IMG/VR virus record: IMGVR_UViG_3300034062_005355 | Source: a virus | Lineage: Duplodnaviria; Caudoviricetes | Reading direction: 5' to 3' (one strand) | Length of the DNA: 64,000 nt | In this document: piece after piece, positions 1 to 64,000 of the stretch | Numbering within the stretch: the first letter of the stretch is position 1 | Layout: every line of letters begins with the position of its first letter | Notes under the pieces: generated by a model | Told to the model about the DNA's origin: nothing | The model's database searches: none | The model's input: the letters and a program-made list of their open reading frames with translations, nothing else | Translations under genes and position numbers: made by a program

Positions 1-2
1 TA

Positions 3-638
3 AATAATATAGTAGGACAACCACCTTATGATATTTACATATGTCAAACAGGAGGAACAAGTTGTTTTTATATGACAACAATTAATTCTACGCCTTATTC
101 TTTTGATATACCAGCACCTTATAATACATCAAGCGCTTATATGTTAAAAGTAATTGATAATAACGGATGTGTTATAACAGGGGAAGAACCCGTTGTGACT
201 TGTTCTTTTATTACTCCAACCCCAACGCCAACAATTACCCTTACACCAACAATAACATCAACACCTACCGAGACTCCAACTAATACACTAACCGCAACAC
301 CAGGAACATCTCCAACTGAAACACCAACGGTTACTCCTACTAATACTCCTACATCAACACCTACCGAGACACCTACAACAACCCCAACTCCAACTATTAC
401 ACCAACCCCAACCGCAACACCACCATGTTGTTCTCAATGGACATATTACTTTAGTGGTAGTACAGGTGGGGTTAATATAATTTATCAAAACTGTGAAAAT
501 GTTGCCTCAACCACTCCTGTTTCTGGTTATAGTGAGATGGTACCACAAGTCTTTGGTTGTGTTTACCCTGGAACCACACCATATTTTGACGATACACAAT
601 GGGGTGGAGTTTTAACAAATACAAACCAATGTTGTTAA
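3..638 (+). CDS. Pro/Thr-repeat, Cys-containing putative virion structural protein (5'-truncated)
   Basis: The frame is open from the window edge ([18 protein letters not shown]...) and is paralogous to the N-terminus of 690..1337; long (TP)n linker. Confidence 0.75.
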
Positions 639-689
639 ATTATATTTTTTATATTTATGAAATATGATATCATTAAAACAATATAAAAT

Positions 690-1337
690 ATGAGTCAACT
701 AGTAACAATAACATCAGTAACGGCCAACACTCCAGTAGATATATATTATTGTGATTCTATGAGTGAGAATTGTGTTTATGTATCAACTGTGTCCACATTT
801 CCATACACCTTTGAAGTGTTTCCTCCGTATAATACTGAAAACATTAACTTAAAGATTATTGATAGTCAAAATTGTGAAGTTATCGAAACCATTTTGATAA
901 GCCCTACTCCTACCCCAACAAATACCAAAACACCAACACCCACACCATCAATTACACCAAGCATAACACCTACTAATACCATAACACCTACCATAACACC
1001 AACAAATACCACAACCCCAACCGTAACTCCTACAATAACATCAACCCCGACACCAACACCTGTTGTTGTATCACATGCTGTTGGTTCCAACTTATCCGTA
1101 AGTTCGGCAAACACTTGTAATGATACGGTTACGATAGTTAATTATTACACTTACATTAGTGAAGCCAATTTAACACCTGTAAATGGTGCGATAGTTTATC
1201 AAACTAATGTTAGTGGTACCCTATTCAATCCGTTTAACGGTAATGATAGGTATATTAAAATGGGTTTTGGTGGTAATTTTTATGTAATACAAATAAACTC
1301 AGTTGGGGTAATATTGAATTATTCAATATGTGTTTAA
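690..1337 (+). CDS. Pro/Thr-repeat putative virion structural protein
   Basis: 215 aa; central (TP)n tract; N-domain paralogous to the upstream gene; TATTTAT motif upstream. Confidence 0.75.
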   Translation: MSQLVTITSVTANTPVDIYYCDSMSENCVYVSTVSTFPYTFEVFPPYNTENINLKIIDSQNCEVIETILISPTPTPTNTKTPTPTPSITPSITPTNTITPTITPTNTTTPTVTPTITSTPTPTPVVVSHAVGSNLSVSSANTCNDTVTIVNYYTYISEANLTPVNGAIVYQTNVSGTLFNPFNGNDRYIKMGFGGNFYVIQINSVGVILNYSICV

Positions 1338-1388
1338 TATACACAAAAAACCCTAAAATATTATACTTATAATAATATAATAAATTAA

Positions 1389-3425
1389 ATGGCAGGATGT
1401 TTTGAATGGTATTGGGAAACCATCACCAATAGTTCGAATATAACTTATAGAGATTGTCTTGGGAATAATGTGACCTTTTTTGCAACATATCCAAGCTCGG
1501 GTACCATATGTGTTTTAGATGGGACTACTCCGACATATGCAACACCAGGTTCGAATTTGTTGATAAATACATTAACTGCTTGTTCTTCACCAACGCCAAC
1601 ACCTACAAGGACACCAACTCAAACTCCGACTCAGACAAAAACACCAAGTCAAACACCAACAAATAGTCAAACACCATCGACAACTCCAATTATCTGTGGT
1701 AGTGGAACTACAACTGGAAATTATTACTATACTGATTGTTGTGGTAATTTAATACAGGGGACAACTGTTGGCCTTATAGTTTCTATTGATTATACCAAAC
1801 CATACAATGGTGTTGTTAAGTTAAATGTTCCGGCAACAACAGTTTGTTCAACCCCAACACCGACTCCAACACCAACCTTAACTCCAACAATTACACCAAC
1901 ACAAACAACAACGCCAACATCAACTTTAACTCCAACACCAACAAATACTCCAAATGTTACACCAACATCAAGTGGAGTTTTCGCATTAAAAAATGAATGT
2001 GATGTTTTTACTTTATTTGATATGGGTGTTCAATGTTATCCAATTACAATACCAACCTCACAAACATCAAGTGATGGTATTTTGGCGGTTCAAGTTACAG
2101 GTGGGACTGCACCATATTCATTTTATTGGGAAGGTGGACAAAGAACTCAGACTTTAGTTGGAATACCTCAAGGTAGTTATGAAGTTATTGTTGTTGATTA
2201 TTATGGTGATTATAGTTCGACAACAGTTTGTAATCTATTCCCACCATCTCCTACTCCTACAAATACAACAACACCAACGCCAACGGTTACACCAACGCCT
2301 GTTTATCCTGATTTATGTTTAATATATGTTAGTTCAACAATTAGTTATGGACCAATTCAATTTACTTTGAATGGTTTTTACAATAATAAACCTACTTGGA
2401 CAGGAATTTATGATAACAGTCAATTAGATGTTGAATGGTCAATACAAAATTCAAGATGGGAAATCATAGGGTGGTCTTTCACACCAGGAATTCCTGTTAG
2501 TGTTAATTCTTCTAATATACCTGATAGTGGATGGTCAATGGCTGGAGGTCAACAAGCGACTCTGTCAATGACCACAGGAAATTGTCCTAGTTACATACCA
2601 TTAATGTCGGTACCAACAGTACAAAATCAAACTTGTCCTGCAAATCTTAACGGTTCAATTACATTAATGACAAATTATGGAGTACCTCCATATGAATACT
2701 CAATTAATGGTGGTAATTCATATCAATCAAGTAATGTATTCCAAGGATTAGGTTCTTCAACATATACTGTGATTACAAGAGATTCTGCAACTCCAACAAA
2801 AAATACTTTAAGTAATACTGTGTTGGTTACAACATTAGGTGAAAATCTTAATTATAGTCTTGAAGTGGTTGTTGATAACGTTGTGAATTTAGGGATTGGT
2901 TCTCAATTGGCTAGTTGGAGAGTTAATATAACTCCTCCGTTACCAGTTGGAACCACAATATCTTTTGTGTTATCGGTTAACGAGATTAAAACGTATTATT
3001 CACCAGGAACTGGAACCATAAATGGAACAACTGTGGTTAAGTTTAATAATAACATTTTAAACTCGTATCTTTCAGGATTTACACCTTTAGTTGAATCACC
3101 AAGAGAGTTCTGTTCACCAAATACACAATCAGCCACCACAACATCTGCATTTTATTCGACAAACTTACAAAACCCTCAACAACTTCAAAGAGTTACAATG
3201 GGACATGGTGATGTTGTGTCAGGAACTTCATTATCTGAGTTAAATATAACTGAAGGTGCGGTAGGTTTTAATTCATGTATAACTAAACTTGAACAAAGTA
3301 TATTAGTGTCTACTTCATCGGCCACCATTACAGGTGGTGTTTGTAATAGTATAACAAATAACCCACAGTCACAAGGAATTAATAATCATACAATAGTATT
3401 AGGTCAGAGTACGAGTGAAAACTAA
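1389..3425 (+). CDS. Pro/Thr-linker protein with SprB-like repeats; putative tail fibre/adhesin
   Basis: Three (TP)n tracts; VQVTGGTAPYSFYW...GSYEVIVVD and GVPPYEYSING...STYTVITRD resemble SprB repeats. Confidence 0.65.
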   Translation: MAGCFEWYWETITNSSNITYRDCLGNNVTFFATYPSSGTICVLDGTTPTYATPGSNLLINTLTACSSPTPTPTRTPTQTPTQTKTPSQTPTNSQTPSTTPIICGSGTTTGNYYYTDCCGNLIQGTTVGLIVSIDYTKPYNGVVKLNVPATTVCSTPTPTPTPTLTPTITPTQTTTPTSTLTPTPTNTPNVTPTSSGVFALKNECDVFTLFDMGVQCYPITIPTSQTSSDGILAVQVTGGTAPYSFYWEGGQRTQTLVGIPQGSYEVIVVDYYGDYSSTTVCNLFPPSPTPTNTTTPTPTVTPTPVYPDLCLIYVSSTISYGPIQFTLNGFYNNKPTWTGIYDNSQLDVEWSIQNSRWEIIGWSFTPGIPVSVNSSNIPDSGWSMAGGQQATLSMTTGNCPSYIPLMSVPTVQNQTCPANLNGSITLMTNYGVPPYEYSINGGNSYQSSNVFQGLGSSTYTVITRDSATPTKNTLSNTVLVTTLGENLNYSLEVVVDNVVNLGIGSQLASWRVNITPPLPVGTTISFVLSVNEIKTYYSPGTGTINGTTVVKFNNNILNSYLSGFTPLVESPREFCSPNTQSATTTSAFYSTNLQNPQQLQRVTMGHGDVVSGTSLSELNITEGAVGFNSCITKLEQSILVSTSSATITGGVCNSITNNPQSQGINNHTIVLGQSTSEN

Positions 3426-3465
3426 AAGTTTTAAAAATAAAATAGAATAAGAATATTTATAAAAA

Positions 3466-5673
3466 ATGTCATACATTATAAAAAATACATCAGGATTAAT
3501 TAACACCAGACTAACTGATGTTGGAAGAAGAAACATATCGCTGGGAAGCTTTAATATTTCTTATTTTCAAATTGGTGATAGTGAGGTTAATTATAGTGCG
3601 GTTCCAAACTACAATATAGTTAATAATAATATTTTAATGCCAGCCTTTAATGCTCAAAACGATACTGGTACACCACGTTCAAATAAACAAAACATTAAAT
3701 ACCCGTATTATGTTCAAGGCGGTGCAGGTAATACGTATGGTATTCCATTTTTAGATAGCCAATTCCAATCTGTTTATAATTCGGCAGGTGTTAAGGGATT
3801 TTTTACAACAGGAGTAACGTCAGCACAAACAAGTTCGGCATATACCGTAACATCAAATTATTTGGTAGATATGACAACTTTATCGGGTCAAACATCGATA
3901 GATATTACACTAGACTATTGTGCTGCAACAACTGGAACACCTTCAATAAATGACTACATTACTATATTCTTTGACCCTAATGGTGGTTGTGGTGATTTTG
4001 GAACATATCCAATTTTAACTTACAGAATTCAAGATATGAGTCCATCAACAGGGACTACAGGTACAACAGGTTATACTTTAACTTTAGATAGAAGTGTTCC
4101 TGATTACAGTGTAGTTGCACCTTCAGGAAGTATTGCAAGGGTGTTAATTTATCCATCTGGTATGACTCAACTATATGATTCTATAACTCCAGCACCTTAT
4201 TGGCAAACAGACACACTTAATTTTGAGTCTCCTTGTGATGTGACAAATCGTGAAAATACGTTAGTTTGGAATATGAATATTCCATGGTCTGTAAGCCCTG
4301 CGGGTGTTTTTAGTAACCAATATGAAGATTATACTCAGTACGGTTCAGTTTCTTATATTGGTACAAAAGAATATTTGGGATATCAAGAGCCAAGTGGACA
4401 AACAGACACTAGTTTAGTTTTTTATTATAATTCATTTGACGAAAGAATAATAGTACCTCCAGCACAACAAAAGGCTATTGGTATTATACACTATACTAAT
4501 CAATCAATCGATAATGTTTATGGTGAAAAATTTTCAACTACACCTTTTGACCCACAAAATCCAACAGATAGTACTGGTTTAGCAAGACATTTTAAGATAA
4601 CATTACCTACATTAATGTGGCACAAATCTACAGGTGGTACTATTGGTGAAACATTCTATATAGACCCTCCAGGTTACGATAATTTATGTGTACCGTTCTA
4701 TATTAAGTCTACTAAAAACATTGACATGAATGACCCTGGTATTAGGTATTATCATTTATGGGATACAAATCCTGATAGTAACGGAAATCTAAATAGAATT
4801 GGAAAAGTTTTCCCTGATTCACAAATTGTTGTTATTGACGATGAAGAAGTAATTGCAGCAATGTCCTACAAGGCAAATAGAAATTGGACAATACCTGCAC
4901 CAAAGTTATCTTTATTAACTCCAAACACTTGTTTTTCAAACGGACAAAGTGCTACAGGTTTATTATCGAACGATACTCAAAAAATGTGGGTTACATACAG
5001 ATTAGATTCTACAGGATTTACGAATTCATTACATTGTAATTATTATTCAATGATTACAGGACCTACAACAGGTTGTACAACTGATTCGCAAAACGTAGCG
5101 GTTAGATTTGGAAGTGAATTCCCTTTCTTATCTGACGGAAGTTTTGGTGATGGAACACTCACAGGGTTTTCTGCAAATTCTTTAAAATTAATTTGTCAAA
5201 TTGTAATAGGAGATGCTCAACCAAGTCCAACAAATTGGAAAGAGATTGATGTTACTAATGAAATTAGTGGTTCAACAATCAATGGTTATTTAACCGTAAG
5301 TGGTATTACAGGTAATACGTTCCAAATTACAAGTGACTTGTATAATAATGCTAGTCTTTATGATTTGTCGGATTACATTGATATACCAACAAACGGACAA
5401 ACTGATATATTGAATTTTGGTGACGAATATTATTTTTATGGGAACTTAGAAAGTGATATAACTGCAACCATTTATGAGATGAGATATCTTATAAATCTTG
5501 GAAGAAATCAGTTTACTAATACATCAAATCCTACATGGACTTCAGGAACAACTTCATATGTTACTGAAATTGGTCTTTACGATGCAAATAAAGACCTTAT
5601 AGTTATATCTAAGCTACAATCACCTGAGTTAAGGCAAGGTATTCAACAGTATGTGGTAAAACTTGATTTTTAG
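3466..5673 (+). CDS. putative tail/baseplate structural protein
   Basis: 735 aa, T/S/G-rich; N-term LTDVGRR and C-term VTEIGLYDANKDLIVISKL resemble phage tail-collar/baseplate proteins; TATTTATA 4 nt before ATG. Confidence 0.55.
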   Translation: MSYIIKNTSGLINTRLTDVGRRNISLGSFNISYFQIGDSEVNYSAVPNYNIVNNNILMPAFNAQNDTGTPRSNKQNIKYPYYVQGGAGNTYGIPFLDSQFQSVYNSAGVKGFFTTGVTSAQTSSAYTVTSNYLVDMTTLSGQTSIDITLDYCAATTGTPSINDYITIFFDPNGGCGDFGTYPILTYRIQDMSPSTGTTGTTGYTLTLDRSVPDYSVVAPSGSIARVLIYPSGMTQLYDSITPAPYWQTDTLNFESPCDVTNRENTLVWNMNIPWSVSPAGVFSNQYEDYTQYGSVSYIGTKEYLGYQEPSGQTDTSLVFYYNSFDERIIVPPAQQKAIGIIHYTNQSIDNVYGEKFSTTPFDPQNPTDSTGLARHFKITLPTLMWHKSTGGTIGETFYIDPPGYDNLCVPFYIKSTKNIDMNDPGIRYYHLWDTNPDSNGNLNRIGKVFPDSQIVVIDDEEVIAAMSYKANRNWTIPAPKLSLLTPNTCFSNGQSATGLLSNDTQKMWVTYRLDSTGFTNSLHCNYYSMITGPTTGCTTDSQNVAVRFGSEFPFLSDGSFGDGTLTGFSANSLKLICQIVIGDAQPSPTNWKEIDVTNEISGSTINGYLTVSGITGNTFQITSDLYNNASLYDLSDYIDIPTNGQTDILNFGDEYYFYGNLESDITATIYEMRYLINLGRNQFTNTSNPTWTSGTTSYVTEIGLYDANKDLIVISKLQSPELRQGIQQYVVKLDF

Positions 5674-5724
5674 GGTTACACTTCAGTACTAACTACTTTT
5701 GTCGTAATTATGATATTTATAATT

Positions 5725-6402
5725 ATGACAAAAGTTTTTATTTATATTTTAATTGACCCACAATCAAAACAACTCCGATATGTTGGAAAAACAACAGATA
5801 TTAATCGTAGATTGAGGAGGCATATTAGTGAAAGGGTTTTACATGATAGTTATAAAGATAGGTGGATAAGAAAATTAATTGATAATAATTTTTTACCACA
5901 AATTGAGGTTATTGATGTTGTAGATAAATCTGATTGGGGTTATTGGGAAAAATTTTATATTTCGTATTTCAAGTATATTGGATGTGAATTAACCAACGGG
6001 ACTATTGGTGGTGATGAACCACCATCAACAAAAGGAAGGAAACATACTTCAGAATCAAAGTTAAAAATGTCTGAAACTAAGAAAGGTAAACCAATTCCTT
6101 GGCTTAATAATGGTCTTGAAAGAACTGAAACACATAAAAAAAATTTATCCAAATCGTGTAAAGGTAGAAAATCACCAAATAAAGGAAAAACATATACTGA
6201 AAAATTCAAAAAAAGATTATCTAACGCATCAACAGTTAAAATAAAAGTTAGACAATTAGATTTGAATGGTAATTTAATTAAAGTTTGGGAATCAATCGCA
6301 TTAGCACAAAACTCTTTACAAATTAGACATATTTCCGAAGTTTGTAGAAATGTTCGTAATCATAAAACCTCAGGAGGGTTTAGATGGGAATATGAAAAAT
6401 AA
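5725..6402 (+). CDS. GIY-YIG homing endonuclease with NUMOD3/NUMOD1-like DNA-binding tails
   Basis: FIYIL...RYVGKT motif; KHTSESKLKMSE repeats; C-terminal QLDLNGNLIKVWESI...GGFRWEY. Confidence 0.9.
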   Translation: MTKVFIYILIDPQSKQLRYVGKTTDINRRLRRHISERVLHDSYKDRWIRKLIDNNFLPQIEVIDVVDKSDWGYWEKFYISYFKYIGCELTNGTIGGDEPPSTKGRKHTSESKLKMSETKKGKPIPWLNNGLERTETHKKNLSKSCKGRKSPNKGKTYTEKFKKRLSNASTVKIKVRQLDLNGNLIKVWESIALAQNSLQIRHISEVCRNVRNHKTSGGFRWEYEK

Positions 6403-7024
6403 AAAAGATATTAGAACAAAAATGAATAAAAATAAACTTAATCAATCCCCCAAGGTATTAGGGTTAGATGTGTCAACTCGTACAATTGGTGTTGCATTAT
6501 TTGACATCCAAACAAAAGAACTTTTAGAATTAACACACATTTCTCCTGTACCTAAACCAAAGGTTGAAAATAAAATTGAAGAACTTATTCTTAAAGGACA
6601 CATCTTTAGAAAAAAACTTGAAGATTATGTTGGAATGGGAATCACAAATGTTGTGATTGAGGAACCACTTTTAAATTCTAATAACGTATATACCGTTGGA
6701 ACCTTAATGAGGTTCAATACCTTGGTATGTAAAGAAGTCTACGATGTTCTTGGAATCGTACCTGAATTCATCTCAACTTATAATTCAAGAAAATTTGCCT
6801 TCCCCCACCTTGTACAACAAAACGATAAAGGAAAATTCGTTTTATTTGGTGGTCTTCCAAAAGACATAGACAAGAAAGTCGTGATATGGGAATTAGTAGC
6901 AAAACGCGAACCACAAATCTTGTGGCAATACACCAAAAACAATACCCTCAAAAAAGAAAATTTTGATTCTACTGATGCTTATTGTGCCGCACTCGGTTTA
7001 ATGAAAATGAAAGAAATTTGGTAA
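6392..7024 (+). CDS. ruvC: RuvC-like Holliday junction resolvase
   Basis: VLGLDVSTRTIG, VVIEE, DSTDAY RNase H-fold acidic residues; start at 6392 or 6422. Confidence 0.75.
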   Translation: MKNKKDIRTKMNKNKLNQSPKVLGLDVSTRTIGVALFDIQTKELLELTHISPVPKPKVENKIEELILKGHIFRKKLEDYVGMGITNVVIEEPLLNSNNVYTVGTLMRFNTLVCKEVYDVLGIVPEFISTYNSRKFAFPHLVQQNDKGKFVLFGGLPKDIDKKVVIWELVAKREPQILWQYTKNNTLKKENFDSTDAYCAALGLMKMKEIW

Positions 7025-7051
7025 TTCCAAATTTTTGCCTATCTTTGCTAA

Positions 7052-7426
7052 ATGGGAGTAAATGGTAAATGTATTCGTGATGATGATTCAAAGGTAATTA
7101 AGAAATTACTCAAAAAGTTTTCTAAAAAAGAAATTACACCTTTTAACGATAGGTTAAGAGGGTCATTCTATATTGTTGGTTTTAGAAAATACGATTTTAT
7201 TAACGAAGTTGATATTGAGTTCAATGGGGAAATACGTGCTAGATATAATTCATTCGAAGAGCATAGTTGGTTTAAATCTGACATATATAATAAATCTGGA
7301 GTTTCTAAAATCAAAGTTACTAAACTAATTAAAAGTGCAATTTTTAATGAGGTTAAAGACCAAGCGGCTTATTTTGGAATTAAATTAAGATATGTTGAGG
7401 AAATAAAAAAAATTAATTGGACATAA
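7052..7426 (+). CDS. hypothetical protein
   Basis: 124-aa ORF behind a TATCTTTG promoter motif. Confidence 0.7.
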   Translation: MGVNGKCIRDDDSKVIKKLLKKFSKKEITPFNDRLRGSFYIVGFRKYDFINEVDIEFNGEIRARYNSFEEHSWFKSDIYNKSGVSKIKVTKLIKSAIFNEVKDQAAYFGIKLRYVEEIKKINWT

Positions 7427-7433
7427 GATAATT

Positions 7434-7607
7434 ATGTTTAATATGGTTCTTTTTAAAAAAATTTTAATAAAATTATTTATTACTCATTTAATCATTTTGG
7501 CAATAATCTTTATGATTATTTTTATGGTTGAATATGAGTTATCTGAGGAAACCCCACTTAAAAAATGGTGGAGGAAGTATATTATAGGAAATGATCCTGA
7601 AGAATAG
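7434..7607 (+). CDS. small membrane protein (57 aa; not in ORF track)
   Basis: Hand-translated MFNMVLFKKILIKLFITHLIILAIIFMIIFMVEY...DPEE*; one TM segment; fills the intergenic gap. Confidence 0.5.
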   Translation: MFNMVLFKKILIKLFITHLIILAIIFMIIFMVEYELSEETPLKKWWRKYIIGNDPEE

Positions 7608-7638
7608 ATTTGTCGTAAATTTTTACTATATTTGAGAC

Positions 7639-8553
7639 ATGACAGAAGAGGTAGAGGTTTTAGTAGAATTACTTAGGGATGTTTTAGGTAACGAAAAACA
7701 ACACTATGAATCTAAGGGTCAAATATCATTTGACTGCCCTGTCTGTGCAGCTGAAAAAGGATTGGACAATGGTGATGGTAAAGGAAACCTTGAGATTAAC
7801 TATTCTAAACACGTATATAAATGTTGGTCATGTGGTGAGACATACGGAACTCAAGGACCATTAGGTAAATTATTTGATAAACATGCCACCAAAGCCCAAA
7901 AGAAAGTTTATAACCTAATCAAACCTGAGGAGTTAAAACAACAAGATGCCAAGAAACCAAAATTAAAATTGCCTGAGGGATATACGACCTTTGAGGACTC
8001 CAACCCAAGATTTATTCCACATATTGAGGCTTACCGATACCTACAATCAAGAGGTATTACAGATGAGATAATCAAAAAATATAAGATAGGTTATACCGCT
8101 ACTGGTGATTTTGCCTACAGAATCATCGTTCCTTCATTTAATAAAGAGGGTACGTTGAATTATTTTGTTGCAAGGTCGTGGGTAAAAGGTAGGATAAAAT
8201 ATAAGAATCCAACCGCGGCGAAAGATGAAATAATATTCAACGAAGGTATGATTGATTGGAATAAAGATGTATATTTGGTGGAGGGGGCATTTGACGGATT
8301 CTTTTTGGATAACTCTATTGTGATGTTGGGTAAGAAGATGAGCAAGTTATTGTTTGAAACTCTATACTTGAACGCCAAGGGTAACGTGATTATATGTCCT
8401 GATGGCGACGCTTGGAAAGACGGATTAAAACTATACCACGAATTAAATGGCGGAGTGTTATATAACAAAATAAAAATAATAAAATTGCCGATTGATAAAG
8501 ACATCTGTGATATAAGAGGACAAATTGATGAATACTACTATGAAATTAAATGA
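7639..8553 (+). CDS. dnaG: DNA primase (Zn finger + TOPRIM)
   Basis: CPVC...CWSC zinc finger; YRIIVP; VEGAFDG and DGD TOPRIM motifs. Confidence 0.9.
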   Translation: MTEEVEVLVELLRDVLGNEKQHYESKGQISFDCPVCAAEKGLDNGDGKGNLEINYSKHVYKCWSCGETYGTQGPLGKLFDKHATKAQKKVYNLIKPEELKQQDAKKPKLKLPEGYTTFEDSNPRFIPHIEAYRYLQSRGITDEIIKKYKIGYTATGDFAYRIIVPSFNKEGTLNYFVARSWVKGRIKYKNPTAAKDEIIFNEGMIDWNKDVYLVEGAFDGFFLDNSIVMLGKKMSKLLFETLYLNAKGNVIICPDGDAWKDGLKLYHELNGGVLYNKIKIIKLPIDKDICDIRGQIDEYYYEIK

Positions 8554-9388
8554 TATTGCGAAAGAGATAAGGGAGATTATTTCTCAAAAACAAACCGAGC
8601 TCGGTTTATCGTTTGAGGAAGAAAACCACATCTATACCATGAATGGTAGGACAGACTACCCGTCAGTATCTAAGGTATTAAAGAAATTCTATACAGAGTT
8701 TGCGACCGAAGAAATCGCTTTAAAAGTTGCGGGTGGTGACCCACAACGTCAACAAGAACTTATTGAAGAATGGGCTGCGGCAGGAACATACTCAACCAAT
8801 ATGGGAAGTCGTGTTCACTTTGTATTGGAGAGTGATGTTATCAAACGTAACGGAAACTACAAACAAGTAAGACAACCTGAATTCAAATGTGACTTGAGTC
8901 AGATTATGAAGGGGGACAATATGATTGTTGCTGGCAAAAAATATCTTGACTTGATGGAAGAAAGGGGGGCGATACTACTCGATACTGAGATGGTCTTGGG
9001 TCACCCTGAATTAGGGTACACGGGTCAGCCCGACAAAGTTTGGTTGATGATGAATCGTGACAAAAGTGAATATGGAATTGTCATTACCGATTGGAAAACA
9101 AACAAAAAAAAGAACTTTGCCTCCACAAACTATACAAAGAAAATGTTAAAACCATTTGAGAAATATGACGATACCGCACTTGGTCACTACTATGTTCAAT
9201 TACCACTTTATGGTAAGTTGTTATTAAAAATGTTGGAAGGCACAAAGTATGAGAACATTAAACTATATGGTTGTGTAATATCTCATCTAAAAGATGATAG
9301 TTTATATGATGAATACAAAGTTCCTCAAGACATTGTGAATATCATTATGGGTATAGATGTCAAACAATATTTGACAAATCAGAAATAA
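8540..9388 (+). CDS. PD-(D/E)XK (Cas4/RecE-like) exonuclease
   Basis: MGSRVH, GYTGQPDK, ITDWKT, YYVQL motifs. Confidence 0.8.
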   Translation: MKLNDIAKEIREIISQKQTELGLSFEEENHIYTMNGRTDYPSVSKVLKKFYTEFATEEIALKVAGGDPQRQQELIEEWAAAGTYSTNMGSRVHFVLESDVIKRNGNYKQVRQPEFKCDLSQIMKGDNMIVAGKKYLDLMEERGAILLDTEMVLGHPELGYTGQPDKVWLMMNRDKSEYGIVITDWKTNKKKNFASTNYTKKMLKPFEKYDDTALGHYYVQLPLYGKLLLKMLEGTKYENIKLYGCVISHLKDDSLYDEYKVPQDIVNIIMGIDVKQYLTNQK

Positions 9389-9415
9389 AGAATTAAACTT
9401 ATCAAAAATTATATT

Positions 9416-9616
9416 ATGACTAAACTATCAAAATTTACTTATGCTATTATGTTAGCAGTATCATTAATTACAATTACAACCAATTTAATCACATCCGAGT
9501 ATAACACTGTTATAATGGCGACAGGGACTTTATGTTGGGTTGGGGTTGCGTTTATGATGGAATTACAATGTATTAAACTACAAAAACAAATAGACGAATT
9601 AAATGGAAACAATTAA
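9416..9616 (+). CDS. small two-TM membrane protein
   Basis: Two hydrophobic segments; in operon. Confidence 0.65.
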   Translation: MTKLSKFTYAIMLAVSLITITTNLITSEYNTVIMATGTLCWVGVAFMMELQCIKLQKQIDELNGNN

Positions 9617-9845
9617 ACCAAAAGTTAACTTAAGAGAATGTGAGACAACCAAATGTGATGCTTGTAATAGTATCTACTTTAGAGAAGTAATTTACATCAA
9701 AAAAGTGTCAAAATTATTGACAGGTTCCGCTGAGGACACAACAGTACCATTCCCAATTTACAAATGTGATGAGTGTGGTCACATTAACAAAGGATTTAAT
9801 CCTTTTGAGGATGAAGAGGAAACAAAACTAACATTAAATGATTAA
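9603..9845 (+). CDS. zinc-ribbon protein
   Basis: CDAC...CDECGH; overlaps both neighbours. Confidence 0.75.
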   Translation: METIKPKVNLRECETTKCDACNSIYFREVIYIKKVSKLLTGSAEDTTVPFPIYKCDECGHINKGFNPFEDEEETKLTLND

Positions 9846-10617
9846 GAGATTAGTACATTTTTCTGATTTACATATCAGACTGTTTAAAGACCATGATTTA
9901 TATCGTGGGATATTGGAAACTGCATTAAAGGAGTGGGCATCCATCCGACCTGACCGTATTGTGTTCACGGGAGACTTGGTACATTCAAAAAATCAGATGA
10001 CGCCAGAACTGGTTGAATTCGTTGCTTGGGTGTTATCTGAATGTGCTAAAATTGCCAAAACTGTTGTTATTATTGGGAACCATGATTTCTTGGAGAACAA
10101 CAATACAAGGTTGGATGCGCTCACTCCTATAATTGATTCTTTGAAGAATGATAACATTACTTATTTAAAGAATCGTGGAGTTTACGAAGATGATAATGTA
10201 AATTGGTGTGTCTACTCTTTAATGGAACATAACATTCCACCTGACATTCAAAAATCAGATAAGAAAAACATTGGATTATTCCATGGACCTATCCAAGGAC
10301 TATACACTGATATTGGGTATAAGTTTGAAGATGGATTTGATGTAGATAAATTCAGTGGGTGCGACTTAGTATTATGTGGAGACATTCACAAACGACAAGT
10401 GTTTGATATCCCTGGTAAAAAGAAAGCATATATGATTGGTTCAACCATTCAACAAAATTTTGGTGAGAAGATTACCAAACATGGATATGGTGTATACGAC
10501 CTTGAATCAGACCAATATGACTTTATTGACTTACCAAACCCTAAACCGTTTTTATCATTCTACATCAACTCAATAGATAACTTGGTTGAAGGAACTGAAA
10601 AACTTGTTAACTACTAA
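9838..10617 (+). CDS. sbcD: SbcD/Mre11-like recombination nuclease (gp47-like)
   Basis: FSDLH, TGDLVH, GNHD, FHG, GDIHKRQ metallophosphoesterase motifs; SbcC nearby. Confidence 0.9.
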   Translation: MIKRLVHFSDLHIRLFKDHDLYRGILETALKEWASIRPDRIVFTGDLVHSKNQMTPELVEFVAWVLSECAKIAKTVVIIGNHDFLENNNTRLDALTPIIDSLKNDNITYLKNRGVYEDDNVNWCVYSLMEHNIPPDIQKSDKKNIGLFHGPIQGLYTDIGYKFEDGFDVDKFSGCDLVLCGDIHKRQVFDIPGKKKAYMIGSTIQQNFGEKITKHGYGVYDLESDQYDFIDLPNPKPFLSFYINSIDNLVEGTEKLVNY

Positions 10618-10618
10618 G

Positions 10619-11386
10619 ATGAACATCACCCTTGAACTTGATTCAAAACAATACAAAGACCTAACAAGATACTGCGAACTGAATAAGTTCGTACCAGAAG
10701 ATATTGTTAAGAAATCGTATTTGGAGGGGTTTACGATTGAAAAGTATGGTTTGTTGAGTAAAACGGGTGGAGAACAAGAAAAACGGGTGGAAATTGAGGT
10801 AATCCGAGAAAAACGGGTGGAAATACCTGTTGAGGTTATCAAAGAGGTAGTTAAGATTGAGTACGTGGAGGTTCCTGTTGAGGTAATTAAAGAAGTATTT
10901 GTGGAGGTTCCTGTTGAAAAAGAGGTGGTCAAAGAGATTCCTGTTGAAGTCGTTGTCACAAAAATAGAATATATTTGTGACAACACACAAGAGAATGAAC
11001 TGTTGTTAAAAATACAACAGTTGGAATCGGAAGGGCGAGAATTTTCCACTAAAACGACAGAAATGGAAAATATCTTCCAAGATAAAATGTCTAAAAAGGA
11101 GCAAGAACTAGATGAACTTAGACAAGAACTAGACAAACAACTAGATAGACCACCTGTTGAAAAGATAGTGGAAGTGGTCGTAGAGAAGGAATCAACCAAC
11201 AATTCTTTGAAACCGAAGTTAGACGCGTTACAAACAACTTTAGCTAAAGTTAGACAGGAAACGTTGGAGAAAGACAAAAAAATAAGAGAATTGGAACAGA
11301 CAATTCAAGAGATTCAAAAGTTCCAAGACAATAAACAAGCCGTCTATTTAAAAGGGTCAAACCTTGACGATAAACTATATAAATAA
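10619..11386 (+). CDS. coiled-coil protein with VEVPVE repeats
   Basis: EKRVEIPVEVIKE...VEVPVEVIKEVFVEVPVEKEVVKEIPVEV then coiled coil. Confidence 0.75.
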   Translation: MNITLELDSKQYKDLTRYCELNKFVPEDIVKKSYLEGFTIEKYGLLSKTGGEQEKRVEIEVIREKRVEIPVEVIKEVVKIEYVEVPVEVIKEVFVEVPVEKEVVKEIPVEVVVTKIEYICDNTQENELLLKIQQLESEGREFSTKTTEMENIFQDKMSKKEQELDELRQELDKQLDRPPVEKIVEVVVEKESTNNSLKPKLDALQTTLAKVRQETLEKDKKIRELEQTIQEIQKFQDNKQAVYLKGSNLDDKLYK

Positions 11387-11394
11387 AAAAAAAT

Positions 11395-11565
11395 ATGATA
11401 ACACAAGAAATTTTAGACACATTTGTCTATGAAACACCAGCGGGTTCATTTATTGTAATAGACCCAACAGAACAAGATGGAGCAATTGGTTTTTACCCAA
11501 CAAAGGAAGTTGCTGAGGGTGCTTTTAAACAGTACATTGAAAATGAGGGAATAATTTTCGAATAA
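11395..11565 (+). CDS. hypothetical protein (56 aa; not in ORF track)
   Basis: Hand-translated MITQEILDTFVYETPAGSF...GIIFE*; A-rich leader. Confidence 0.6.
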   Translation: MITQEILDTFVYETPAGSFIVIDPTEQDGAIGFYPTKEVAEGAFKQYIENEGIIFE

Positions 11566-11568
11566 GAT

Positions 11569-11919
11569 ATGGTACAATTATTAGTATGGATGATTATGGC
11601 TTATGGGATAAGCAACATCTTAGTTTATGGTTCAATCTTTAACGGACCAAGAAATTTCATTAACAAGTGGGGTTCTAACCCAACCGCACCATTCCAAGGA
11701 TTTGGAGAGTTCTTATCAAAAATGTTGGCATGTATGATGTGTTGTTCAGTTTGGGTTGGATTTTTTTACGGAATTTTCTTATATTCACCTGTACACGAAT
11801 TACTCGGAGTAACCGATATGGTTTCATGGTTCTTTGACGGTATGTTGGCTTCAGGGTCAGTATGGGCAATCAACGCAATCGTTGAGTGGTTTGAAGAAAA
11901 TAGACCTAAACAAAATTAA
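11569..11919 (+). CDS. membrane protein (DUF1360-like)
   Basis: Three hydrophobic segments; CMMCCSVWVG motif. Confidence 0.6.
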   Translation: MVQLLVWMIMAYGISNILVYGSIFNGPRNFINKWGSNPTAPFQGFGEFLSKMLACMMCCSVWVGFFYGIFLYSPVHELLGVTDMVSWFFDGMLASGSVWAINAIVEWFEENRPKQN

Positions 11920-11930
11920 AAACAGACAAA

Positions 11931-12119
11931 ATGGGAAAATCAAAAAAAAGGGGCGGTGAGACCGCACACAGAAAAAGGATTGCCGCGAGAAACCAAGAAA
12001 ATATAGGTCGACAAAACGCAATACAAAAATTATTTAACGAGTCGATGAAGACTCAACTTGAAGAATTAAAAAAACAACGTGAAGTTGAAATGTCTGGTGA
12101 CACTCAAATAAAATTATAA
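11931..12119 (+). CDS. small basic hypothetical protein
   Basis: 62 aa; TAATG coupling to sbcC. Confidence 0.7.
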   Translation: MGKSKKRGGETAHRKRIAARNQENIGRQNAIQKLFNESMKTQLEELKKQREVEMSGDTQIKL

Positions 12120-14497
12120 TGAAATGGGATTTATTCAATCCAATACCAACGTACAACTATAAACACATGGAAACAAAGTTAGATATTACAACTTTGGAGA
12201 ATCCTTATATCCAAGTCATTTGGGAAGATACTCCAGAAAACTTCACACAAGAACGAATCAAGTCGGTTAAGCAATATTTCCAAAAGAAATATGACTCAAC
12301 CAACATCAACGTCATAACAAAAGTTAAGACAACAGAAGAGACGCAACAAACAATTGATGTTTCAGTTAATATCATGGATAAGAACTACCAAAAAGAACTT
12401 ATCAAATCATTGTTGGAATCCAAAGGTCAAGACCAATATTATGACCAAGTGATGAACATTGATTCTGCAGTGGAGAATAGAATGTTGGCTAACGAAGTTG
12501 AAGTAACACCATTTAAAAGGTGGTACATTAAGAAGATTGAATTCAGTAACTTCTTATCTTATGGTGAGAACCAAGTTATTGATTTTGATAAATGTAATGG
12601 TATTACGGTTGTTGAATCCGACCCACCAAACTTTGGAGGTAAAACTGTTTTGACGGTAGATTTATTATTATTCCTATTCTTTAACACAACGACAAAAACA
12701 CAGAAGGCAGAAGAAATCTTTAATAGATTTACAGATATCAATAAGGTTAGTGTTAAGGGTGACATCGTAATTGATGGTGAGGAGTATATCATTGCTCGTC
12801 AGATTGAAAGAAAGAAATCCAAAGCAGGTGAATGGAATGTTAAAACTGAGTTAGAGTTTTTCAAGAAACTTGCTGATGGTCAACTTCAAAACTTCACGGG
12901 AGAACAACGTAGGGAGACCGAGAACTTCATGAAAACATCTATTGGTAGTATGGATGACTTCTTAATGACTATCGTCACCACAGCGTCTAATCTTGAGGAT
13001 TTGTTGGAAGCAAAGCCGACCGCTCGTGGTCAGGTGTTGAGCAGATTCTTGGGTCTTGAATTCTTAAAAAAGAAGGAAGAAACTGGTAAAGAAATTTACT
13101 CAGAGTTTTCAAAAGGTATGATGTCAAATGTGTATAACACAGAATCATTGAAACAAGACAATGAGACATCAACCGAAGAAATCCAACGTCTTAAGAACGA
13201 GATTACAGATGCCAACACCAAAATCACGGATGTTGATTTGAGATTACAAAAAGGTCAGGACTACAAAGACAACTTGTTGAAGTCAAAGTACACCGACATT
13301 GACCAAGAGTTAATTGTATTGAACCCAATTAAATTACAGGGGGATATCACAGACCTTGAGAACTCAAGTGAAAGAATCAAAGGTCAAATCAACGAGGTTA
13401 AGATTGTGGAACCAAAAGAGTTTTATCATGAAGATAAACACGATGCGGTTAAAGAGGTTATCAAATCAAGGTTTGCTGAACTTGTTACCAGTGAAAACAA
13501 AGTTGAAGAGATTGAAGACCTTGTTGGAAAATACGGTGATGGTATTCAATGCGAACATTGTGGTATCAAACTCATGGAGGCCGAATTAACCAAGAAGAAA
13601 ATTGACCAACTTGATGGATACAAAAAACTTGTTAAGGATTTCAAAAAAGAAATAAGTGATTATGAAAAGAAAGAACAATCATTTACGCAACTCAAGAAAG
13701 ACTTTGATGAGTACGAAAGAAACAAACTTATCAAAGAGAAGTATGAGTTATCATTGGAATCAAATGAGTTGAAATTGGGTCAAGCCAAAGACAAACTTAA
13801 ACGATACGAAGAGGTTCAAGACAAGATTAAGAAGAACAACGAGGTTGATGCTCAACTTGTTAAAGCTGGATTGAGAATTGATGAATTGATTAACGAGAAA
13901 CGTGGATATGAAAGAGTCCAAGCGACAAACCAAAATCAAATTGAAAACCTTCATGCTCGTATTGAAAAAAACAATGGTATTATCTTGAAAATTGCCGAAG
14001 AGTTTGAACGTGAAAAGATTTACAAAATCTACGTTGATGTGTTTGGAAAGAACGGTATCACCAAGATGATTATGAAAACCATGATGCCGTTGATTAACTC
14101 CGAACTTCAAAGACTCCTTCAGGACTCTTGTTTCTTTAACTTGGAGATTCGTATTAACGACAAGAACGAGGTTGACTTTATTATGGTTGATAACGGAACA
14201 GGAATTGAAAAACCAATGACCGCTGGTTCAGGATATGAAAAGACAATTGGAGCGTTGGCAATTAGGGCAGTACTTTCCAAAGTGTGCTCACTTCCAAAAC
14301 CAAACATATCAGTTTACGATGAGACTTGGGGGAAGGTGTCTAACGAAAACTTGGAAATGGTTGGAGACTTCTTTATGAAGTTAAAGGATTATTTTGAGAA
14401 AATCTTCGTAATATCGCATAACCCACTCATATCAAATTGGGCGGATAATGTGGTTAGAATTAACAAAACAGATAACATTTCAAAAGTCTCACAATAG
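12119..14497 (+). CDS. sbcC: SbcC/Rad50-like recombination ATPase (gp46-like)
   Basis: FSNFLSYG, Walker A variant NFGGKT, CEHC zinc hook in coiled coil, signature GSGYE, Walker B VYDE, ISHN H-loop. Confidence 0.92.
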   Translation: MKWDLFNPIPTYNYKHMETKLDITTLENPYIQVIWEDTPENFTQERIKSVKQYFQKKYDSTNINVITKVKTTEETQQTIDVSVNIMDKNYQKELIKSLLESKGQDQYYDQVMNIDSAVENRMLANEVEVTPFKRWYIKKIEFSNFLSYGENQVIDFDKCNGITVVESDPPNFGGKTVLTVDLLLFLFFNTTTKTQKAEEIFNRFTDINKVSVKGDIVIDGEEYIIARQIERKKSKAGEWNVKTELEFFKKLADGQLQNFTGEQRRETENFMKTSIGSMDDFLMTIVTTASNLEDLLEAKPTARGQVLSRFLGLEFLKKKEETGKEIYSEFSKGMMSNVYNTESLKQDNETSTEEIQRLKNEITDANTKITDVDLRLQKGQDYKDNLLKSKYTDIDQELIVLNPIKLQGDITDLENSSERIKGQINEVKIVEPKEFYHEDKHDAVKEVIKSRFAELVTSENKVEEIEDLVGKYGDGIQCEHCGIKLMEAELTKKKIDQLDGYKKLVKDFKKEISDYEKKEQSFTQLKKDFDEYERNKLIKEKYELSLESNELKLGQAKDKLKRYEEVQDKIKKNNEVDAQLVKAGLRIDELINEKRGYERVQATNQNQIENLHARIEKNNGIILKIAEEFEREKIYKIYVDVFGKNGITKMIMKTMMPLINSELQRLLQDSCFFNLEIRINDKNEVDFIMVDNGTGIEKPMTAGSGYEKTIGALAIRAVLSKVCSLPKPNISVYDETWGKVSNENLEMVGDFFMKLKDYFEKIFVISHNPLISNWADNVVRINKTDNISKVSQ

Positions 14498-14509
14498 TGG
14501 GACTTTTTT
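14482..14509 (+). terminator. intrinsic terminator
   Basis: AAAAGTCTCAC-AATA-GTGGGACTTTT followed by a T run. Confidence 0.75.
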
Positions 14510-14552
14510 GTTTAAAAAATTTTTATTATCTTTGTAGTCTAAATAATAAACC

Positions 14553-15020
14553 ATGATCTTAAACCAAAACCAATTATTTAATGCTCAGGAAACTTTAGAA
14601 GACTTTAAAGTTTTACTTATAAGATATCAACAAGTTAAAAATGATGAAAATAAATTAAGGGCTTTTTTTGTTAGAAATAGAAATCCACTTTGGGATTTGA
14701 CAGGATGTAAATTTTATAAGACAGGGTTATTGTCTAAAGAGGCTAAAAAGTTAGACAAGAAAGATTTGGTAGACGACCACTACATTCAAAGAAGTAAGGG
14801 ACTTAAGTTTGTATTTGCGGAACTTGAAAAAGACCCAAATATGAGTTTGGAAATGTTTATTAACATTGTTAAGAAGTATTCCTCAACAGTAAAACTATCT
14901 AAAGAAGAGCATGTAAAAGTTACATCTTTCGCTAAGAAGAATCCTACTTATTTAAATTATGAAACTTATTTGGCTTGTGGAATTAAAGTTGATGGGTTAT
15001 CGGATATTATTTTAAAATAA
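14553..15020 (+). CDS. hypothetical protein
   Basis: 155 aa; TATCTTTG promoter motif upstream. Confidence 0.7.
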   Translation: MILNQNQLFNAQETLEDFKVLLIRYQQVKNDENKLRAFFVRNRNPLWDLTGCKFYKTGLLSKEAKKLDKKDLVDDHYIQRSKGLKFVFAELEKDPNMSLEMFINIVKKYSSTVKLSKEEHVKVTSFAKKNPTYLNYETYLACGIKVDGLSDIILK

Positions 15021-15076
15021 TTGGTTATTCTAAGAAAGTTTAAATAAATTATTGTATCTTTGTCAAAACAATTAGA

Positions 15077-15592
15077 ATGAAAAAATACCTATTAACAATA
15101 TTCGGAGAATTTAAATCCGATGAAATTTGTAAAGAAATTGCAATTGCCTTAACACCAGTGGTTGATTCACCAAACCTTAAGTTTCAATTTACGAAAGGTG
15201 TTTTAATTTTTCACTTTGCTTCTGAAATGGACATGAGTGATATACATGAGTACTTGGAAATGACATCTTATGATTTATATGAGTCATTCATTTTGTCAGA
15301 GTATACTGACAAAGTGTCAGTTTTTATGACAGAGGAAAACAAGAAACATTTGTTTAATTTGGATAAAAATGATACTAATAATGGTATTGAATTGGTATTA
15401 ACACCTAAGAATGGTATTCAGTATATGGATGAGGATGAAGATGATGAGTTCGTGGCACTTCTTTTGAATGAAGTTAAGAATCACATAAAGACCCCAACTT
15501 TAGATCAATTACTTGAAAAAATTAAAAATGAAGGAGTTGGTAATCTAACACCATTTGAAAAAGGAACCTTAGATAACTACAGTAAAAATTAA
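15077..15592 (+). CDS. hypothetical protein
   Basis: 171 aa; TATCTTTG motif at ~15055. Confidence 0.75.
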   Translation: MKKYLLTIFGEFKSDEICKEIAIALTPVVDSPNLKFQFTKGVLIFHFASEMDMSDIHEYLEMTSYDLYESFILSEYTDKVSVFMTEENKKHLFNLDKNDTNNGIELVLTPKNGIQYMDEDEDDEFVALLLNEVKNHIKTPTLDQLLEKIKNEGVGNLTPFEKGTLDNYSKN

Positions 15593-15595
15593 TAT

Positions 15596-16393
15596 ATGAA
15601 AGAAAAATCAACAATACCAATTAACCAAGAAGAAATTACGGGATATCTTAAAGACATCCGCAAACTACGAGTAATGACACCTGAACGTGAGAGAGAACTT
15701 GCGGAAAGAATGTTATCGGGTACCACAACTGAAACTGAGAAAAAACAAATTTATCAAGAGTTGTTGGAGGGTAATCTACGTTTTGTCATCACTGTTAGTA
15801 AACAATATCAGAATCAAGGATTAGATTTATCTGACCTTATTGCTGAAGGTAATTATGGTTTGATGAAGGCAATTGAAAATTTTGATTGGACGAAGAGGTT
15901 GCGATTCATATCTTATGCTGTTTGGTGGGTTCGTCAATCAATCTTGCAGTCACTAAACGAAAATGCAAGGACCATTCGTCTACCTGTTAATGTGGTTCAA
16001 GAACTGCATAGAGCCAAAAAAGAAATGGATGCTGTTGGTGTTGAACTCCCTGAAAAGTTTTCAACATTACCATATACCATTAACTACGACAACCCACTTA
16101 ATGAAGACGGTGATACATTGTTGGATGTTTTGAATAATCCAAATGCCGAACTTGCGGATGCTAATTTATCAAGTGAAGAAACATTAAAGGAAAAGTTATT
16201 GGAAATGTTGAATGTTTTGGATAACCGTGAACGTATTATCATTGAAGATTATTTTGGTCTATCAGGTAATACTAGAACATTAGAAGATATTGGCGGTGAC
16301 TTTTCTTTAACTAAAGAAAGGGTAAGACAAATCAAGGAAAAGGCTTTACGAAAACTACGAAACGAGACTGGTAGTTTATTCGATTATTTGTAA
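15596..16393 (+). CDS. rpoD: RNA polymerase sigma-70 factor, Bacteroidota RpoD-like
   Basis: NLRFVITVSKQYQNQG, DLIAEGN, ISYAVWWVRQSILQ (region 2); TLEDIG...LTKERVRQIKEKALRKLR (region 4); no region 1.1. Confidence 0.92.
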   Translation: MKEKSTIPINQEEITGYLKDIRKLRVMTPERERELAERMLSGTTTETEKKQIYQELLEGNLRFVITVSKQYQNQGLDLSDLIAEGNYGLMKAIENFDWTKRLRFISYAVWWVRQSILQSLNENARTIRLPVNVVQELHRAKKEMDAVGVELPEKFSTLPYTINYDNPLNEDGDTLLDVLNNPNAELADANLSSEETLKEKLLEMLNVLDNRERIIIEDYFGLSGNTRTLEDIGGDFSLTKERVRQIKEKALRKLRNETGSLFDYL

Positions 16394-16402
16394 AACTAAT
16401 TT

Positions 16403-16430
16403 AAGGGTGTATTTATTAAGTACACCCTTT
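16403..16430 (+). terminator. hairpin/terminator overlapping a TATTTATT motif
   Basis: AAGGGTGTA-TTTATTAAG-TACACCCTT directly after the sigma gene. Confidence 0.6.
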
Positions 16431-16460
16431 ATATTTAGGGTAAATTTAAAAATAAAAACT

Positions 16461-16742
16461 ATGAAAAATTTTATACAAAAAAACTTTACAGTTATTGTAC
16501 TGGTAATTGCATTACTTAGTTTCTTCAAAAGTTGTGGAGACGGAAGAGAGTTAGCTAAAATAAGAAAAGAAATTGAAGCGATTAAAGATTCGACTTACAC
16601 TAAAAAAGAATTAGATAAAGAATTGAAAATTATGGGATTGGAATCAGAAAAAAGAATGATTCAAGCGACTGATAGAAAATTATTGGACGTTCAAAGACAA
16701 ACTCAAATTGAAGAGGAAATTAAAAAACTAACTTCAAAGTAA
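16461..16742 (+). CDS. N-terminal TM + coiled-coil protein (lysis cassette)
   Basis: MKNFIQKNFTVIVLVIALLSFFKSC then coiled coil; ATG at 16461. Confidence 0.7.
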   Translation: MKNFIQKNFTVIVLVIALLSFFKSCGDGRELAKIRKEIEAIKDSTYTKKELDKELKIMGLESEKRMIQATDRKLLDVQRQTQIEEEIKKLTSK

Positions 16743-16743
16743 T

Positions 16744-17454
16744 ATGAATTGGATTCAAAGAAATTTTAAAAAAATAATTTATGTTGCGTTCTTGGTGCCG
16801 ATTTTAACGGTGGCTGGTGTGTCAATATCCCACGTAACTTCTTGGTATGGTTTATCCAATCCATTTAGTTGGGCAATTTATTTGTCTGTAGGTATTGAGA
16901 TTGCTGCCTTGTCAGCACTTGCTGCAATATCAGCTCAGATGGGTAAAAAAGTATATTTCCCATTCGGGATTGTAACCCTTATTCAGTTTATTGGTAATAT
17001 CTTTTTTGCTTATCAATACATTGATGTAAATTCACAAGCATTTAAAGATTGGATTGATTTGGTTGACCCAATTGTTTCTTATCTTGGTGTTGAATCAGGC
17101 GACCCTGTTGGTCATAAAAGATTCTTGGCATTATTTGCTGGTGGTATGTTACCAATTATATCATTGTCTTTTCTTCATATGTTAGTTAAATTTGAAGAAG
17201 AAGAAAAGAAAGGTGGTAATAATTTATCACAACCTGTTGTTGGTATAGATGAATTGAGTATTGAAGCAGGTAAAAGAGAAGCTGAAATTGAAAAAGAAAA
17301 ATATACACCAACTCAAGAAGATTTAGAAAGACTTGAGAAGGAACTAATTAGGGTTAACGAACAAAAGTTTGGAAGTTTAGTTGAACAAATCCAAACAGAA
17401 CCGATTGAAGATCCGGAGATTAAAAGATTAAGTTACATAAGAAGAGATGCTTAA
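16744..17454 (+). CDS. multi-TM protein, holin candidate
   Basis: About 4 hydrophobic segments, charged C-tail, immediately upstream of the amidase. Confidence 0.5.
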   Translation: MNWIQRNFKKIIYVAFLVPILTVAGVSISHVTSWYGLSNPFSWAIYLSVGIEIAALSALAAISAQMGKKVYFPFGIVTLIQFIGNIFFAYQYIDVNSQAFKDWIDLVDPIVSYLGVESGDPVGHKRFLALFAGGMLPIISLSFLHMLVKFEEEEKKGGNNLSQPVVGIDELSIEAGKREAEIEKEKYTPTQEDLERLEKELIRVNEQKFGSLVEQIQTEPIEDPEIKRLSYIRRDA

Positions 17455-18043
17455 TATTGAAAAATACGGAAACTTCAAAACTACTGGCAAACAAAAAAAG
17501 AAAAAACAAATCATCTTGTGTCATACTTCAAGGGAGGTTGAGGAATACTTAGCCTCCCTTAAATATAGATACAATTCTACGTACGATAAAATCCCAAACT
17601 ACGTCATAACCAAAAATGGAACAGTTTTACAACTGTTACCCAACAACGGATATACCAATTTTTTTACTGAAGACAACATAAACAAAAACTCAATTGTGGT
17701 TTGTTTAGAGAATTTAGGGTGGTTAGAAAAGAAACCGCTAACAACCTATCATATTAACTGGAAAGGAAGTATTTATAATCAACAGGTTTACGAGAAAAAA
17801 TGGAGGGACTTCTTCTTTTGGGAACCATACACAACCAATCAGATTGAAAAAACTGCTGAGTTATGTGGTTACCTGATAAATGAATTCCAAATTAAAAAAA
17901 ATTGTGTAAGTCATAACACTAAGATTGACGGTGTTGAGAATTTTGAAGGAATTGTTTCAAGAAGCAATTTTAACGAAAAATACACAGATTTAAATCCATC
18001 ATTTAACTTTGAAAACTTTACAAAACTAATAGAAAATGGGTAA
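17447..18043 (+). CDS. N-acetylmuramoyl-L-alanine amidase (Amidase_2-type endolysin)
   Basis: IILCHT, NYVITKNGTVLQL, NKNSIVVCLE, SHN, TDLNP motifs. Confidence 0.8.
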   Translation: MLNIEKYGNFKTTGKQKKKKQIILCHTSREVEEYLASLKYRYNSTYDKIPNYVITKNGTVLQLLPNNGYTNFFTEDNINKNSIVVCLENLGWLEKKPLTTYHINWKGSIYNQQVYEKKWRDFFFWEPYTTNQIEKTAELCGYLINEFQIKKNCVSHNTKIDGVENFEGIVSRSNFNEKYTDLNPSFNFENFTKLIENG

Positions 18044-18608
18044 TTTACATAACGACAGGTACGACGAAATAAAATCGTTGATTAAAAAATCAAAAATGTT
18101 ATTTGAGCAAGATACTCAAGATAACATGGCGGCAAGTATTGAAAGTAGAATAGAACAAGATACTGAATACGAGACCGCGGTAGATGACAAGGAAGAAGGT
18201 GAAACTCAAACACCTAAGGATAAATCACAAAAATATAGAATATCAGGTGGTATTTTGGCCTTACATGGTAAAGGCAGAAATGATTTGGATATTACAACTG
18301 ACGAAAAAGTTGCATTCCAAGAAACCATGGATGAATTCGTAGAGGAAGTTTCTGACTTGGCCGACTTTAATACATTAAATGTTTATACAAATAATGTTGA
18401 TTGGTCGGGTAAAATCATTGACCAAGATATTGAGTTCACATTCACAATTGGTGAAAACAGTGGAATCTATATTAACGGTGAAATGATGAAGGTTGATGAA
18501 GATTTCTTAGATATGATAAATAAACTTCAACAATTTTACCAAAAATTTAAATCTAAATGGGGTAAAGTTTTGGCAAATAGAAAGAAAACTAAAGAATCAC
18601 CAAAATAA
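18036..18608 (+). CDS. acidic hypothetical protein, putative virion/head
   Basis: 190 aa; ...KMLFE-Q leader; coupled to neighbours. Confidence 0.7.
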   Translation: MGNLHNDRYDEIKSLIKKSKMLFEQDTQDNMAASIESRIEQDTEYETAVDDKEEGETQTPKDKSQKYRISGGILALHGKGRNDLDITTDEKVAFQETMDEFVEEVSDLADFNTLNVYTNNVDWSGKIIDQDIEFTFTIGENSGIYINGEMMKVDEDFLDMINKLQQFYQKFKSKWGKVLANRKKTKESPK

Positions 18609-18964
18609 TGGAAACAATTAAAAATTTTGTAATTAAAAATTATGATACAATCTTATCGGCACTGATAATATTGTTTATATTGTATTGGGCTATGACTATG
18701 TCAAACACAAGTACAATGAGCGCTATTGATAAAGCTAAACTTGATTCATTAACAAACGTTGTTAATGAACTTAACAAAGAACAAGATATCTTAGAAGATA
18801 AAATTGAACTTATTGACGAAGAAGTTGAAAAGATTGATGATAACATTTCAAAGATAAAAACAAATAAAACAAAAACAGGAAAAAAATATCATGAAGAAAT
18901 TAATCGTGTTGATAAGTATTCTGAGCCTGAGCTTGACGGCTTTTTCTCAAACAGGTACAAATAA
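18608..18964 (+). CDS. i-spanin-like protein (N-terminal TM + coiled coil)
   Basis: TILSALIILFILYWAM then heptads; overlaps the next gene by 74 nt. Confidence 0.55.
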   Translation: METIKNFVIKNYDTILSALIILFILYWAMTMSNTSTMSAIDKAKLDSLTNVVNELNKEQDILEDKIELIDEEVEKIDDNISKIKTNKTKTGKKYHEEINRVDKYSEPELDGFFSNRYK

Positions 18965-19304
18965 TCAACCAACTAAATGTTTTCCTATACCAGTTGTTAA
19001 GCAAATCACTAAAGATTTAATTAGCGGTGATTCTGCTAAAGCTCAGTTAAAATTAACAGAACAACAATTGTTAGAAACAGAAAACAAAGTTGTTATGAAA
19101 GATAGTGTTATAAGTTTATTAAGGGTTAAAGAAAATAACTATCAAACAATCATTGGCGCTCAAGACCAAAAATATTCAATCTTAGAGGACCACACAAAGA
19201 AAGTGGAGTTAAATTTAAAAAAAGAAAAAATCAAAAATAAATTTACATCTGGTTTGGCCGGCATTGCCATTTTAACATTAACCTTTTTATTAATAACAAA
19301 CTAA
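18891..19304 (+). CDS. signal-peptide coiled-coil protein with C-terminal TM; spanin-partner candidate
   Basis: MKKLIVLISILSLSLTAFSQ signal without lipobox; C-term GLAGIAILTLTFLLITN. Confidence 0.55.
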   Translation: MKKLIVLISILSLSLTAFSQTGTNNQPTKCFPIPVVKQITKDLISGDSAKAQLKLTEQQLLETENKVVMKDSVISLLRVKENNYQTIIGAQDQKYSILEDHTKKVELNLKKEKIKNKFTSGLAGIAILTLTFLLITN

Positions 19305-19549
19305 TGGCACTTACATCAACCGAAAAAAACGAAATTGAAGTGATGATTCGTAAAGAGATTAGAAACTTTATGGACAATAACACAATTAAACAATTTGAAG
19401 ACAAATTATTAGACAGAATCTCCAAAGAAATCAAGCGAGGTAAACTTGAAGGTGATGTTAAAGATATAACCCTAAGAATGTTCCGTGAATTCTACCAATT
19501 TATGTGGATGAACCGTGGTTATTGGGAACCAAGACTTAAAAATGCTTAA
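19304..19549 (+). CDS. hypothetical protein
   Basis: 81 aa; TAATG coupling. Confidence 0.7.
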   Translation: MALTSTEKNEIEVMIRKEIRNFMDNNTIKQFEDKLLDRISKEIKRGKLEGDVKDITLRMFREFYQFMWMNRGYWEPRLKNA

Positions 19550-19551
19550 CT

Positions 19552-20427
19552 ATGAATAATTCTACAACTGAATTTAAAAATGCGATTGATAAAGCATATA
19601 CTACTCAACCAAATGTTAAATTAAATACCACAACAATTGGTGATGCTTTAAAATATAAATCATCATTTACTGAAGAGTTTGATGATGATGGTAATAAGTA
19701 TGAAACTTTTTTAAATAAAAAGATGAATACCAAAAAAATTGATGAGGAAAAATTAAAAGGTGGTTTATCTGATAATAAAACTATTGAAGATATCGCAAAA
19801 AAACACGACAAAAAAGGTTATTATGATATCAAAAATATGGTTTCTTCTTTGAAAAAAGAATTAAGTATGGGTATTAAAGTTGAAATGGAACACACTAAAG
19901 ATAAAACCAAAGCAAAAGAAATCGCCATGGACCATCTTTGGGAAAACCCAACTTACTATTCTAAATTAAAAAAAATAGAAACAAAAGAAGCTACAGGATC
20001 AGGTTCATCAGGTGCGTATTCAGGACCTGTTTTTGGTGGAGATAATCAGTTTTGGGAAAGAAGTAGATCTGAAAACCCAAAATTAAAAGAAAGTGAAGTT
20101 GATAAAGTTGAAGCTAAAGAGGCAACAACATCTGGATCCGTTGGTGGTTATGAATCACCATCTATGTGGGCTAAATCAACAAGTAAAAAAGATTGGGGTC
20201 CAAGTAGAAAGACTCAAATACCTGGAGGAGGATTTGTAAAAATTAAGAAGAAATGTACCAAATTTCCATATTGTAATCAGGGTGATATTAATAACCTTAA
20301 AATTAGTAAAAACGAATCAGTTAAAGAAGCTATTGAAAACGTGGCTAAAAAACTTGGGGTTAGTAAAGACGTTATCATGACTATTTTAGAACATGAGTAT
20401 GAAAACGTAGGTAAAAGAATAAAATAA
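19552..20427 (+). CDS. putative head protein with DUF5661-like domain
   Basis: ELSMGIKVEMEHT...EIAMDHLWENPTYYSKL; repeated TKEAT/AKEAT segments; KKCTKFPYCNQG module. Confidence 0.65.
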   Translation: MNNSTTEFKNAIDKAYTTQPNVKLNTTTIGDALKYKSSFTEEFDDDGNKYETFLNKKMNTKKIDEEKLKGGLSDNKTIEDIAKKHDKKGYYDIKNMVSSLKKELSMGIKVEMEHTKDKTKAKEIAMDHLWENPTYYSKLKKIETKEATGSGSSGAYSGPVFGGDNQFWERSRSENPKLKESEVDKVEAKEATTSGSVGGYESPSMWAKSTSKKDWGPSRKTQIPGGGFVKIKKKCTKFPYCNQGDINNLKISKNESVKEAIENVAKKLGVSKDVIMTILEHEYENVGKRIK

Positions 20428-20452
20428 AGATATTTATAATAAAAAATACAAG

Positions 20453-22144
20453 ATGAAAAACTTTCAAGAAAATATTGATAAATTAGTCTCAAAGATTTTA
20501 AATGAAGAAATTGAGACTAAAGTTAAACATATCACAGAGACAAAAGGTCAATGGGAAGAAATTAAAATGGATGAGGAACTTAGTGGTAAACAGTCCAAAA
20601 TTGATGTTGCCGAACCTAAAGGTAAGATAACTGCCGCAGATTTTAAAAAACTAAGAGACGCTAAAGCACATAAAAAAGAAGTTGAAGAAATTTACACTGG
20701 TTATGATTCTGAAGAGGAAGAAGTTGAAAAATTATCTCAAAATGAACCAACATATGTTGGTAAAGGTTTAGCTGATAATAAAATTAAAAACAAAATTAGA
20801 AACAAAATGTTTGGTTCATTTGATGATGGACATGGTTGGTTTGACCAATCTGACAGAGAACATACAGGTGAATTTGATTTTGATTACGATGAAGAGGAGT
20901 TTGAAGACTTTCCATCATTAATGGATAAACACGGTAAAAATCAAAGATGGTTTGCACCAAATGATGGGGAAAAATTCTTTAATCAATATAAAGATAAGTT
21001 CGGTGGAAAACCGTTTAGAGTTAGAATTGCTAAAGGGTTGGAAGAAGAAGCTGAGACTGAAGAAGGTAATGCGTTTACAGGAGCTTTAGCTAAGGCTAAA
21101 AAATCTGGTGATGATAGTTTTGAAGTTGATGGTAAAGAATATAATGTTAATGAATCTGAAGACAAATGGATTCAAAAAACTAACATGAAAAAAGGTGCGT
21201 TACATAAAGCGTTAGGGATTCCTGAAAGTCAAAAAATATCTAAAACTAAATTAAACTCAATTAAGAAAGATTTAATGTCTAAAGCTAAAGGTGATAAAAA
21301 ATTATCTGATGCGGATTCTAAGTTGTTAAAACAAGTTAACATGGCATTAACATTAGGAAATATTAATGAGAGTAAAAATACTTTATCGTTAACAGAGAAT
21401 GAGTTAATTGATATGATTGAAAATATTGTTAAAGAACAAACAGTTAAAGACTCATCAGAAAAAAATAATTTTGGTGTTAATAAACCTCAAGGTTTAAAGA
21501 AAACTGAAAAAGCTCAAGGTGAAAGTCAAAAAGAAAATGACAAGTATGCTAAAGAAGTCGTTAAGAAAATGAAAGATTACATGAAAGACATGTATATGGG
21601 TGGAGGAAGTTATGATGAAAATCCTGACGATTTCCCTCAAAGTAATTACGACATGGAGAAAGAACATAATGAGATGAAGTACCACCCATCAGATGCGGTT
21701 GAGGAATACATTGAAGCTTTTTCTTATCCTGGTATGACAAATCTTGTTTATGATGAAATTAAACCAGACGATGAAATGATTTCAAGACAAATTAAAGGTG
21801 ATTCTAAAAACGGTAATGCTGTAAGTGGAAAAGATGGTAAAGCGTTAGGTAACGTTTCAAAAAGAAGTGAGAAGGTTGGAGAAAGATTTAAAAAGAACTT
21901 TGATGAAAATTTATATGGTGCAGAACAAATGAATGGTACTTATAAAAAAACAATCGCACCTGTTGATATTGCTGGGGGTAAAAAACAACCAGGTTCTTTA
22001 AAAAGTATTAAAGGAGGCTCAACAGGTAAAGCAAACAAAATCATGAGTCAATTGGAGTCTACAGAAGCTAAAGCAACTAAGATTATCAACGAAGATTTAC
22101 AGAAAATGAAAAATTTGATATCTTATAATAGAAAAACTCAATAA
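20453..22144 (+). CDS. large acidic putative internal head/scaffold-like protein
   Basis: 563 aa; many (I/L/V)xE sites (ILNE, ITE, VNE, INE, LTE); TATTTATA upstream. Confidence 0.65.
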   Translation: MKNFQENIDKLVSKILNEEIETKVKHITETKGQWEEIKMDEELSGKQSKIDVAEPKGKITAADFKKLRDAKAHKKEVEEIYTGYDSEEEEVEKLSQNEPTYVGKGLADNKIKNKIRNKMFGSFDDGHGWFDQSDREHTGEFDFDYDEEEFEDFPSLMDKHGKNQRWFAPNDGEKFFNQYKDKFGGKPFRVRIAKGLEEEAETEEGNAFTGALAKAKKSGDDSFEVDGKEYNVNESEDKWIQKTNMKKGALHKALGIPESQKISKTKLNSIKKDLMSKAKGDKKLSDADSKLLKQVNMALTLGNINESKNTLSLTENELIDMIENIVKEQTVKDSSEKNNFGVNKPQGLKKTEKAQGESQKENDKYAKEVVKKMKDYMKDMYMGGGSYDENPDDFPQSNYDMEKEHNEMKYHPSDAVEEYIEAFSYPGMTNLVYDEIKPDDEMISRQIKGDSKNGNAVSGKDGKALGNVSKRSEKVGERFKKNFDENLYGAEQMNGTYKKTIAPVDIAGGKKQPGSLKSIKGGSTGKANKIMSQLESTEAKATKIINEDLQKMKNLISYNRKTQ

Positions 22145-22196
22145 AAATTCACATTTAATAAAATTAGACTATAATTCTCCATAGAAACAACATTCT

Positions 22197-22655
22197 ATGG
22201 AGAATTTTTTTAATTGGATGACTAAGCCAATGCCTCAAGAAGAAGTTATAATATGGTTCAATATTCATAATATGAATTATGAAAAAATTGAATTGTATGG
22301 TGATATCTCTAAGTCATTAACCAAAATTATTATGGATACGTATCTCGGAGAAAACATATCTGAGACCAAAATAACGCTATCTGATGAAGATAATGCGTCT
22401 CATTTTGAATGGTGTTGGAAAAAAATGATTAATGACTTTAAAAAAGAAAATATTATTATTAAATTAAATGGTGATCACAAAGAATATTTCCAATCTTTTT
22501 TTATGGACACATTCTATAATCAATCTAAAACTAGTATAAAACATTCAATCGATAAATTTTTAAATGAAATATTTGACACTGAGGTAACATTTTCTAAATC
22601 AGATTTAGATTTATTAACAGAATTATATAAATTAATGGAAAAAAATATGGAATAA
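22197..22655 (+). CDS. hypothetical protein
   Basis: 152-aa ORF. Confidence 0.75.
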   Translation: MENFFNWMTKPMPQEEVIIWFNIHNMNYEKIELYGDISKSLTKIIMDTYLGENISETKITLSDEDNASHFEWCWKKMINDFKKENIIIKLNGDHKEYFQSFFMDTFYNQSKTSIKHSIDKFLNEIFDTEVTFSKSDLDLLTELYKLMEKNME

Positions 22656-22733
22656 ATCGTTGATTCTATTTACACCAGAAGGAAAAAACTTACTTTTTAA
22701 TTATTAAAATAAACAATTACAATTTTTAAAGAA

Positions 22734-22916
22734 ATGGAAACATTAGAACAAATTAAAGTGTTGACTGAATTACTTTCAGTAGATACTACAAAGTTTTTTG
22801 GCGGTAACAAAAGCGCAGGAACAAGAGCTAGAAAATCTGCTCAAGAGTTGAAGGCATTACTTCAACAATTAAGAGGTGAAATTTTAGAACACAACAAGAC
22901 AGAAAAAAATGCATAA
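22734..22916 (+). CDS. histone H1-like protein (Hc1 family, Bacteroidota type)
   Basis: GNKSAGTRARKSAQELKALL motif. Confidence 0.8.
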   Translation: METLEQIKVLTELLSVDTTKFFGGNKSAGTRARKSAQELKALLQQLRGEILEHNKTEKNA

Positions 22917-23097
22917 TATTGATACAATATATCTTTTTATATTTGTTTTCACAATATTGGTGTCATTAAAAAATGTCACAAATTTTTTAGGTGCCCTGTT
23001 ACAAAAAGAACCAAAACCATTGGTCTATAGTAACAGGGAACTTATCCTCTTAGGAGTATCAATTAGTTATATTATAACATATCTATTACAAAAATGA
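22909..23097 (+). CDS. small two-TM membrane protein
   Basis: Two hydrophobic segments; overlaps neighbours. Confidence 0.65.
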   Translation: MHNIDTIYLFIFVFTILVSLKNVTNFLGALLQKEPKPLVYSNRELILLGVSISYIITYLLQK

Positions 23098-23555
23098 GTT
23101 TTTATAAAGAAATATTACCATTCGTTGAATATATCCATTCAATTAGAAAGTTGGAGACATATCTAAGTTTTGATATGAAGTTCCCAACTAAATGGTCTAT
23201 ACCTAAGAGTATAGTAGATGAAGGACAGGTTATTGGGTTTGAGGTTGATGATCAAAACTCAAAAGGAATAACATTTATTTGTCCAATTGCCGAAAAAGAT
23301 ATGTCAATCACTTTAGTTAAGATTGGTAAGGTAATTAAATTAAATAAAGAAAGAGAGTTAAAAGAAAGATTGTTTAAGCAAACAGTAGAACAACTAAAAC
23401 AAACTTTTGAAAAAACTGATTTAGATAAATTACAGAATCTATACTTTGATTTTGATGAGGGAGACCTTGATACAGAGTTAGATACAGAATTAGAGAATGA
23501 ATTAGACAATGAGCAAGACAGACAGGAGTCAACAATTACTGAATTGGTTCAATAG
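23094..23555 (+). CDS. hypothetical protein
   Basis: 153 aa; ATGA overlap. Confidence 0.75.
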   Translation: MSFYKEILPFVEYIHSIRKLETYLSFDMKFPTKWSIPKSIVDEGQVIGFEVDDQNSKGITFICPIAEKDMSITLVKIGKVIKLNKERELKERLFKQTVEQLKQTFEKTDLDKLQNLYFDFDEGDLDTELDTELENELDNEQDRQESTITELVQ

Positions 23556-23703
23556 TGAAACACTAAAAGACAAAAGAGAGTTGGATAGACAAAAAGAAAA
23601 AATTGTTAGAGAAATAAAGGGGTTAAAAAAAGACGAGCTTTTTCCTAAGCCCGTTAAATTAAGTTTATGGAAGAGAATAAAAATAATACTTTTGGGGAAA
23701 TAG
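23509..23703 (+). CDS. hypothetical protein
   Basis: 64 aa, in operon. Confidence 0.6.
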   Translation: MSKTDRSQQLLNWFNSETLKDKRELDRQKEKIVREIKGLKKDELFPKPVKLSLWKRIKIILLGK

Positions 23704-23900
23704 AAAAATTGGCGTTGATTGCAGAATCAGTCCAAACCCTTTTTAGTGGTAAAGGTACCATTATCTTTGAATTACCTAAAGGTGAGTACACCAATGTCAT
23801 TAATCACTTTAGAGAGGTTGATAGATACCACAAACAGTTTTCTATTGATATATCAGGAACCGAGTTCCATTTTATTTTGGACGAACAGGATAAGTCGTAA
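23667..23900 (+). CDS. hypothetical protein
   Basis: 77 aa, in operon. Confidence 0.6.
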   Translation: MEENKNNTFGEIEKLALIAESVQTLFSGKGTIIFELPKGEYTNVINHFREVDRYHKQFSIDISGTEFHFILDEQDKS

Positions 23901-24519
23901 ACTTACGATATAAAACTTTTTTATCAAATCCGTTAGATTCTAACAAACTATACAAATATTTTCGTTGAGGGGAGGAACAATCTTTAATAAAAAGACAGTC
24001 TCCCCTTTTTCTTTTAAAGAAATATGAAGATAAAGACTCAACAAATCTAGTACACTCTGATTCATTTTTTAGTGAAAATAAATCAATTTCTTCGTCTTTT
24101 TGTAGGATAACTTTGTTGTTAAGTACTGATACCATTTTTAACCCATCACCTTTTAAGTGTTTTTTAATAAATTCCTGGGCGGTAATCTTTATCTTATTTC
24201 TAACATCATAAATTAAATCTTCTTCTTTGTAATGGTTTATTGATAATATAGACATACCTCCATCTTCTAACTTAACCTTAACACTTCTACCAAACTCATC
24301 GGTCATATATACAGGTGCAGATTGATTTACGGACATTTCAATTAATCCTAATTCAAATCTACACTCTTTACCATTCTCAACTAAAACCTCAAAAATTACA
24401 TCATTAGACTCTTTAATTAACTGTTTAAAATAATTTTTAGCACGAGATAAAGTTATAAACTTCTTTATAATTTTTTTTCTTGTTTTATTCTTAAATAAGA
24501 CTACCAAATAGTTTGCCAT
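23872..24519 (-). CDS. hypothetical protein
   Basis: 215 aa, typical composition; head-to-head with dnaJ. Confidence 0.75.
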
Positions 24520-24521
24520 AT

Positions 24522-25463
24522 ATGAATAATTATTACGAAATATTAGGAGTAAGTAAAGACGCTACTCAAGATGACATCAAAAAAGCGTACAGAAAACTCG
24601 CAATACAATACCATCCAGATAAAAACCCTGATGGCGCTGATAAATTTAAAGAAATTGCTCAAGCGTATGATATCGTTGGTGATGAGAATAAAAGAAAGGA
24701 TTATGATAATCGTTTGAGTAATCCTTTTGCTGGTGGCGGTAATCAGATGTCATATGAAGATTTTATTAATCAAATGTTTGGTAATCAACAAAACAACCCA
24801 TTTAACAATACCCAAAGACGAAAGTCAGCTCCTGATAAAATAATTAAAGTTCAAGTTAGTCCAATAGAGTCTTACCGAGGTTCTGATAAAACTATTAATT
24901 ATATTAAGGATGATAAATGTGACATATGTAATGGGAGTGGAGGAGACCAACAAGTGTGTAATACTTGCAGAGGTGCTGGATTCCAAGTTAAAGCTTTTGG
25001 AACTGGTTTTATGACTCAACAAATTAGAACTGCGTGTGGTTCTTGTGGGGGTAGAGGATATACTTTAGTACACAGATGTTATAATTGTGGTGGTAATGGA
25101 GTTAAATCCAATGCTCGGGAAATAAATGTTAAATTACCTGTTGGTGTTGATAATGGTCAATATTTAAAGTTGGCGGATTTAGGTGACTTTAAAAATGGTG
25201 AATATGGTGATTTGGTTATTCAAATAGAAGTGGTAACTAAAGATGGATTTGAAAAAATAAATAATGACTTGGTTTACAATTTATTTTTAAATTTAGAGGA
25301 AGTTAAACAAGATACATTTACAATACCACATCCTGATGGAAATTTAATTATGAACGCGTTAAAAACATTCGACACCTCAAAACCTTTAAGATTGAGAAAT
25401 AAAGGATATTCAGGTGGAGATATGTTTGTAAAACTAAATGTTAAGTTTGATAGGACTATTTAA
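24522..25463 (+). CDS. dnaJ: DnaJ chaperone
   Basis: YYEILGV...YHPDKN J domain; four CxxCxGxG zinc motifs; C-terminal domain; ATG at 24522. Confidence 0.95.
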
Positions 25464-25617
25464 ACCAAGAAACAATATGTTTAAATAATTCAATTGTTCC
25501 GTAAATTGATATGAATAAAATATAAAAACCTAAAAGTATAGTTCCAATTTGGAATGTTCCTGGTCCTTTTTGTTTACATGTTTTACATTCGGATTTTTGT
25601 TGTTCGTAGTTTTCCAT
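25456..25617 (-). CDS. small CxxC + TM protein (53 aa; not in ORF track)
   Basis: Hand-translated [53 protein letters not shown]. Confidence 0.6.
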
Positions 25618-25630
25618 TATATTTATAATT

Positions 25631-25807
25631 ATGTTACTTGAGCAGATTATTAAAAGAGTTCTATATCAATATCTTGATGAAAAAGAACAACACAAATATA
25701 AGAAACCTCGCAAATATAGTCAATCATATTGTGAGAAGACTCCATGTCGTAAAATGGGATTCACTCAAAAGGCGTCCTGCCGTCCATACAAAAATTGTTA
25801 TAAATAA
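25631..25807 (+). CDS. small basic Cys-rich protein (58 aa; not in ORF track)
   Basis: MLLEQIIK...KPRKYSQSYCEKTPCRKMGFTQKASCRPYKNCYK*; TATTTATA 3 nt before ATG. Confidence 0.7.
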   Translation: MLLEQIIKRVLYQYLDEKEQHKYKKPRKYSQSYCEKTPCRKMGFTQKASCRPYKNCYK

Positions 25808-25853
25808 TTTGCTTTTTGAAGTTTTTTTCGTATACTTGTAGAAAAGTAATTAT

Positions 25854-26693
25854 ATGATCTCATACATCGGTGGAAAATCAAAAATAGGAAAATGGATAGT
25901 TCCGTTCTATCCTGAAGATATGGAAACATATCTTGAAACTTTCGGAGGAATGTTTTGGTGTTTCTTTAACATGGACTTATCAAAGTACCCTAATCTTAAG
26001 AAGGTCGTTTATAACGACTTCAATCCACTGAATTATAATTTATTTCAGTGTATTAAAAATCCGACACTATTGTTGGAGGCGATTAATTCTATTCCTTGTC
26101 AACAATTTGGGGAAGAAATTACGCCGACTATCTATAAAGAACAATTCAATAACTTTCAATCAGAGTTGTTTGAGAGTGGATTTACAATTAACTACCCTGA
26201 CTATGTGGTGGCATCAAAGTATGTTTATATTTTAACATCTGTGTTTAGCGGTAGTAAACCTGAGACAAGTTCATTCATTGACTTGAAAGGTAAGTATAAA
26301 TCAAAATATCTTACATTCAGGGATAAGTTATTAAAACCTGAATGGGTTGAACATTTCTTAAGGATAACAGATGTTGAGAATATGGATTTTGCTGACGTTA
26401 TTAAAAAGTATGATTCACCAACCACATACATTTATTTAGACCCACCCTATTATCGAACTGAAAATTATTATTCTAATCATGATTTTGGAAGAAAAGACCA
26501 TGAGAGATTAGCAGATTGTTTAAAAAACATACAAGGTAAGTTCAGTTTATCTTATTATGATTTTGATTTATTACATGAATGGTTTCCTGAGGACAAATAT
26601 AGATGGGAGAAAAAAGAGTTTGCTAAAGCAGCCGCAGCAAAGAAAGGTACAAAACAAAATATGGGAGAAGAGTTGTTAATATTAAATTATTAA
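25854..26693 (+). CDS. dam: DNA adenine methyltransferase (Dam/D12 class)
   Basis: YIGGKSK, ETFGG, YNDFN, YLDPPY. Confidence 0.9.
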   Translation: MISYIGGKSKIGKWIVPFYPEDMETYLETFGGMFWCFFNMDLSKYPNLKKVVYNDFNPLNYNLFQCIKNPTLLLEAINSIPCQQFGEEITPTIYKEQFNNFQSELFESGFTINYPDYVVASKYVYILTSVFSGSKPETSSFIDLKGKYKSKYLTFRDKLLKPEWVEHFLRITDVENMDFADVIKKYDSPTTYIYLDPPYYRTENYYSNHDFGRKDHERLADCLKNIQGKFSLSYYDFDLLHEWFPEDKYRWEKKEFAKAAAAKKGTKQNMGEELLILNY

Positions 26694-26739
26694 GTTACTT
26701 TTGTGTCTTCAATATATTTATAGTATAAAAATACCGCAG

Positions 26740-28056
26740 ATGAAATTTACGTCGTTATTAAAAACAGTTATTCTTGAACAATCAAGATTCGAATTATTAT
26801 TTGATGCGTTAACTAAACCGTCAAAAGATAAAGAAGGAAATAAGGTTAAGCCAAAGTTAAATAAAGATGAGTTTATCTTATTAGTTAATGCTGACCCTAC
26901 TACTAGAACTAATAATGTTAACATGTTAACTGCGGATTCTAAAGAACTTGCTAAAGTTAAGGCTGGTAAGTATGTTCAATGGTTAATTAAGAATTATTTA
27001 TTACCAAAAACTGAAAGACAACCTGGCGATAATGGTTATGAAAAAGAAGTAAAACAAGTTAAAGAAACTTTCATGGAGGACTTATATAAGGTTACTGATG
27101 ACCTTACAAAGTTTGAAAGATTCAAGAACAGATTACCTCAAGATATGAGGGACATTAATAAACTAACTCCATCATTATTATATGATGCGGTTAAAGACTT
27201 TGATTTAACTTTAGCGACAACAACTAAATCTGAAAGAAAATCGGCACCTGTTCATCCTGGTTCTAAATTATTATTTGACGGTCCAACATGGAGAGTTATT
27301 GAGATTAAAGATAAGGGAGCGGTTGGTAAAGAGGCAGCTTGTTTCTATGGTGGTAATCAAAAAGAAACTAGATGGTGTACATCAGCACCAGGCCTATCAT
27401 ATTTTGAGAGATACATTAAAGACGGACCTTTGTATGTAATATATAAATCAGGTGATACAGACGTTACCTCTGATACAGGTTTACCAAAAGAAAGATACCA
27501 ATTCCATTTCCCAAGTAATCAATTCATGGATAAGGATGACCGTCAAATTGATTTGGTTAACTATTTAAACGGACCAATGTCTGAGTTAAAAGATTTCTTT
27601 AAACCTGAGTTTGCACAAGGATTAACCGTTGGTGGTGAAAAACTAGTTATTGATAGTTTTAGTCACGGGGCTGTTGGTAAATTTATCGGACTTTACGGTT
27701 TAGATGATTTAATTGATAATCTACCATCAACGTTGAAAGAGTTCCAAATTCAAAACAGAGATAAGAATGATGTTATAATTACCATCCCTGAATCTATTGG
27801 TAGATTTAAAGATTTGAATATGGTTTTGTTTGACAATTGTGTTGAGAGTATTCCTGATTCAATCTGTAATTTACCTAAATTAAGATTTTTAGCGTTAATT
27901 AACAACAAAAAACTTACTGAAATACCTGAGTGTGTTTCTGAATTACCAAACCTATTTTTCTTAAACCTTAAAGGAAGTCCAAATGTTAGAGTACCTGAAA
28001 GTGTACAAGCAAGAGGAACTGACATGGGTGGTGGAATGTGGGACCTACAAGACTAA
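26740..28056 (+). CDS. putative virion protein: PcfJ-like (WCT) domain + C-terminal leucine-rich repeats
   Basis: MKFTSLLKTVILE leader; ACFYGG...TRWCTS; LRRs IPESIGRFKDLNMVLF, IPDSICNLPKLRFL, IPECVSELPNLFFL. Confidence 0.7.
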   Translation: MKFTSLLKTVILEQSRFELLFDALTKPSKDKEGNKVKPKLNKDEFILLVNADPTTRTNNVNMLTADSKELAKVKAGKYVQWLIKNYLLPKTERQPGDNGYEKEVKQVKETFMEDLYKVTDDLTKFERFKNRLPQDMRDINKLTPSLLYDAVKDFDLTLATTTKSERKSAPVHPGSKLLFDGPTWRVIEIKDKGAVGKEAACFYGGNQKETRWCTSAPGLSYFERYIKDGPLYVIYKSGDTDVTSDTGLPKERYQFHFPSNQFMDKDDRQIDLVNYLNGPMSELKDFFKPEFAQGLTVGGEKLVIDSFSHGAVGKFIGLYGLDDLIDNLPSTLKEFQIQNRDKNDVIITIPESIGRFKDLNMVLFDNCVESIPDSICNLPKLRFLALINNKKLTEIPECVSELPNLFFLNLKGSPNVRVPESVQARGTDMGGGMWDLQD

Positions 28057-28077
28057 TAACCTTTTAAATCTAACAAA

Positions 28078-28371
28078 ATGAATGTTGATGTTGAAATATA
28101 CATAAATAATATTGTCAAATTTTTTAAGTCAAACCCTAAAGACCTTTTAAATCTCGTTCCAAAAGAAAGAGAAGAAGATTTTTATGGTAAGATAAGAGAA
28201 GTTGCAATTGAAAACTCAGACAAGGGAAAGGATGCTCCATTAACTCAAAAACAAATGATTGACATATGTGTCGTGCTTAACGGTAAAACACCAAAAGAAG
28301 ATAAAGTTGTTGAGGAAAAACTTGAGAGTTATATTATGGGGACAAAATTTGGACCTATGTTTTTAAACTAA
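28078..28371 (+). CDS. hypothetical protein
   Basis: 97-aa ORF. Confidence 0.7.
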   Translation: MNVDVEIYINNIVKFFKSNPKDLLNLVPKEREEDFYGKIREVAIENSDKGKDAPLTQKQMIDICVVLNGKTPKEDKVVEEKLESYIMGTKFGPMFLN

Positions 28372-28383
28372 TAAAAAAAAAAT

Positions 28384-28770
28384 ATGATATCATTAATTTT
28401 AGTAATTTTAGCGGGAATTTTAAATGCCGCAATGGATATTATTGTATCAGCGATACGATATAATAAAAGTGTGTTTATGATGTTACCCAAGAAATGGGAG
28501 ACATTTTTTGACTCAACAGTTTCTTGGAAGAATAAATGGAAAAATGGGGATCCAAATCAAGGTGAAAAGTTTTTTGGATCAAGTACTTTTTTAGTGTGGA
28601 CAACAGACGCTTGGCATTTGGCTAAGACAACAATGTTGTTTCTACTTTCAATGGCAATTACATTTTATACTCCTTTAGTGAATAAGAATATTGATATTTT
28701 TATTTATTGGATAGTATTTGGTTTTACATTTGAAATGTTTTTTAGTAAATTTTTTATGAAAAAAAAATAA
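28384..28770 (+). CDS. membrane protein
   Basis: Three hydrophobic segments; SWKNKWKNGD...TDAWHLAK. Confidence 0.7.
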   Translation: MISLILVILAGILNAAMDIIVSAIRYNKSVFMMLPKKWETFFDSTVSWKNKWKNGDPNQGEKFFGSSTFLVWTTDAWHLAKTTMLFLLSMAITFYTPLVNKNIDIFIYWIVFGFTFEMFFSKFFMKKK

Positions 28771-28809
28771 GGTATAATATCATATACTTTATTAAAACAA
28801 TTTTTAATT

Positions 28810-29139
28810 ATGGAAACACCATATATAATAAAAGATTATGAACAAAGAGAAGGTTTTTTGGCTAGAAATCAAATCTTAATACCTAAAAAAGGATTTGACG
28901 AATATCTTAAAGATAAAAAAATGAGTCTTGTTTATAGTGAATCAACCTCTGATTTCGAAACTGGTAAAATATCATTTGAGTCTAAAATTTATAAAACACA
29001 ACAATCGTTTTATTTAAACTTATTGTTTGATGACGATGGTAGTACTAATATGACAATATATTATAAACAACAACAGTTAAGTGAATTAACTATATTTGTA
29101 ACACAACTATTAAAACAATTTAAAAATTATTCAAAATAA
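28810..29139 (+). CDS. hypothetical protein
   Basis: 109-aa ORF. Confidence 0.7.
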   Translation: METPYIIKDYEQREGFLARNQILIPKKGFDEYLKDKKMSLVYSESTSDFETGKISFESKIYKTQQSFYLNLLFDDDGSTNMTIYYKQQQLSELTIFVTQLLKQFKNYSK

Positions 29140-29144
29140 AAAAT

Positions 29145-29468
29145 ATGGAAATTACATCAAAAGAATTAAAAGAAAAAATTAAAAATGGTAATAAAGTTAT
29201 TATTGATTTCTATGGTACATTTTGCGGACCTTGTAAGGTGATGAAACCTATGTTTGAAGAAGTAAGTCAAATGACTATAGAAAATAGGTTACCTGTAGAG
29301 TTATTTACGTTTAACATAGAGAATGACAGAGAGTTTATTACCGAATTAGGGTTAAGAAGTGTCCCAACAATTAAAGGATTTTCAAATGGAAAAGAGGTTT
29401 TTTCAGAGATTGGACTTAAACAAACAAACGCCATTTTAGAAATGGTTAATAATTTAAACAAAATATGA
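29145..29468 (+). CDS. trxA: thioredoxin
   Basis: IDFYGTFCGPCK; SVPT cis-Pro motif. Confidence 0.9.
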   Translation: MEITSKELKEKIKNGNKVIIDFYGTFCGPCKVMKPMFEEVSQMTIENRLPVELFTFNIENDREFITELGLRSVPTIKGFSNGKEVFSEIGLKQTNAILEMVNNLNKI

Positions 29469-29764
29469 AAGATTTAAGTGTTGTAGTTTACACAATGAAA
29501 GGGTGTCCTTTTTGTACAGACTTTAAAGAAATGTTAGTCAAAGAAAACATTGAGTTCTTTGATAGAGATATTGATGAATATAAAGAAGAATATGATTTAT
29601 TTGTTGAAATAACCAATAATGATATGATTCCTTCGTTATTAATTATTGAAGGTGATGAAAATTCTCACGAATCATTTTTATATGCACCTGAAAGAAACTA
29701 CAATGAGTTAACTGAGGCTCTTGATATTATCAAAGGTCACAGAAAGAATGTTGGTATAATTTAA
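29465..29764 (+). CDS. glutaredoxin-like protein
   Basis: VYTMKGCPFC; MIPSL. Confidence 0.85.
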   Translation: MKDLSVVVYTMKGCPFCTDFKEMLVKENIEFFDRDIDEYKEEYDLFVEITNNDMIPSLLIIEGDENSHESFLYAPERNYNELTEALDIIKGHRKNVGII

Positions 29765-30519
29765 AAAATTATAAAATCTTTTATTCTTTTTTTAAGAAAA
29801 TCATAATCCTGAAGTGGGTTGGTTATTTCAATAGACCAATCCACTTTTTTTATGTCCTGTTCTAACCAAGACATATCGAAGTCAAATACATCAAGAATTG
29901 CTGAAGTTAATACCATATCAACATCATTCAATTTAGTTTTAACTAAAAATAATTGGTCACCAGACTCGTCTTTTTTGGTTGACATTTCAAATACCAATGT
30001 GGATACAGGGTATAATGATGGTATATTGTAGAATATGTGTTTACCATAATAATATAATAATCTACCTTGATTCAATGAATATCCATGGGGAAATTCAGAA
30101 CAAAAAATTAAATTGTTGCTTTCAGTTATAGGTTTTAGAAAATGTCGGTAATCATATGAAACTGTAGAATCTTCTTCAAATGATTTTATTTGTGAGTTGT
30201 GATAAGAACAATTGTTAGTATTATGATATGCAAAGGTTAATGATTCTGATGGTTTTAACTTTGAATCATACTCAATTAAATCTATTATATGTGTAAGTTT
30301 TACCTCACCAATTAAATCTTCAAATTTTATGATAAATTCATCTTTAAGTTTACCGATGTTTAACGGTTCGTTATATGTTGTTTTACCTTTAATAACGTAA
30401 AAGTTAAAACAATCAACAACTTGAATTATACTCTCTTCTTCTTTAGGTATTTGGTTTAAAATGAAATCTGCGAACAAATTTACAAGGGATAATCTACTAA
30501 CAGGTGACTTTAATATCAT
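29761..30519 (-). CDS. hypothetical protein with degenerate S-adenosylmethionine synthetase-like segments
   Basis: ORF is clear; by-eye similarity to MetK N- and C-domains (see finding); catalytic motifs absent. Confidence 0.45.
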   Translation of the reverse strand: MILKSPVSRLSLVNLFADFILNQIPKEEESIIQVVDCFNFYVIKGKTTYNEPLNIGKLKDEFIIKFEDLIGEVKLTHIIDLIEYDSKLKPSESLTFAYHNTNNCSYHNSQIKSFEEDSTVSYDYRHFLKPITESNNLIFCSEFPHGYSLNQGRLLYYYGKHIFYNIPSLYPVSTLVFEMSTKKDESGDQLFLVKTKLNDVDMVLTSAILDVFDFDMSWLEQDIKKVDWSIEITNPLQDYDFLKKRIKDFIIF

Positions 30520-30636
30520 TAGTTTTAGTTTTTAATATTTATTGTTTTACTAATTATAATAAATTTAATTGTAAAAACAAATAAGTTTTTTAAGATAAAG
30601 GAACTATTGGGTGTTTACTTGAAGAAATTATAAAAG

Positions 30637-30661
30637 AAAAGGGACTAATTTAAGTCCCTTT
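30637..30661 (-). terminator. intrinsic terminator
   Basis: AAAGGGACT-AATTTA-AGTCCCTTT; T run on the minus strand. Confidence 0.75.
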
Positions 30662-31492
30662 ATTTATTATATCTTTTATCTCATCTACGGAATCGTATAA
30701 CATTTTTAGAAATCTTGGCCACATATCAGGATTAAATTTCTTAATTGTATTGATTAAGATTAAATAATATGGTTCTTTATTATTCATAAATTCACTTGTT
30801 TCAGGATATTCAGTTGAAATATTTGCTAATAAGTTTGCAATTCTTGTATCTTCTAAACCTTCATCACTTATTCTATTAATAACATCTAAAGATAATCTTG
30901 ATAAAGGTTCACTTTTAGCGAAATAGTTAAGGATATTGTTTAGTGATTTTAAAAGTAATTGCCTGTTTTCAACTTTAATTACCCCATCATTTCTTCTTCT
31001 AAACTCATTAACTAAACCTTCTAAAAATTCATTTGTGACGGATCTAAATTCAACAGGATGACCCCAATATTTCTCATCAACTGTAGGGTCATAATCTTTC
31101 CAATATTTGTCATTAGACCTTGTAGTAAAGTTTGGGTCGGTTGCATGCATTAATTCATGGTATAGGGTTAAAAATAAATTCTTTTTTGAACCAAATAGTT
31201 TTGGATTAAGTTGCATTACAAACTTTTGAGGGTTTCTTGTTGTTTTTGGGTTTAAATCCATTTGACCGTAATTTTTATATCTTGGATTTAAAAATATTCT
31301 AACTTTACCTTCACTACCATCTGCGGTTATGAATTCCATTTGGTCTACCTCAATCTTTCTTGGGATTTCTTTACTACGTAAAGTCCATAATCTATCAGTT
31401 AACTCCAATAGTTTGGTATAGTCTTCAGGTGACAATTTATATCTTTTTTGTTCAGATATAACGTTTGATAGTATGTTTATAAACTTAATCAT
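30650..31492 (-). CDS. putative virion protein with HExxH metallopeptidase motif
   Basis: MIKFINILSNVISE leader; LYHELMHATD ... HPVEF. Confidence 0.6.
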   Translation of the reverse strand: MIKFINILSNVISEQKRYKLSPEDYTKLLELTDRLWTLRSKEIPRKIEVDQMEFITADGSEGKVRIFLNPRYKNYGQMDLNPKTTRNPQKFVMQLNPKLFGSKKNLFLTLYHELMHATDPNFTTRSNDKYWKDYDPTVDEKYWGHPVEFRSVTNEFLEGLVNEFRRRNDGVIKVENRQLLLKSLNNILNYFAKSEPLSRLSLDVINRISDEGLEDTRIANLLANISTEYPETSEFMNNKEPYYLILINTIKKFNPDMWPRFLKMLYDSVDEIKDIINKGT

Positions 31493-31498
31493 TCTATG

Positions 31499-32500
31499 TT
31501 AAATATAATCTCTGAAGTACATGTTGATGTTTTTATCAACTTTTCTTGAATCGGGATAATCAGGAGGGTAAACAGATAAACAATCCATACCATCTTTTAA
31601 TAAACTCAAATAAGAACCCCAATATTCCAATGTACCACGATTATACCCTTTATTATCACCTAAATAATCGGTAATATAACTTTCAAAGTTATGTATTGGT
31701 GTTCTAAATTTTTGAACTTCAGTATCTTTTTTGTATATATGTGGTCTTGTTACCCATTCACCTTTTCCAAAGTAAGTTAAAAGTTCGCTCCAAACATCTT
31801 CATATAATTCTTCTTCATATGCGTTATTGTAAGCCGAACCATAGATACTATATAACTCACCTTTTAATTCATCAAGTTCGTTATCCATTAGTTCATTCAT
31901 GGTCTCTGAATTATCAACCACTTGGTCTATATTTGATTGGTCAATAATAACATATTCAGGATGACCCTGTTGTTGGGCGTAATCTTCAAGTAAATCGGTA
32001 TGTACTCCAATTTGTTTACCTTCTAACGATTTAATAATATATTCTTTTAGGCGTAATAAGTTTTCTTTAGTTAGTTCTTCAATTACGTCACGATAAAGAT
32101 TGTCAGTTAAATCATAAGAACCCCAACCATAGGAATGACTATCATACTCACCACTTAATAGTGACTCAACCGTATCTTTTGAAAGGTCGTTTCTATTTCC
32201 ACTACAAAATAATTCGGCAAGGTCTCCCTGATTGTCAATAACCAAATATACTTCACCATTAACTAATTCAACATCACCTAAATACTTTAAGACATATTTC
32301 AAAAACTTCTCATTATTGGTTTCATAATAAAATAATAATAACTCATTTTGGTATTCTTCCGCAAATCTTCCTTCAGGGTCTAATTCATCTAATAACCCTC
32401 TCTTATTGACAATCTTAAGGAATGTTTCAATGTCGTTGATATACTTGATAAAATCAGTATCACCTTCATTAAACATTTCAATTAACTCATTAATATTCAT
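31499..32500 (-). CDS. acidic hypothetical protein
   Basis: ATG at 32500 (MNINELIEMFNEG); C-terminal part resembles the acidic tail of 33424..35181. Confidence 0.75.
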   Translation of the reverse strand: MNINELIEMFNEGDTDFIKYINDIETFLKIVNKRGLLDELDPEGRFAEEYQNELLLFYYETNNEKFLKYVLKYLGDVELVNGEVYLVIDNQGDLAELFCSGNRNDLSKDTVESLLSGEYDSHSYGWGSYDLTDNLYRDVIEELTKENLLRLKEYIIKSLEGKQIGVHTDLLEDYAQQQGHPEYVIIDQSNIDQVVDNSETMNELMDNELDELKGELYSIYGSAYNNAYEEELYEDVWSELLTYFGKGEWVTRPHIYKKDTEVQKFRTPIHNFESYITDYLGDNKGYNRGTLEYWGSYLSLLKDGMDCLSVYPPDYPDSRKVDKNINMYFRDYI

Positions 32501-32513
32501 AATATATAAATAC

Positions 32514-32541
32514 AAAAAAAGGGGTAAAATTTTACCCCTTT
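32514..32541 (-). terminator. intrinsic terminator (perfect 24-bp palindrome)
   Basis: AAAGGGGTAAAATTTTACCCCTTT at 32518-32541 with a minus-strand T run. Confidence 0.75.
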
Positions 32542-32566
32542 CATAATTTTGTTAAATGTAAGACAA

Positions 32567-32731
32567 TTAGTTACTTGTCTTGTTCACATTGTAGTACTTT
32601 TCAATAGTCTTTTTGATTGCACTTTTAACACTTTCTGTTGTTTGTTGTTTCTGTGCTTGTGCTGCTTGTACTTGTTGAACAGTAGGCTGTTGTGATTCGT
32701 TTCCTTTATTTTTGCATCCGCATCCTGACAT
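32567..32731 (-). CDS. small MSGCGC protein (54 aa; not in ORF track)
   Basis: Hand-translated MSGCGCKNKGNESQQPTVQQVQAAQAQKQQTTESVKSAIKKTIEKYYNVNKTSN*. Confidence 0.7.
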   Translation of the reverse strand: MSGCGCKNKGNESQQPTVQQVQAAQAQKQQTTESVKSAIKKTIEKYYNVNKTSN

Positions 32732-32749
32732 AATTTTTATTTTTTAATT

Positions 32750-33337
32750 TTAGTTTATTAGTTTAAAGTTATGTTTATAAATAGTTTTTCTTATGGAACC
32801 ATTATAACCATTGTTTACTTTTACCCCTCTTAATGCCGATGATAATTTAACTCTAACATAAGATGGATTACCTTTTGCAAATCCAGTTTCTATTAAATAA
32901 TTTGCACCATCAACCAAAGTTTCAAATATAAATTCTTCATTAGTTTCAAGATTTGTTAATGAAAATTTATTTATATTCCCATTCTTATTTAAATTATATT
33001 TTGATAATTTAATTTTCACTTCATCATTAAATGTGTTTCGTCTAAATTCGTTTACCGATGCTAAATTATAACCATTTTTAAGATTATTAGATTCATATAG
33101 TGTAATAAATTTATTTTCAGTTTCAATTAACTCACTAGGGTCACAATATTCAACAATTTCAAATATAAAAACACCTTTACCATATTTGTTATATGATTTT
33201 TGTAAATATTCATTATCGTGAATACCTTTATCCAACATCCAAAAATGTTTATATTCTCGGTTTGAAATATTAACACTACTACCAATGTAAACCTTGTTAT
33301 TAATGGTGTTAGTTATTTTGTAGATACCAGAATTCAT
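32750..33337 (-). CDS. GIY-YIG homing endonuclease
   Basis: SGIYKITN...KVYIGSS; H-N..LQ..YNKYG; GYN. Confidence 0.92.
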   Translation of the reverse strand: MNSGIYKITNTINNKVYIGSSVNISNREYKHFWMLDKGIHDNEYLQKSYNKYGKGVFIFEIVEYCDPSELIETENKFITLYESNNLKNGYNLASVNEFRRNTFNDEVKIKLSKYNLNKNGNINKFSLTNLETNEEFIFETLVDGANYLIETGFAKGNPSYVRVKLSSALRGVKVNNGYNGSIRKTIYKHNFKLIN

Positions 33338-33423
33338 AAAAATTGAAATTGTTCTTTCTTAATAATAAATACTATCTTTGATGAAATATAGATACAAAAG
33401 AATATTTATCAAATAAAAGTGTG

Positions 33424-35181
33424 ATGGATTTTTTAAAATTAATACAAGAAGGAAGAGTTGATGACTTTAAAGTCAAGTATTCTCAGAAATTTGGTGGGGA
33501 CAATGTAAATAAGATTATTGCGTCAGTTCCACAAAAATATTTGGATTGGGTTGGTAAGAACTTAGATGTTGTAAACTTTGACGAAACGTTCGGTAAAACT
33601 ACCGAGGCATTAAATAAGTTTGAAAAGATTTCAAGTAATTTACCTATAACTGATTTAAGTCAATACAAAAGTGTTGGTCAGTTATTGGGGGCGTTAAGTG
33701 AATATGATGGTAGACAAAGAAGAAATGTTAAGAAGGTTGAGGGTGGTAATGTTGTTTATGATGATGATAGGTTTTTTGTTGTTAATCCACTAACTCACGA
33801 GTCATCTTGTTATTATGGTCGGGGAACCAAATGGTGTACTACCGCTGAAACGGATACACATTTTAAAAGATATAATGAAGACGGTAAATTATTTTACATA
33901 ATAGATAAAACCCTCCCAACCAATGATCCTTTTTATAAGGTAGCACTTCTTAAAAAGTTCGATGGGGATAAAACCTATTATGATAGTAAAAATGAAACCA
34001 TTAAAAATGGGTGGATATTAAATACAAATAAATTAAATGAAATTTTAACATCAATTGACGAGTATCTTAATGCTGAATATGCCCAACAAATAAAAATATT
34101 CTCAGACAAAGAAGCCGCTAAAAAAGAAAGAGAAAGACTTGATAGATTGAGAATACAAAGAGTTCTTCAAGATAGAAGAGAAGAAGCGCAAGAAAGAAGA
34201 TTGGAAGGTGAGTGGGAGTTAGGTCCTGACTGCCCTGACGTAGGTTTGAGGGCACATGCATTACTCAATTCGTTAGCTTCAAATGACGATGTTGAGATTA
34301 TCACCAATGAAGATCGTGGTGAAATTGCCAGAATTGAAAATGAAATTCAAAGACTACAGACAGAATATGATAATGATGAAAATGTTAGACAAGATCTATT
34401 GGATGAGATAAGTGAATTGGAAGATACTTTGGAAGAACTAAAGACAAAAATTGATGTTTATAATATTGTCCCAACTGATGATTATTATGATACAACTGTT
34501 TTTGAAGTAATTGACGAACCAAATCTTGAAAATAATAGATACGCGGTGGGTGATGAAGATGAAATGCAATCAAGTGCATATGAATCTGTTGAGGAATTAA
34601 TTGACGATATTGGTTATAAAGGATTCAACGAAAATTTTGCAAAATATTATATTGATGAAGCTGAGGTTATTCGTTATGCTGAGGATTTGTTTGAGGACGA
34701 TGTTAGAGAAAACCCTGATTCATATATTAATGAAGATATGAGGATGTTATCGGATGACCAAGAAGATAGTATTAAACAATTGAGATTTAGAATATCTAAA
34801 GCTGAATCTATGATTAACCGATTTGAATCTGAAATGGATGGTGAGAATGATGATGATTTACAGGAAAGAATTGATGAGATGAATGAGGTAATTGAAGAAA
34901 TGAATGATGAGATTACAGATATTGAATCAGACCCTGAAGGAGACTTTCCTGAAGACGAAATTGAAAATGCAATTAAAAACAGACTTTATGATATCAAACG
35001 TGATGTAACAGGGTTTATGGAAGAATATGGATTGAATTGGGAAGATTATATTAATAGGAGGGAATTTATTGATGGTGTAATTGATGAGGATGGTTATGGT
35101 GTTACTTTAAATCGTTATGATGGAAGTGTTGATGATGTGAGAGTTCAAGACCAATTGTTTTATGTTATGAGAATTGATTGA
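33424..35181 (+). CDS. putative virion protein: PcfJ-like (WCT) domain + very acidic C-terminus
   Basis: MDFLKLIQEG leader; SCYYGRGTKWCTT paralogous to 26740..28056; D/E-rich coiled coils. Confidence 0.7.
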   Translation: MDFLKLIQEGRVDDFKVKYSQKFGGDNVNKIIASVPQKYLDWVGKNLDVVNFDETFGKTTEALNKFEKISSNLPITDLSQYKSVGQLLGALSEYDGRQRRNVKKVEGGNVVYDDDRFFVVNPLTHESSCYYGRGTKWCTTAETDTHFKRYNEDGKLFYIIDKTLPTNDPFYKVALLKKFDGDKTYYDSKNETIKNGWILNTNKLNEILTSIDEYLNAEYAQQIKIFSDKEAAKKERERLDRLRIQRVLQDRREEAQERRLEGEWELGPDCPDVGLRAHALLNSLASNDDVEIITNEDRGEIARIENEIQRLQTEYDNDENVRQDLLDEISELEDTLEELKTKIDVYNIVPTDDYYDTTVFEVIDEPNLENNRYAVGDEDEMQSSAYESVEELIDDIGYKGFNENFAKYYIDEAEVIRYAEDLFEDDVRENPDSYINEDMRMLSDDQEDSIKQLRFRISKAESMINRFESEMDGENDDDLQERIDEMNEVIEEMNDEITDIESDPEGDFPEDEIENAIKNRLYDIKRDVTGFMEEYGLNWEDYINRREFIDGVIDEDGYGVTLNRYDGSVDDVRVQDQLFYVMRID

Positions 35182-35211
35182 TTAGTATAAAATTTCAATT
35201 ATTATTCCTGT

Positions 35212-35988
35212 ATGGCGAGAAAAAAGAAAATGTCATTTAAATTGAATCCTGAGTGGATGTTAAAAGAACCATTGGATTTTGAATACAACAAGTACACCTT
35301 GTTGGACTATATACAGAAATGCGAAAAAAGCCTTGATAGGTTTGAAATATATCCTGATTTTATTGAATTGTCATTACACTTGGCAAACATGCAATCGTTA
35401 ACAAAAGAACATACCTTATTATTAACGAACAAGAAGTTCGAGTCATGTGATGATGAAATCATGTTGAAAGACTTATACCCAAAAAAACCTCGCCAACTTT
35501 CCGAAGAAGAAGAAAATGAGTTAACCAAAACAATTCAATATTCAAATAACAAATTATACGACACCTTTAATTTTGCCAAATCAATATGGAACTTAGCGTT
35601 TGATAGTGTTGAAATTTCTTTAAAAAAGAACAAAGGTTTTTTATCCTCAGGAATTGGTTATGTGTTCTATTACAGAAAAAAAGAAAACAAAGTATTTGTT
35701 TGGGAGTATCAAATAAAAAGAGACCGAAAACAACCAAATAGTAATAAAACAACTCTTAATTTAATATATGGGAATTCACCTGAAGACATAACATTATCTT
35801 CAATAATTGAAACCAATTCATCATTTGTTAAATCTAAAAATTATAAGACATTCCCTGTATTTGAAATGCAGTGTAATCAAGACTTTCCAATGGAACAGAC
35901 AATAGTTCCAATAATGAAAAGAAAAGTTATAGCATACATTTTTCAAATTCTTAATATTAGTAAAATAAAAAATTTTGACTCTGAGTAA
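35212..35988 (+). CDS. hypothetical protein
   Basis: 258-aa ORF. Confidence 0.75.
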   Translation: MARKKKMSFKLNPEWMLKEPLDFEYNKYTLLDYIQKCEKSLDRFEIYPDFIELSLHLANMQSLTKEHTLLLTNKKFESCDDEIMLKDLYPKKPRQLSEEEENELTKTIQYSNNKLYDTFNFAKSIWNLAFDSVEISLKKNKGFLSSGIGYVFYYRKKENKVFVWEYQIKRDRKQPNSNKTTLNLIYGNSPEDITLSSIIETNSSFVKSKNYKTFPVFEMQCNQDFPMEQTIVPIMKRKVIAYIFQILNISKIKNFDSE

Positions 35989-36011
35989 TATTTTTTTTAT
36001 AATTGGTTATC

Positions 36012-36197
36012 ATGGGATTTAATAAGAGATATATAAACCACCAAAATACCTTAATTGCTCTTCAATCCAACAGATTAAAGGAGTATTATGGAAAAACTGA
36101 TGCATTTATTTTCCAAGATTATGAAAGCGAAAAGATTTATGACTTATTTGTTGAAGGTAAAACAGAGAAAGAAATATTAAAAATTATTCAAAAATAA
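36012..36197 (+). CDS. hypothetical protein
   Basis: ATG at 36012; in operon. Confidence 0.6.
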   Translation: MGFNKRYINHQNTLIALQSNRLKEYYGKTDAFIFQDYESEKIYDLFVEGKTEKEILKIIQK

Positions 36198-36198
36198 T

Positions 36199-36387
36199 AT
36201 GGAACAAAAAATTATCAAAAACTTATTGGGTAAACTCAGGCAACCCATACATATCGATTACATATCGAAATACATCCTTAATCAATCAATGGATGATACC
36301 ATAAATTTAATTAATAAATTGGTTGAAGAAAATATTATAGAAGAATCAAAATACGCGAAGAATTATTATGTGGTTAAAAGTATATAA
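36199..36387 (+). CDS. hypothetical protein (possible winged helix)
   Basis: 62 aa. Confidence 0.6.
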   Translation: MEQKIIKNLLGKLRQPIHIDYISKYILNQSMDDTINLINKLVEENIIEESKYAKNYYVVKSI

Positions 36388-36395
36388 AAAATAAT

Positions 36396-36626
36396 ATGGA
36401 AGAAAAAGAAATGGTTAATCACCCAAGTCATTATGGGGGAGAAAGTAACCCATATGAGGTAATTAAAGTTATTGAGGTTTGGAACCTTGACTTTCACCTT
36501 GGTAATACTGTAAAGTATATTTCAAGAGCGGGAAAGAAAGGTACAGATAAAGAACTTCAAGATCTAAAAAAAGCATTATGGTACCTTGAAAGAAAAATAC
36601 AAAATTTAGAAAAAAATAAAATATGA
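36396..36626 (+). CDS. DUF3310 (SaV-like) protein
   Basis: VNHPSHYGG...GNTVKYISRAGKK...DLKKALWYL. Confidence 0.9.
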   Translation: MEEKEMVNHPSHYGGESNPYEVIKVIEVWNLDFHLGNTVKYISRAGKKGTDKELQDLKKALWYLERKIQNLEKNKI

Positions 36627-37486
36627 GAGAATTAGAAAATATTATTAACACCATAATCAATGGGGATTCCGTACAAGTTATGAAAGAAATTCCCGAATCG
36701 ACAATTGATTTGATAGTTACAAGCCCAAAATATAATGTGGGTATTGATTATGATAGTTGTGATGATAGGATGCCAATGTCTGATTATTGGGAATGGACAA
36801 AAGAATGGTTAACTGAATCTTTCCGACTTTTAAAGGATGATGGTAGGGTTGCTATAAACATTCCCTACGAAGTTAATGTTCAAGATAGAGGAGGTAGGGT
36901 TTTATTTATGGCTGAGTTTTGGTCAGTGATGAAATCTGTCGGGTTCCAATTCTATGGGTTAGTTGACCTTGATGAGAACTCACCACACAGAAGTAAGACT
37001 ACAGCTTGGGGTTCATGGATGTCACCAAGTAGCCCATACATTTATAACCCAAAAGAATGTGTAATATTAGCCTATAAGAAAGACCGTATTAAAAAAGTTA
37101 AAGGTGAACCACAATGGAAAGCTGAAATGGTTGATATGGAACAAGAAGATGGTACTGTAAAAACTAAAGCGGTTTATCAAGAAGAAGACAAGAAAGAATT
37201 TATGTCTTTGGTTTATGGTCAGTGGGAATATTTTGCGGACACAAAACAACAAACCAAAGCCACATTTTCAATGGATGTTCCAATAAAGGCCATTAAGATT
37301 CTTACTTATAAAAATGATATTGTTCTCGACCCATTCGCTGGCAGCGGAACTAGTTTGGTTGCTGCGGAAACCTTGGGTCGTAGATGGATTGGAATCGAAC
37401 TGAGTGAAAACTATACCAAAGTTGGACAAGAAAGGGTACAACATTTTATTGATTTAAATAAACAAACTAAAATAGAGTTTAAGTAA
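36623..37486 (+). CDS. site-specific DNA methyltransferase (N4-C/N6-A, beta class)
   Basis: GDSV, IVTSPKY catalytic motif before VLDPFAGSGT SAM motif. Confidence 0.9.
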   Translation: MRELENIINTIINGDSVQVMKEIPESTIDLIVTSPKYNVGIDYDSCDDRMPMSDYWEWTKEWLTESFRLLKDDGRVAINIPYEVNVQDRGGRVLFMAEFWSVMKSVGFQFYGLVDLDENSPHRSKTTAWGSWMSPSSPYIYNPKECVILAYKKDRIKKVKGEPQWKAEMVDMEQEDGTVKTKAVYQEEDKKEFMSLVYGQWEYFADTKQQTKATFSMDVPIKAIKILTYKNDIVLDPFAGSGTSLVAAETLGRRWIGIELSENYTKVGQERVQHFIDLNKQTKIEFK

Positions 37487-37510
37487 AAGGGTTTAACGAC
37501 CCTTTTTTTT
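37485..37510 (+). terminator. intrinsic terminator
   Basis: AAAAGGGT-TTAACG-ACCCTTTT plus T run. Confidence 0.8.
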
Positions 37511-37520
37511 GTTTTATGGA

Positions 37521-37528
37521 TATTTATA
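37521..37528 (+). promoter_or_regulatory. TATTTAT(A/T) putative late promoter; one example of a recurring class
   Basis: Also at 3454, 5714, 20431, 25620, 26715, 54124, 56542, 61541 (+) and 32505, 46644, 51072, 59747, 60675, 63195 (-), 3-17 nt before ATG. Confidence 0.65.
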
Positions 37529-37542
37529 ATTAAAACAAAAAA

Positions 37543-38574
37543 ATGAGTCAAATTATAATAACTGAAAAACAATTGGGACTTATCACCAATAAAGTTTTAA
37601 GTGAACAAAAATCCAAAAAAGGAACCATTAATGAATCTTTATTTAGTTTTGAAAATATTTTAATGGCTGCAGGGTTTGTTCCTGTTGTTGGAGAAATTGC
37701 TGATATTGCTTTAATATGTTACTACCTCTATAAAGGTGAAAAATTATACGCAGCGTTAATGTTAATAGCGTTAATCCCAACCGTTGGTGATTTTATTGCT
37801 AAACCGATTATTAAATTATTCAAAGGGAGTGGAGGAGGAGCTGCGGCCATGAAAGCAGGAGGTAAAACATTAACAGAATATTTGGCAAAAAACCCTCAAA
37901 TAGCTAAAAAGTTTAGTAGTTTAGGTAAATACGTTAAAGAACCTGCAGTTCAAAATACAGTTAAAGGAATTGAAAAAGTTAGTCCGGGGTTAGCGTCAAA
38001 ATTAAGAAGTGGTTTAGATATGATTACTGGTAATAAAGCTTTAAGTGGAATTAAGGCAGGTGGTAAAGAGGTTATCGCAGGCGGAAGTTTCAAAACAGGA
38101 TTAAAAGATTATTTCCAAGGACAAAGATTATCTAAGTATTTTGAAAAACGTGGTGTTCTACCTGAAACAGGCATTAAAAGATGGTGGTTGAATGTTGGAG
38201 CAAGACAAGATAGAAGAAATGCTTTTAGACAATTTATTGTGGCAAATAATTTATTAGCTTACTTTGGAATACCATCATTATCTACTTTTGAAAGAAAATT
38301 ATCAGATGATGCCGAATTTAGAAAAAAAGTTGCAGAAGACCCAAAAACAAGTGATTATATCGCACAAAACTTTGAAAAAGGAGATATGGTGACAAAACAA
38401 CAAACCCCTGAAACTACACCATCTAAAGAAGAAATTGACCAATACATTAAAAATAGGAACTCAGGTAACTCTGCAAGTTCATTGTTTAATATGGGAAGTA
38501 TTAATTTAAATAATAAAGACGGATTCTCAAATATTTTTACTACAATGTTTGGGGGTTCTCCACAAGTATCATAA
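37543..38574 (+). CDS. putative virion protein with pre-toxin TG-like segment
   Basis: MSQIIITEKQ leader; AGFVPVVGEIADIA...ALIPTVGDF. Confidence 0.6.
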   Translation: MSQIIITEKQLGLITNKVLSEQKSKKGTINESLFSFENILMAAGFVPVVGEIADIALICYYLYKGEKLYAALMLIALIPTVGDFIAKPIIKLFKGSGGGAAAMKAGGKTLTEYLAKNPQIAKKFSSLGKYVKEPAVQNTVKGIEKVSPGLASKLRSGLDMITGNKALSGIKAGGKEVIAGGSFKTGLKDYFQGQRLSKYFEKRGVLPETGIKRWWLNVGARQDRRNAFRQFIVANNLLAYFGIPSLSTFERKLSDDAEFRKKVAEDPKTSDYIAQNFEKGDMVTKQQTPETTPSKEEIDQYIKNRNSGNSASSLFNMGSINLNNKDGFSNIFTTMFGGSPQVS

Positions 38575-38596
38575 AACTAAGTATAATAGTAAAAAT

Positions 38597-38962
38597 ATGG
38601 CAAAGAAAATTATAAAATTAACTGAAGGTGATTTAATGAATATCGTTAAAAGAGTCATCCAAGAACAGGATGAAAATTACAAAATTAATATCGCAATCCA
38701 ATGTTTCTTAAATAAAAAAGGAATTAAAGATGATGCAGGACAATCATTAAAATTAGATGGTAGTATCGGTAATTTACCTAACTCTAAAAGTGCTCAAGCA
38801 ATTGCAAAATATCAATCAAGTATTGGTGTTGATAATGATGGAGTATGGGGTTACGAGACTAATACTAAGATGACACCAAAAGATAAAATGATATACAAAC
38901 AGTGTATTTCTGACCACGGAGACATAATTGATAAAGGAATGCATTTACTTGGAATTGACTAA
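38597..38962 (+). CDS. peptidoglycan-binding domain protein
   Basis: MAKKIIKLTEGDL leader; IQCFLNKKG...LDGSIG...AIAKYQ...DNDGVWGYET (PG_binding_1-like). Confidence 0.75.
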   Translation: MAKKIIKLTEGDLMNIVKRVIQEQDENYKINIAIQCFLNKKGIKDDAGQSLKLDGSIGNLPNSKSAQAIAKYQSSIGVDNDGVWGYETNTKMTPKDKMIYKQCISDHGDIIDKGMHLLGID

Positions 38963-38965
38963 TTA

Positions 38966-40363
38966 ATGAAAGGAAGAATAACGGAATCAGGAATACGTGA
39001 TATTTCAGCCTTAAGAAAAAGATATCCTAAAGCAGAAATATATTTTCACCAAGATTTAGATGGTGTAACCACTGCGATTGCAATGAAGAAATACCTTGAA
39101 GATAATGGTATTGACGTTATCAATTCACATGTTATCCAATACGGTGATAAAGAATTTGCGGTTAAAAAACTTGACGCAACTGGTGATGTTATGCCAGTAT
39201 TGGTTGACTTTGCTCACGGTAAACCAATGTTCGTTATTCATACTGACCACCACGACAGACAAGCAGGTGCGGAAGGTACCAAGTCCACATCATTTAGACA
39301 ATCTCGTTCAAATGTTGAAACAATATCTCAAGTAGTTTCACCAAAAGAATTATTCCCATCTTCAGATATATTATTAATCAGTACTGTTGACTCGGCAGAT
39401 TATGCAAAATATGATATATCACCTGATGAAGTTGTGAATTATATTTTTAAATTAGATAAAGATAAGTCATTACAAAAAAATAAAATGTTAATGGGTCTTG
39501 TTATTAACAAGTTATTATTGGCATTTAAAAACAAAAAAGGTTTCTTAGAAGGTTTAGTACAAAATTCAGAACCATCTTTATTGTCTATATTAACAAACAT
39601 TAAAGATTGGATGAAAAAAACTAATGCCGCAAACCCCAAAGAACTACAAAAGAATGCCGAGGCATATAAAGAAACTATGAAAGGTTATCCTAAAGTTGAG
39701 GATAATATTATATTTCAATATGGTGGAGGTTCTATGATTAAGCCAGGTTCTTATGATAGGTATACACCATTTAGGAACAATCCTGAAGCTGACTTTTTAA
39801 TTATGGCTTGGCCAATGGGGTTAGTACAAGCATCTTGTAATCCTTTCAAAAAAGAAAGAGAACTTAAAGGTGTTAATTTAGGTGAAATCGCTCAAGAAGT
39901 TTTATCTAAATGGGAAGACCAATTAAAACAAAGAACAATTCCATTATCTACAATCAAATGGGTTAGTGAAACATCTGCAGTTCCTGAGAGTGTTGGTTTT
40001 ACATTTAAAGATTTTGAAGCTTTATATGGTGATAAGTTTACAACCATGGAAGGGGGAGAAGGGGTTTTAGATCATATTAATGATATGATGGAAACTCCAT
40101 TCACCGAATTAACTGAAGAGCATAGGGAAATGTTAGACAAGATTGGTATTAATACTTGGGATTTAATTCAGGCCAACTCAGGTGGACACAAATGTATTAC
40201 AAATATATCTGGATTAAATTACTTAGGTAGAAGTAAAAGACCACCACAAGGGCAATATAGATATGACTCTGAAAAAGACGATTCGCCTTCAGTTAAGTTC
40301 ACAAAGATGATTGCTCACGAGTTTGAGAGAAAATTAAAAGAAAAGATTAAAGAGTCTAAGTAA
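38966..40363 (+). CDS. DHH-superfamily phosphoesterase
   Basis: HQDLDG, VDF, TDHH, C-terminal SGGH; MKGRITE leader. Confidence 0.75.
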   Translation: MKGRITESGIRDISALRKRYPKAEIYFHQDLDGVTTAIAMKKYLEDNGIDVINSHVIQYGDKEFAVKKLDATGDVMPVLVDFAHGKPMFVIHTDHHDRQAGAEGTKSTSFRQSRSNVETISQVVSPKELFPSSDILLISTVDSADYAKYDISPDEVVNYIFKLDKDKSLQKNKMLMGLVINKLLLAFKNKKGFLEGLVQNSEPSLLSILTNIKDWMKKTNAANPKELQKNAEAYKETMKGYPKVEDNIIFQYGGGSMIKPGSYDRYTPFRNNPEADFLIMAWPMGLVQASCNPFKKERELKGVNLGEIAQEVLSKWEDQLKQRTIPLSTIKWVSETSAVPESVGFTFKDFEALYGDKFTTMEGGEGVLDHINDMMETPFTELTEEHREMLDKIGINTWDLIQANSGGHKCITNISGLNYLGRSKRPPQGQYRYDSEKDDSPSVKFTKMIAHEFERKLKEKIKESK

Positions 40364-40444
40364 TAAAAAACTTTATTTTTTATTAAAAATAATTATTACA
40401 CTATTTTTTTATTAATAAACTAATATTTTATTAAAGTATTAGTT

Positions 40445-40452
40445 TATATTTG
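40445..40452 (+). promoter_or_regulatory. Bacteroidota sigmaA-type -7 element (TAnnTTTG); one example of a recurring class
   Basis: Also at 7627, ~14529, ~15055, 48586, 51390, 52842, ~57698, 63379 (+) and 55123, 56483, 61157 (-). Confidence 0.75.
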
Positions 40453-40468
40453 AACAAAAAAATAGCGT

Positions 40469-43400
40469 ATGGAAAAAATAGTTTTAGGTAAGATTATAAA
40501 AAAGATTTTTTTATTATCTGTATTAATATTATCATTAATCGGCGTAACCCAAAAAGAAGTAAATGCTTCTCACGTTGTTGGTTCCGACATATCTTATGTC
40601 TGTACAACCACACCAGGTGTTTATCGTGTTCAGTTTAAGATATATAGAGATTGTCAGGGTGTTCAACTCTGTGCCAATTGTCCCACAAGTTTAAGTCCTT
40701 CTTGTAATATTCCAATTATATTGACAGGTGGATCTGCACCTACAGGTTCAGGTTTACCAACAAGCCCTTGTGCTGGAATTAATTTTGGAACCCAAAATAT
40801 AAATGTGGTTACAGGTGTTAGTGGTTTTGATGTTGTACAACTATGTTCAGGAGAAAAATCCATTTGTACTAATTGTGGGACTAGAACACCTGGTACTTTT
40901 GTTCCTGGTATTGAGGTGTATACATTTGAAGGGAATATTAGTTTAGCATCTATTCCGGCTAGTTGTTGTTTAATCAATATAGGTTATAGTATCTGTTGTA
41001 GAAATGATGCTATAACTACTTTAGTAAATCCTGGCGCTTTAAATTTTTATACTCAAGGTACAATTAATAGGTGTGTAACACCTTGTAATTCTTCTCCAAC
41101 ATTTACAAATGACCCTGTTGCGGTTACTTGTGCGGGACAAGATTTTACTTACAATTTAGGAGCTATTGACCCTGATGGTGATTCTTTAAGTTATTCTTTT
41201 GGGCAATCACTTACAGGACCTGGTGTTACGGCGCCATATCTTTCACCATACAGTGCCAATGTACCACTACCTTATTTAGGTGCGCCAATTCAAACACCAC
41301 CTGCGGTTCCTCCTATTGGTATCAGCATAGATCCTGTAACTGGAGATCTACGGTTTAGACCGATGGGAACCTTTGTTGCTAATTTAATTATAGAGGTTCG
41401 ACAATGGAAAATGGTAGGAGGAGTACCTACCTTAATGGGTGTAACTCGAAGGGACATTCAGTTTTATAGTAGGATTTGTCCTGAAAATAACCCACCTGTT
41501 TTACGAACATGGACCAATGATGGAGTTTTAACCTCACCACAACCAAACTTTAGTTATTCTGTTTGTGCTGGACAACAATTATGTTTTATGATTTCTGCTT
41601 GGGATAATACCGCAGTTACCGATACTACAGACATTACTTGGAACGCGCCAACATTATTAGTTAGTAAAGGTGCTACATTTGTTAAAGCATATAATCCTAT
41701 TCAAAGAACTATGATTGGACCAAAATATGATAGTGTTCGTTTTTGTTGGACACCTGGTCCTGAAATGGCGAGTAATTTACCTTATTATTTTGTTGTTACC
41801 GCCAAAGATAGGGCGTGTCCTATTCCGGCTCGTACTACAAGATCATTTAGTATTTTAGTTAGAAGGATTCCTATAGCAAATATCATTAAAACCAACAAAA
41901 ATTGTGGCTTCTATGATTTTTCATATACTCAAACAAATGTCGTTCCTATTAACCCTTCGTATACTAAATTCTTAATTGAAACAAGCCCTAATTCTAATAC
42001 TTACCAAACTTTTGTTGGACCTAATGTGATCAATCATAGATTTTTACAAGGTGGTTGGCATAAAATTAGGTTACAGTTAACAACAACTGCACCACCATCA
42101 CCCAATGGTTGTCCTAACGATAATATTTGGGACTCTGTTTTGGTGGTACCTCCTGTTGATGTAAATATTAGGGATACTTTTAATTGTTTTGGAACTTCAG
42201 TTATAGTTAGGGCAAATGGACGAGATGGTACGCCTTTTGGTAGTACTTATCGGTATACTCTATATGGTGGTGGTATGGGTTCAAACAACATTATTAGAAC
42301 TTTTGGTATTGATTCCAATTTTGTAATAAACCCAACAAACCCTGGTGTTAGTAGCTCTTACAAAGTTGTTATTCAGGATTTGAATGGTTGTAAAGACTCA
42401 ACTTTATTAAATGTGTTTACTCGTAATTTACCGATTAAAGAGTTACCAAATTCTGTTCGTTATTGTTTTGGTGCAACTGACACCATAGATGGTGGTAATA
42501 GTAATGGTAGTGTTAATATTTGGCGTTGGAATAAAATTCCTGTATCACCAGTATTGACTGATACTGTATCACAAAAAATTACACCAAGAGATAGTGGTCA
42601 ATATATTGTAAGAAAAACGGATTTAAATGGGTGTTCTCAGTTGGATACTATTATGGTTTATATTAATGAAAGAGTACCTGTTAGTGCTGGTCCTAATCGA
42701 ACTATTTGTGAGAAAGACGCACCAATAAATATAGTTGGTGTTGGTACGACCGCAGCCATAGATAGTTTTCAATGGAGATCGATTCCAATATCAAACCCTG
42801 ATGTTGTTTTAAGTAGAACATCAATTCTAAATGTATCACCATTGATTACAACCAGTTATCAAGTGAGAGGATTTTTAACTTATGGTGGTGTTGGATGTTC
42901 TTATGTTGATACTATGGATGTAATAGTTAAACCATTACCAATAATTAATAGACCTGATAATATGTCTTTGTGTAGAAATACTAACATAGTATTACTACCA
43001 AATATTACTTCTACAAACAAACCTGGATTGATAACATCGGTATGGAATTATCCATCAAACCCAAATGCGATTAATGGTAATCAAGTTATAATATCTAATT
43101 TAATTAATTTACCACCAGTACCACCAACACCTGTAAGAGGAAATATTATTCGTCTTAACGTAAACGATGTTGATGGATGTAGAATAAGTGATTCAATCGT
43201 AATCTCTGTCTTTCCTGTACCATTAATTAACGCAGGATCAAGTAGAAACTTTTGTGATTTTGCTAGTGTGTTTAACATTAACCCAGGTTCCCAACTATAT
43301 TCTCCAAATGGAGGTGCGTTAGCAACTAATGAAGAGTGGTTTGGTCGTGGTATTAATAAACCAAATCCCGCGATTAATTATTATGCATTTAATCCACAAG

Positions 43401-45316
43401 GTGTTGACGTATTAACTTTACCTGACACAAATATTATAACTTATAAATTTACTGCTACATTCCCATTAAATAATAGTGTGTTATTTACACCTGCGGTTAG
43501 TGGTTTTTTCGCACCATCACCAATAGGAGGTTGTTTAGCTACCGATACTTTGGTATTTTCAGTAATAAAAACTCCGAAGTTAGAAACAGGTATTGCACCA
43601 TCTTTATGTAGGTCAGGTACTATTGTCGATATAGATCAACATATGTTAGGTAGAAGTACAACATCTATTAACCCACTAAGTAGTTATTGGTATATTGGAT
43701 CACCTGATCAGATGTATAGGACTTCAATAACTAATGGTAGAAATTTCAACCCATCAAGTCCTATATTAGAAAATTTCACCAGACAGTACAGATTAGTATA
43801 TGCTGACACATCAACAACTTGTAGGGTTGCGGATACAACTACAATTCAAGTTAATGAGAATCCTGTTGTGGATATCGATTATAATATTGTTAGTGATAGT
43901 TCAATTTGTAAAACTCGTGGTAGTGTATTCTTCTTTATGAATCCAAATAACATTTCAAGTGTTGATGGTGAGATGAAAAGTTTTCCAACTTTACCGACCA
44001 CAGCATTTGATGTAACTAATGGTAAATTTACAATCAATAATGTTCCTGATGGGGTTTATAATATTAAATATTATTATAAGGATCCTGGAACGGGATGTGA
44101 TAACAAAGATTCAATAAATATTAGAATACAAAGTCCACCTCAGGTAGATATTGTAGATGATGGATCGGTTTGTTCTTATGATGCCATTTTTAATGTGGGG
44201 TTTAAAACAATACCAAGTTCGCCATATACTTGGAATTGGGTAACACCTGATGGTAACGGGAATATTATTGATAATGGTATAAATGGAATTAACTATACCG
44301 CAACACCATTCGACATTATTCGTGGAAAAGTTACTTTTAAAGTTACAACTATAGATTTAACTACCGATCCCGATATTTGTGGTTCTGTAAGTGATTCTAT
44401 AACTTATACGATTAAACCAAAACCAGTTGCTGATTTTACTATATCACCTGATAGAGGTTGTGTTGATGAGAGATATGGGTTGGTGTTAAATTCAACTTAT
44501 ACTGCGGTTCCAAGTATTGTGGGTAGTACTTATAAGTGGTATATGGATGTTACTGATTTTAATAGTACACCACTTAACTCAAATCCATTTAATCAAACTG
44601 TTTTATCACAAACATTTACTAAATCAGGAAATCACAGGATATATTTGTTTGTTGAGGCTGATGGTTGTAAAGATACTACTGACGCTACATTAACTGCTTG
44701 GCCAACACCAGTTGCGTCATTTACCACGGATCCAAAAAGTACAACAATTGCTAAACCAAATTTTGATTTCTTTAATCAATCAAATATATCCGACAATTCA
44801 AACTTAAAATATATTTGGTATTTTCCACCACTAACTCCTGGTATACCAAGAGTAGATTATACTTTTGAACCAACCCAAGTTCAGTTTATGGCAGATACTG
44901 GTTTACAGTGTATAAAACTAACTGCGATTAGTCCTAACGGTTGTTATGATTCTACACTAGAATGTGTTCGTATTGAGCCAGATATCACGGTGTTTATTCC
45001 AAATGTATTCCGTCCGATTAACGTTGATGGAAAAGGGGGAAGTACGATAGAATGTGGATTTGGATGTAATAGGACTTTCAAAGTAAGTGCTACAGGATTT
45101 GAAACATTAGAAATATTTGTATTTAATCGTTGGGGTCAAAAGGTTTATGAATCATACATGACAGATAAAACGTACAATCCTGAGGAAGGGTGGAATGGAA
45201 GAGACTTTAATAAAGGACAGGATTGTCAACAAGATGCATATATTTACCAAGTAAATGCAACCAGTTTTAACGGTAAAAAATACACATACAGCGGTTCGGT
45301 TACATTATTAAGATAA
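40469..45316 (+). CDS. T9SS type-B (gliding-motility C-terminal domain) surface protein with PKD/Ig-like domains
   Basis: Signal peptide ending NASHVVG; PKD-like PVADFT/PVASFT domains; C-term FIPNVF...IFVFNRWGQKVYE...GWNG...YIYQV...SGSVTLLR. Confidence 0.88.
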   Translation: MEKIVLGKIIKKIFLLSVLILSLIGVTQKEVNASHVVGSDISYVCTTTPGVYRVQFKIYRDCQGVQLCANCPTSLSPSCNIPIILTGGSAPTGSGLPTSPCAGINFGTQNINVVTGVSGFDVVQLCSGEKSICTNCGTRTPGTFVPGIEVYTFEGNISLASIPASCCLINIGYSICCRNDAITTLVNPGALNFYTQGTINRCVTPCNSSPTFTNDPVAVTCAGQDFTYNLGAIDPDGDSLSYSFGQSLTGPGVTAPYLSPYSANVPLPYLGAPIQTPPAVPPIGISIDPVTGDLRFRPMGTFVANLIIEVRQWKMVGGVPTLMGVTRRDIQFYSRICPENNPPVLRTWTNDGVLTSPQPNFSYSVCAGQQLCFMISAWDNTAVTDTTDITWNAPTLLVSKGATFVKAYNPIQRTMIGPKYDSVRFCWTPGPEMASNLPYYFVVTAKDRACPIPARTTRSFSILVRRIPIANIIKTNKNCGFYDFSYTQTNVVPINPSYTKFLIETSPNSNTYQTFVGPNVINHRFLQGGWHKIRLQLTTTAPPSPNGCPNDNIWDSVLVVPPVDVNIRDTFNCFGTSVIVRANGRDGTPFGSTYRYTLYGGGMGSNNIIRTFGIDSNFVINPTNPGVSSSYKVVIQDLNGCKDSTLLNVFTRNLPIKELPNSVRYCFGATDTIDGGNSNGSVNIWRWNKIPVSPVLTDTVSQKITPRDSGQYIVRKTDLNGCSQLDTIMVYINERVPVSAGPNRTICEKDAPINIVGVGTTAAIDSFQWRSIPISNPDVVLSRTSILNVSPLITTSYQVRGFLTYGGVGCSYVDTMDVIVKPLPIINRPDNMSLCRNTNIVLLPNITSTNKPGLITSVWNYPSNPNAINGNQVIISNLINLPPVPPTPVRGNIIRLNVNDVDGCRISDSIVISVFPVPLINAGSSRNFCDFASVFNINPGSQLYSPNGGALATNEEWFGRGINKPNPAINYYAFNPQGVDVLTLPDTNIITYKFTATFPLNNSVLFTPAVSGFFAPSPIGGCLATDTLVFSVIKTPKLETGIAPSLCRSGTIVDIDQHMLGRSTTSINPLSSYWYIGSPDQMYRTSITNGRNFNPSSPILENFTRQYRLVYADTSTTCRVADTTTIQVNENPVVDIDYNIVSDSSICKTRGSVFFFMNPNNISSVDGEMKSFPTLPTTAFDVTNGKFTINNVPDGVYNIKYYYKDPGTGCDNKDSINIRIQSPPQVDIVDDGSVCSYDAIFNVGFKTIPSSPYTWNWVTPDGNGNIIDNGINGINYTATPFDIIRGKVTFKVTTIDLTTDPDICGSVSDSITYTIKPKPVADFTISPDRGCVDERYGLVLNSTYTAVPSIVGSTYKWYMDVTDFNSTPLNSNPFNQTVLSQTFTKSGNHRIYLFVEADGCKDTTDATLTAWPTPVASFTTDPKSTTIAKPNFDFFNQSNISDNSNLKYIWYFPPLTPGIPRVDYTFEPTQVQFMADTGLQCIKLTAISPNGCYDSTLECVRIEPDITVFIPNVFRPINVDGKGGSTIECGFGCNRTFKVSATGFETLEIFVFNRWGQKVYESYMTDKTYNPEEGWNGRDFNKGQDCQQDAYIYQVNATSFNGKKYTYSGSVTLLR

Positions 45317-45326
45317 TAATTTATTT

Positions 45327-46028
45327 ATGACTAAAACAAAACAAGTTGAGGCTATTTTCATATCTGATGTTCATTTGGGTAGTAAAGGATCAAACGCAGA
45401 ACAATTACTGAATATGTTAAAACAGTACGAACCAAAATATTTATTTATTGTTGGCGATTTTATTGATGGTTGGTTATTAAAAAAACGTCATCATTGGACT
45501 CAAAACTTTACTAATGTTATTCGTAAGGTTTTATCTTATTCTAAAAAAGGAACCAAGGTAATTTATATTATAGGTAATCACGATGAATTTTTAAGACACT
45601 ATTCACCAAGTGAGTTCGGTGAAAACATAACAATATGTGATGAGTATATTTGGAAAAAATATTACATTACTCATGGAGATCTATATGATGGTGTTGTTAA
45701 GTTGAAATGGTTGGCTCATTTAGGGTCAATTGGTTATGAGTTGGCAATACAAATAGATCGTACTATGAAACGATTTGGATATAAGCGTTCTTTAAGTAAA
45801 TGGGCTAAAGACAAAGTCAAGAACGCTGTTAAGTTTATTACTGATTTTGAAAATCAATTGGCAGATCAAGCGGATAAAAGAAATTGTAAGGGAGTAATAT
45901 GTGGACACATTCACAAACCTGAAAACAAATATATTGAAAAAATACATTATCTTAATTGCGGTGATTGGATTGAAAATAATAGTTATATTATTTTTGACAA
46001 TAACGAATTTAAATTATATTATTATTAA
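45327..46028 (+). CDS. LpxH-like/PlcP-like metallophosphoesterase
   Basis: FISDVHLG, VGDFIDGW, GNHDE, HGD, ICGHIH, NCGDW. Confidence 0.8.
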   Translation: MTKTKQVEAIFISDVHLGSKGSNAEQLLNMLKQYEPKYLFIVGDFIDGWLLKKRHHWTQNFTNVIRKVLSYSKKGTKVIYIIGNHDEFLRHYSPSEFGENITICDEYIWKKYYITHGDLYDGVVKLKWLAHLGSIGYELAIQIDRTMKRFGYKRSLSKWAKDKVKNAVKFITDFENQLADQADKRNCKGVICGHIHKPENKYIEKIHYLNCGDWIENNSYIIFDNNEFKLYYY

Positions 46029-46031
46029 AAT

Positions 46032-46286
46032 ATGTTAAAAGTAATACAAAAAGATAGCCTATACGAAGTTAAAGTAGAATCAAATAATAATGTGATAGGA
46101 CATTTTATATTGGATGTTGATGGATATTATTATTTCGCACCTAATGGACTTAATGAAGGTGGTGTTTGGTCAGATTATATTCTACTTGAGATTGGTACTA
46201 AACTTAAAGCAATCAATAAACCTTGGGATGACCAAATAAATGAGTATTTTAAAAAAGATCAAAATCAAAATCTTCATGATTTTTAA
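46032..46286 (+). CDS. hypothetical protein
   Basis: 84 aa, in operon. Confidence 0.7.
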   Translation: MLKVIQKDSLYEVKVESNNNVIGHFILDVDGYYYFAPNGLNEGGVWSDYILLEIGTKLKAINKPWDDQINEYFKKDQNQNLHDF

Positions 46287-46292
46287 ATACAT

Positions 46293-46640
46293 TTATAACA
46301 GATACTCAACAGTATTACCTGGCTCAATACTTAATCTTTCACAAGAACCACCGTCAATTTCTAACACAATATTACCATTACCACAGTAACTTGGGCAATC
46401 ATCACCTTCACATGGAGGACAGTTGTGGTGTATATTAACTATTACGTTATTTTTGATTATAATAATATCTAAAGGAATAATACAATTTTTCATCCAAAAA
46501 CACTGTTTATCACCACCCATCAAAAATAGTAGACCATCAAAAGTTTCGTCAAACTTTTTACCCATCATGCCGATATATTTTGATTTTTCATCAATTAAGG
46601 TTTTGATATTAAAAATATTTTGATTAACTTTAACTCTCAT
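46293..46640 (-). CDS. DUF192 family protein
   Basis: GMMG...GLLF...FWMKNCIIPLDIIII...VLEI; start reassigned to ATG at 46640. Confidence 0.85.
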   Translation of the reverse strand: MRVKVNQNIFNIKTLIDEKSKYIGMMGKKFDETFDGLLFLMGGDKQCFWMKNCIIPLDIIIIKNNVIVNIHHNCPPCEGDDCPSYCGNGNIVLEIDGGSCERLSIEPGNTVEYLL

Positions 46641-46653
46641 AACTATAAATACA

Positions 46654-47073
46654 ATGAATGCTAAAAGATACGTTGGGGTTATCGTTAAATGCGGTGACAA
46701 ATTTTTAATCTGTAAAAGGAATGATGAATCATTAGGACAAGGTGAATGGTCAATACCTGCAGGTAAAATTGAAGGGAGTGAAAAAATTGAGGAATCCGCA
46801 AAAAGGGAGTTTTTTGAAGAGACCGCCATAAACATAAATAACTTTGAATTAGAATTTGCGGGGATAATACCAAGATATACTAGAGATGGTGGCAAAATGA
46901 AGGGATTGATGTACACTTATATTATTAATGTGGAGAAACAATTAACCCCTGATTTGGAAAGGGCTATTGATGGTCATGAACACACGGCTTGGGGTTATTT
47001 TACCCTAAACGACATGAAAAATATGAAAATTAATACTTTTTTATATAAATTGTTCGAATTTATTTCAAAATAG
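46654..47073 (+). CDS. NUDIX hydrolase
   Basis: AGKIEGSEKIEESAKREFFEET Nudix box. Confidence 0.9.
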   Translation: MNAKRYVGVIVKCGDKFLICKRNDESLGQGEWSIPAGKIEGSEKIEESAKREFFEETAININNFELEFAGIIPRYTRDGGKMKGLMYTYIINVEKQLTPDLERAIDGHEHTAWGYFTLNDMKNMKINTFLYKLFEFISK

Positions 47074-47305
47074 TTGACTTTTGGATATTGTAGACTATAT
47101 TTATAATCTCAAGTCCGAAAGGACAAACATCCCCACAAATATAGTTTCGTAAAATAAAATTTGACAAAATGAGAATTTTGTTTTAATTTTGTGAAACAAA
47201 TGAGATGAGAGTCTCACAAAAAAGTCCCACATATGTTTGATTATTTGAAAAAATAGTTTTAACTTTGTGGGACTTAAATTGAAAGTTCTTTTACTTAAGA
47301 TATAT

Positions 47306-47378
<73 letters not shown>

Positions 47379-47389
47379 CAAAAAAAAAC

Positions 47390-47554
47390 TTCACAAAAAG
47401 TTTGACAAATTAAAAAGTTTATCTTACCTTTGTGAAACATTTAACAATCACCGAATTCAAATCTCACTATCGGTAATTAATAGAGTTAGGTTGTTAAAAA
47501 AACTTTCACAAAAAGTTTGATAAATTGAAAAGTTTATCTTACCTTTGTGAAACA
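47390..47554 (+). repeat. 50-nt direct repeat (47390-47439 and 47505-47554)
   Basis: TTCACAAAAAGTTTGA(C/T)AAATT(A/G)AAAAGTTTATCTTACCTTTGTGAAACA; 2 mismatches. Confidence 0.9.
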
Positions 47555-47599
47555 ATCACGAAAAGGTTGACGTTGTTGTAAAACTATGGTTTCCTTTTC

Positions 47600-48505
47600 T
47601 AAAATTGAAATTCGTTCTTTGAATATAAAATATTTATCCGTTCAGTAGTTTATTATGAGACCTTCGGGTTGATTATGAGACATTTAATCTGATAAAGGTA
47701 ATCGGCCGTATATGGTCGTTAAATAAACCATGAAAGTGGGATAAAGTGAACCTGTTGTGTTAACAGGATTGCGGCTTCGGTAACGGAGCTCGAGTATACA
47801 GGCGAGATATCATCTTTGCTTTAGTAATCGAGGGTAACACTGTAGATGAAGAGTTGAGATGACCAAGCGATGTGGGTCGTTTGGTTGAGATGGGAACATC
47901 AATAAGAATAACTCGTAGGGATATTGTAAAAAGTGAGACCTCCAATCTCATCATTGCGAATTCCAATACGAAAGTGGACTTAAAACCGAAAGGTATGATA
48001 GAGTACAGGTGGTGCTGTTACTATCCCTACTTTGAATCTACCAAGGTTCTTAGTTTGAAGTAAACTTGACATATGGAGGTGGGGACATCTCAGGGAGTAG
48101 TTTAGTATTCTGTTGTTCAAAAGATAACGGAGCTTACGGTGGACCACTACTTCTATCATCCACGACACAAACCTTAATATACATATGTTAATGTAATAAT
48201 TAATTAAAATATCAAGCACAAGTGTCCATCAGGTTTTGATGAAAGTCGCCTACATAGTCATGGGTTGTCCATGGCACACTGAGACTGCAAGTTGATGTGT
48301 ATTTTTACCAAAAACCTCTAAGGGGTCGAACCCTGAGTTAGCTCGCAAGGTTAAAGAGAGTTGAGTAATGAAAGAGTAGTTAAAACCTTTAGGAGTGATT
48401 GGTCTAACCAATCGGCGATGAGGATTACATCCCAAAAGGATGTGGATATAAAGGGAACTAATAATCCTTTTAAAGATTCTCAATAATAGGTGTAATCTCA
48501 ACCTT
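47600..48505 (+). ncRNA. large structured ncRNA, GOLLD-like
   Basis: No credible ORF over ~0.9 kb; raised GC; many G-U-containing stems with GNRA/UUCG loops; follows a tRNA and strong promoters; ends before a terminator; 5' boundary approximate. Confidence 0.7.
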
Positions 48506-48515
48506 TTTAGCCACT

Positions 48516-48549
48516 AAACCTCATCTGTTAATTCAGGTGGGGTTTTTTT
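48516..48549 (+). terminator. intrinsic terminator of the tRNA/ncRNA unit
   Basis: AAACCTCATCTG-TTAATT-CAGGTGGGGTTT plus T run. Confidence 0.8.
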
Positions 48550-48613
48550 ATTTAAAAATAATTTGGTTTGTTATAATAATTTCAATATCTTTGTATTGTT
48601 AATAAGAAAGAAT

Positions 48614-48895
48614 ATGAACACAATATCACATAACATTAAAATTCAGCATGAAACATTTGGTGTATTATTAGATGAAACATTTGTAAATGCCACCCAATTT
48701 AAGTTGTTCTTAAAAATGATACAAGGTTGTATTGAGTTAAAGAATGATTTAACTTTCTTTAATGGTTATGATTTTCTTATTCACATTCCTTACAAACATT
48801 TGGTTAGTTCAATTATCACAACAAAAATAGATATATATACGTTAGCAGAGCATTTGGTTGCCAAATCTAAAATGGAGGCATTAGAAACAAAATGA
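48614..48895 (+). CDS. hypothetical protein
   Basis: ATG at 48614 behind a TATCTTTG promoter. Confidence 0.75.
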   Translation: MNTISHNIKIQHETFGVLLDETFVNATQFKLFLKMIQGCIELKNDLTFFNGYDFLIHIPYKHLVSSIITTKIDIYTLAEHLVAKSKMEALETK

Positions 48896-49215
48896 TAACG
48901 ATTGAAGATGTAAAGAAATGGTCTAAACCACACCCAATGTCAGAGTATTTAGGTATTGGTGGTGGTAAAGGTAGAATGTCTCGTTTTGGAAACAAAGAAA
49001 TTGAATTTTCTATTGTTGGTGGAGACCGAGGTTTGTATGGTGATTTTGAAAAAACTTTTGAAGTTGCAATATTTGATAGAAAGTCAAATGATTTTGTCAC
49101 AAGATTTTTTTATCCTGAAGCAACCGACGATGTAATTCCATACATGGATGCAAACAAAGTTGAAGAGTTAGTAAATTCTGTAATTAAAAGAGAGAGATTG
49201 AGTGTTGAAAGATAG
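48892..49215 (+). CDS. hypothetical protein
   Basis: ATGA overlap; GLYGD...TFEVAI motif. Confidence 0.75.
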   Translation: MITIEDVKKWSKPHPMSEYLGIGGGKGRMSRFGNKEIEFSIVGGDRGLYGDFEKTFEVAIFDRKSNDFVTRFFYPEATDDVIPYMDANKVEELVNSVIKRERLSVER

Positions 49216-49271
49216 TTTACAAGTTTATTAAAACTTGGTGGTGGACGCCTGACAATTCCAGTCAGTCCCTG

Positions 49272-49299
49272 AAAGAGAGGCTTCGGTCTCTCTTTTTTT
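49272..49299. terminator. terminator between convergent genes
   Basis: AAAGAGAGGC-TTCG-GTCTCTCTTT, cUUCGg loop, T run. Confidence 0.8.
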
Positions 49300-49801
49300 A
49301 TATCTGAGAATCAAAGTGGATTATTAATCCTGTTTTTTTGAATATTTGAGATATACATTCGTATTGAATATCGTCCATAAATTCACCATATTCACCCATT
49401 GTACCTAAGTCAACTTCATCATATATGTCGTCTAAAGTTTTTTCTTCACCATCATGAATTAACATGGAATCACCCCAAGTATAATGTATCCATACTTCTT
49501 TATATTCTTCATCACCCTCAACAAAATCAAATCCGTTGATGATTAGATAGATATATGAACCAGTCTCACCAACCCTGTCACTTAAATCTATTTTAATTCC
49601 AGGTGAATAAGTGGCACCTAACGATGAAAAAGTCTTGTTAACAAATTCATTTGCTCTTTCTTGACCTACTTCTAATATTAAATCTTCTATAAAATTATTA
49701 AGGTTATAGTTAATTGAGTTGGCAATTACCAATGAATTGGGTGATGGATTAGGATAACCCAACTTTTGTGCTACTTTAAGAAATGTTTTTAAATCTGACA
49801 T
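49298..49801 (-). CDS. hypothetical protein
   Basis: 167 aa; coupled to the upstream gene. Confidence 0.75.
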   Translation of the reverse strand: MSDLKTFLKVAQKLGYPNPSPNSLVIANSINYNLNNFIEDLILEVGQERANEFVNKTFSSLGATYSPGIKIDLSDRVGETGSYIYLIINGFDFVEGDEEYKEVWIHYTWGDSMLIHDGEEKTLDDIYDEVDLGTMGEYGEFMDDIQYECISQIFKKTGLIIHFDSQI

Positions 49802-50658
49802 TATAGTGTGTATTTTTCTAATCCATCGTTATCCATCCAAATACGATAATAACTTTTATATAGTTTTGGCTCATCTTCATAGTTTGCGCAATAAACGTCA
49901 TTAGGTAGGACTGCAGAACGAAACTCAGAATGTTTTTCATCATAACCTAATACAATATATTCATCACTTAGACGGTCAAAATCGTATTCTGAAAGTGCTG
50001 GTGTCATTGTACCTGATTCAAGTTCGCATTTGTCCTTAATAAAACTATTCCAAGTAATTATAAAATAATATTTGTATTCATGTTCATTTGTTTCTACCTG
50101 TCCGTCACCGTCACAAGTTGAACAGTCTTCAGTCCCACGTCCATCACAGTTTTCACAATATTCATTACCGCTACCACCACATTCGTCACAACCAATTTCA
50201 CCACTACCATAACAATAATCACAGTCTACGTATTCATTATCCTCACCATCCACTTCAATTCTCCCATCTCCATTACAGGTTTCACAATTAACCGTTCCAT
50301 TACCAATACATTTATTGCATTCAATACTTCCTTCTCCGCCACAATAACCACAACGAAGTGAACTATCGCCGCCGCACTCATCGCATTTTGCTTGATAATA
50401 ATCTGGCTCCATAATAAATAAGGAAGCAAAACCTGATTTATTTAATATATTTTCAGCCAATTTAAAGTTACCTGTGTTTTTAAGTGAATATATGTATAAA
50501 ACTAATTTAAGTATGTTTGAAGGGTCAAAGTTTTGGAAATACTCAAATTGTTGTTTATATACATTATTAAAACGGATATAACAATCTTGAGCGTTTTTAA
50601 AGTCCTCAGAAAATAGTCCAACCATTTTGGTTGATAGCCTTTGTAATTTCTCGTTCAT
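49801..50658 (-). CDS. DnaJ-type zinc-finger repeat protein (no J domain)
   Basis: About 7 CxxCxGxG-type motifs in tandem. Confidence 0.8.
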   Translation of the reverse strand: MNEKLQRLSTKMVGLFSEDFKNAQDCYIRFNNVYKQQFEYFQNFDPSNILKLVLYIYSLKNTGNFKLAENILNKSGFASLFIMEPDYYQAKCDECGGDSSLRCGYCGGEGSIECNKCIGNGTVNCETCNGDGRIEVDGEDNEYVDCDYCYGSGEIGCDECGGSGNEYCENCDGRGTEDCSTCDGDGQVETNEHEYKYYFIITWNSFIKDKCELESGTMTPALSEYDFDRLSDEYIVLGYDEKHSEFRSAVLPNDVYCANYEDEPKLYKSYYRIWMDNDGLEKYTL

Positions 50659-50659
50659 A

Positions 50660-51067
50660 TTAACTAGGGTATGTTATGCTAAGAGATACTGAGAATGTGT
50701 GAACATTTTCAAGTTCGTAATTTATTTTAAATATCATTACATCTGATACATAAACATTATCATCACCTGATTTTAACTTTCCTTCTTGAGTTGGGGTATA
50801 TTGTGTAATAACACCTCTAACAGTTTCAAACAATCTATTAAGGTCTGAGGTAAAAATATGTGGTTCATATCCATCAAGTGCACCTTCATATTCAAAATCC
50901 ATGTCAATATTCACTCGTTCTATTATTCTAACGCCATCAGTATTTTCCATGGTTTCAAATTCTACATCCATTTCTTTTACAATGCATTTCTTTTGTTGTA
51001 GTTCCGCTTTATAAAGGTACTTCAATTTTTCAGCAAGGACTGATTCTTTTTTAAAATCTAAACTCAT
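50660..51067 (-). CDS. hypothetical protein
   Basis: 135 aa; TATTTATT 4 nt upstream on the minus strand. Confidence 0.75.
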   Translation of the reverse strand: MSLDFKKESVLAEKLKYLYKAELQQKKCIVKEMDVEFETMENTDGVRIIERVNIDMDFEYEGALDGYEPHIFTSDLNRLFETVRGVITQYTPTQEGKLKSGDDNVYVSDVMIFKINYELENVHTFSVSLSITYPS

Positions 51068-51132
51068 ATGTAATAAATAGATTTGATTTGTAAAAATGAT
51101 TATATATATTTATTATGTAAGTTAAAACAATT

Positions 51133-51366
51133 ATGGACTTTAAAATAACAATAACTGAAGAAGATATCAAGAATCATCCGAATAATTATGAGTTGGGTAA
51201 TTACATTAGAAAAAAATATCATGAATATTCTAACTTAAAGTATGATAAATGTATTCAGTGCGGTCTTGAATCACCCTACACAGAGGACACACATATTGAT
51301 ATGAGGTATGGATATATTGAAGGTGTTGGACAATTTTGTTTCCAAGAAAATATTTGTAAAAAATAA
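51133..51366 (+). CDS. small CxxC protein
   Basis: KCIQCG...GQFC; MDFKITITE leader. Confidence 0.7.
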   Translation: MDFKITITEEDIKNHPNNYELGNYIRKKYHEYSNLKYDKCIQCGLESPYTEDTHIDMRYGYIEGVGQFCFQENICKK

Positions 51367-51418
51367 TTTGGTAGTTCCGATTTAAATTGTATCTTTGTAT
51401 TCACAAAACGATAAAGAT

Positions 51419-51898
51419 ATGACAACTACAAACACAGCAACAGAAAAAAACATCATCAAATTAACTGAAGGTATTTTGGCGGGAGACGTATTTTATGGAT
51501 CTTTTGAAACGAATATCGATGATAAGAAAATATCTGTAATGGTCTCTAATAATATTAAAGACTTAAATCAGGAATATGAATTCCGTATTGCTGGAAAATG
51601 TAATGCTGGTTTTATAAATATTCATGACATCAAAGGAACTCCTCGTAGTGTAATCACAGCATATAAGAAAAACTCTTTGGTGAATATTCAGGTTAAATGT
51701 GTTTATAAAAATGGTGTTGAACTTTGGCACAATGTTTTAACAACCAAAGGAAACAAATGGTATTCAATCGATAAATCATTCTTGGATGTTTTGACGGTTG
51801 GAAACATGAGAAAGTCATTCCCTGATATGTGCGATTCAAAGATATGGGAAAAAATGGGAGCCAAAACATGGGCGGACAAAGCCTTCACTCAAAACTAA
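51419..51898 (+). CDS. hypothetical early protein
   Basis: ATG at 51419 inside the repeat cassette. Confidence 0.75.
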   Translation: MTTTNTATEKNIIKLTEGILAGDVFYGSFETNIDDKKISVMVSNNIKDLNQEYEFRIAGKCNAGFINIHDIKGTPRSVITAYKKNSLVNIQVKCVYKNGVELWHNVLTTKGNKWYSIDKSFLDVLTVGNMRKSFPDMCDSKIWEKMGAKTWADKAFTQN

Positions 51899-51902
51899 AA
51901 TA

Positions 51903-51932
51903 AAATCCCCCTTGATTGGTCAAGGGGGATTT
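51903..51932 (+). terminator. hairpin/terminator
   Basis: AAATCCCCCTTGA-TTGG-TCAAGGGGGATTT, 13-bp stem. Confidence 0.75.
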
Positions 51933-51946
51933 CTTATAATTAACAT

Positions 51947-52270
51947 ATGGAAAATATTAAAGAAAAATTAAAAACCGCACTAAAACAATTATCGTTTTAT
52001 ACCGTAATCTCTCTTAGTTTTGTGGCGGGAGGGTCAATCGGATACTACTACAATTACATTAAAGTAAACTACACAAAACAAACACCAGTTGTTTCTGTTA
52101 AAAAAGATGAGGTTAAACTTGCAATTGATGAAAACAATAATCTATTGGTTATCAGAAAGAAAGATGGTTCATATACCATTTATCAAGATTCTGTTGGGTA
52201 CATGATTTTTAATTTGTACGCAAAAAACATTTGGGGTCAAGCATCATCACCTAAAACACCTTCTAATTGA
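51947..52270 (+). CDS. single-TM membrane protein
   Basis: FYTVISLSFVAGGSIGYYY hydrophobic segment. Confidence 0.7.
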   Translation: MENIKEKLKTALKQLSFYTVISLSFVAGGSIGYYYNYIKVNYTKQTPVVSVKKDEVKLAIDENNNLLVIRKKDGSYTIYQDSVGYMIFNLYAKNIWGQASSPKTPSN

Positions 52271-52812
52271 TGGTAAAGAATGGACTAAAATATTTCTATT
52301 TGTTGTTTGCCGTTATGGTAATCCTTGCAGCTTTTAATTTGGTGGGATTAACAAGACCAAACGAAGGTTATAAACTTGAAAACATTGGAGGTAACCCAAA
52401 CTCACCATACAGTCTTCAGGTTTATACTTCAATTGAGAAATATTCTAATGAATATAAAATCCCAAAATATATTGCATACAATATTGCCTTCCTTGAAACA
52501 AGGTATCAAGGACCATTTGATTGGGATTACCATGGGAAGTTAACATCATTTGCTGGAGCTAAAGGGCCAATGCAGATTATGCCAAAAACAGCAAATTACA
52601 TCAGTGGTAGGAACATTACTCAAAAGGAACTATTACATAACATTGACCTGAATGTTCAACTATCAATGAAACTGTTACATAAACTACGTAAACAATATAA
52701 TGATTGGGGGTTAATATGTGGATATTATAATACTGGATACCCTCAGATTAATGAATATGCTAGATTTTGTGTAACCAACAAAGATTATAAAAAAAATTGG
52801 GTGGAATATTAA
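52270..52812 (+). CDS. lytic transglycosylase (SLT domain) with N-terminal membrane anchor
   Basis: IAFLETRY (catalytic Glu), GAKGPMQIMPKTA, YYNTG; N-terminal hydrophobic stretch. Confidence 0.85.
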   Translation: MVKNGLKYFYLLFAVMVILAAFNLVGLTRPNEGYKLENIGGNPNSPYSLQVYTSIEKYSNEYKIPKYIAYNIAFLETRYQGPFDWDYHGKLTSFAGAKGPMQIMPKTANYISGRNITQKELLHNIDLNVQLSMKLLHKLRKQYNDWGLICGYYNTGYPQINEYARFCVTNKDYKKNWVEY

Positions 52813-52870
52813 AAATTGTTTGGTAGTTCCGATTTAAGTTGTATCTTTGTATTCACAAAACGATAAAGAT

Positions 52871-53452
52871 ATGACAAATACAGATACCACCACAATCGAA
52901 AAAGTTCAAAACTACACAGGAAAAAATTCTTTCATTGCGAAAATGAAAGATACCATCAATAAGTATGGTAAATTAACTCCAAGACAAGAAGAAGCGGTTG
53001 TTAACATCTTCCAAAGAGAAGAGAACGAAAGAACCGTTCAGATGAATTGGCCAACTCCAGGTGAGACTTTGATTATCGGTCGTAATGTTGGTCAAGACTT
53101 GAAAGAAACCTACGGATTGGAATTTAATCCTGTATTGATTGACATCACCCGTTTATTGTCTGTTAGTCCAAAGGCAATCAAGTTCTCAGGTAAGATGACC
53201 GTTAAACGTGGTAACCTTTGTGTGTGTTGTGGACGTGAATTGACCGATGAGTTCTCAATGTTAACCAAAATGGGTAAGACATGTGCAAGACACATGAAGA
53301 TGGAATACATCAAAGACAGGTCTGAGGTTGAACGTTTCCGTCAAGATTACTTGAATCGTGTTGATGAGATTGGTGAATTTGAATTTACAATCCCAAAACG
53401 CCAAATCAGAAAGTGGGAAGGAATGACAGAATCTATCGTGAAAACAATTTAA
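52871..53452 (+). CDS. hypothetical early protein
   Basis: ATG at 52871 inside the repeat cassette; LTPRQ..AV and CVCCGRELTD...GKTCA motifs. Confidence 0.75.
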   Translation: MTNTDTTTIEKVQNYTGKNSFIAKMKDTINKYGKLTPRQEEAVVNIFQREENERTVQMNWPTPGETLIIGRNVGQDLKETYGLEFNPVLIDITRLLSVSPKAIKFSGKMTVKRGNLCVCCGRELTDEFSMLTKMGKTCARHMKMEYIKDRSEVERFRQDYLNRVDEIGEFEFTIPKRQIRKWEGMTESIVKTI

Positions 53453-53455
53453 AAA

Positions 53456-53491
53456 AAAGAATCCTCAACCTTGAAAAGCTGGGGATTTTTT
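53456..53491 (+). terminator. intrinsic terminator
   Basis: AATCCTCA...TGGGGATT plus T run. Confidence 0.6.
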
Positions 53492-53505
53492 CTTATTATT
53501 GTACC

Positions 53506-53712
53506 ATGAGTTATATAATTATAAAAATGGTCAAAAATTTGGTTAGGTCAACCGAATTACCAGTAATCATCTTAGATGGTGAAGGAGAAGTATTAGAATT
53601 TGATACAATAGAACAAGCGGAAGATATGAGAAGCCGTTTTGAGATTAATTCAGATTCAGGTTACAAGTATAGAATTAAAAAAATAGGTGAACACCATGAT
53701 ACAATTACATAA
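53506..53712 (+). CDS. hypothetical protein
   Basis: Start at 53506 or 53527. Confidence 0.65.
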   Translation: MSYIIIKMVKNLVRSTELPVIILDGEGEVLEFDTIEQAEDMRSRFEINSDSGYKYRIKKIGEHHDTIT

Positions 53713-54022
53713 AACTGAACAAGAACTTATTGACGAAATCTTAAAAGAATTCAACTTTGAAAAGTGCAAAGTGGTAATGGACCATTTGAATTGGACTTGG
53801 GGATATATTAACCAAGTCCCAAGTATTCAACAATTGAAAGAATCTGCAAGAGATAGAATTGAAAGTGCTATTGAAGGTTTGAAAGGTAGTAAAAAATGGT
53901 CTTATCACCAACCATATATGTCTTCAAGTGGTGGTTTGTGTGTATATGTTTGGAAGAATAGATATGGTCAAATATGCGACATTAAACTTGAGTTTGTCTT
54001 AACAGAATGGGATACTTTTTAA
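53687..54022 (+). CDS. hypothetical protein
   Basis: 111 aa. Confidence 0.7.
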   Translation: MNTMIQLHKTEQELIDEILKEFNFEKCKVVMDHLNWTWGYINQVPSIQQLKESARDRIESAIEGLKGSKKWSYHQPYMSSSGGLCVYVWKNRYGQICDIKLEFVLTEWDTF

Positions 54023-54137
54023 ATATGTGAAAATGATTAATTTAGATTTATCAAAACAATTATCAACTCAATATTAGGGAAATCAACCCTTTCCGCACAT
54101 TGGTGAAGATATCTGAACTTTAATATATTTATTAACA

Positions 54138-54545
54138 ATGAAGGTATGTTTCAAAAATATTGATAATTCAATAACATCAAAACAAATCAATGTTATTAAA
54201 GAGTTTGTTAAATTTGTTCAGACTCATTTACCATTGAAGAAGGATGTTTACATTAATTTTTTACCTGATAGGAGTGTAAAAATGACCACAGGTGTTAGAT
54301 TTCCTAAAGGTGAAATATTTGTGTTAAGTGGCAATAGATTATTGATTGATATTCTTAGAACATTAAGTCATGAATGGGTTCACGAATTCCAACACCAAAA
54401 AATGGGATTAAAAGACAATGCTAAAATTCAAAACATCGGAGGACCTGAAGAAAATATGTGTAATATTTTATCAGGTATTTTTATAAAAAAATTCGACAAA
54501 GAATTTCCAAAATATTCAAATGTATTGTATGGGGAGAATAAATAA
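54138..54545 (+). CDS. HExxH metallopeptidase-like protein
   Basis: LRTLSHEWVHEFQH...EENMCN; TATTTATT upstream. Confidence 0.7.
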   Translation: MKVCFKNIDNSITSKQINVIKEFVKFVQTHLPLKKDVYINFLPDRSVKMTTGVRFPKGEIFVLSGNRLLIDILRTLSHEWVHEFQHQKMGLKDNAKIQNIGGPEENMCNILSGIFIKKFDKEFPKYSNVLYGENK

Positions 54546-54602
54546 AATTACTATAAGATAAATTAATTATCTTATAGTAATTGATTATCTTATAGTAATT
54601 GA

Positions 54603-55103
54603 TTATCTGAATTTCTCCATTCTTTTTCTAATTAATTCTGCGGTTTCATAATCTTGATCATCGATTGCAGCTTTAAGATATACTTCGCACTCAATTTCAT
54701 TTAATAATTCAATCGGTTTTCCATCAATCTTTCCACCTGATTTTGATTCACCAAGTTCTGATTTGAATCCTGGTTCTACTCCCATAGATTTTTTACACTC
54801 ATCATAGTTACGTCTCCATAACGCAGACTTGTTTGTGTTAAAACAAGACCACTCGCATTTGTATGTGGTATCACCAATTTCAAGATAAATGTTGTATTCA
54901 TTCCAACCAACAACCTTTACCAAACTTTGATTCAACTTTTGTATTGCGTAATATTCTTCACTATCTGTTTTTAGAATTATTTTATCACCAACAATCCAAT
55001 CTTTAAATTCTGATTTTCGTGATTTCAATTGTATGGTGTGATATAAAAATCCAATTAAAACTGCTCCGAATAAACCACCTGTTAAAATTAATAATGTTAT
55101 CAT
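54603..55103 (-). CDS. TM protein with C-terminal UvrB/UvrC motif
   Basis: N-terminal TM; LKAAIDDQDYETAELIRKRM. Confidence 0.7.
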   Translation of the reverse strand: MITLLILTGGLFGAVLIGFLYHTIQLKSRKSEFKDWIVGDKIILKTDSEEYYAIQKLNQSLVKVVGWNEYNIYLEIGDTTYKCEWSCFNTNKSALWRRNYDECKKSMGVEPGFKSELGESKSGGKIDGKPIELLNEIECEVYLKAAIDDQDYETAELIRKRMEKFR

Positions 55104-55145
55104 ATTTTTATTATTTAGATTACAAAGATAATTGTTTTTTTAATA

Positions 55146-55451
55146 TTATTCTTCTTTTTTATTTAAACGTTTGTAAACCTCATCCTCAACTCTAACTAAA
55201 AAATCAATTTCTTTTTCAATCTTACTATCAATTAATCTACCAAATCTTGGCATAATTTCATAAAGATTAGTATAAAATCTTGCTGAGTTAAACTTCAGTT
55301 TTATTTGACTGTATTTAAAACCAGGAATTTTGATTAAGTCCTGAAATACTTCATCCAAATATTCAATAACAGATGGATAACCAATATCCAAACCGTAATG
55401 ACCATCTTCAAGATAATCTTTGTACTTTTCGTTAAATTCGTCTATTTTCAT
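55146..55451 (-). CDS. hypothetical protein
   Basis: Start reassigned to MKIDEFNE; YSQIKLKFNSARFY motif. Confidence 0.7.
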   Translation of the reverse strand: MKIDEFNEKYKDYLEDGHYGLDIGYPSVIEYLDEVFQDLIKIPGFKYSQIKLKFNSARFYTNLYEIMPRFGRLIDSKIEKEIDFLVRVEDEVYKRLNKKEE

Positions 55452-55455
55452 AATT

Positions 55456-55713
55456 TTAATCTTCTTCAGGGTTAAATAATTCAAAATGCGTGTTTTCATC
55501 CATTTCTTTCCATCCACCTTCACCATCTTGGTAAGTGAATGCTAAAGTCACGATACAATCACGAAGACCATCCATTTCTTTTTGGATTGAATCTACGTCA
55601 ATTGAGACATGAGAATCCCAAGATTTGTCCTTGATATTCTTATTTAATTTTTCTGCGAGGGAGTTGTAGTTCCTTAACAACTGTCTCCTCAATCCGTCCA
55701 TTGATACTTCCAT
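55456..55713 (-). CDS. hypothetical protein
   Basis: 85 aa. Confidence 0.7.
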   Translation of the reverse strand: MEVSMDGLRRQLLRNYNSLAEKLNKNIKDKSWDSHVSIDVDSIQKEMDGLRDCIVTLAFTYQDGEGGWKEMDENTHFELFNPEED

Positions 55714-55720
55714 TGTTGTA

Positions 55721-56332
55721 TTAGTTTAATGAGTCAGGTAAATAAAGTAAAGTTGGGTTCTTCTTTTGGATATCAGGTACATCACCTTGTAAAGCCATAA
55801 TCTTGTTGAACTCCATGACATCAAATCTACCAGTGATTAGGTGGTAACCACTTTTGGTTGGGATGGCGGCATAGATTTTATTTCCTTCAGGTCTGCATGA
55901 ATTAACAAGTTTCATAATCTTCAACAAGGCTTCTTCACTCTTCATATCAACATCAACAATCCATCTTTTTTCTTGGGTTTTAATTTGACCCACAACTGAA
56001 TCAAATAAACCTTTTTGATTGTGTTGTCCGTTTTGGATACGTTGCGCCAAGTTAACCATCATATTTAATGAAACATCAAAGTGATTTTGTTTTTGAACAT
56101 GAATATATGCACGAGCCTTAAACATCTCACAAAGTTGTTTAATCTCGTCATATCTACGTTCAAGGTGATCAATACTTTCAATACAATAGGTCTTAATGGT
56201 CCTTACCGATTGATGGTTGTCCTTTTCACCTTCAGGTTGGTCTTTCTTTCTTTTGAACACATAAAGCATGTAGAAGTCACCTTCCTTATCAAAGTTCAAA
56301 AGCGGTTTAATTATTTCTAAATTGTTAATCAT
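55721..56332 (-). CDS. AEP (primase-polymerase)-fold protein
   Basis: RWIVDVD and PTKSGYHLI resemble AEP motifs I/II. Confidence 0.55.
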   Translation of the reverse strand: MINNLEIIKPLLNFDKEGDFYMLYVFKRKKDQPEGEKDNHQSVRTIKTYCIESIDHLERRYDEIKQLCEMFKARAYIHVQKQNHFDVSLNMMVNLAQRIQNGQHNQKGLFDSVVGQIKTQEKRWIVDVDMKSEEALLKIMKLVNSCRPEGNKIYAAIPTKSGYHLITGRFDVMEFNKIMALQGDVPDIQKKNPTLLYLPDSLN

Positions 56333-56478
56333 AATTCTGTTGTTGGTTTAAGCCATAATCCTTTTCCAAACATTATTTCTAATATCTTTGGATTAGTATA
56401 TTTAATTTTTTCAAATAAGTCCAATGTTTTTAGTGTATCATGCTTCATCATTTTATAGACTTCATACATTTTAAACAT
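56329..56478 (-). CDS. hypothetical protein (49 aa; not in ORF track)
   Basis: Hand-translated MFKMYEVYK...LWLKPTTEL*; ATGA overlap with the next gene; TAAATTTG promoter motif upstream. Confidence 0.55.
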   Translation of the reverse strand: MFKMYEVYKMMKHDTLKTLDLFEKIKYTNPKILEIMFGKGLWLKPTTEL

Positions 56479-56553
56479 GGGACAAATTTATTAAATTATT
56501 TTTTATTTTCCAATTTAATTTTGGTTTTTTATTTATAATTGTATTTATTATTA

Positions 56554-57150
56554 ATGAAAATCATAATCACAGAAGAACAATTCAGCAGATTCAATAGAAG
56601 TAGTCCTGCATTACAGAATGGGATTAATAAGTATTTGAATCAATACATAGAAGGTGGTACTAGAAAGATTGGTAAAAAATCTCGTAATTATGGTAATCTT
56701 AGTGAAGATTGGTGTATTGATGGAAAAAATACAATAAGTGTTTATTATAATTTTGATGTTGACGGTAATTTTAAAGATGGTTATTTATACCTTGATAGAG
56801 AACTTGTAAAAACTATATCTAAATTATTTAGTGTTAAACCAACATATGTTTTCCATGTTATTGAAGAATGGTACCAAGATGTAATGATTCCAAAGTTTGA
56901 ACAAATGGTTGGAGAATCTGGATTATATGTTGATAAAATAGATACATCTGAAAGTGTAGATGATTGTGTTCCTGAACCTGAAAAACCTGAAGGTATTACA
57001 GATGATGAAATGATTGACTTTATTGTTAAAAATACTTTATATTCTAAACCTGAGGTATTACAAAAAATAGAATCTGGTGAAAGAGATCTTGAAGATTTTT
57101 ATTTAGATGTTGTTGATGTTATTAATCGTAAAAAAATAACGGGATTTTAA
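56554..57150 (+). CDS. ITE-leader family protein
   Basis: MKIIITEEQF; TATTTATT 4 nt upstream. Confidence 0.75.
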   Translation: MKIIITEEQFSRFNRSSPALQNGINKYLNQYIEGGTRKIGKKSRNYGNLSEDWCIDGKNTISVYYNFDVDGNFKDGYLYLDRELVKTISKLFSVKPTYVFHVIEEWYQDVMIPKFEQMVGESGLYVDKIDTSESVDDCVPEPEKPEGITDDEMIDFIVKNTLYSKPEVLQKIESGERDLEDFYLDVVDVINRKKITGF

Positions 57151-57151
57151 T

Positions 57152-57460
57152 ATGAAATACATTATTAGTGAAGAACAATTAACTAATGTTGTTAAAAAAT
57201 TCAAAAAAGATGATGTTGATAGAGGTAAATTAGGTCATATTATTGAAAAACTTGTTTTAAGTTATTTTCAAAGGACTATTTGTGATGTGGTTGCTATATT
57301 CATACCTGATTTAGATGATTATATTGTTTTAATCTTAACACCCGATTATTATGGTGAGGAGACCACTACTAAAATCGCACGTAATATTGAAAATTATATT
57401 GGGATTAGTACAAATGTTATAATTACCCAATCACGAGATTGTGATAAGATGGATAAATAA
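57152..57460 (+). CDS. ITE-leader family protein
   Basis: MKYIISEEQL. Confidence 0.75.
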   Translation: MKYIISEEQLTNVVKKFKKDDVDRGKLGHIIEKLVLSYFQRTICDVVAIFIPDLDDYIVLILTPDYYGEETTTKIARNIENYIGISTNVIITQSRDCDKMDK

Positions 57461-57708
57461 TTTATTCAAATTATTTTTTTATTTAAAGATTTCTACTATC
57501 CTTACAGTCTAAACCATTTTTATAAATTGTTATCTACATATGTCATCTGTAGATGAGACCAAAAAAACAACAGTCAAAAGTATTGGTAAAAAATGAATAC
57601 GGAATGCCAACTGTTAATGGTAAAAGACTCCCTGCGTTCAGAGTTATTTCCAAAGGTAAAAAATAATTATGTATTGTTTGTTAAATCCTTAATTATTATA
57701 TTTGCAAT

Positions 57709-58647
57709 ATGAATAAAGTAATTAACCGATTAATTAATGATGCAACCCAAGGAGTCGATACATATAAAACCAAAGACTCGACATGGCTTATATTTACGGA
57801 AAGTAAAAGATGGGTAATCGAACTCACAAAGGGAGGTACTCTATGGTATAATTATAATTTTTTTCAAGGAATATTGGTATACCTTTCAATGGATGTTATT
57901 GAAAATCAACACTATATTACCAAATGGGTTGAAGATAATGTTATAACTGGGGTGAAACGTATTAATGAGGACTACTCCGAAAATATTGAATTTGTTGAAC
58001 ACACCATTCAAAATGGGGTGAAAGACACCTATTCCAATTATGGTATTGGTATTTTTAGCGCTGATAAAGAAATAGTTGAACACACAATTCAAAATGGGGT
58101 GAAAGACATCCGAGTTTCAACTTATCAAAATACGTTTGCAGTTGAACACATCATTCAAAATGGGGTGAAAGACACCGAAGTCGAAAATTTCGACTTCATT
58201 AAAAGCGTTGAAGATACCATTCAAAATGGGGTAAAACATACCGAATATGGTGATTGGTTAGATGGTGATGAGAGATTTGATGATATCATTCAAAATGGGG
58301 TTAAAAAAACCCTAAGTGTGGAAGAAGGAACATTTACTTCTATTGGTTTTGGTGCTCACGTTGAAGACACATTACAAAATGGGGTAAAATATGTTGGCGG
58401 AATAGGTAATCCAAAGTGGGTTGGGAAAAAAGTTGAAGACACCATTCAAAATGGGGTTAAAGAAACAAAAATTGGTGCGCCTGATAATCGTGATTATTTT
58501 ATTGAAGACGCCATTCAAAATGGTGTTAAACACACTGAAGCTGGTGGTTACTTAGGTTCTATAGAAATGAAAGGTAAAATAGTTCACCAACTTGAATCTC
58601 CAAAACAAAATGAGGAAGTTGAATATGTTATAGAAAATGGGGGTTAA
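57709..58647 (+). CDS. QNGVK-repeat protein, N-terminal part
   Basis: N-domain plus about 10 VExxIQNGVKxT repeats; ends at a G5 frameshift. Confidence 0.75.
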   Translation: MNKVINRLINDATQGVDTYKTKDSTWLIFTESKRWVIELTKGGTLWYNYNFFQGILVYLSMDVIENQHYITKWVEDNVITGVKRINEDYSENIEFVEHTIQNGVKDTYSNYGIGIFSADKEIVEHTIQNGVKDIRVSTYQNTFAVEHIIQNGVKDTEVENFDFIKSVEDTIQNGVKHTEYGDWLDGDERFDDIIQNGVKKTLSVEEGTFTSIGFGAHVEDTLQNGVKYVGGIGNPKWVGKKVEDTIQNGVKETKIGAPDNRDYFIEDAIQNGVKHTEAGGYLGSIEMKGKIVHQLESPKQNEEVEYVIENGG

Positions 58648-58660
58648 ACACACTATTTGT
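57990..58660 (+). repeat. in-frame ~36-nt repeats with variable spacers
   Basis: CAAAATGG core at 58009, 58090, 58156, 58222, 58291, 58375, 58447, 58516 and GAAAATGG at 58633; spacings 81,66,66,69,84,72,69,117, all multiples of 3. Confidence 0.9.
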
Positions 58661-58933
58661 TCAAGTGCACCGTTTGTTTATGGTGTTAAAGATACTTTAC
58701 AACACGGCGTGAAAGAAACTTTTGATAAAACTCATCATAGAAGACGAGAAGTTGTCCGAACTATAAGAGATGGAATTAAAGAAACTTATGACGATACTTA
58801 TCACCATAAAAGTAGGGTTGATGGTGTAATTAAAAATGGGATTAAACAAACCTGTGCTCAGATACCATCAATTCAACCTGTGGTAGAAAGAATACTTGAA
58901 GAAGGTATAATTCAGGACTCACAAGATTGTTAG
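58637..58933 (+). CDS. QNGVK-repeat protein, C-terminal continuation after frameshift
   Basis: GVKHT...LQHGVKET...IRDGIKET...IKNGIKQT continues the same repeat in another frame. Confidence 0.6.
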   Translation: MGVKHTICSSAPFVYGVKDTLQHGVKETFDKTHHRRREVVRTIRDGIKETYDDTYHHKSRVDGVIKNGIKQTCAQIPSIQPVVERILEEGIIQDSQDC

Positions 58934-59014
58934 AAAGGTAATTCCCAAAATTTTATTTTTTATTATTGATAATTTTTAATATATTTGTAAGACAAATAAT
59001 TAAATAACATCTTT

Positions 59015-59419
59015 ATGGAAAAATTAATGAAAAGTTTTATTAATGAATCTCTTATAGGGACTAGTTTATATTACTATAAAGGTTCAATTTGGGTAATGTT
59101 TTCTGACAGAAACGAATGGGTTATTGAATTAAATCAACATAGAATGTTATTTTTTAATTATGAATTTTTTGTAGAACTATTTAAATATGTGTCTATGGAT
59201 CCCGTTGTAAGTAAAAAATATATTGTTAAATGGGTTGAATCCATGATTAAAAATAAAATTAAAGATTCTTACGAGATTAATGATTGTAATGATCTTGGTA
59301 AAGTTGTATTATTAGCTGAAGAAATAAATTTAGAAGGGATCAGAGGGGTATTAGAAATCAATAATTTTTTTAAAAGAGGATTTGACGATGCTATTCAAGA
59401 TGGTGTTAAACTTACATAA
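59015..59419 (+). CDS. short paralogue of the QNGVK-repeat protein
   Basis: Same N-domain (W...WVIEL...NY.FF...SMD...I.KWVE) and a single terminal IQDGVK. Confidence 0.75.
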   Translation: MEKLMKSFINESLIGTSLYYYKGSIWVMFSDRNEWVIELNQHRMLFFNYEFFVELFKYVSMDPVVSKKYIVKWVESMIKNKIKDSYEINDCNDLGKVVLLAEEINLEGIRGVLEINNFFKRGFDDAIQDGVKLT

Positions 59420-59424
59420 ACATA

Positions 59425-59742
59425 TTATGTGTGTTTAATAGTTTTACCTCTATCAACTAGTGATTTAATGTTTGAACTTTTTTTAATTAACTTTAATATG
59501 CTGTTGAATAATGCGGTACTTTCTGGTAATGTGAATTTTGACGGTGATTTTCCATCTCTTTTATTTTCGCAAAATTTCATAACTTCTTTTTTTGCTGAAA
59601 GCATTTTCAGTTTGTCTTTTGCGGTATTCATAATTTCACTACCATATAAATCCAAATAACCTAACACGGCTGAATATAAATCAGACGATGTTTGTTCTGT
59701 TATTATTCTATTAAATTGAGATTCGGTTATAATGTATTTCAT
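59425..59742 (-). CDS. ITE-leader family protein
   Basis: MKYIITESQFNRIITEQ. Confidence 0.75.
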   Translation of the reverse strand: MKYIITESQFNRIITEQTSSDLYSAVLGYLDLYGSEIMNTAKDKLKMLSAKKEVMKFCENKRDGKSPSKFTLPESTALFNSILKLIKKSSNIKSLVDRGKTIKHT

Positions 59743-59745
59743 AGT

Positions 59746-60231
59746 TTATAAATATACCTCAGCTCCAATATTAACCATCGATCTAATTTCTTCTTCGGTG
59801 TATTTTTTGGAGATTGGAGTTTCTCTCAACCACAAATCAAGACCAACTGATTTAAGGTTTCCAAGAGATTTAATCGGAGTTCCCTCTAAATACAACTTAC
59901 TTCCAACCGACTCAAGATCTCCAAGAGATTCAATTGAAGAATTATCCAAATCAAGATAACCTCCAACCGATTTAAGGTTTCCAAGAGATTTAATTTGTGA
60001 TGCGACCAAAGTCAAATTACCTTCGACCGATTCAAGGTTTCCGAGAGATTCAATCGAAGATTTTGCCAAATACAAATCACCGCTTATTCTATAAGGAGGA
60101 TTATTTCTTTTTTTCAAAAATGATTGTAACATCTTCCATTCATTAAAATGAGCATAAGGAATTGTTAGGATTTCTTCTTCTTCCTGTTCGGATATTAACT
60201 TATATTGTCTCTCGGTTATGATGTATTTCAT
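59746..60231 (-). CDS. ITE-leader protein with 22-aa leucine-rich repeats
   Basis: MKYIITERQY; (I)ESLGNLESV(G)G repeats with a 66-nt period. Confidence 0.8.
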   Translation of the reverse strand: MKYIITERQYKLISEQEEEEILTIPYAHFNEWKMLQSFLKKRNNPPYRISGDLYLAKSSIESLGNLESVEGNLTLVASQIKSLGNLKSVGGYLDLDNSSIESLGDLESVGSKLYLEGTPIKSLGNLKSVGLDLWLRETPISKKYTEEEIRSMVNIGAEVYL

Positions 60232-60334
60232 ATTTTATATATCCTTAACAAAAGTTAAATAAGCTGCAATTTCATTTTCGGTGTTTATAACCTTCAAATT
60301 GAATCTATCTTCAACTTAATATTTTTTTTTGACA

Positions 60335-60670
60335 TTAACAATCTTGAGTGTTCTTATTATAGAAGTTTTCAATCTTCTCACCATACATATCCATTAGCTG
60401 ATTAACAAAGGTTTCATAACCAATATGATCGATGATAAAATTTTCTTTATCATCAATCTCAAAATTATCAGGTTCATATTGTTGGATAATATCCATAACC
60501 AAGCTGTCTATATATTTTTCTAATGTGGGGTAATAATCACAAAAATCAATATCTCCATAAAAGTCATCCGCAGCATCAATTATTTGTGATGCTTCACTCA
60601 TAATATCTATTAACCTTCTTTTTAAACTAAGAATTTTATTATACTGAGATTCTGTGATAATATATTTCAT
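60335..60670 (-). CDS. ITE-leader family protein
   Basis: MKYIITESQY; TATTTATA 4 nt upstream. Confidence 0.75.
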   Translation of the reverse strand: MKYIITESQYNKILSLKRRLIDIMSEASQIIDAADDFYGDIDFCDYYPTLEKYIDSLVMDIIQQYEPDNFEIDDKENFIIDHIGYETFVNQLMDMYGEKIENFYNKNTQDC

Positions 60671-60713
60671 ATTTTATAAATATATATAATCATTTAAATA
60701 TATATATATTATT

Positions 60714-60920
60714 ATGAGAGATGCATTTAAAGTTATAGGTAAACAAATTGACTATATGGATAAGACATGGGTAATAAATGATTTTTATTATGTCCCAACA
60801 AATCCTGACATATATGTTGAATTATTTAATGGGGGTTATAAAATGAACGTAAAGTTAGACGTAATTAAAGATTTAATCACTACGCCATATTCTTTAGAAC
60901 AGATTCAAGAACACCAATAG
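60714..60920 (+). CDS. hypothetical protein
   Basis: 68 aa. Confidence 0.6.
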   Translation: MRDAFKVIGKQIDYMDKTWVINDFYYVPTNPDIYVELFNGGYKMNVKLDVIKDLITTPYSLEQIQEHQ

Positions 60921-61152
60921 AATCTTTATCTTGTTTGGTTTTAACCTTTTTACTTTTTAAGTAAGTTAGAGATTCCAATAGTTCATCTCGTTTGGATGGT
61001 TTTTTAACCTCAACTATTGGTTTATTTGTGGTGCCTGTGATAGATGGTTTGACAGGTTTTTGATCAGAAAACAATGCATTATAAATTTTAATTGATTCGT
61101 CTGTATTACGAACAAATGCGCGAATAGTTAAGAGTAGAAGTAATTTTTCCAT
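60880..61152 (-). CDS. hypothetical protein
   Basis: 90 aa; TATATTTG promoter motif just upstream. Confidence 0.6.
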   Translation of the reverse strand: MEKLLLLLTIRAFVRNTDESIKIYNALFSDQKPVKPSITGTTNKPIVEVKKPSKRDELLESLTYLKSKKVKTKQDKDSIGVLESVLKNMA

Positions 61153-61175
61153 ACCACAAATATACGAAAAAGATT

Positions 61176-61493
61176 TTAAATCTCGGTATCTGAAATAAAT
61201 GTTACTATTAACAATTCTGATGAGATATTAACTTCGGGACAAATACTTTTTACTATTTGTGCACATTCTTTGGTGAATGAAGTTAGTATAGTATTACTAA
61301 GAGGCCCGTTATTTTCAAGTTGAGAAAAGAAACTATCTTTAATAAAAATCTTCATATCAAAATTTGGCGCGACATTATGAGTTGTACCTGAAAACGATAC
61401 TACAGGAGAAGACTCAACCAAACTTTTTATTTTAACAACATATGGAAATTCCTTCTTAAGGTATTTCTCAACTAAATCTAAATTACAATTCAT
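61176..61493 (-). CDS. hypothetical protein
   Basis: 105 aa; LKKEFPYV motif. Confidence 0.7.
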   Translation of the reverse strand: MNCNLDLVEKYLKKEFPYVVKIKSLVESSPVVSFSGTTHNVAPNFDMKIFIKDSFFSQLENNGPLSNTILTSFTKECAQIVKSICPEVNISSELLIVTFISDTEI

Positions 61494-61552
61494 ATTTCTA
61501 TTTTAATAAGTATAATCAAATTATTTAATAAAGACAAAGGTATTTATAAATA

Positions 61553-62383
61553 ATGAACTTACAAGAGAATATAAATAGAATCAAAGAAATGATGGGGGTT
61601 ATTACTGAAGGTAAAGACCCGAAAACAGGAACAGGTAAAAAACCTGAAGGTTCTGACAGAAGATTATATACAGATGAAAATCCAAGTGATACTGTATCAG
61701 TAAAGTTCAGAACAAAAGAAGACATTATTGACACATTAAATAAAGATAGTTTTAAATCAAAACCACATAATAGACAATCTCAAATAATAAATCTTATTCA
61801 TCAAAGAGTAAGAGCGGCTTATCAGAACGCCAAAGACCCTGAAACAAAACAAAGGTTAAAAAGGGCTTATGATTATATTGAAAATGTAAAAGAAAAGTCA
61901 AAGGAAAAGACAATTAGATTACAGAAAGAAGGTTTGGATGATAAATGGACACACGGAGAAGATACGGTTACATTAAAACAATTGTTGAAGATTACCAAAG
62001 ATATTCCTGTAACCAAAATGTCAACTAAAAAACTTATGAAACATGCTCTTCACGGGGATAATCCTGAGGAGATGAAAAAGGTTGACAAGACAAGTTTAAA
62101 ATATCCTGTCCTTGTTTTGGTTAGTGATAAGGGTTTAATCAAATATATTCTTGATGGTCACCATAGAATACAGAAGGCGAACAAGTATGATATCAAAATG
62201 GTCAATGTAAAGTTAATTAAATTCAGTGAACTACCTAAAAACTTTAAAAAAGTTTTGGGTGGAGAGAAAGAAGAACAAACCGAGGGCGAACTAACCGAGA
62301 GGTGTTGGAAAGGATATACTCAAAAGGGTATGAAGACAATGTTTGGTAAGAGATACCCAAACTGTGTAAAGATAAAGAAATGA
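61553..62383 (+). CDS. multi-module putative virion protein with ParB/Srx-like domain
   Basis: MNLQENINRIKEMMGVITE leader; KYPVLVL...ILDGHHR; terminal CWKGY...PNCVK module. Confidence 0.7.
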   Translation: MNLQENINRIKEMMGVITEGKDPKTGTGKKPEGSDRRLYTDENPSDTVSVKFRTKEDIIDTLNKDSFKSKPHNRQSQIINLIHQRVRAAYQNAKDPETKQRLKRAYDYIENVKEKSKEKTIRLQKEGLDDKWTHGEDTVTLKQLLKITKDIPVTKMSTKKLMKHALHGDNPEEMKKVDKTSLKYPVLVLVSDKGLIKYILDGHHRIQKANKYDIKMVNVKLIKFSELPKNFKKVLGGEKEEQTEGELTERCWKGYTQKGMKTMFGKRYPNCVKIKK

Positions 62384-62904
62384 AACTACAAGAGAATATA
62401 AATAGGATTAAGGAAGTGATGGGGTTAAACGAAGTGTTTGATGACATCAAAGGGGTTCCGTTATATCATAAGACTTCAACAAACAGAGGATTAGATATAA
62501 TCAATAGTGACGCATTAAGAGCGGGTTCATTACCATCAGGAGATTACTTATCATACGACAAACGATTAGCCAGAACAAAACATCAAAACGCAATATCCTT
62601 TACAAGAGATAAAAATTGGGTACCAGGTTATACGATAGGAATAGGATTGGAATCACCTTTGGAAGATTCAAATATGACCTTTGTTGTCGATAGAAATAAA
62701 TTAAAAACAAAGTATAGGGTCGAACCATTCAATTACCAAGGAATTGAACCTGATTACGAACATCACAAGAAGAACGATGAATTGGAAGAACGTGTGATGA
62801 CAAATGAAATATACCCATTACATCGTTATCTTATTGATATTATTTACACGGGGAATGACCCTGAAGTACAACAGCAAATAGACAATTATCTAAAAAATAA
62901 TTAA
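62380..62904 (+). CDS. putative ADP-ribosyltransferase-fold virion protein
   Basis: MKLQENINRIKEVMGLNE leader; LYHKT, ISFTRD, ELEERV pattern. Confidence 0.5.
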   Translation: MKLQENINRIKEVMGLNEVFDDIKGVPLYHKTSTNRGLDIINSDALRAGSLPSGDYLSYDKRLARTKHQNAISFTRDKNWVPGYTIGIGLESPLEDSNMTFVVDRNKLKTKYRVEPFNYQGIEPDYEHHKKNDELEERVMTNEIYPLHRYLIDIIYTGNDPEVQQQIDNYLKNN

Positions 62905-62927
62905 CGCCAGCCACACAACGACAGAAA

Positions 62928-63191
62928 TTAATAATAACTTGGTTCGGGGTTGTAGAAACTAATACTTTGTAATGTATCGTGGGGATAAACGTATTTAAAT
63001 AATTCTTTAACCTTTTGTTTTATTTCTGTTGTATCCAAATCAATGAGAACATCAGGTTTAATTCCCAAGAATATAGTATAATAGTATTTCCCTTCATTAT
63101 CATAAGACACAACCTTAATATCGTTAATCATGGGGTATTCACCATCAATCATTCTGAGAATAATTCTTTTAAGGGTTTCGTTGTTTGTCAT
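62928..63191 (-). CDS. hypothetical protein
   Basis: Start reassigned to MTNNETLKRII; TATTTATT 3 nt upstream. Confidence 0.7.
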   Translation of the reverse strand: MTNNETLKRIILRMIDGEYPMINDIKVVSYDNEGKYYYTIFLGIKPDVLIDLDTTEIKQKVKELFKYVYPHDTLQSISFYNPEPSYY

Positions 63192-63393
63192 AATAATAAA
63201 TATGTGGGGATAATAGATATTCAGTTCATTCACTTCTGTGGGTGAGGTTCGGGATAAACCCTCACACACCGCACATACGTTCATTCTCTGATTATCCATT
63301 ATCGTAACGGACATTACGGTAATCTACATTACGATAATTAAATCGTGAAGATATATTTGACTAACACAATCTTTATTCTATTTTTGAAAATGT

Positions 63394-64000
63394 ATGAAAG
63401 ATTTAATTTTTATTACAGCTTTTTGTCCAACAGAAGAACAAGAAAGAGTTTTGGAAAAATGTGTTGATTCGGTTTTACAATGTGGTAAAGATATTGCATT
63501 AATATCTCATTCACATATACCAATACATATTCAAAAAAAATGTCAATATTATCTTTATGACCATCTAAATGATACGTCCGATGATTATAATTTATTAGGG
63601 CATAATCATTTCAGTTTTAATAATCAAAAAATACAATCAAGATTTTTTAGTAAAACATTTTATGGATTTGCAATTTATAGAATGTTTTCAATGGTAAGTC
63701 AAATTGCCATAAATTTTGGATACGACAATATTCATCATATTGAATATGATTGTGAGTTATTAGATAAAACTTTGATTGATAAAAATAGTGATTATCTTAA
63801 AGAATACGATTCTGTTATATGTACAGATAATGGTAAAAAAGATGGATTTCTTTTTGGTTCCTTTAAGTCTTTTAAAGTAAGTTCATTACCTGAACATTTT
63901 AAAAACTATAATAGAGATTTCATTGAAAATGAAATGAAAGTACTTGAGCCAAAACAATTAGAATTCTTTACAAAAAATCTTTTCATGAATAACGGAAAGG
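63394..64000 (+). CDS. glycosyltransferase-like protein (3'-truncated; not in ORF track)
   Basis: Hand-translated MKDLIFITAFCP...HHIEYDCEL... open to the window end; TATTTTTG promoter motif at 63379. Confidence 0.55.
   Translation, partial: MKDLIFITAFCPTEEQERVLEKCVDSVLQCGKDIALISHSHIPIHIQKKCQYYLYDHLNDTSDDYNLLGHNHFSFNNQKIQSRFFSKTFYGFAIYRMFSMVSQIAINFGYDNIHHIEYDCELLDKTLIDKNSDYLKEYDSVICTDNGKKDGFLFGSFKSFKVSSLPEHFKNYNRDFIENEMKVLEPKQLEFFTKNLFMNNGK

Follow-up and report, generated by a model that had tools for sequence, protein, structure and literature searches.

The window analysed here is a stretch of 64,000 nucleotides from the IMG/VR virus record IMGVR_UViG_3300034062_005355 (Duplodnaviria; Caudoviricetes). 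The complete record comprises 79,459 bp and is rated 27% complete by CheckV. Since 79 kb correspond to 27% of the genome, a genome of ~290 kb is implied, and the contigs on which relatives are located reach 304 kb. The phage setting that had been proposed in the first-pass annotation, a model's reading of the sequence, is thus well founded. A PHROG search with 20 neighbouring or large ORFs identified a NUDIX hydrolase, a metallophosphoesterase and an SbcC-like protein. Most of the other neighbouring ORFs in this search are without a PHROG family, including an ORF of 1615 amino acids (40469–45316) that is located just upstream of the RNA cluster. The cluster itself contains the following features, with positions given in window coordinates.

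47140–47198, plus strand: promoter module 1, a 59-nt copy.
47216–47274, plus strand: promoter module 2, ahead of the tRNA (TTTG at 47236, TAacTTTG at 47267).
47285–47293, plus strand: degenerate boxA-like element GTTCTTTTA preceding the tRNA; in L073, the nearest relative, it is an exact GTTCTTTGA.
47306–47379, plus strand: tRNA-Met (CAT) of the initiator type, identified by ARAGORN, by the Rfam tRNA model and by reading of the sequence.
47381–47439, plus strand: promoter module 3, next to a 64-nt hairpin spacer (47437–47500).
47496–47554, plus strand: promoter module 4, the predicted proximal promoter of the GOLLD RNA (−33 box TTTG at 47516–47519; −7 box TAccTTTG at 47540–47547).
47560–47599, plus strand: leader hairpin GAAAAGG ... 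CCTTTTC at the position of boxB in rrn leaders; a hairpin is found there in most related loci.
47614–47624, plus strand: boxA-like element GTTCTTTGAAT, with a conserved TTATCC downstream (47634–47639).
47642–47692, plus strand: variable hairpin of the leader, with TCAG/CTGA at its base and ACC-UUCG-GGU (47660–47669) as its cap; neither the conserved core nor the env-38 construct includes it.
47699–48092, plus strand: GOLLD 5' domain (cap domain), 41% GC, recognized by conservation, covariation and collinearity with env-38.
48093–48504, plus strand: GOLLD 3' domain, an end-to-end match to RF02032.
48160–48218, plus strand: internal linker, AT-rich (24% GC) and poorly conserved (column identity 0.42–0.57, with gaps).
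48516–48552, plus strand: intrinsic terminator with a 12-bp stem and U7 (48516–48545 and the T-run; −16.3 kcal/mol, z = −4.4).

When the complete window was compared with Rfam 15, two families matched, a tRNA (47309–47374) and GOLLD. The match to the GOLLD model RF02032 extends over 48093–48504 on the plus strand and covers the complete model (1–416 of 416) with 321.2 bits (E = 3.5e-91), about twice the gathering threshold of 150 bits. The alignment takes in the long-range pairing as well as the hairpins and contains few non-canonical pairs. Three stems that had been picked out by eye, GATTGGT-CTA-ACCAATC, ACATCC-CAAAA-GGATGT and AGGT-GTAATCTCA-ACCT, are hairpins of this model. Models for ROOL, group I introns, RNase P and tmRNA did not reach their gathering scores anywhere in the window, so that a reclassification into one of the latter three, considered in the first-pass annotation, does not apply. 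The Rfam scan proposed there therefore gave the expected family, with the full model and above threshold. At 47080–48120 no family besides tRNA and GOLLD was found even at E ≤ 1, and the 5' half of the RNA yielded nothing.

For the 5' half, a comparison with a solved structure is available. The env-38 GOLLD, an RNA of 833 nt encoded downstream of a Met-tRNA, was determined by cryo-EM as a 14-mer with D7 symmetry (PDB entry 9MEE; Kretsch et al. 2025, PMC12286853). Its construct (PMC12286853 supplement) begins with ATGGCCGCTATGGTCGTCAAATAAA...GGATAAAGTG and was aligned by eye with the window from ~47701. Judged in this way, the two RNAs are collinear in both domains through to the 3' hairpin. 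They have the same 5' start (~47701 in the window) and share the long strings GGATAAAGTG, CAATAAGAATAACTC, GGTGGTGC and GTATTCTGT.GTTCAAAAG, an AT-rich linker and the place downstream of a tRNA-Met, together with a pair of neighbouring hairpins at the presumed P21a/P21b, which are matched by position only. They differ in length and in one arm: the window copy is ~28 nt shorter, and its GAAA-capped arm (47985–47994), like that of most lake relatives, is ~17 nt shorter than in env-38. The GOLLD copy described here is an ordinary member of the family, closely similar to the solved env-38 copy.

The membership in GOLLD proposed in the first-pass annotation thus stands on the score of 321 bits against a threshold of 150 and on the collinearity of the 5' half with the 5' domain of env-38. 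The same two observations exclude the second option offered there, a new giant RNA class. In favour of a class distinct from GOLLD, 47600–48092 lies outside the Rfam model and the 5' half is without a database match. However, the 3' half matches the model from end to end with double the gathering score, the 5' half follows the GOLLD 5' domain of env-38, and the Rfam model represents the universally conserved 3' region only (PMC12286853; GOLLD passages of PMC12990946). We consider a class new and distinct from GOLLD to be practically out of the question.

The extent of the RNA follows from its relatives. With an exact GOLLD motif taken from the window copy, 78 IMG/VR contigs were found, nearly all of which align to 47613/47699–48508 at 71–91% identity. 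In an alignment of 51 sequences, column identity rises from ~0.45 to 0.83 at 47699, remains high up to 48505 except in the linker (48160–48218) and falls thereafter. The conserved RNA is accordingly ~805 nt long (47699–48505), and its 5' half (47699–48092) is conserved in ~50 lake-phage contigs. The interval 47600–48505, which had been given for the RNA originally, does contain a structured RNA; its conserved part begins at ~47699–47701 and the first ~100 nt belong to a leader. The hairpin ACC-TTCG-GGT (47660), likewise listed as part of the RNA, is real, but it is situated in the variable leader and outside the conserved core. The GOLLD family (RF02032) itself reportedly goes back to Weinberg et al. 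2009. The copy in the window shares with it the phage-borne and tRNA-adjacent location, the origin from lake water, the length of ~800 nt and a conserved 3' half next to a more variable 5' half. No difference of substance was found; within the subgroup of the window, the 5' half is well conserved (71–91% in ~50 contigs).

Covariation among homologues, named in the first-pass annotation as a check, supports the fold of the 5' domain. For 41 non-redundant 5' halves, the consensus fold comprises 100 base pairs, 73 of which show compensatory changes, and 96.9% of the cells in these pairs are paired. Shuffling of columns gave 46 covarying pairs on average and at most 52, and moving the 3' partners by 1–3 columns gave 23–34. 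The stems CCAT-GAAA-GTGG (47728), GCTTCG-GTAA-CGGAGC (47774) and ACCAAGCGA/TCGTTTGGT (47862–47885), all noticed before any comparison, are part of this fold and carry compensatory changes. The stem ACC-GAAA-GGT (47985) is part of it as well, with compensatory changes in only 2 of the 41 sequences. Altogether, every stem listed earlier within 47699–48505 recurs either in the 5' consensus fold or in the Rfam alignment.

The same stretch had been described as free of ORFs and enriched in GC, and both properties were recovered. The GC content is 39.4% at 47699–48505 compared to 31.4% for the whole window. The longest open frame in the stretch has 85 codons. Because the longest frame switches strand and phase among 50 homologues, there is no conserved ORF in the RNA stretch. 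ORFs of 63–83 amino acids are present on both strands, and one could imagine that the stretch codes for small proteins, for example by the minus-strand ORFs of 83 or 79 amino acids, instead of an RNA. This is hardly conceivable in view of the inconstant longest frame and of the fact that base pairing is what the substitutions preserve.

Relatives of the RNA were also encountered in environmental sequencing runs. Fourteen DNA runs from lakes and freshwater contain 88–96% of the sampled words of the stretch, and six lake metatranscriptomes contain 26–28%. In four lake metatranscriptomes, contigs with 90–99% identity extend over 47694–48449 at a word depth of hundreds to thousands. This comparison is based on assembled contigs of mixed relatives, mapped on 47100–48700, so that ends, strand and level are not readable from them. 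In the same four runs, the depth of these mixed-relative contigs was modest for the tRNA, 0–60 for the leader and zero for the flanking genes, and no contig covered 48450–48505. These contigs show that RNAs of the window type are abundant in lake RNA libraries. In one contig, an Illumina adapter is joined directly to 47701, which is the start of env-38. Because the contigs mix relatives, neither the lower depth of the leader compared to the core nor the apparent 5' end amounts to more than a weak hint at a trimming of the leader near 47700.

Two of the contigs (47891–48264 and 47924–48284) bridge the boundary between the 5' and the 3' domain. This observation bears on the question of whether the locus might encode two independent RNAs, a 5' RNA of ~400 nt (47699–48092) and, behind it, a separate GOLLD 3' domain. 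The halves are indeed separate domains in the solved structure (PMC12286853), and the 3' domain is able to oligomerise alone (PMC12286853; GOLLD passages of PMC12990946). Against a division speak, besides the bridging contigs, the single 833-nt chain of env-38 (PMC12286853) and the region between the halves, which contains neither a promoter module nor a terminator. Moreover, the halves are conserved together at a constant total length, which is 789–831 nt in the relatives, reaches 849 nt in one megaphage and is 805 nt in the window copy. Two separate RNAs are therefore very improbable. We are confident that 47699–48505 on the plus strand encodes one full-length GOLLD RNA of ~805 nt from an uncultured, large-genome freshwater phage.

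The cage of env-38 is 380 Å across; its caps are formed by the 5' domains and its rings by the 3' domains, and a disordered linker is located inside (PMC12286853). The linker at 48160–48218 corresponds to this disordered linker facing the interior of the cage, and ARAGORN did not detect a tRNA within it. A second solved member, the GOLLD of Streptococcus agalactiae, is described in the GOLLD passages of a 2026 review (PMC12990946). According to these passages, it has 700 nt and was solved as a dodecamer (PDB entry 9L0R), with a decamer of the 3' domain (9LMF). It is without P9, P11a–c and P21b and forms 10- to 12-mers. The same passages indicate that it belongs to the same family and that the architecture of the 3' domain (P14–P27) is shared. 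The window copy, in which both presumed P21a/P21b hairpins are present, belongs to the longer env-38 type. Furthermore, the S. agalactiae RNA is located in a Firmicutes chromosome or prophage, in contrast to the window copy in a lake phage with Bacteroidota-type signals. ROOL RNAs (~600 nt, octameric or hexameric cages) are comparable as large, ornate, phage- and tRNA-linked RNAs which form RNA-only cages (PMC12286853; PMC12990946). They are unrelated in sequence and fold. ROOL models stay below gathering score in the window, and in the 5' half none appears at a cutoff as loose as E ≤ 1.

Given its homology to env-38 and the S. agalactiae GOLLD, the window RNA would assemble without protein into a closed homo-oligomeric cage, which we regard as likely. 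The 5' domains would form the caps and the 3' domains the rings, with the AT-rich linker pointing inward. The stoichiometry of GOLLD varies with elements such as a short arm, as stated in the GOLLD passages of PMC12990946. Since the window copy resembles env-38 but has a shorter GAAA-capped arm (47985–47994), the exact stoichiometry is less certain than the cage as such, and for a 14-mer specifically the prospects appear even or slightly better than that.

The two adjacent hairpins of the 3' domain (48319–48334 and 48338–48354) are the presumed P21a and P21b, an assignment made by position only. The loop of the first (48325–48330), a further point of difference from env-38, reads GUCGAA in the window copy and includes the self-complementary UCGA, in contrast to GCAA in most lake relatives. 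GUCGAA occupies the first hairpin of the pair (48319–48354) in the window phage and ~9 relatives; most other relatives have GCAA in the first and GGCA in the second hairpin. This paired switching of loop types is as expected if the hairpins are engaged in intermolecular kissing contacts.

The tRNA gene lies 320 nt upstream of the GOLLD RNA on the same strand. Bacterial initiator tRNAs are marked by a mismatch of the type C1xA72 and by an anticodon stem with three G:C pairs at its bottom. Because the tRNA-Met of the window has the C1xA72 mismatch and G29–31:C39–41 (GGG/CCC) in its anticodon stem, it is of the initiator type, in agreement with the tRNA-fMet (CAT) first annotated at this position. 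A tRNA-Met (CAT) on the same strand adjoins GOLLD in 29 of 59 copies (the window and 58 related loci), upstream in 13 and downstream in 16. In the 16 downstream cases, which include L051, L043, L075, L060 and L052, it follows the 3' hairpin of GOLLD after 10–19 nt; in the window, the terminator is found at this place. A linkage specific to the initiator is not claimed, as the tRNA-Met of many relatives lacks the full GGG/CCC and the read-out of position 1:72 is unreliable at ARAGORN boundaries.

Four modules of 59 nt (starting at 47140, 47216, 47381 and 47496), each with the pattern TTTG-N20-TAnnTTTG, are placed within 415 nt around the tRNA. In the whole window this pattern was counted 18 times compared to 5.4 expected by chance. 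The modules are 64–93% identical to the reference copy and would drive, in order, almost nothing, the tRNA-fMet, the 64-nt spacer and GOLLD. Between phages, they are far better conserved than the spacers between them. Together with the strong terminator at 48516–48552, these Bacteroidota-type modules upstream substantiate the earlier reading of a stretch bracketed by promoters and a terminator. From the −7 box of module 4, a transcription start near 47552 is inferred. The 64-nt unit between modules 3 and 4 (47437–47500) was also considered as a conserved RNA. It forms a hairpin (−10.3 kcal/mol, z = −2.1) followed by an A-run and no terminator, and the site is occupied by unrelated sequence of 60–90 nt in the relatives. 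With a fold only modestly better than that of shuffled sequences and this lack of relatedness, the candidate was rejected.

Between the proximal promoter and the RNA lies the leader with its boxA-like element. Of 52 related loci, 48 have an exact GTTCTTTGA at a distance of 96–151 nt before the core anchor, and three more have it with one change or at a shifted place. A search of the literature for a boxA consensus of Bacteroidota gave none, and 16S upstream regions were scanned directly. For this purpose, 120 metagenomic contigs with a Bacteroidota-type 16S 5' end (L083–L202), selected by a 16S signature which we take to be specific to Bacteroidota, were reduced to 100 unique upstream regions. 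In 45 of these, GTTCTTTGA is found upstream of the 16S gene, 44 times at a distance of 78–172 nt and once at 293 nt; on the reverse strand it does not occur. The wider boxA-like pattern GTTC[TA]TTGA is present in 64 of the 100 regions (opposite strand, 0). As for the promoter, TAnnTTTG is present in 95 (opposite strand, 17), and both boxes together in 59 (opposite strand, 1). From the counts in related loci and in 16S regions it follows that the phage shares its promoter type and leader element with the rrn operons of Bacteroidota. As regards the 16S leaders themselves, they fall into at least two variants of boxA, with GTTCATTGA in about 17 of the 55 regions without GTTCTTTGA. Neither variant is present in 36 of the 100, which counts against the boxA reading.

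In E. coli, boxA is bound by NusB-S10, and the Nus complex acts in rrn antitermination and in the folding of rRNA (PMC10931766). The leader of an rrn operon (promoters, boxB-boxA-boxC, NusB/NusE; PMC10931766) and the phage leader share the succession of promoter, hairpin, GTTCTTTGAA element and large structured RNA, and the identical 9-mer stands at a similar distance upstream of the Bacteroidota-type 16S. The phage leader, however, precedes a non-coding RNA of the phage and not rRNA, and the likeness is one of sequence and position. Sequence identity and position are also what the reading of GTTCTTTGAAT as a boxA is based on.

Taken as a model, these features suggest the following course of expression. 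Host RNA polymerase would start at the Bacteroidota-type promoter with the −7 box at 47540–47547 and transcribe an rrn-like leader with the hairpin and the boxA-like GTTCTTTGAAT. This leader would, as we are slightly inclined to believe, recruit antitermination factors of the NusB/NusE type as at rRNA operons. The ~145-nt leader would be trimmed off near 47700, and transcription would stop at the terminator (48516–48552). The chances that the phage in this way makes GOLLD and the initiator tRNA by means of the rRNA transcription system of its host, with tandem rrn-type promoters and a Nus-loading boxA leader, seem to us evenly balanced. If this were true, the cage RNA would be produced at rRNA-like rates and would be folded co-transcriptionally by the same chaperone-like complex, and the function of GOLLD would be tied to the circuitry of growth-rate and translation control in the host. 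In the literature covered, the GOLLD passages of PMC12990946, a link between GOLLD and boxA or antitermination was not found.

We infer a Bacteroidota host from the promoter type and from the rrn-type leader, both common upstream of Bacteroidota-type 16S genes. A scan of 185,579 species genomes with the GOLLD motif gave a single match (L082), located on a 9.8-kb contig (JAAHHL010000174.1) of a Caldora sp. (cyanobacterial) MAG. This is probably a phage contig that was binned into the cyanobacterial MAG. With this contig as its sole match, the scan is uninformative on the host.

With respect to function, the recurrent same-strand linkage to tRNA-Met and the rRNA-style expression lead us to a tentative best guess, namely a translation-linked role in infection such as the holding or shielding of tRNA or ribosome-related cargo. 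A cage without any link to translation seems rather unlikely to us. It might titrate host factors as a sponge or decoy, for example Nus factors, RNA-binding defence proteins or nucleases, or serve purely as a structural scaffold of condensates. Such roles would suit an RNA that appears highly abundant, judging from the lake metatranscriptome contigs, and that is multivalent (PMC12286853; GOLLD passages of PMC12990946), and the published discussion names encapsulation, phase separation and other roles as speculation (same sources). On the other hand, no partner in defence or counter-defence was identified at the locus, where the neighbours are a NUDIX hydrolase, a phosphoesterase and unknowns, and the recurrent partner is tRNA-Met. 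The expression signals may be of practical use: the Bacteroidota rRNA-operon promoter type and the boxA-like element at GOLLD loci offer a testable handle on how the RNA is produced and possibly on why. The abundant close relatives in lake metatranscriptomes constitute natural material for the mapping of RNA ends and for a search for cargo.

The GOLLD family, its linkage to phages and tRNAs and its cage structure are already published, and the window copy is of the env-38 subtype. Because family and subtype are known, this copy adds little as a GOLLD member. What it does provide is an anchoring of the env-38-type GOLLD in lake phages with large genomes and Bacteroidota-type expression signals, including two megaphages of ~640 kb. 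In these unannotated megaphages, LR756502.1 (L002, at ~434.6 kb) and LR745206.1 (L003, at ~420.9 kb), the full GOLLD is present with 275 and 287 bits, respectively, and is flanked by tRNAs.
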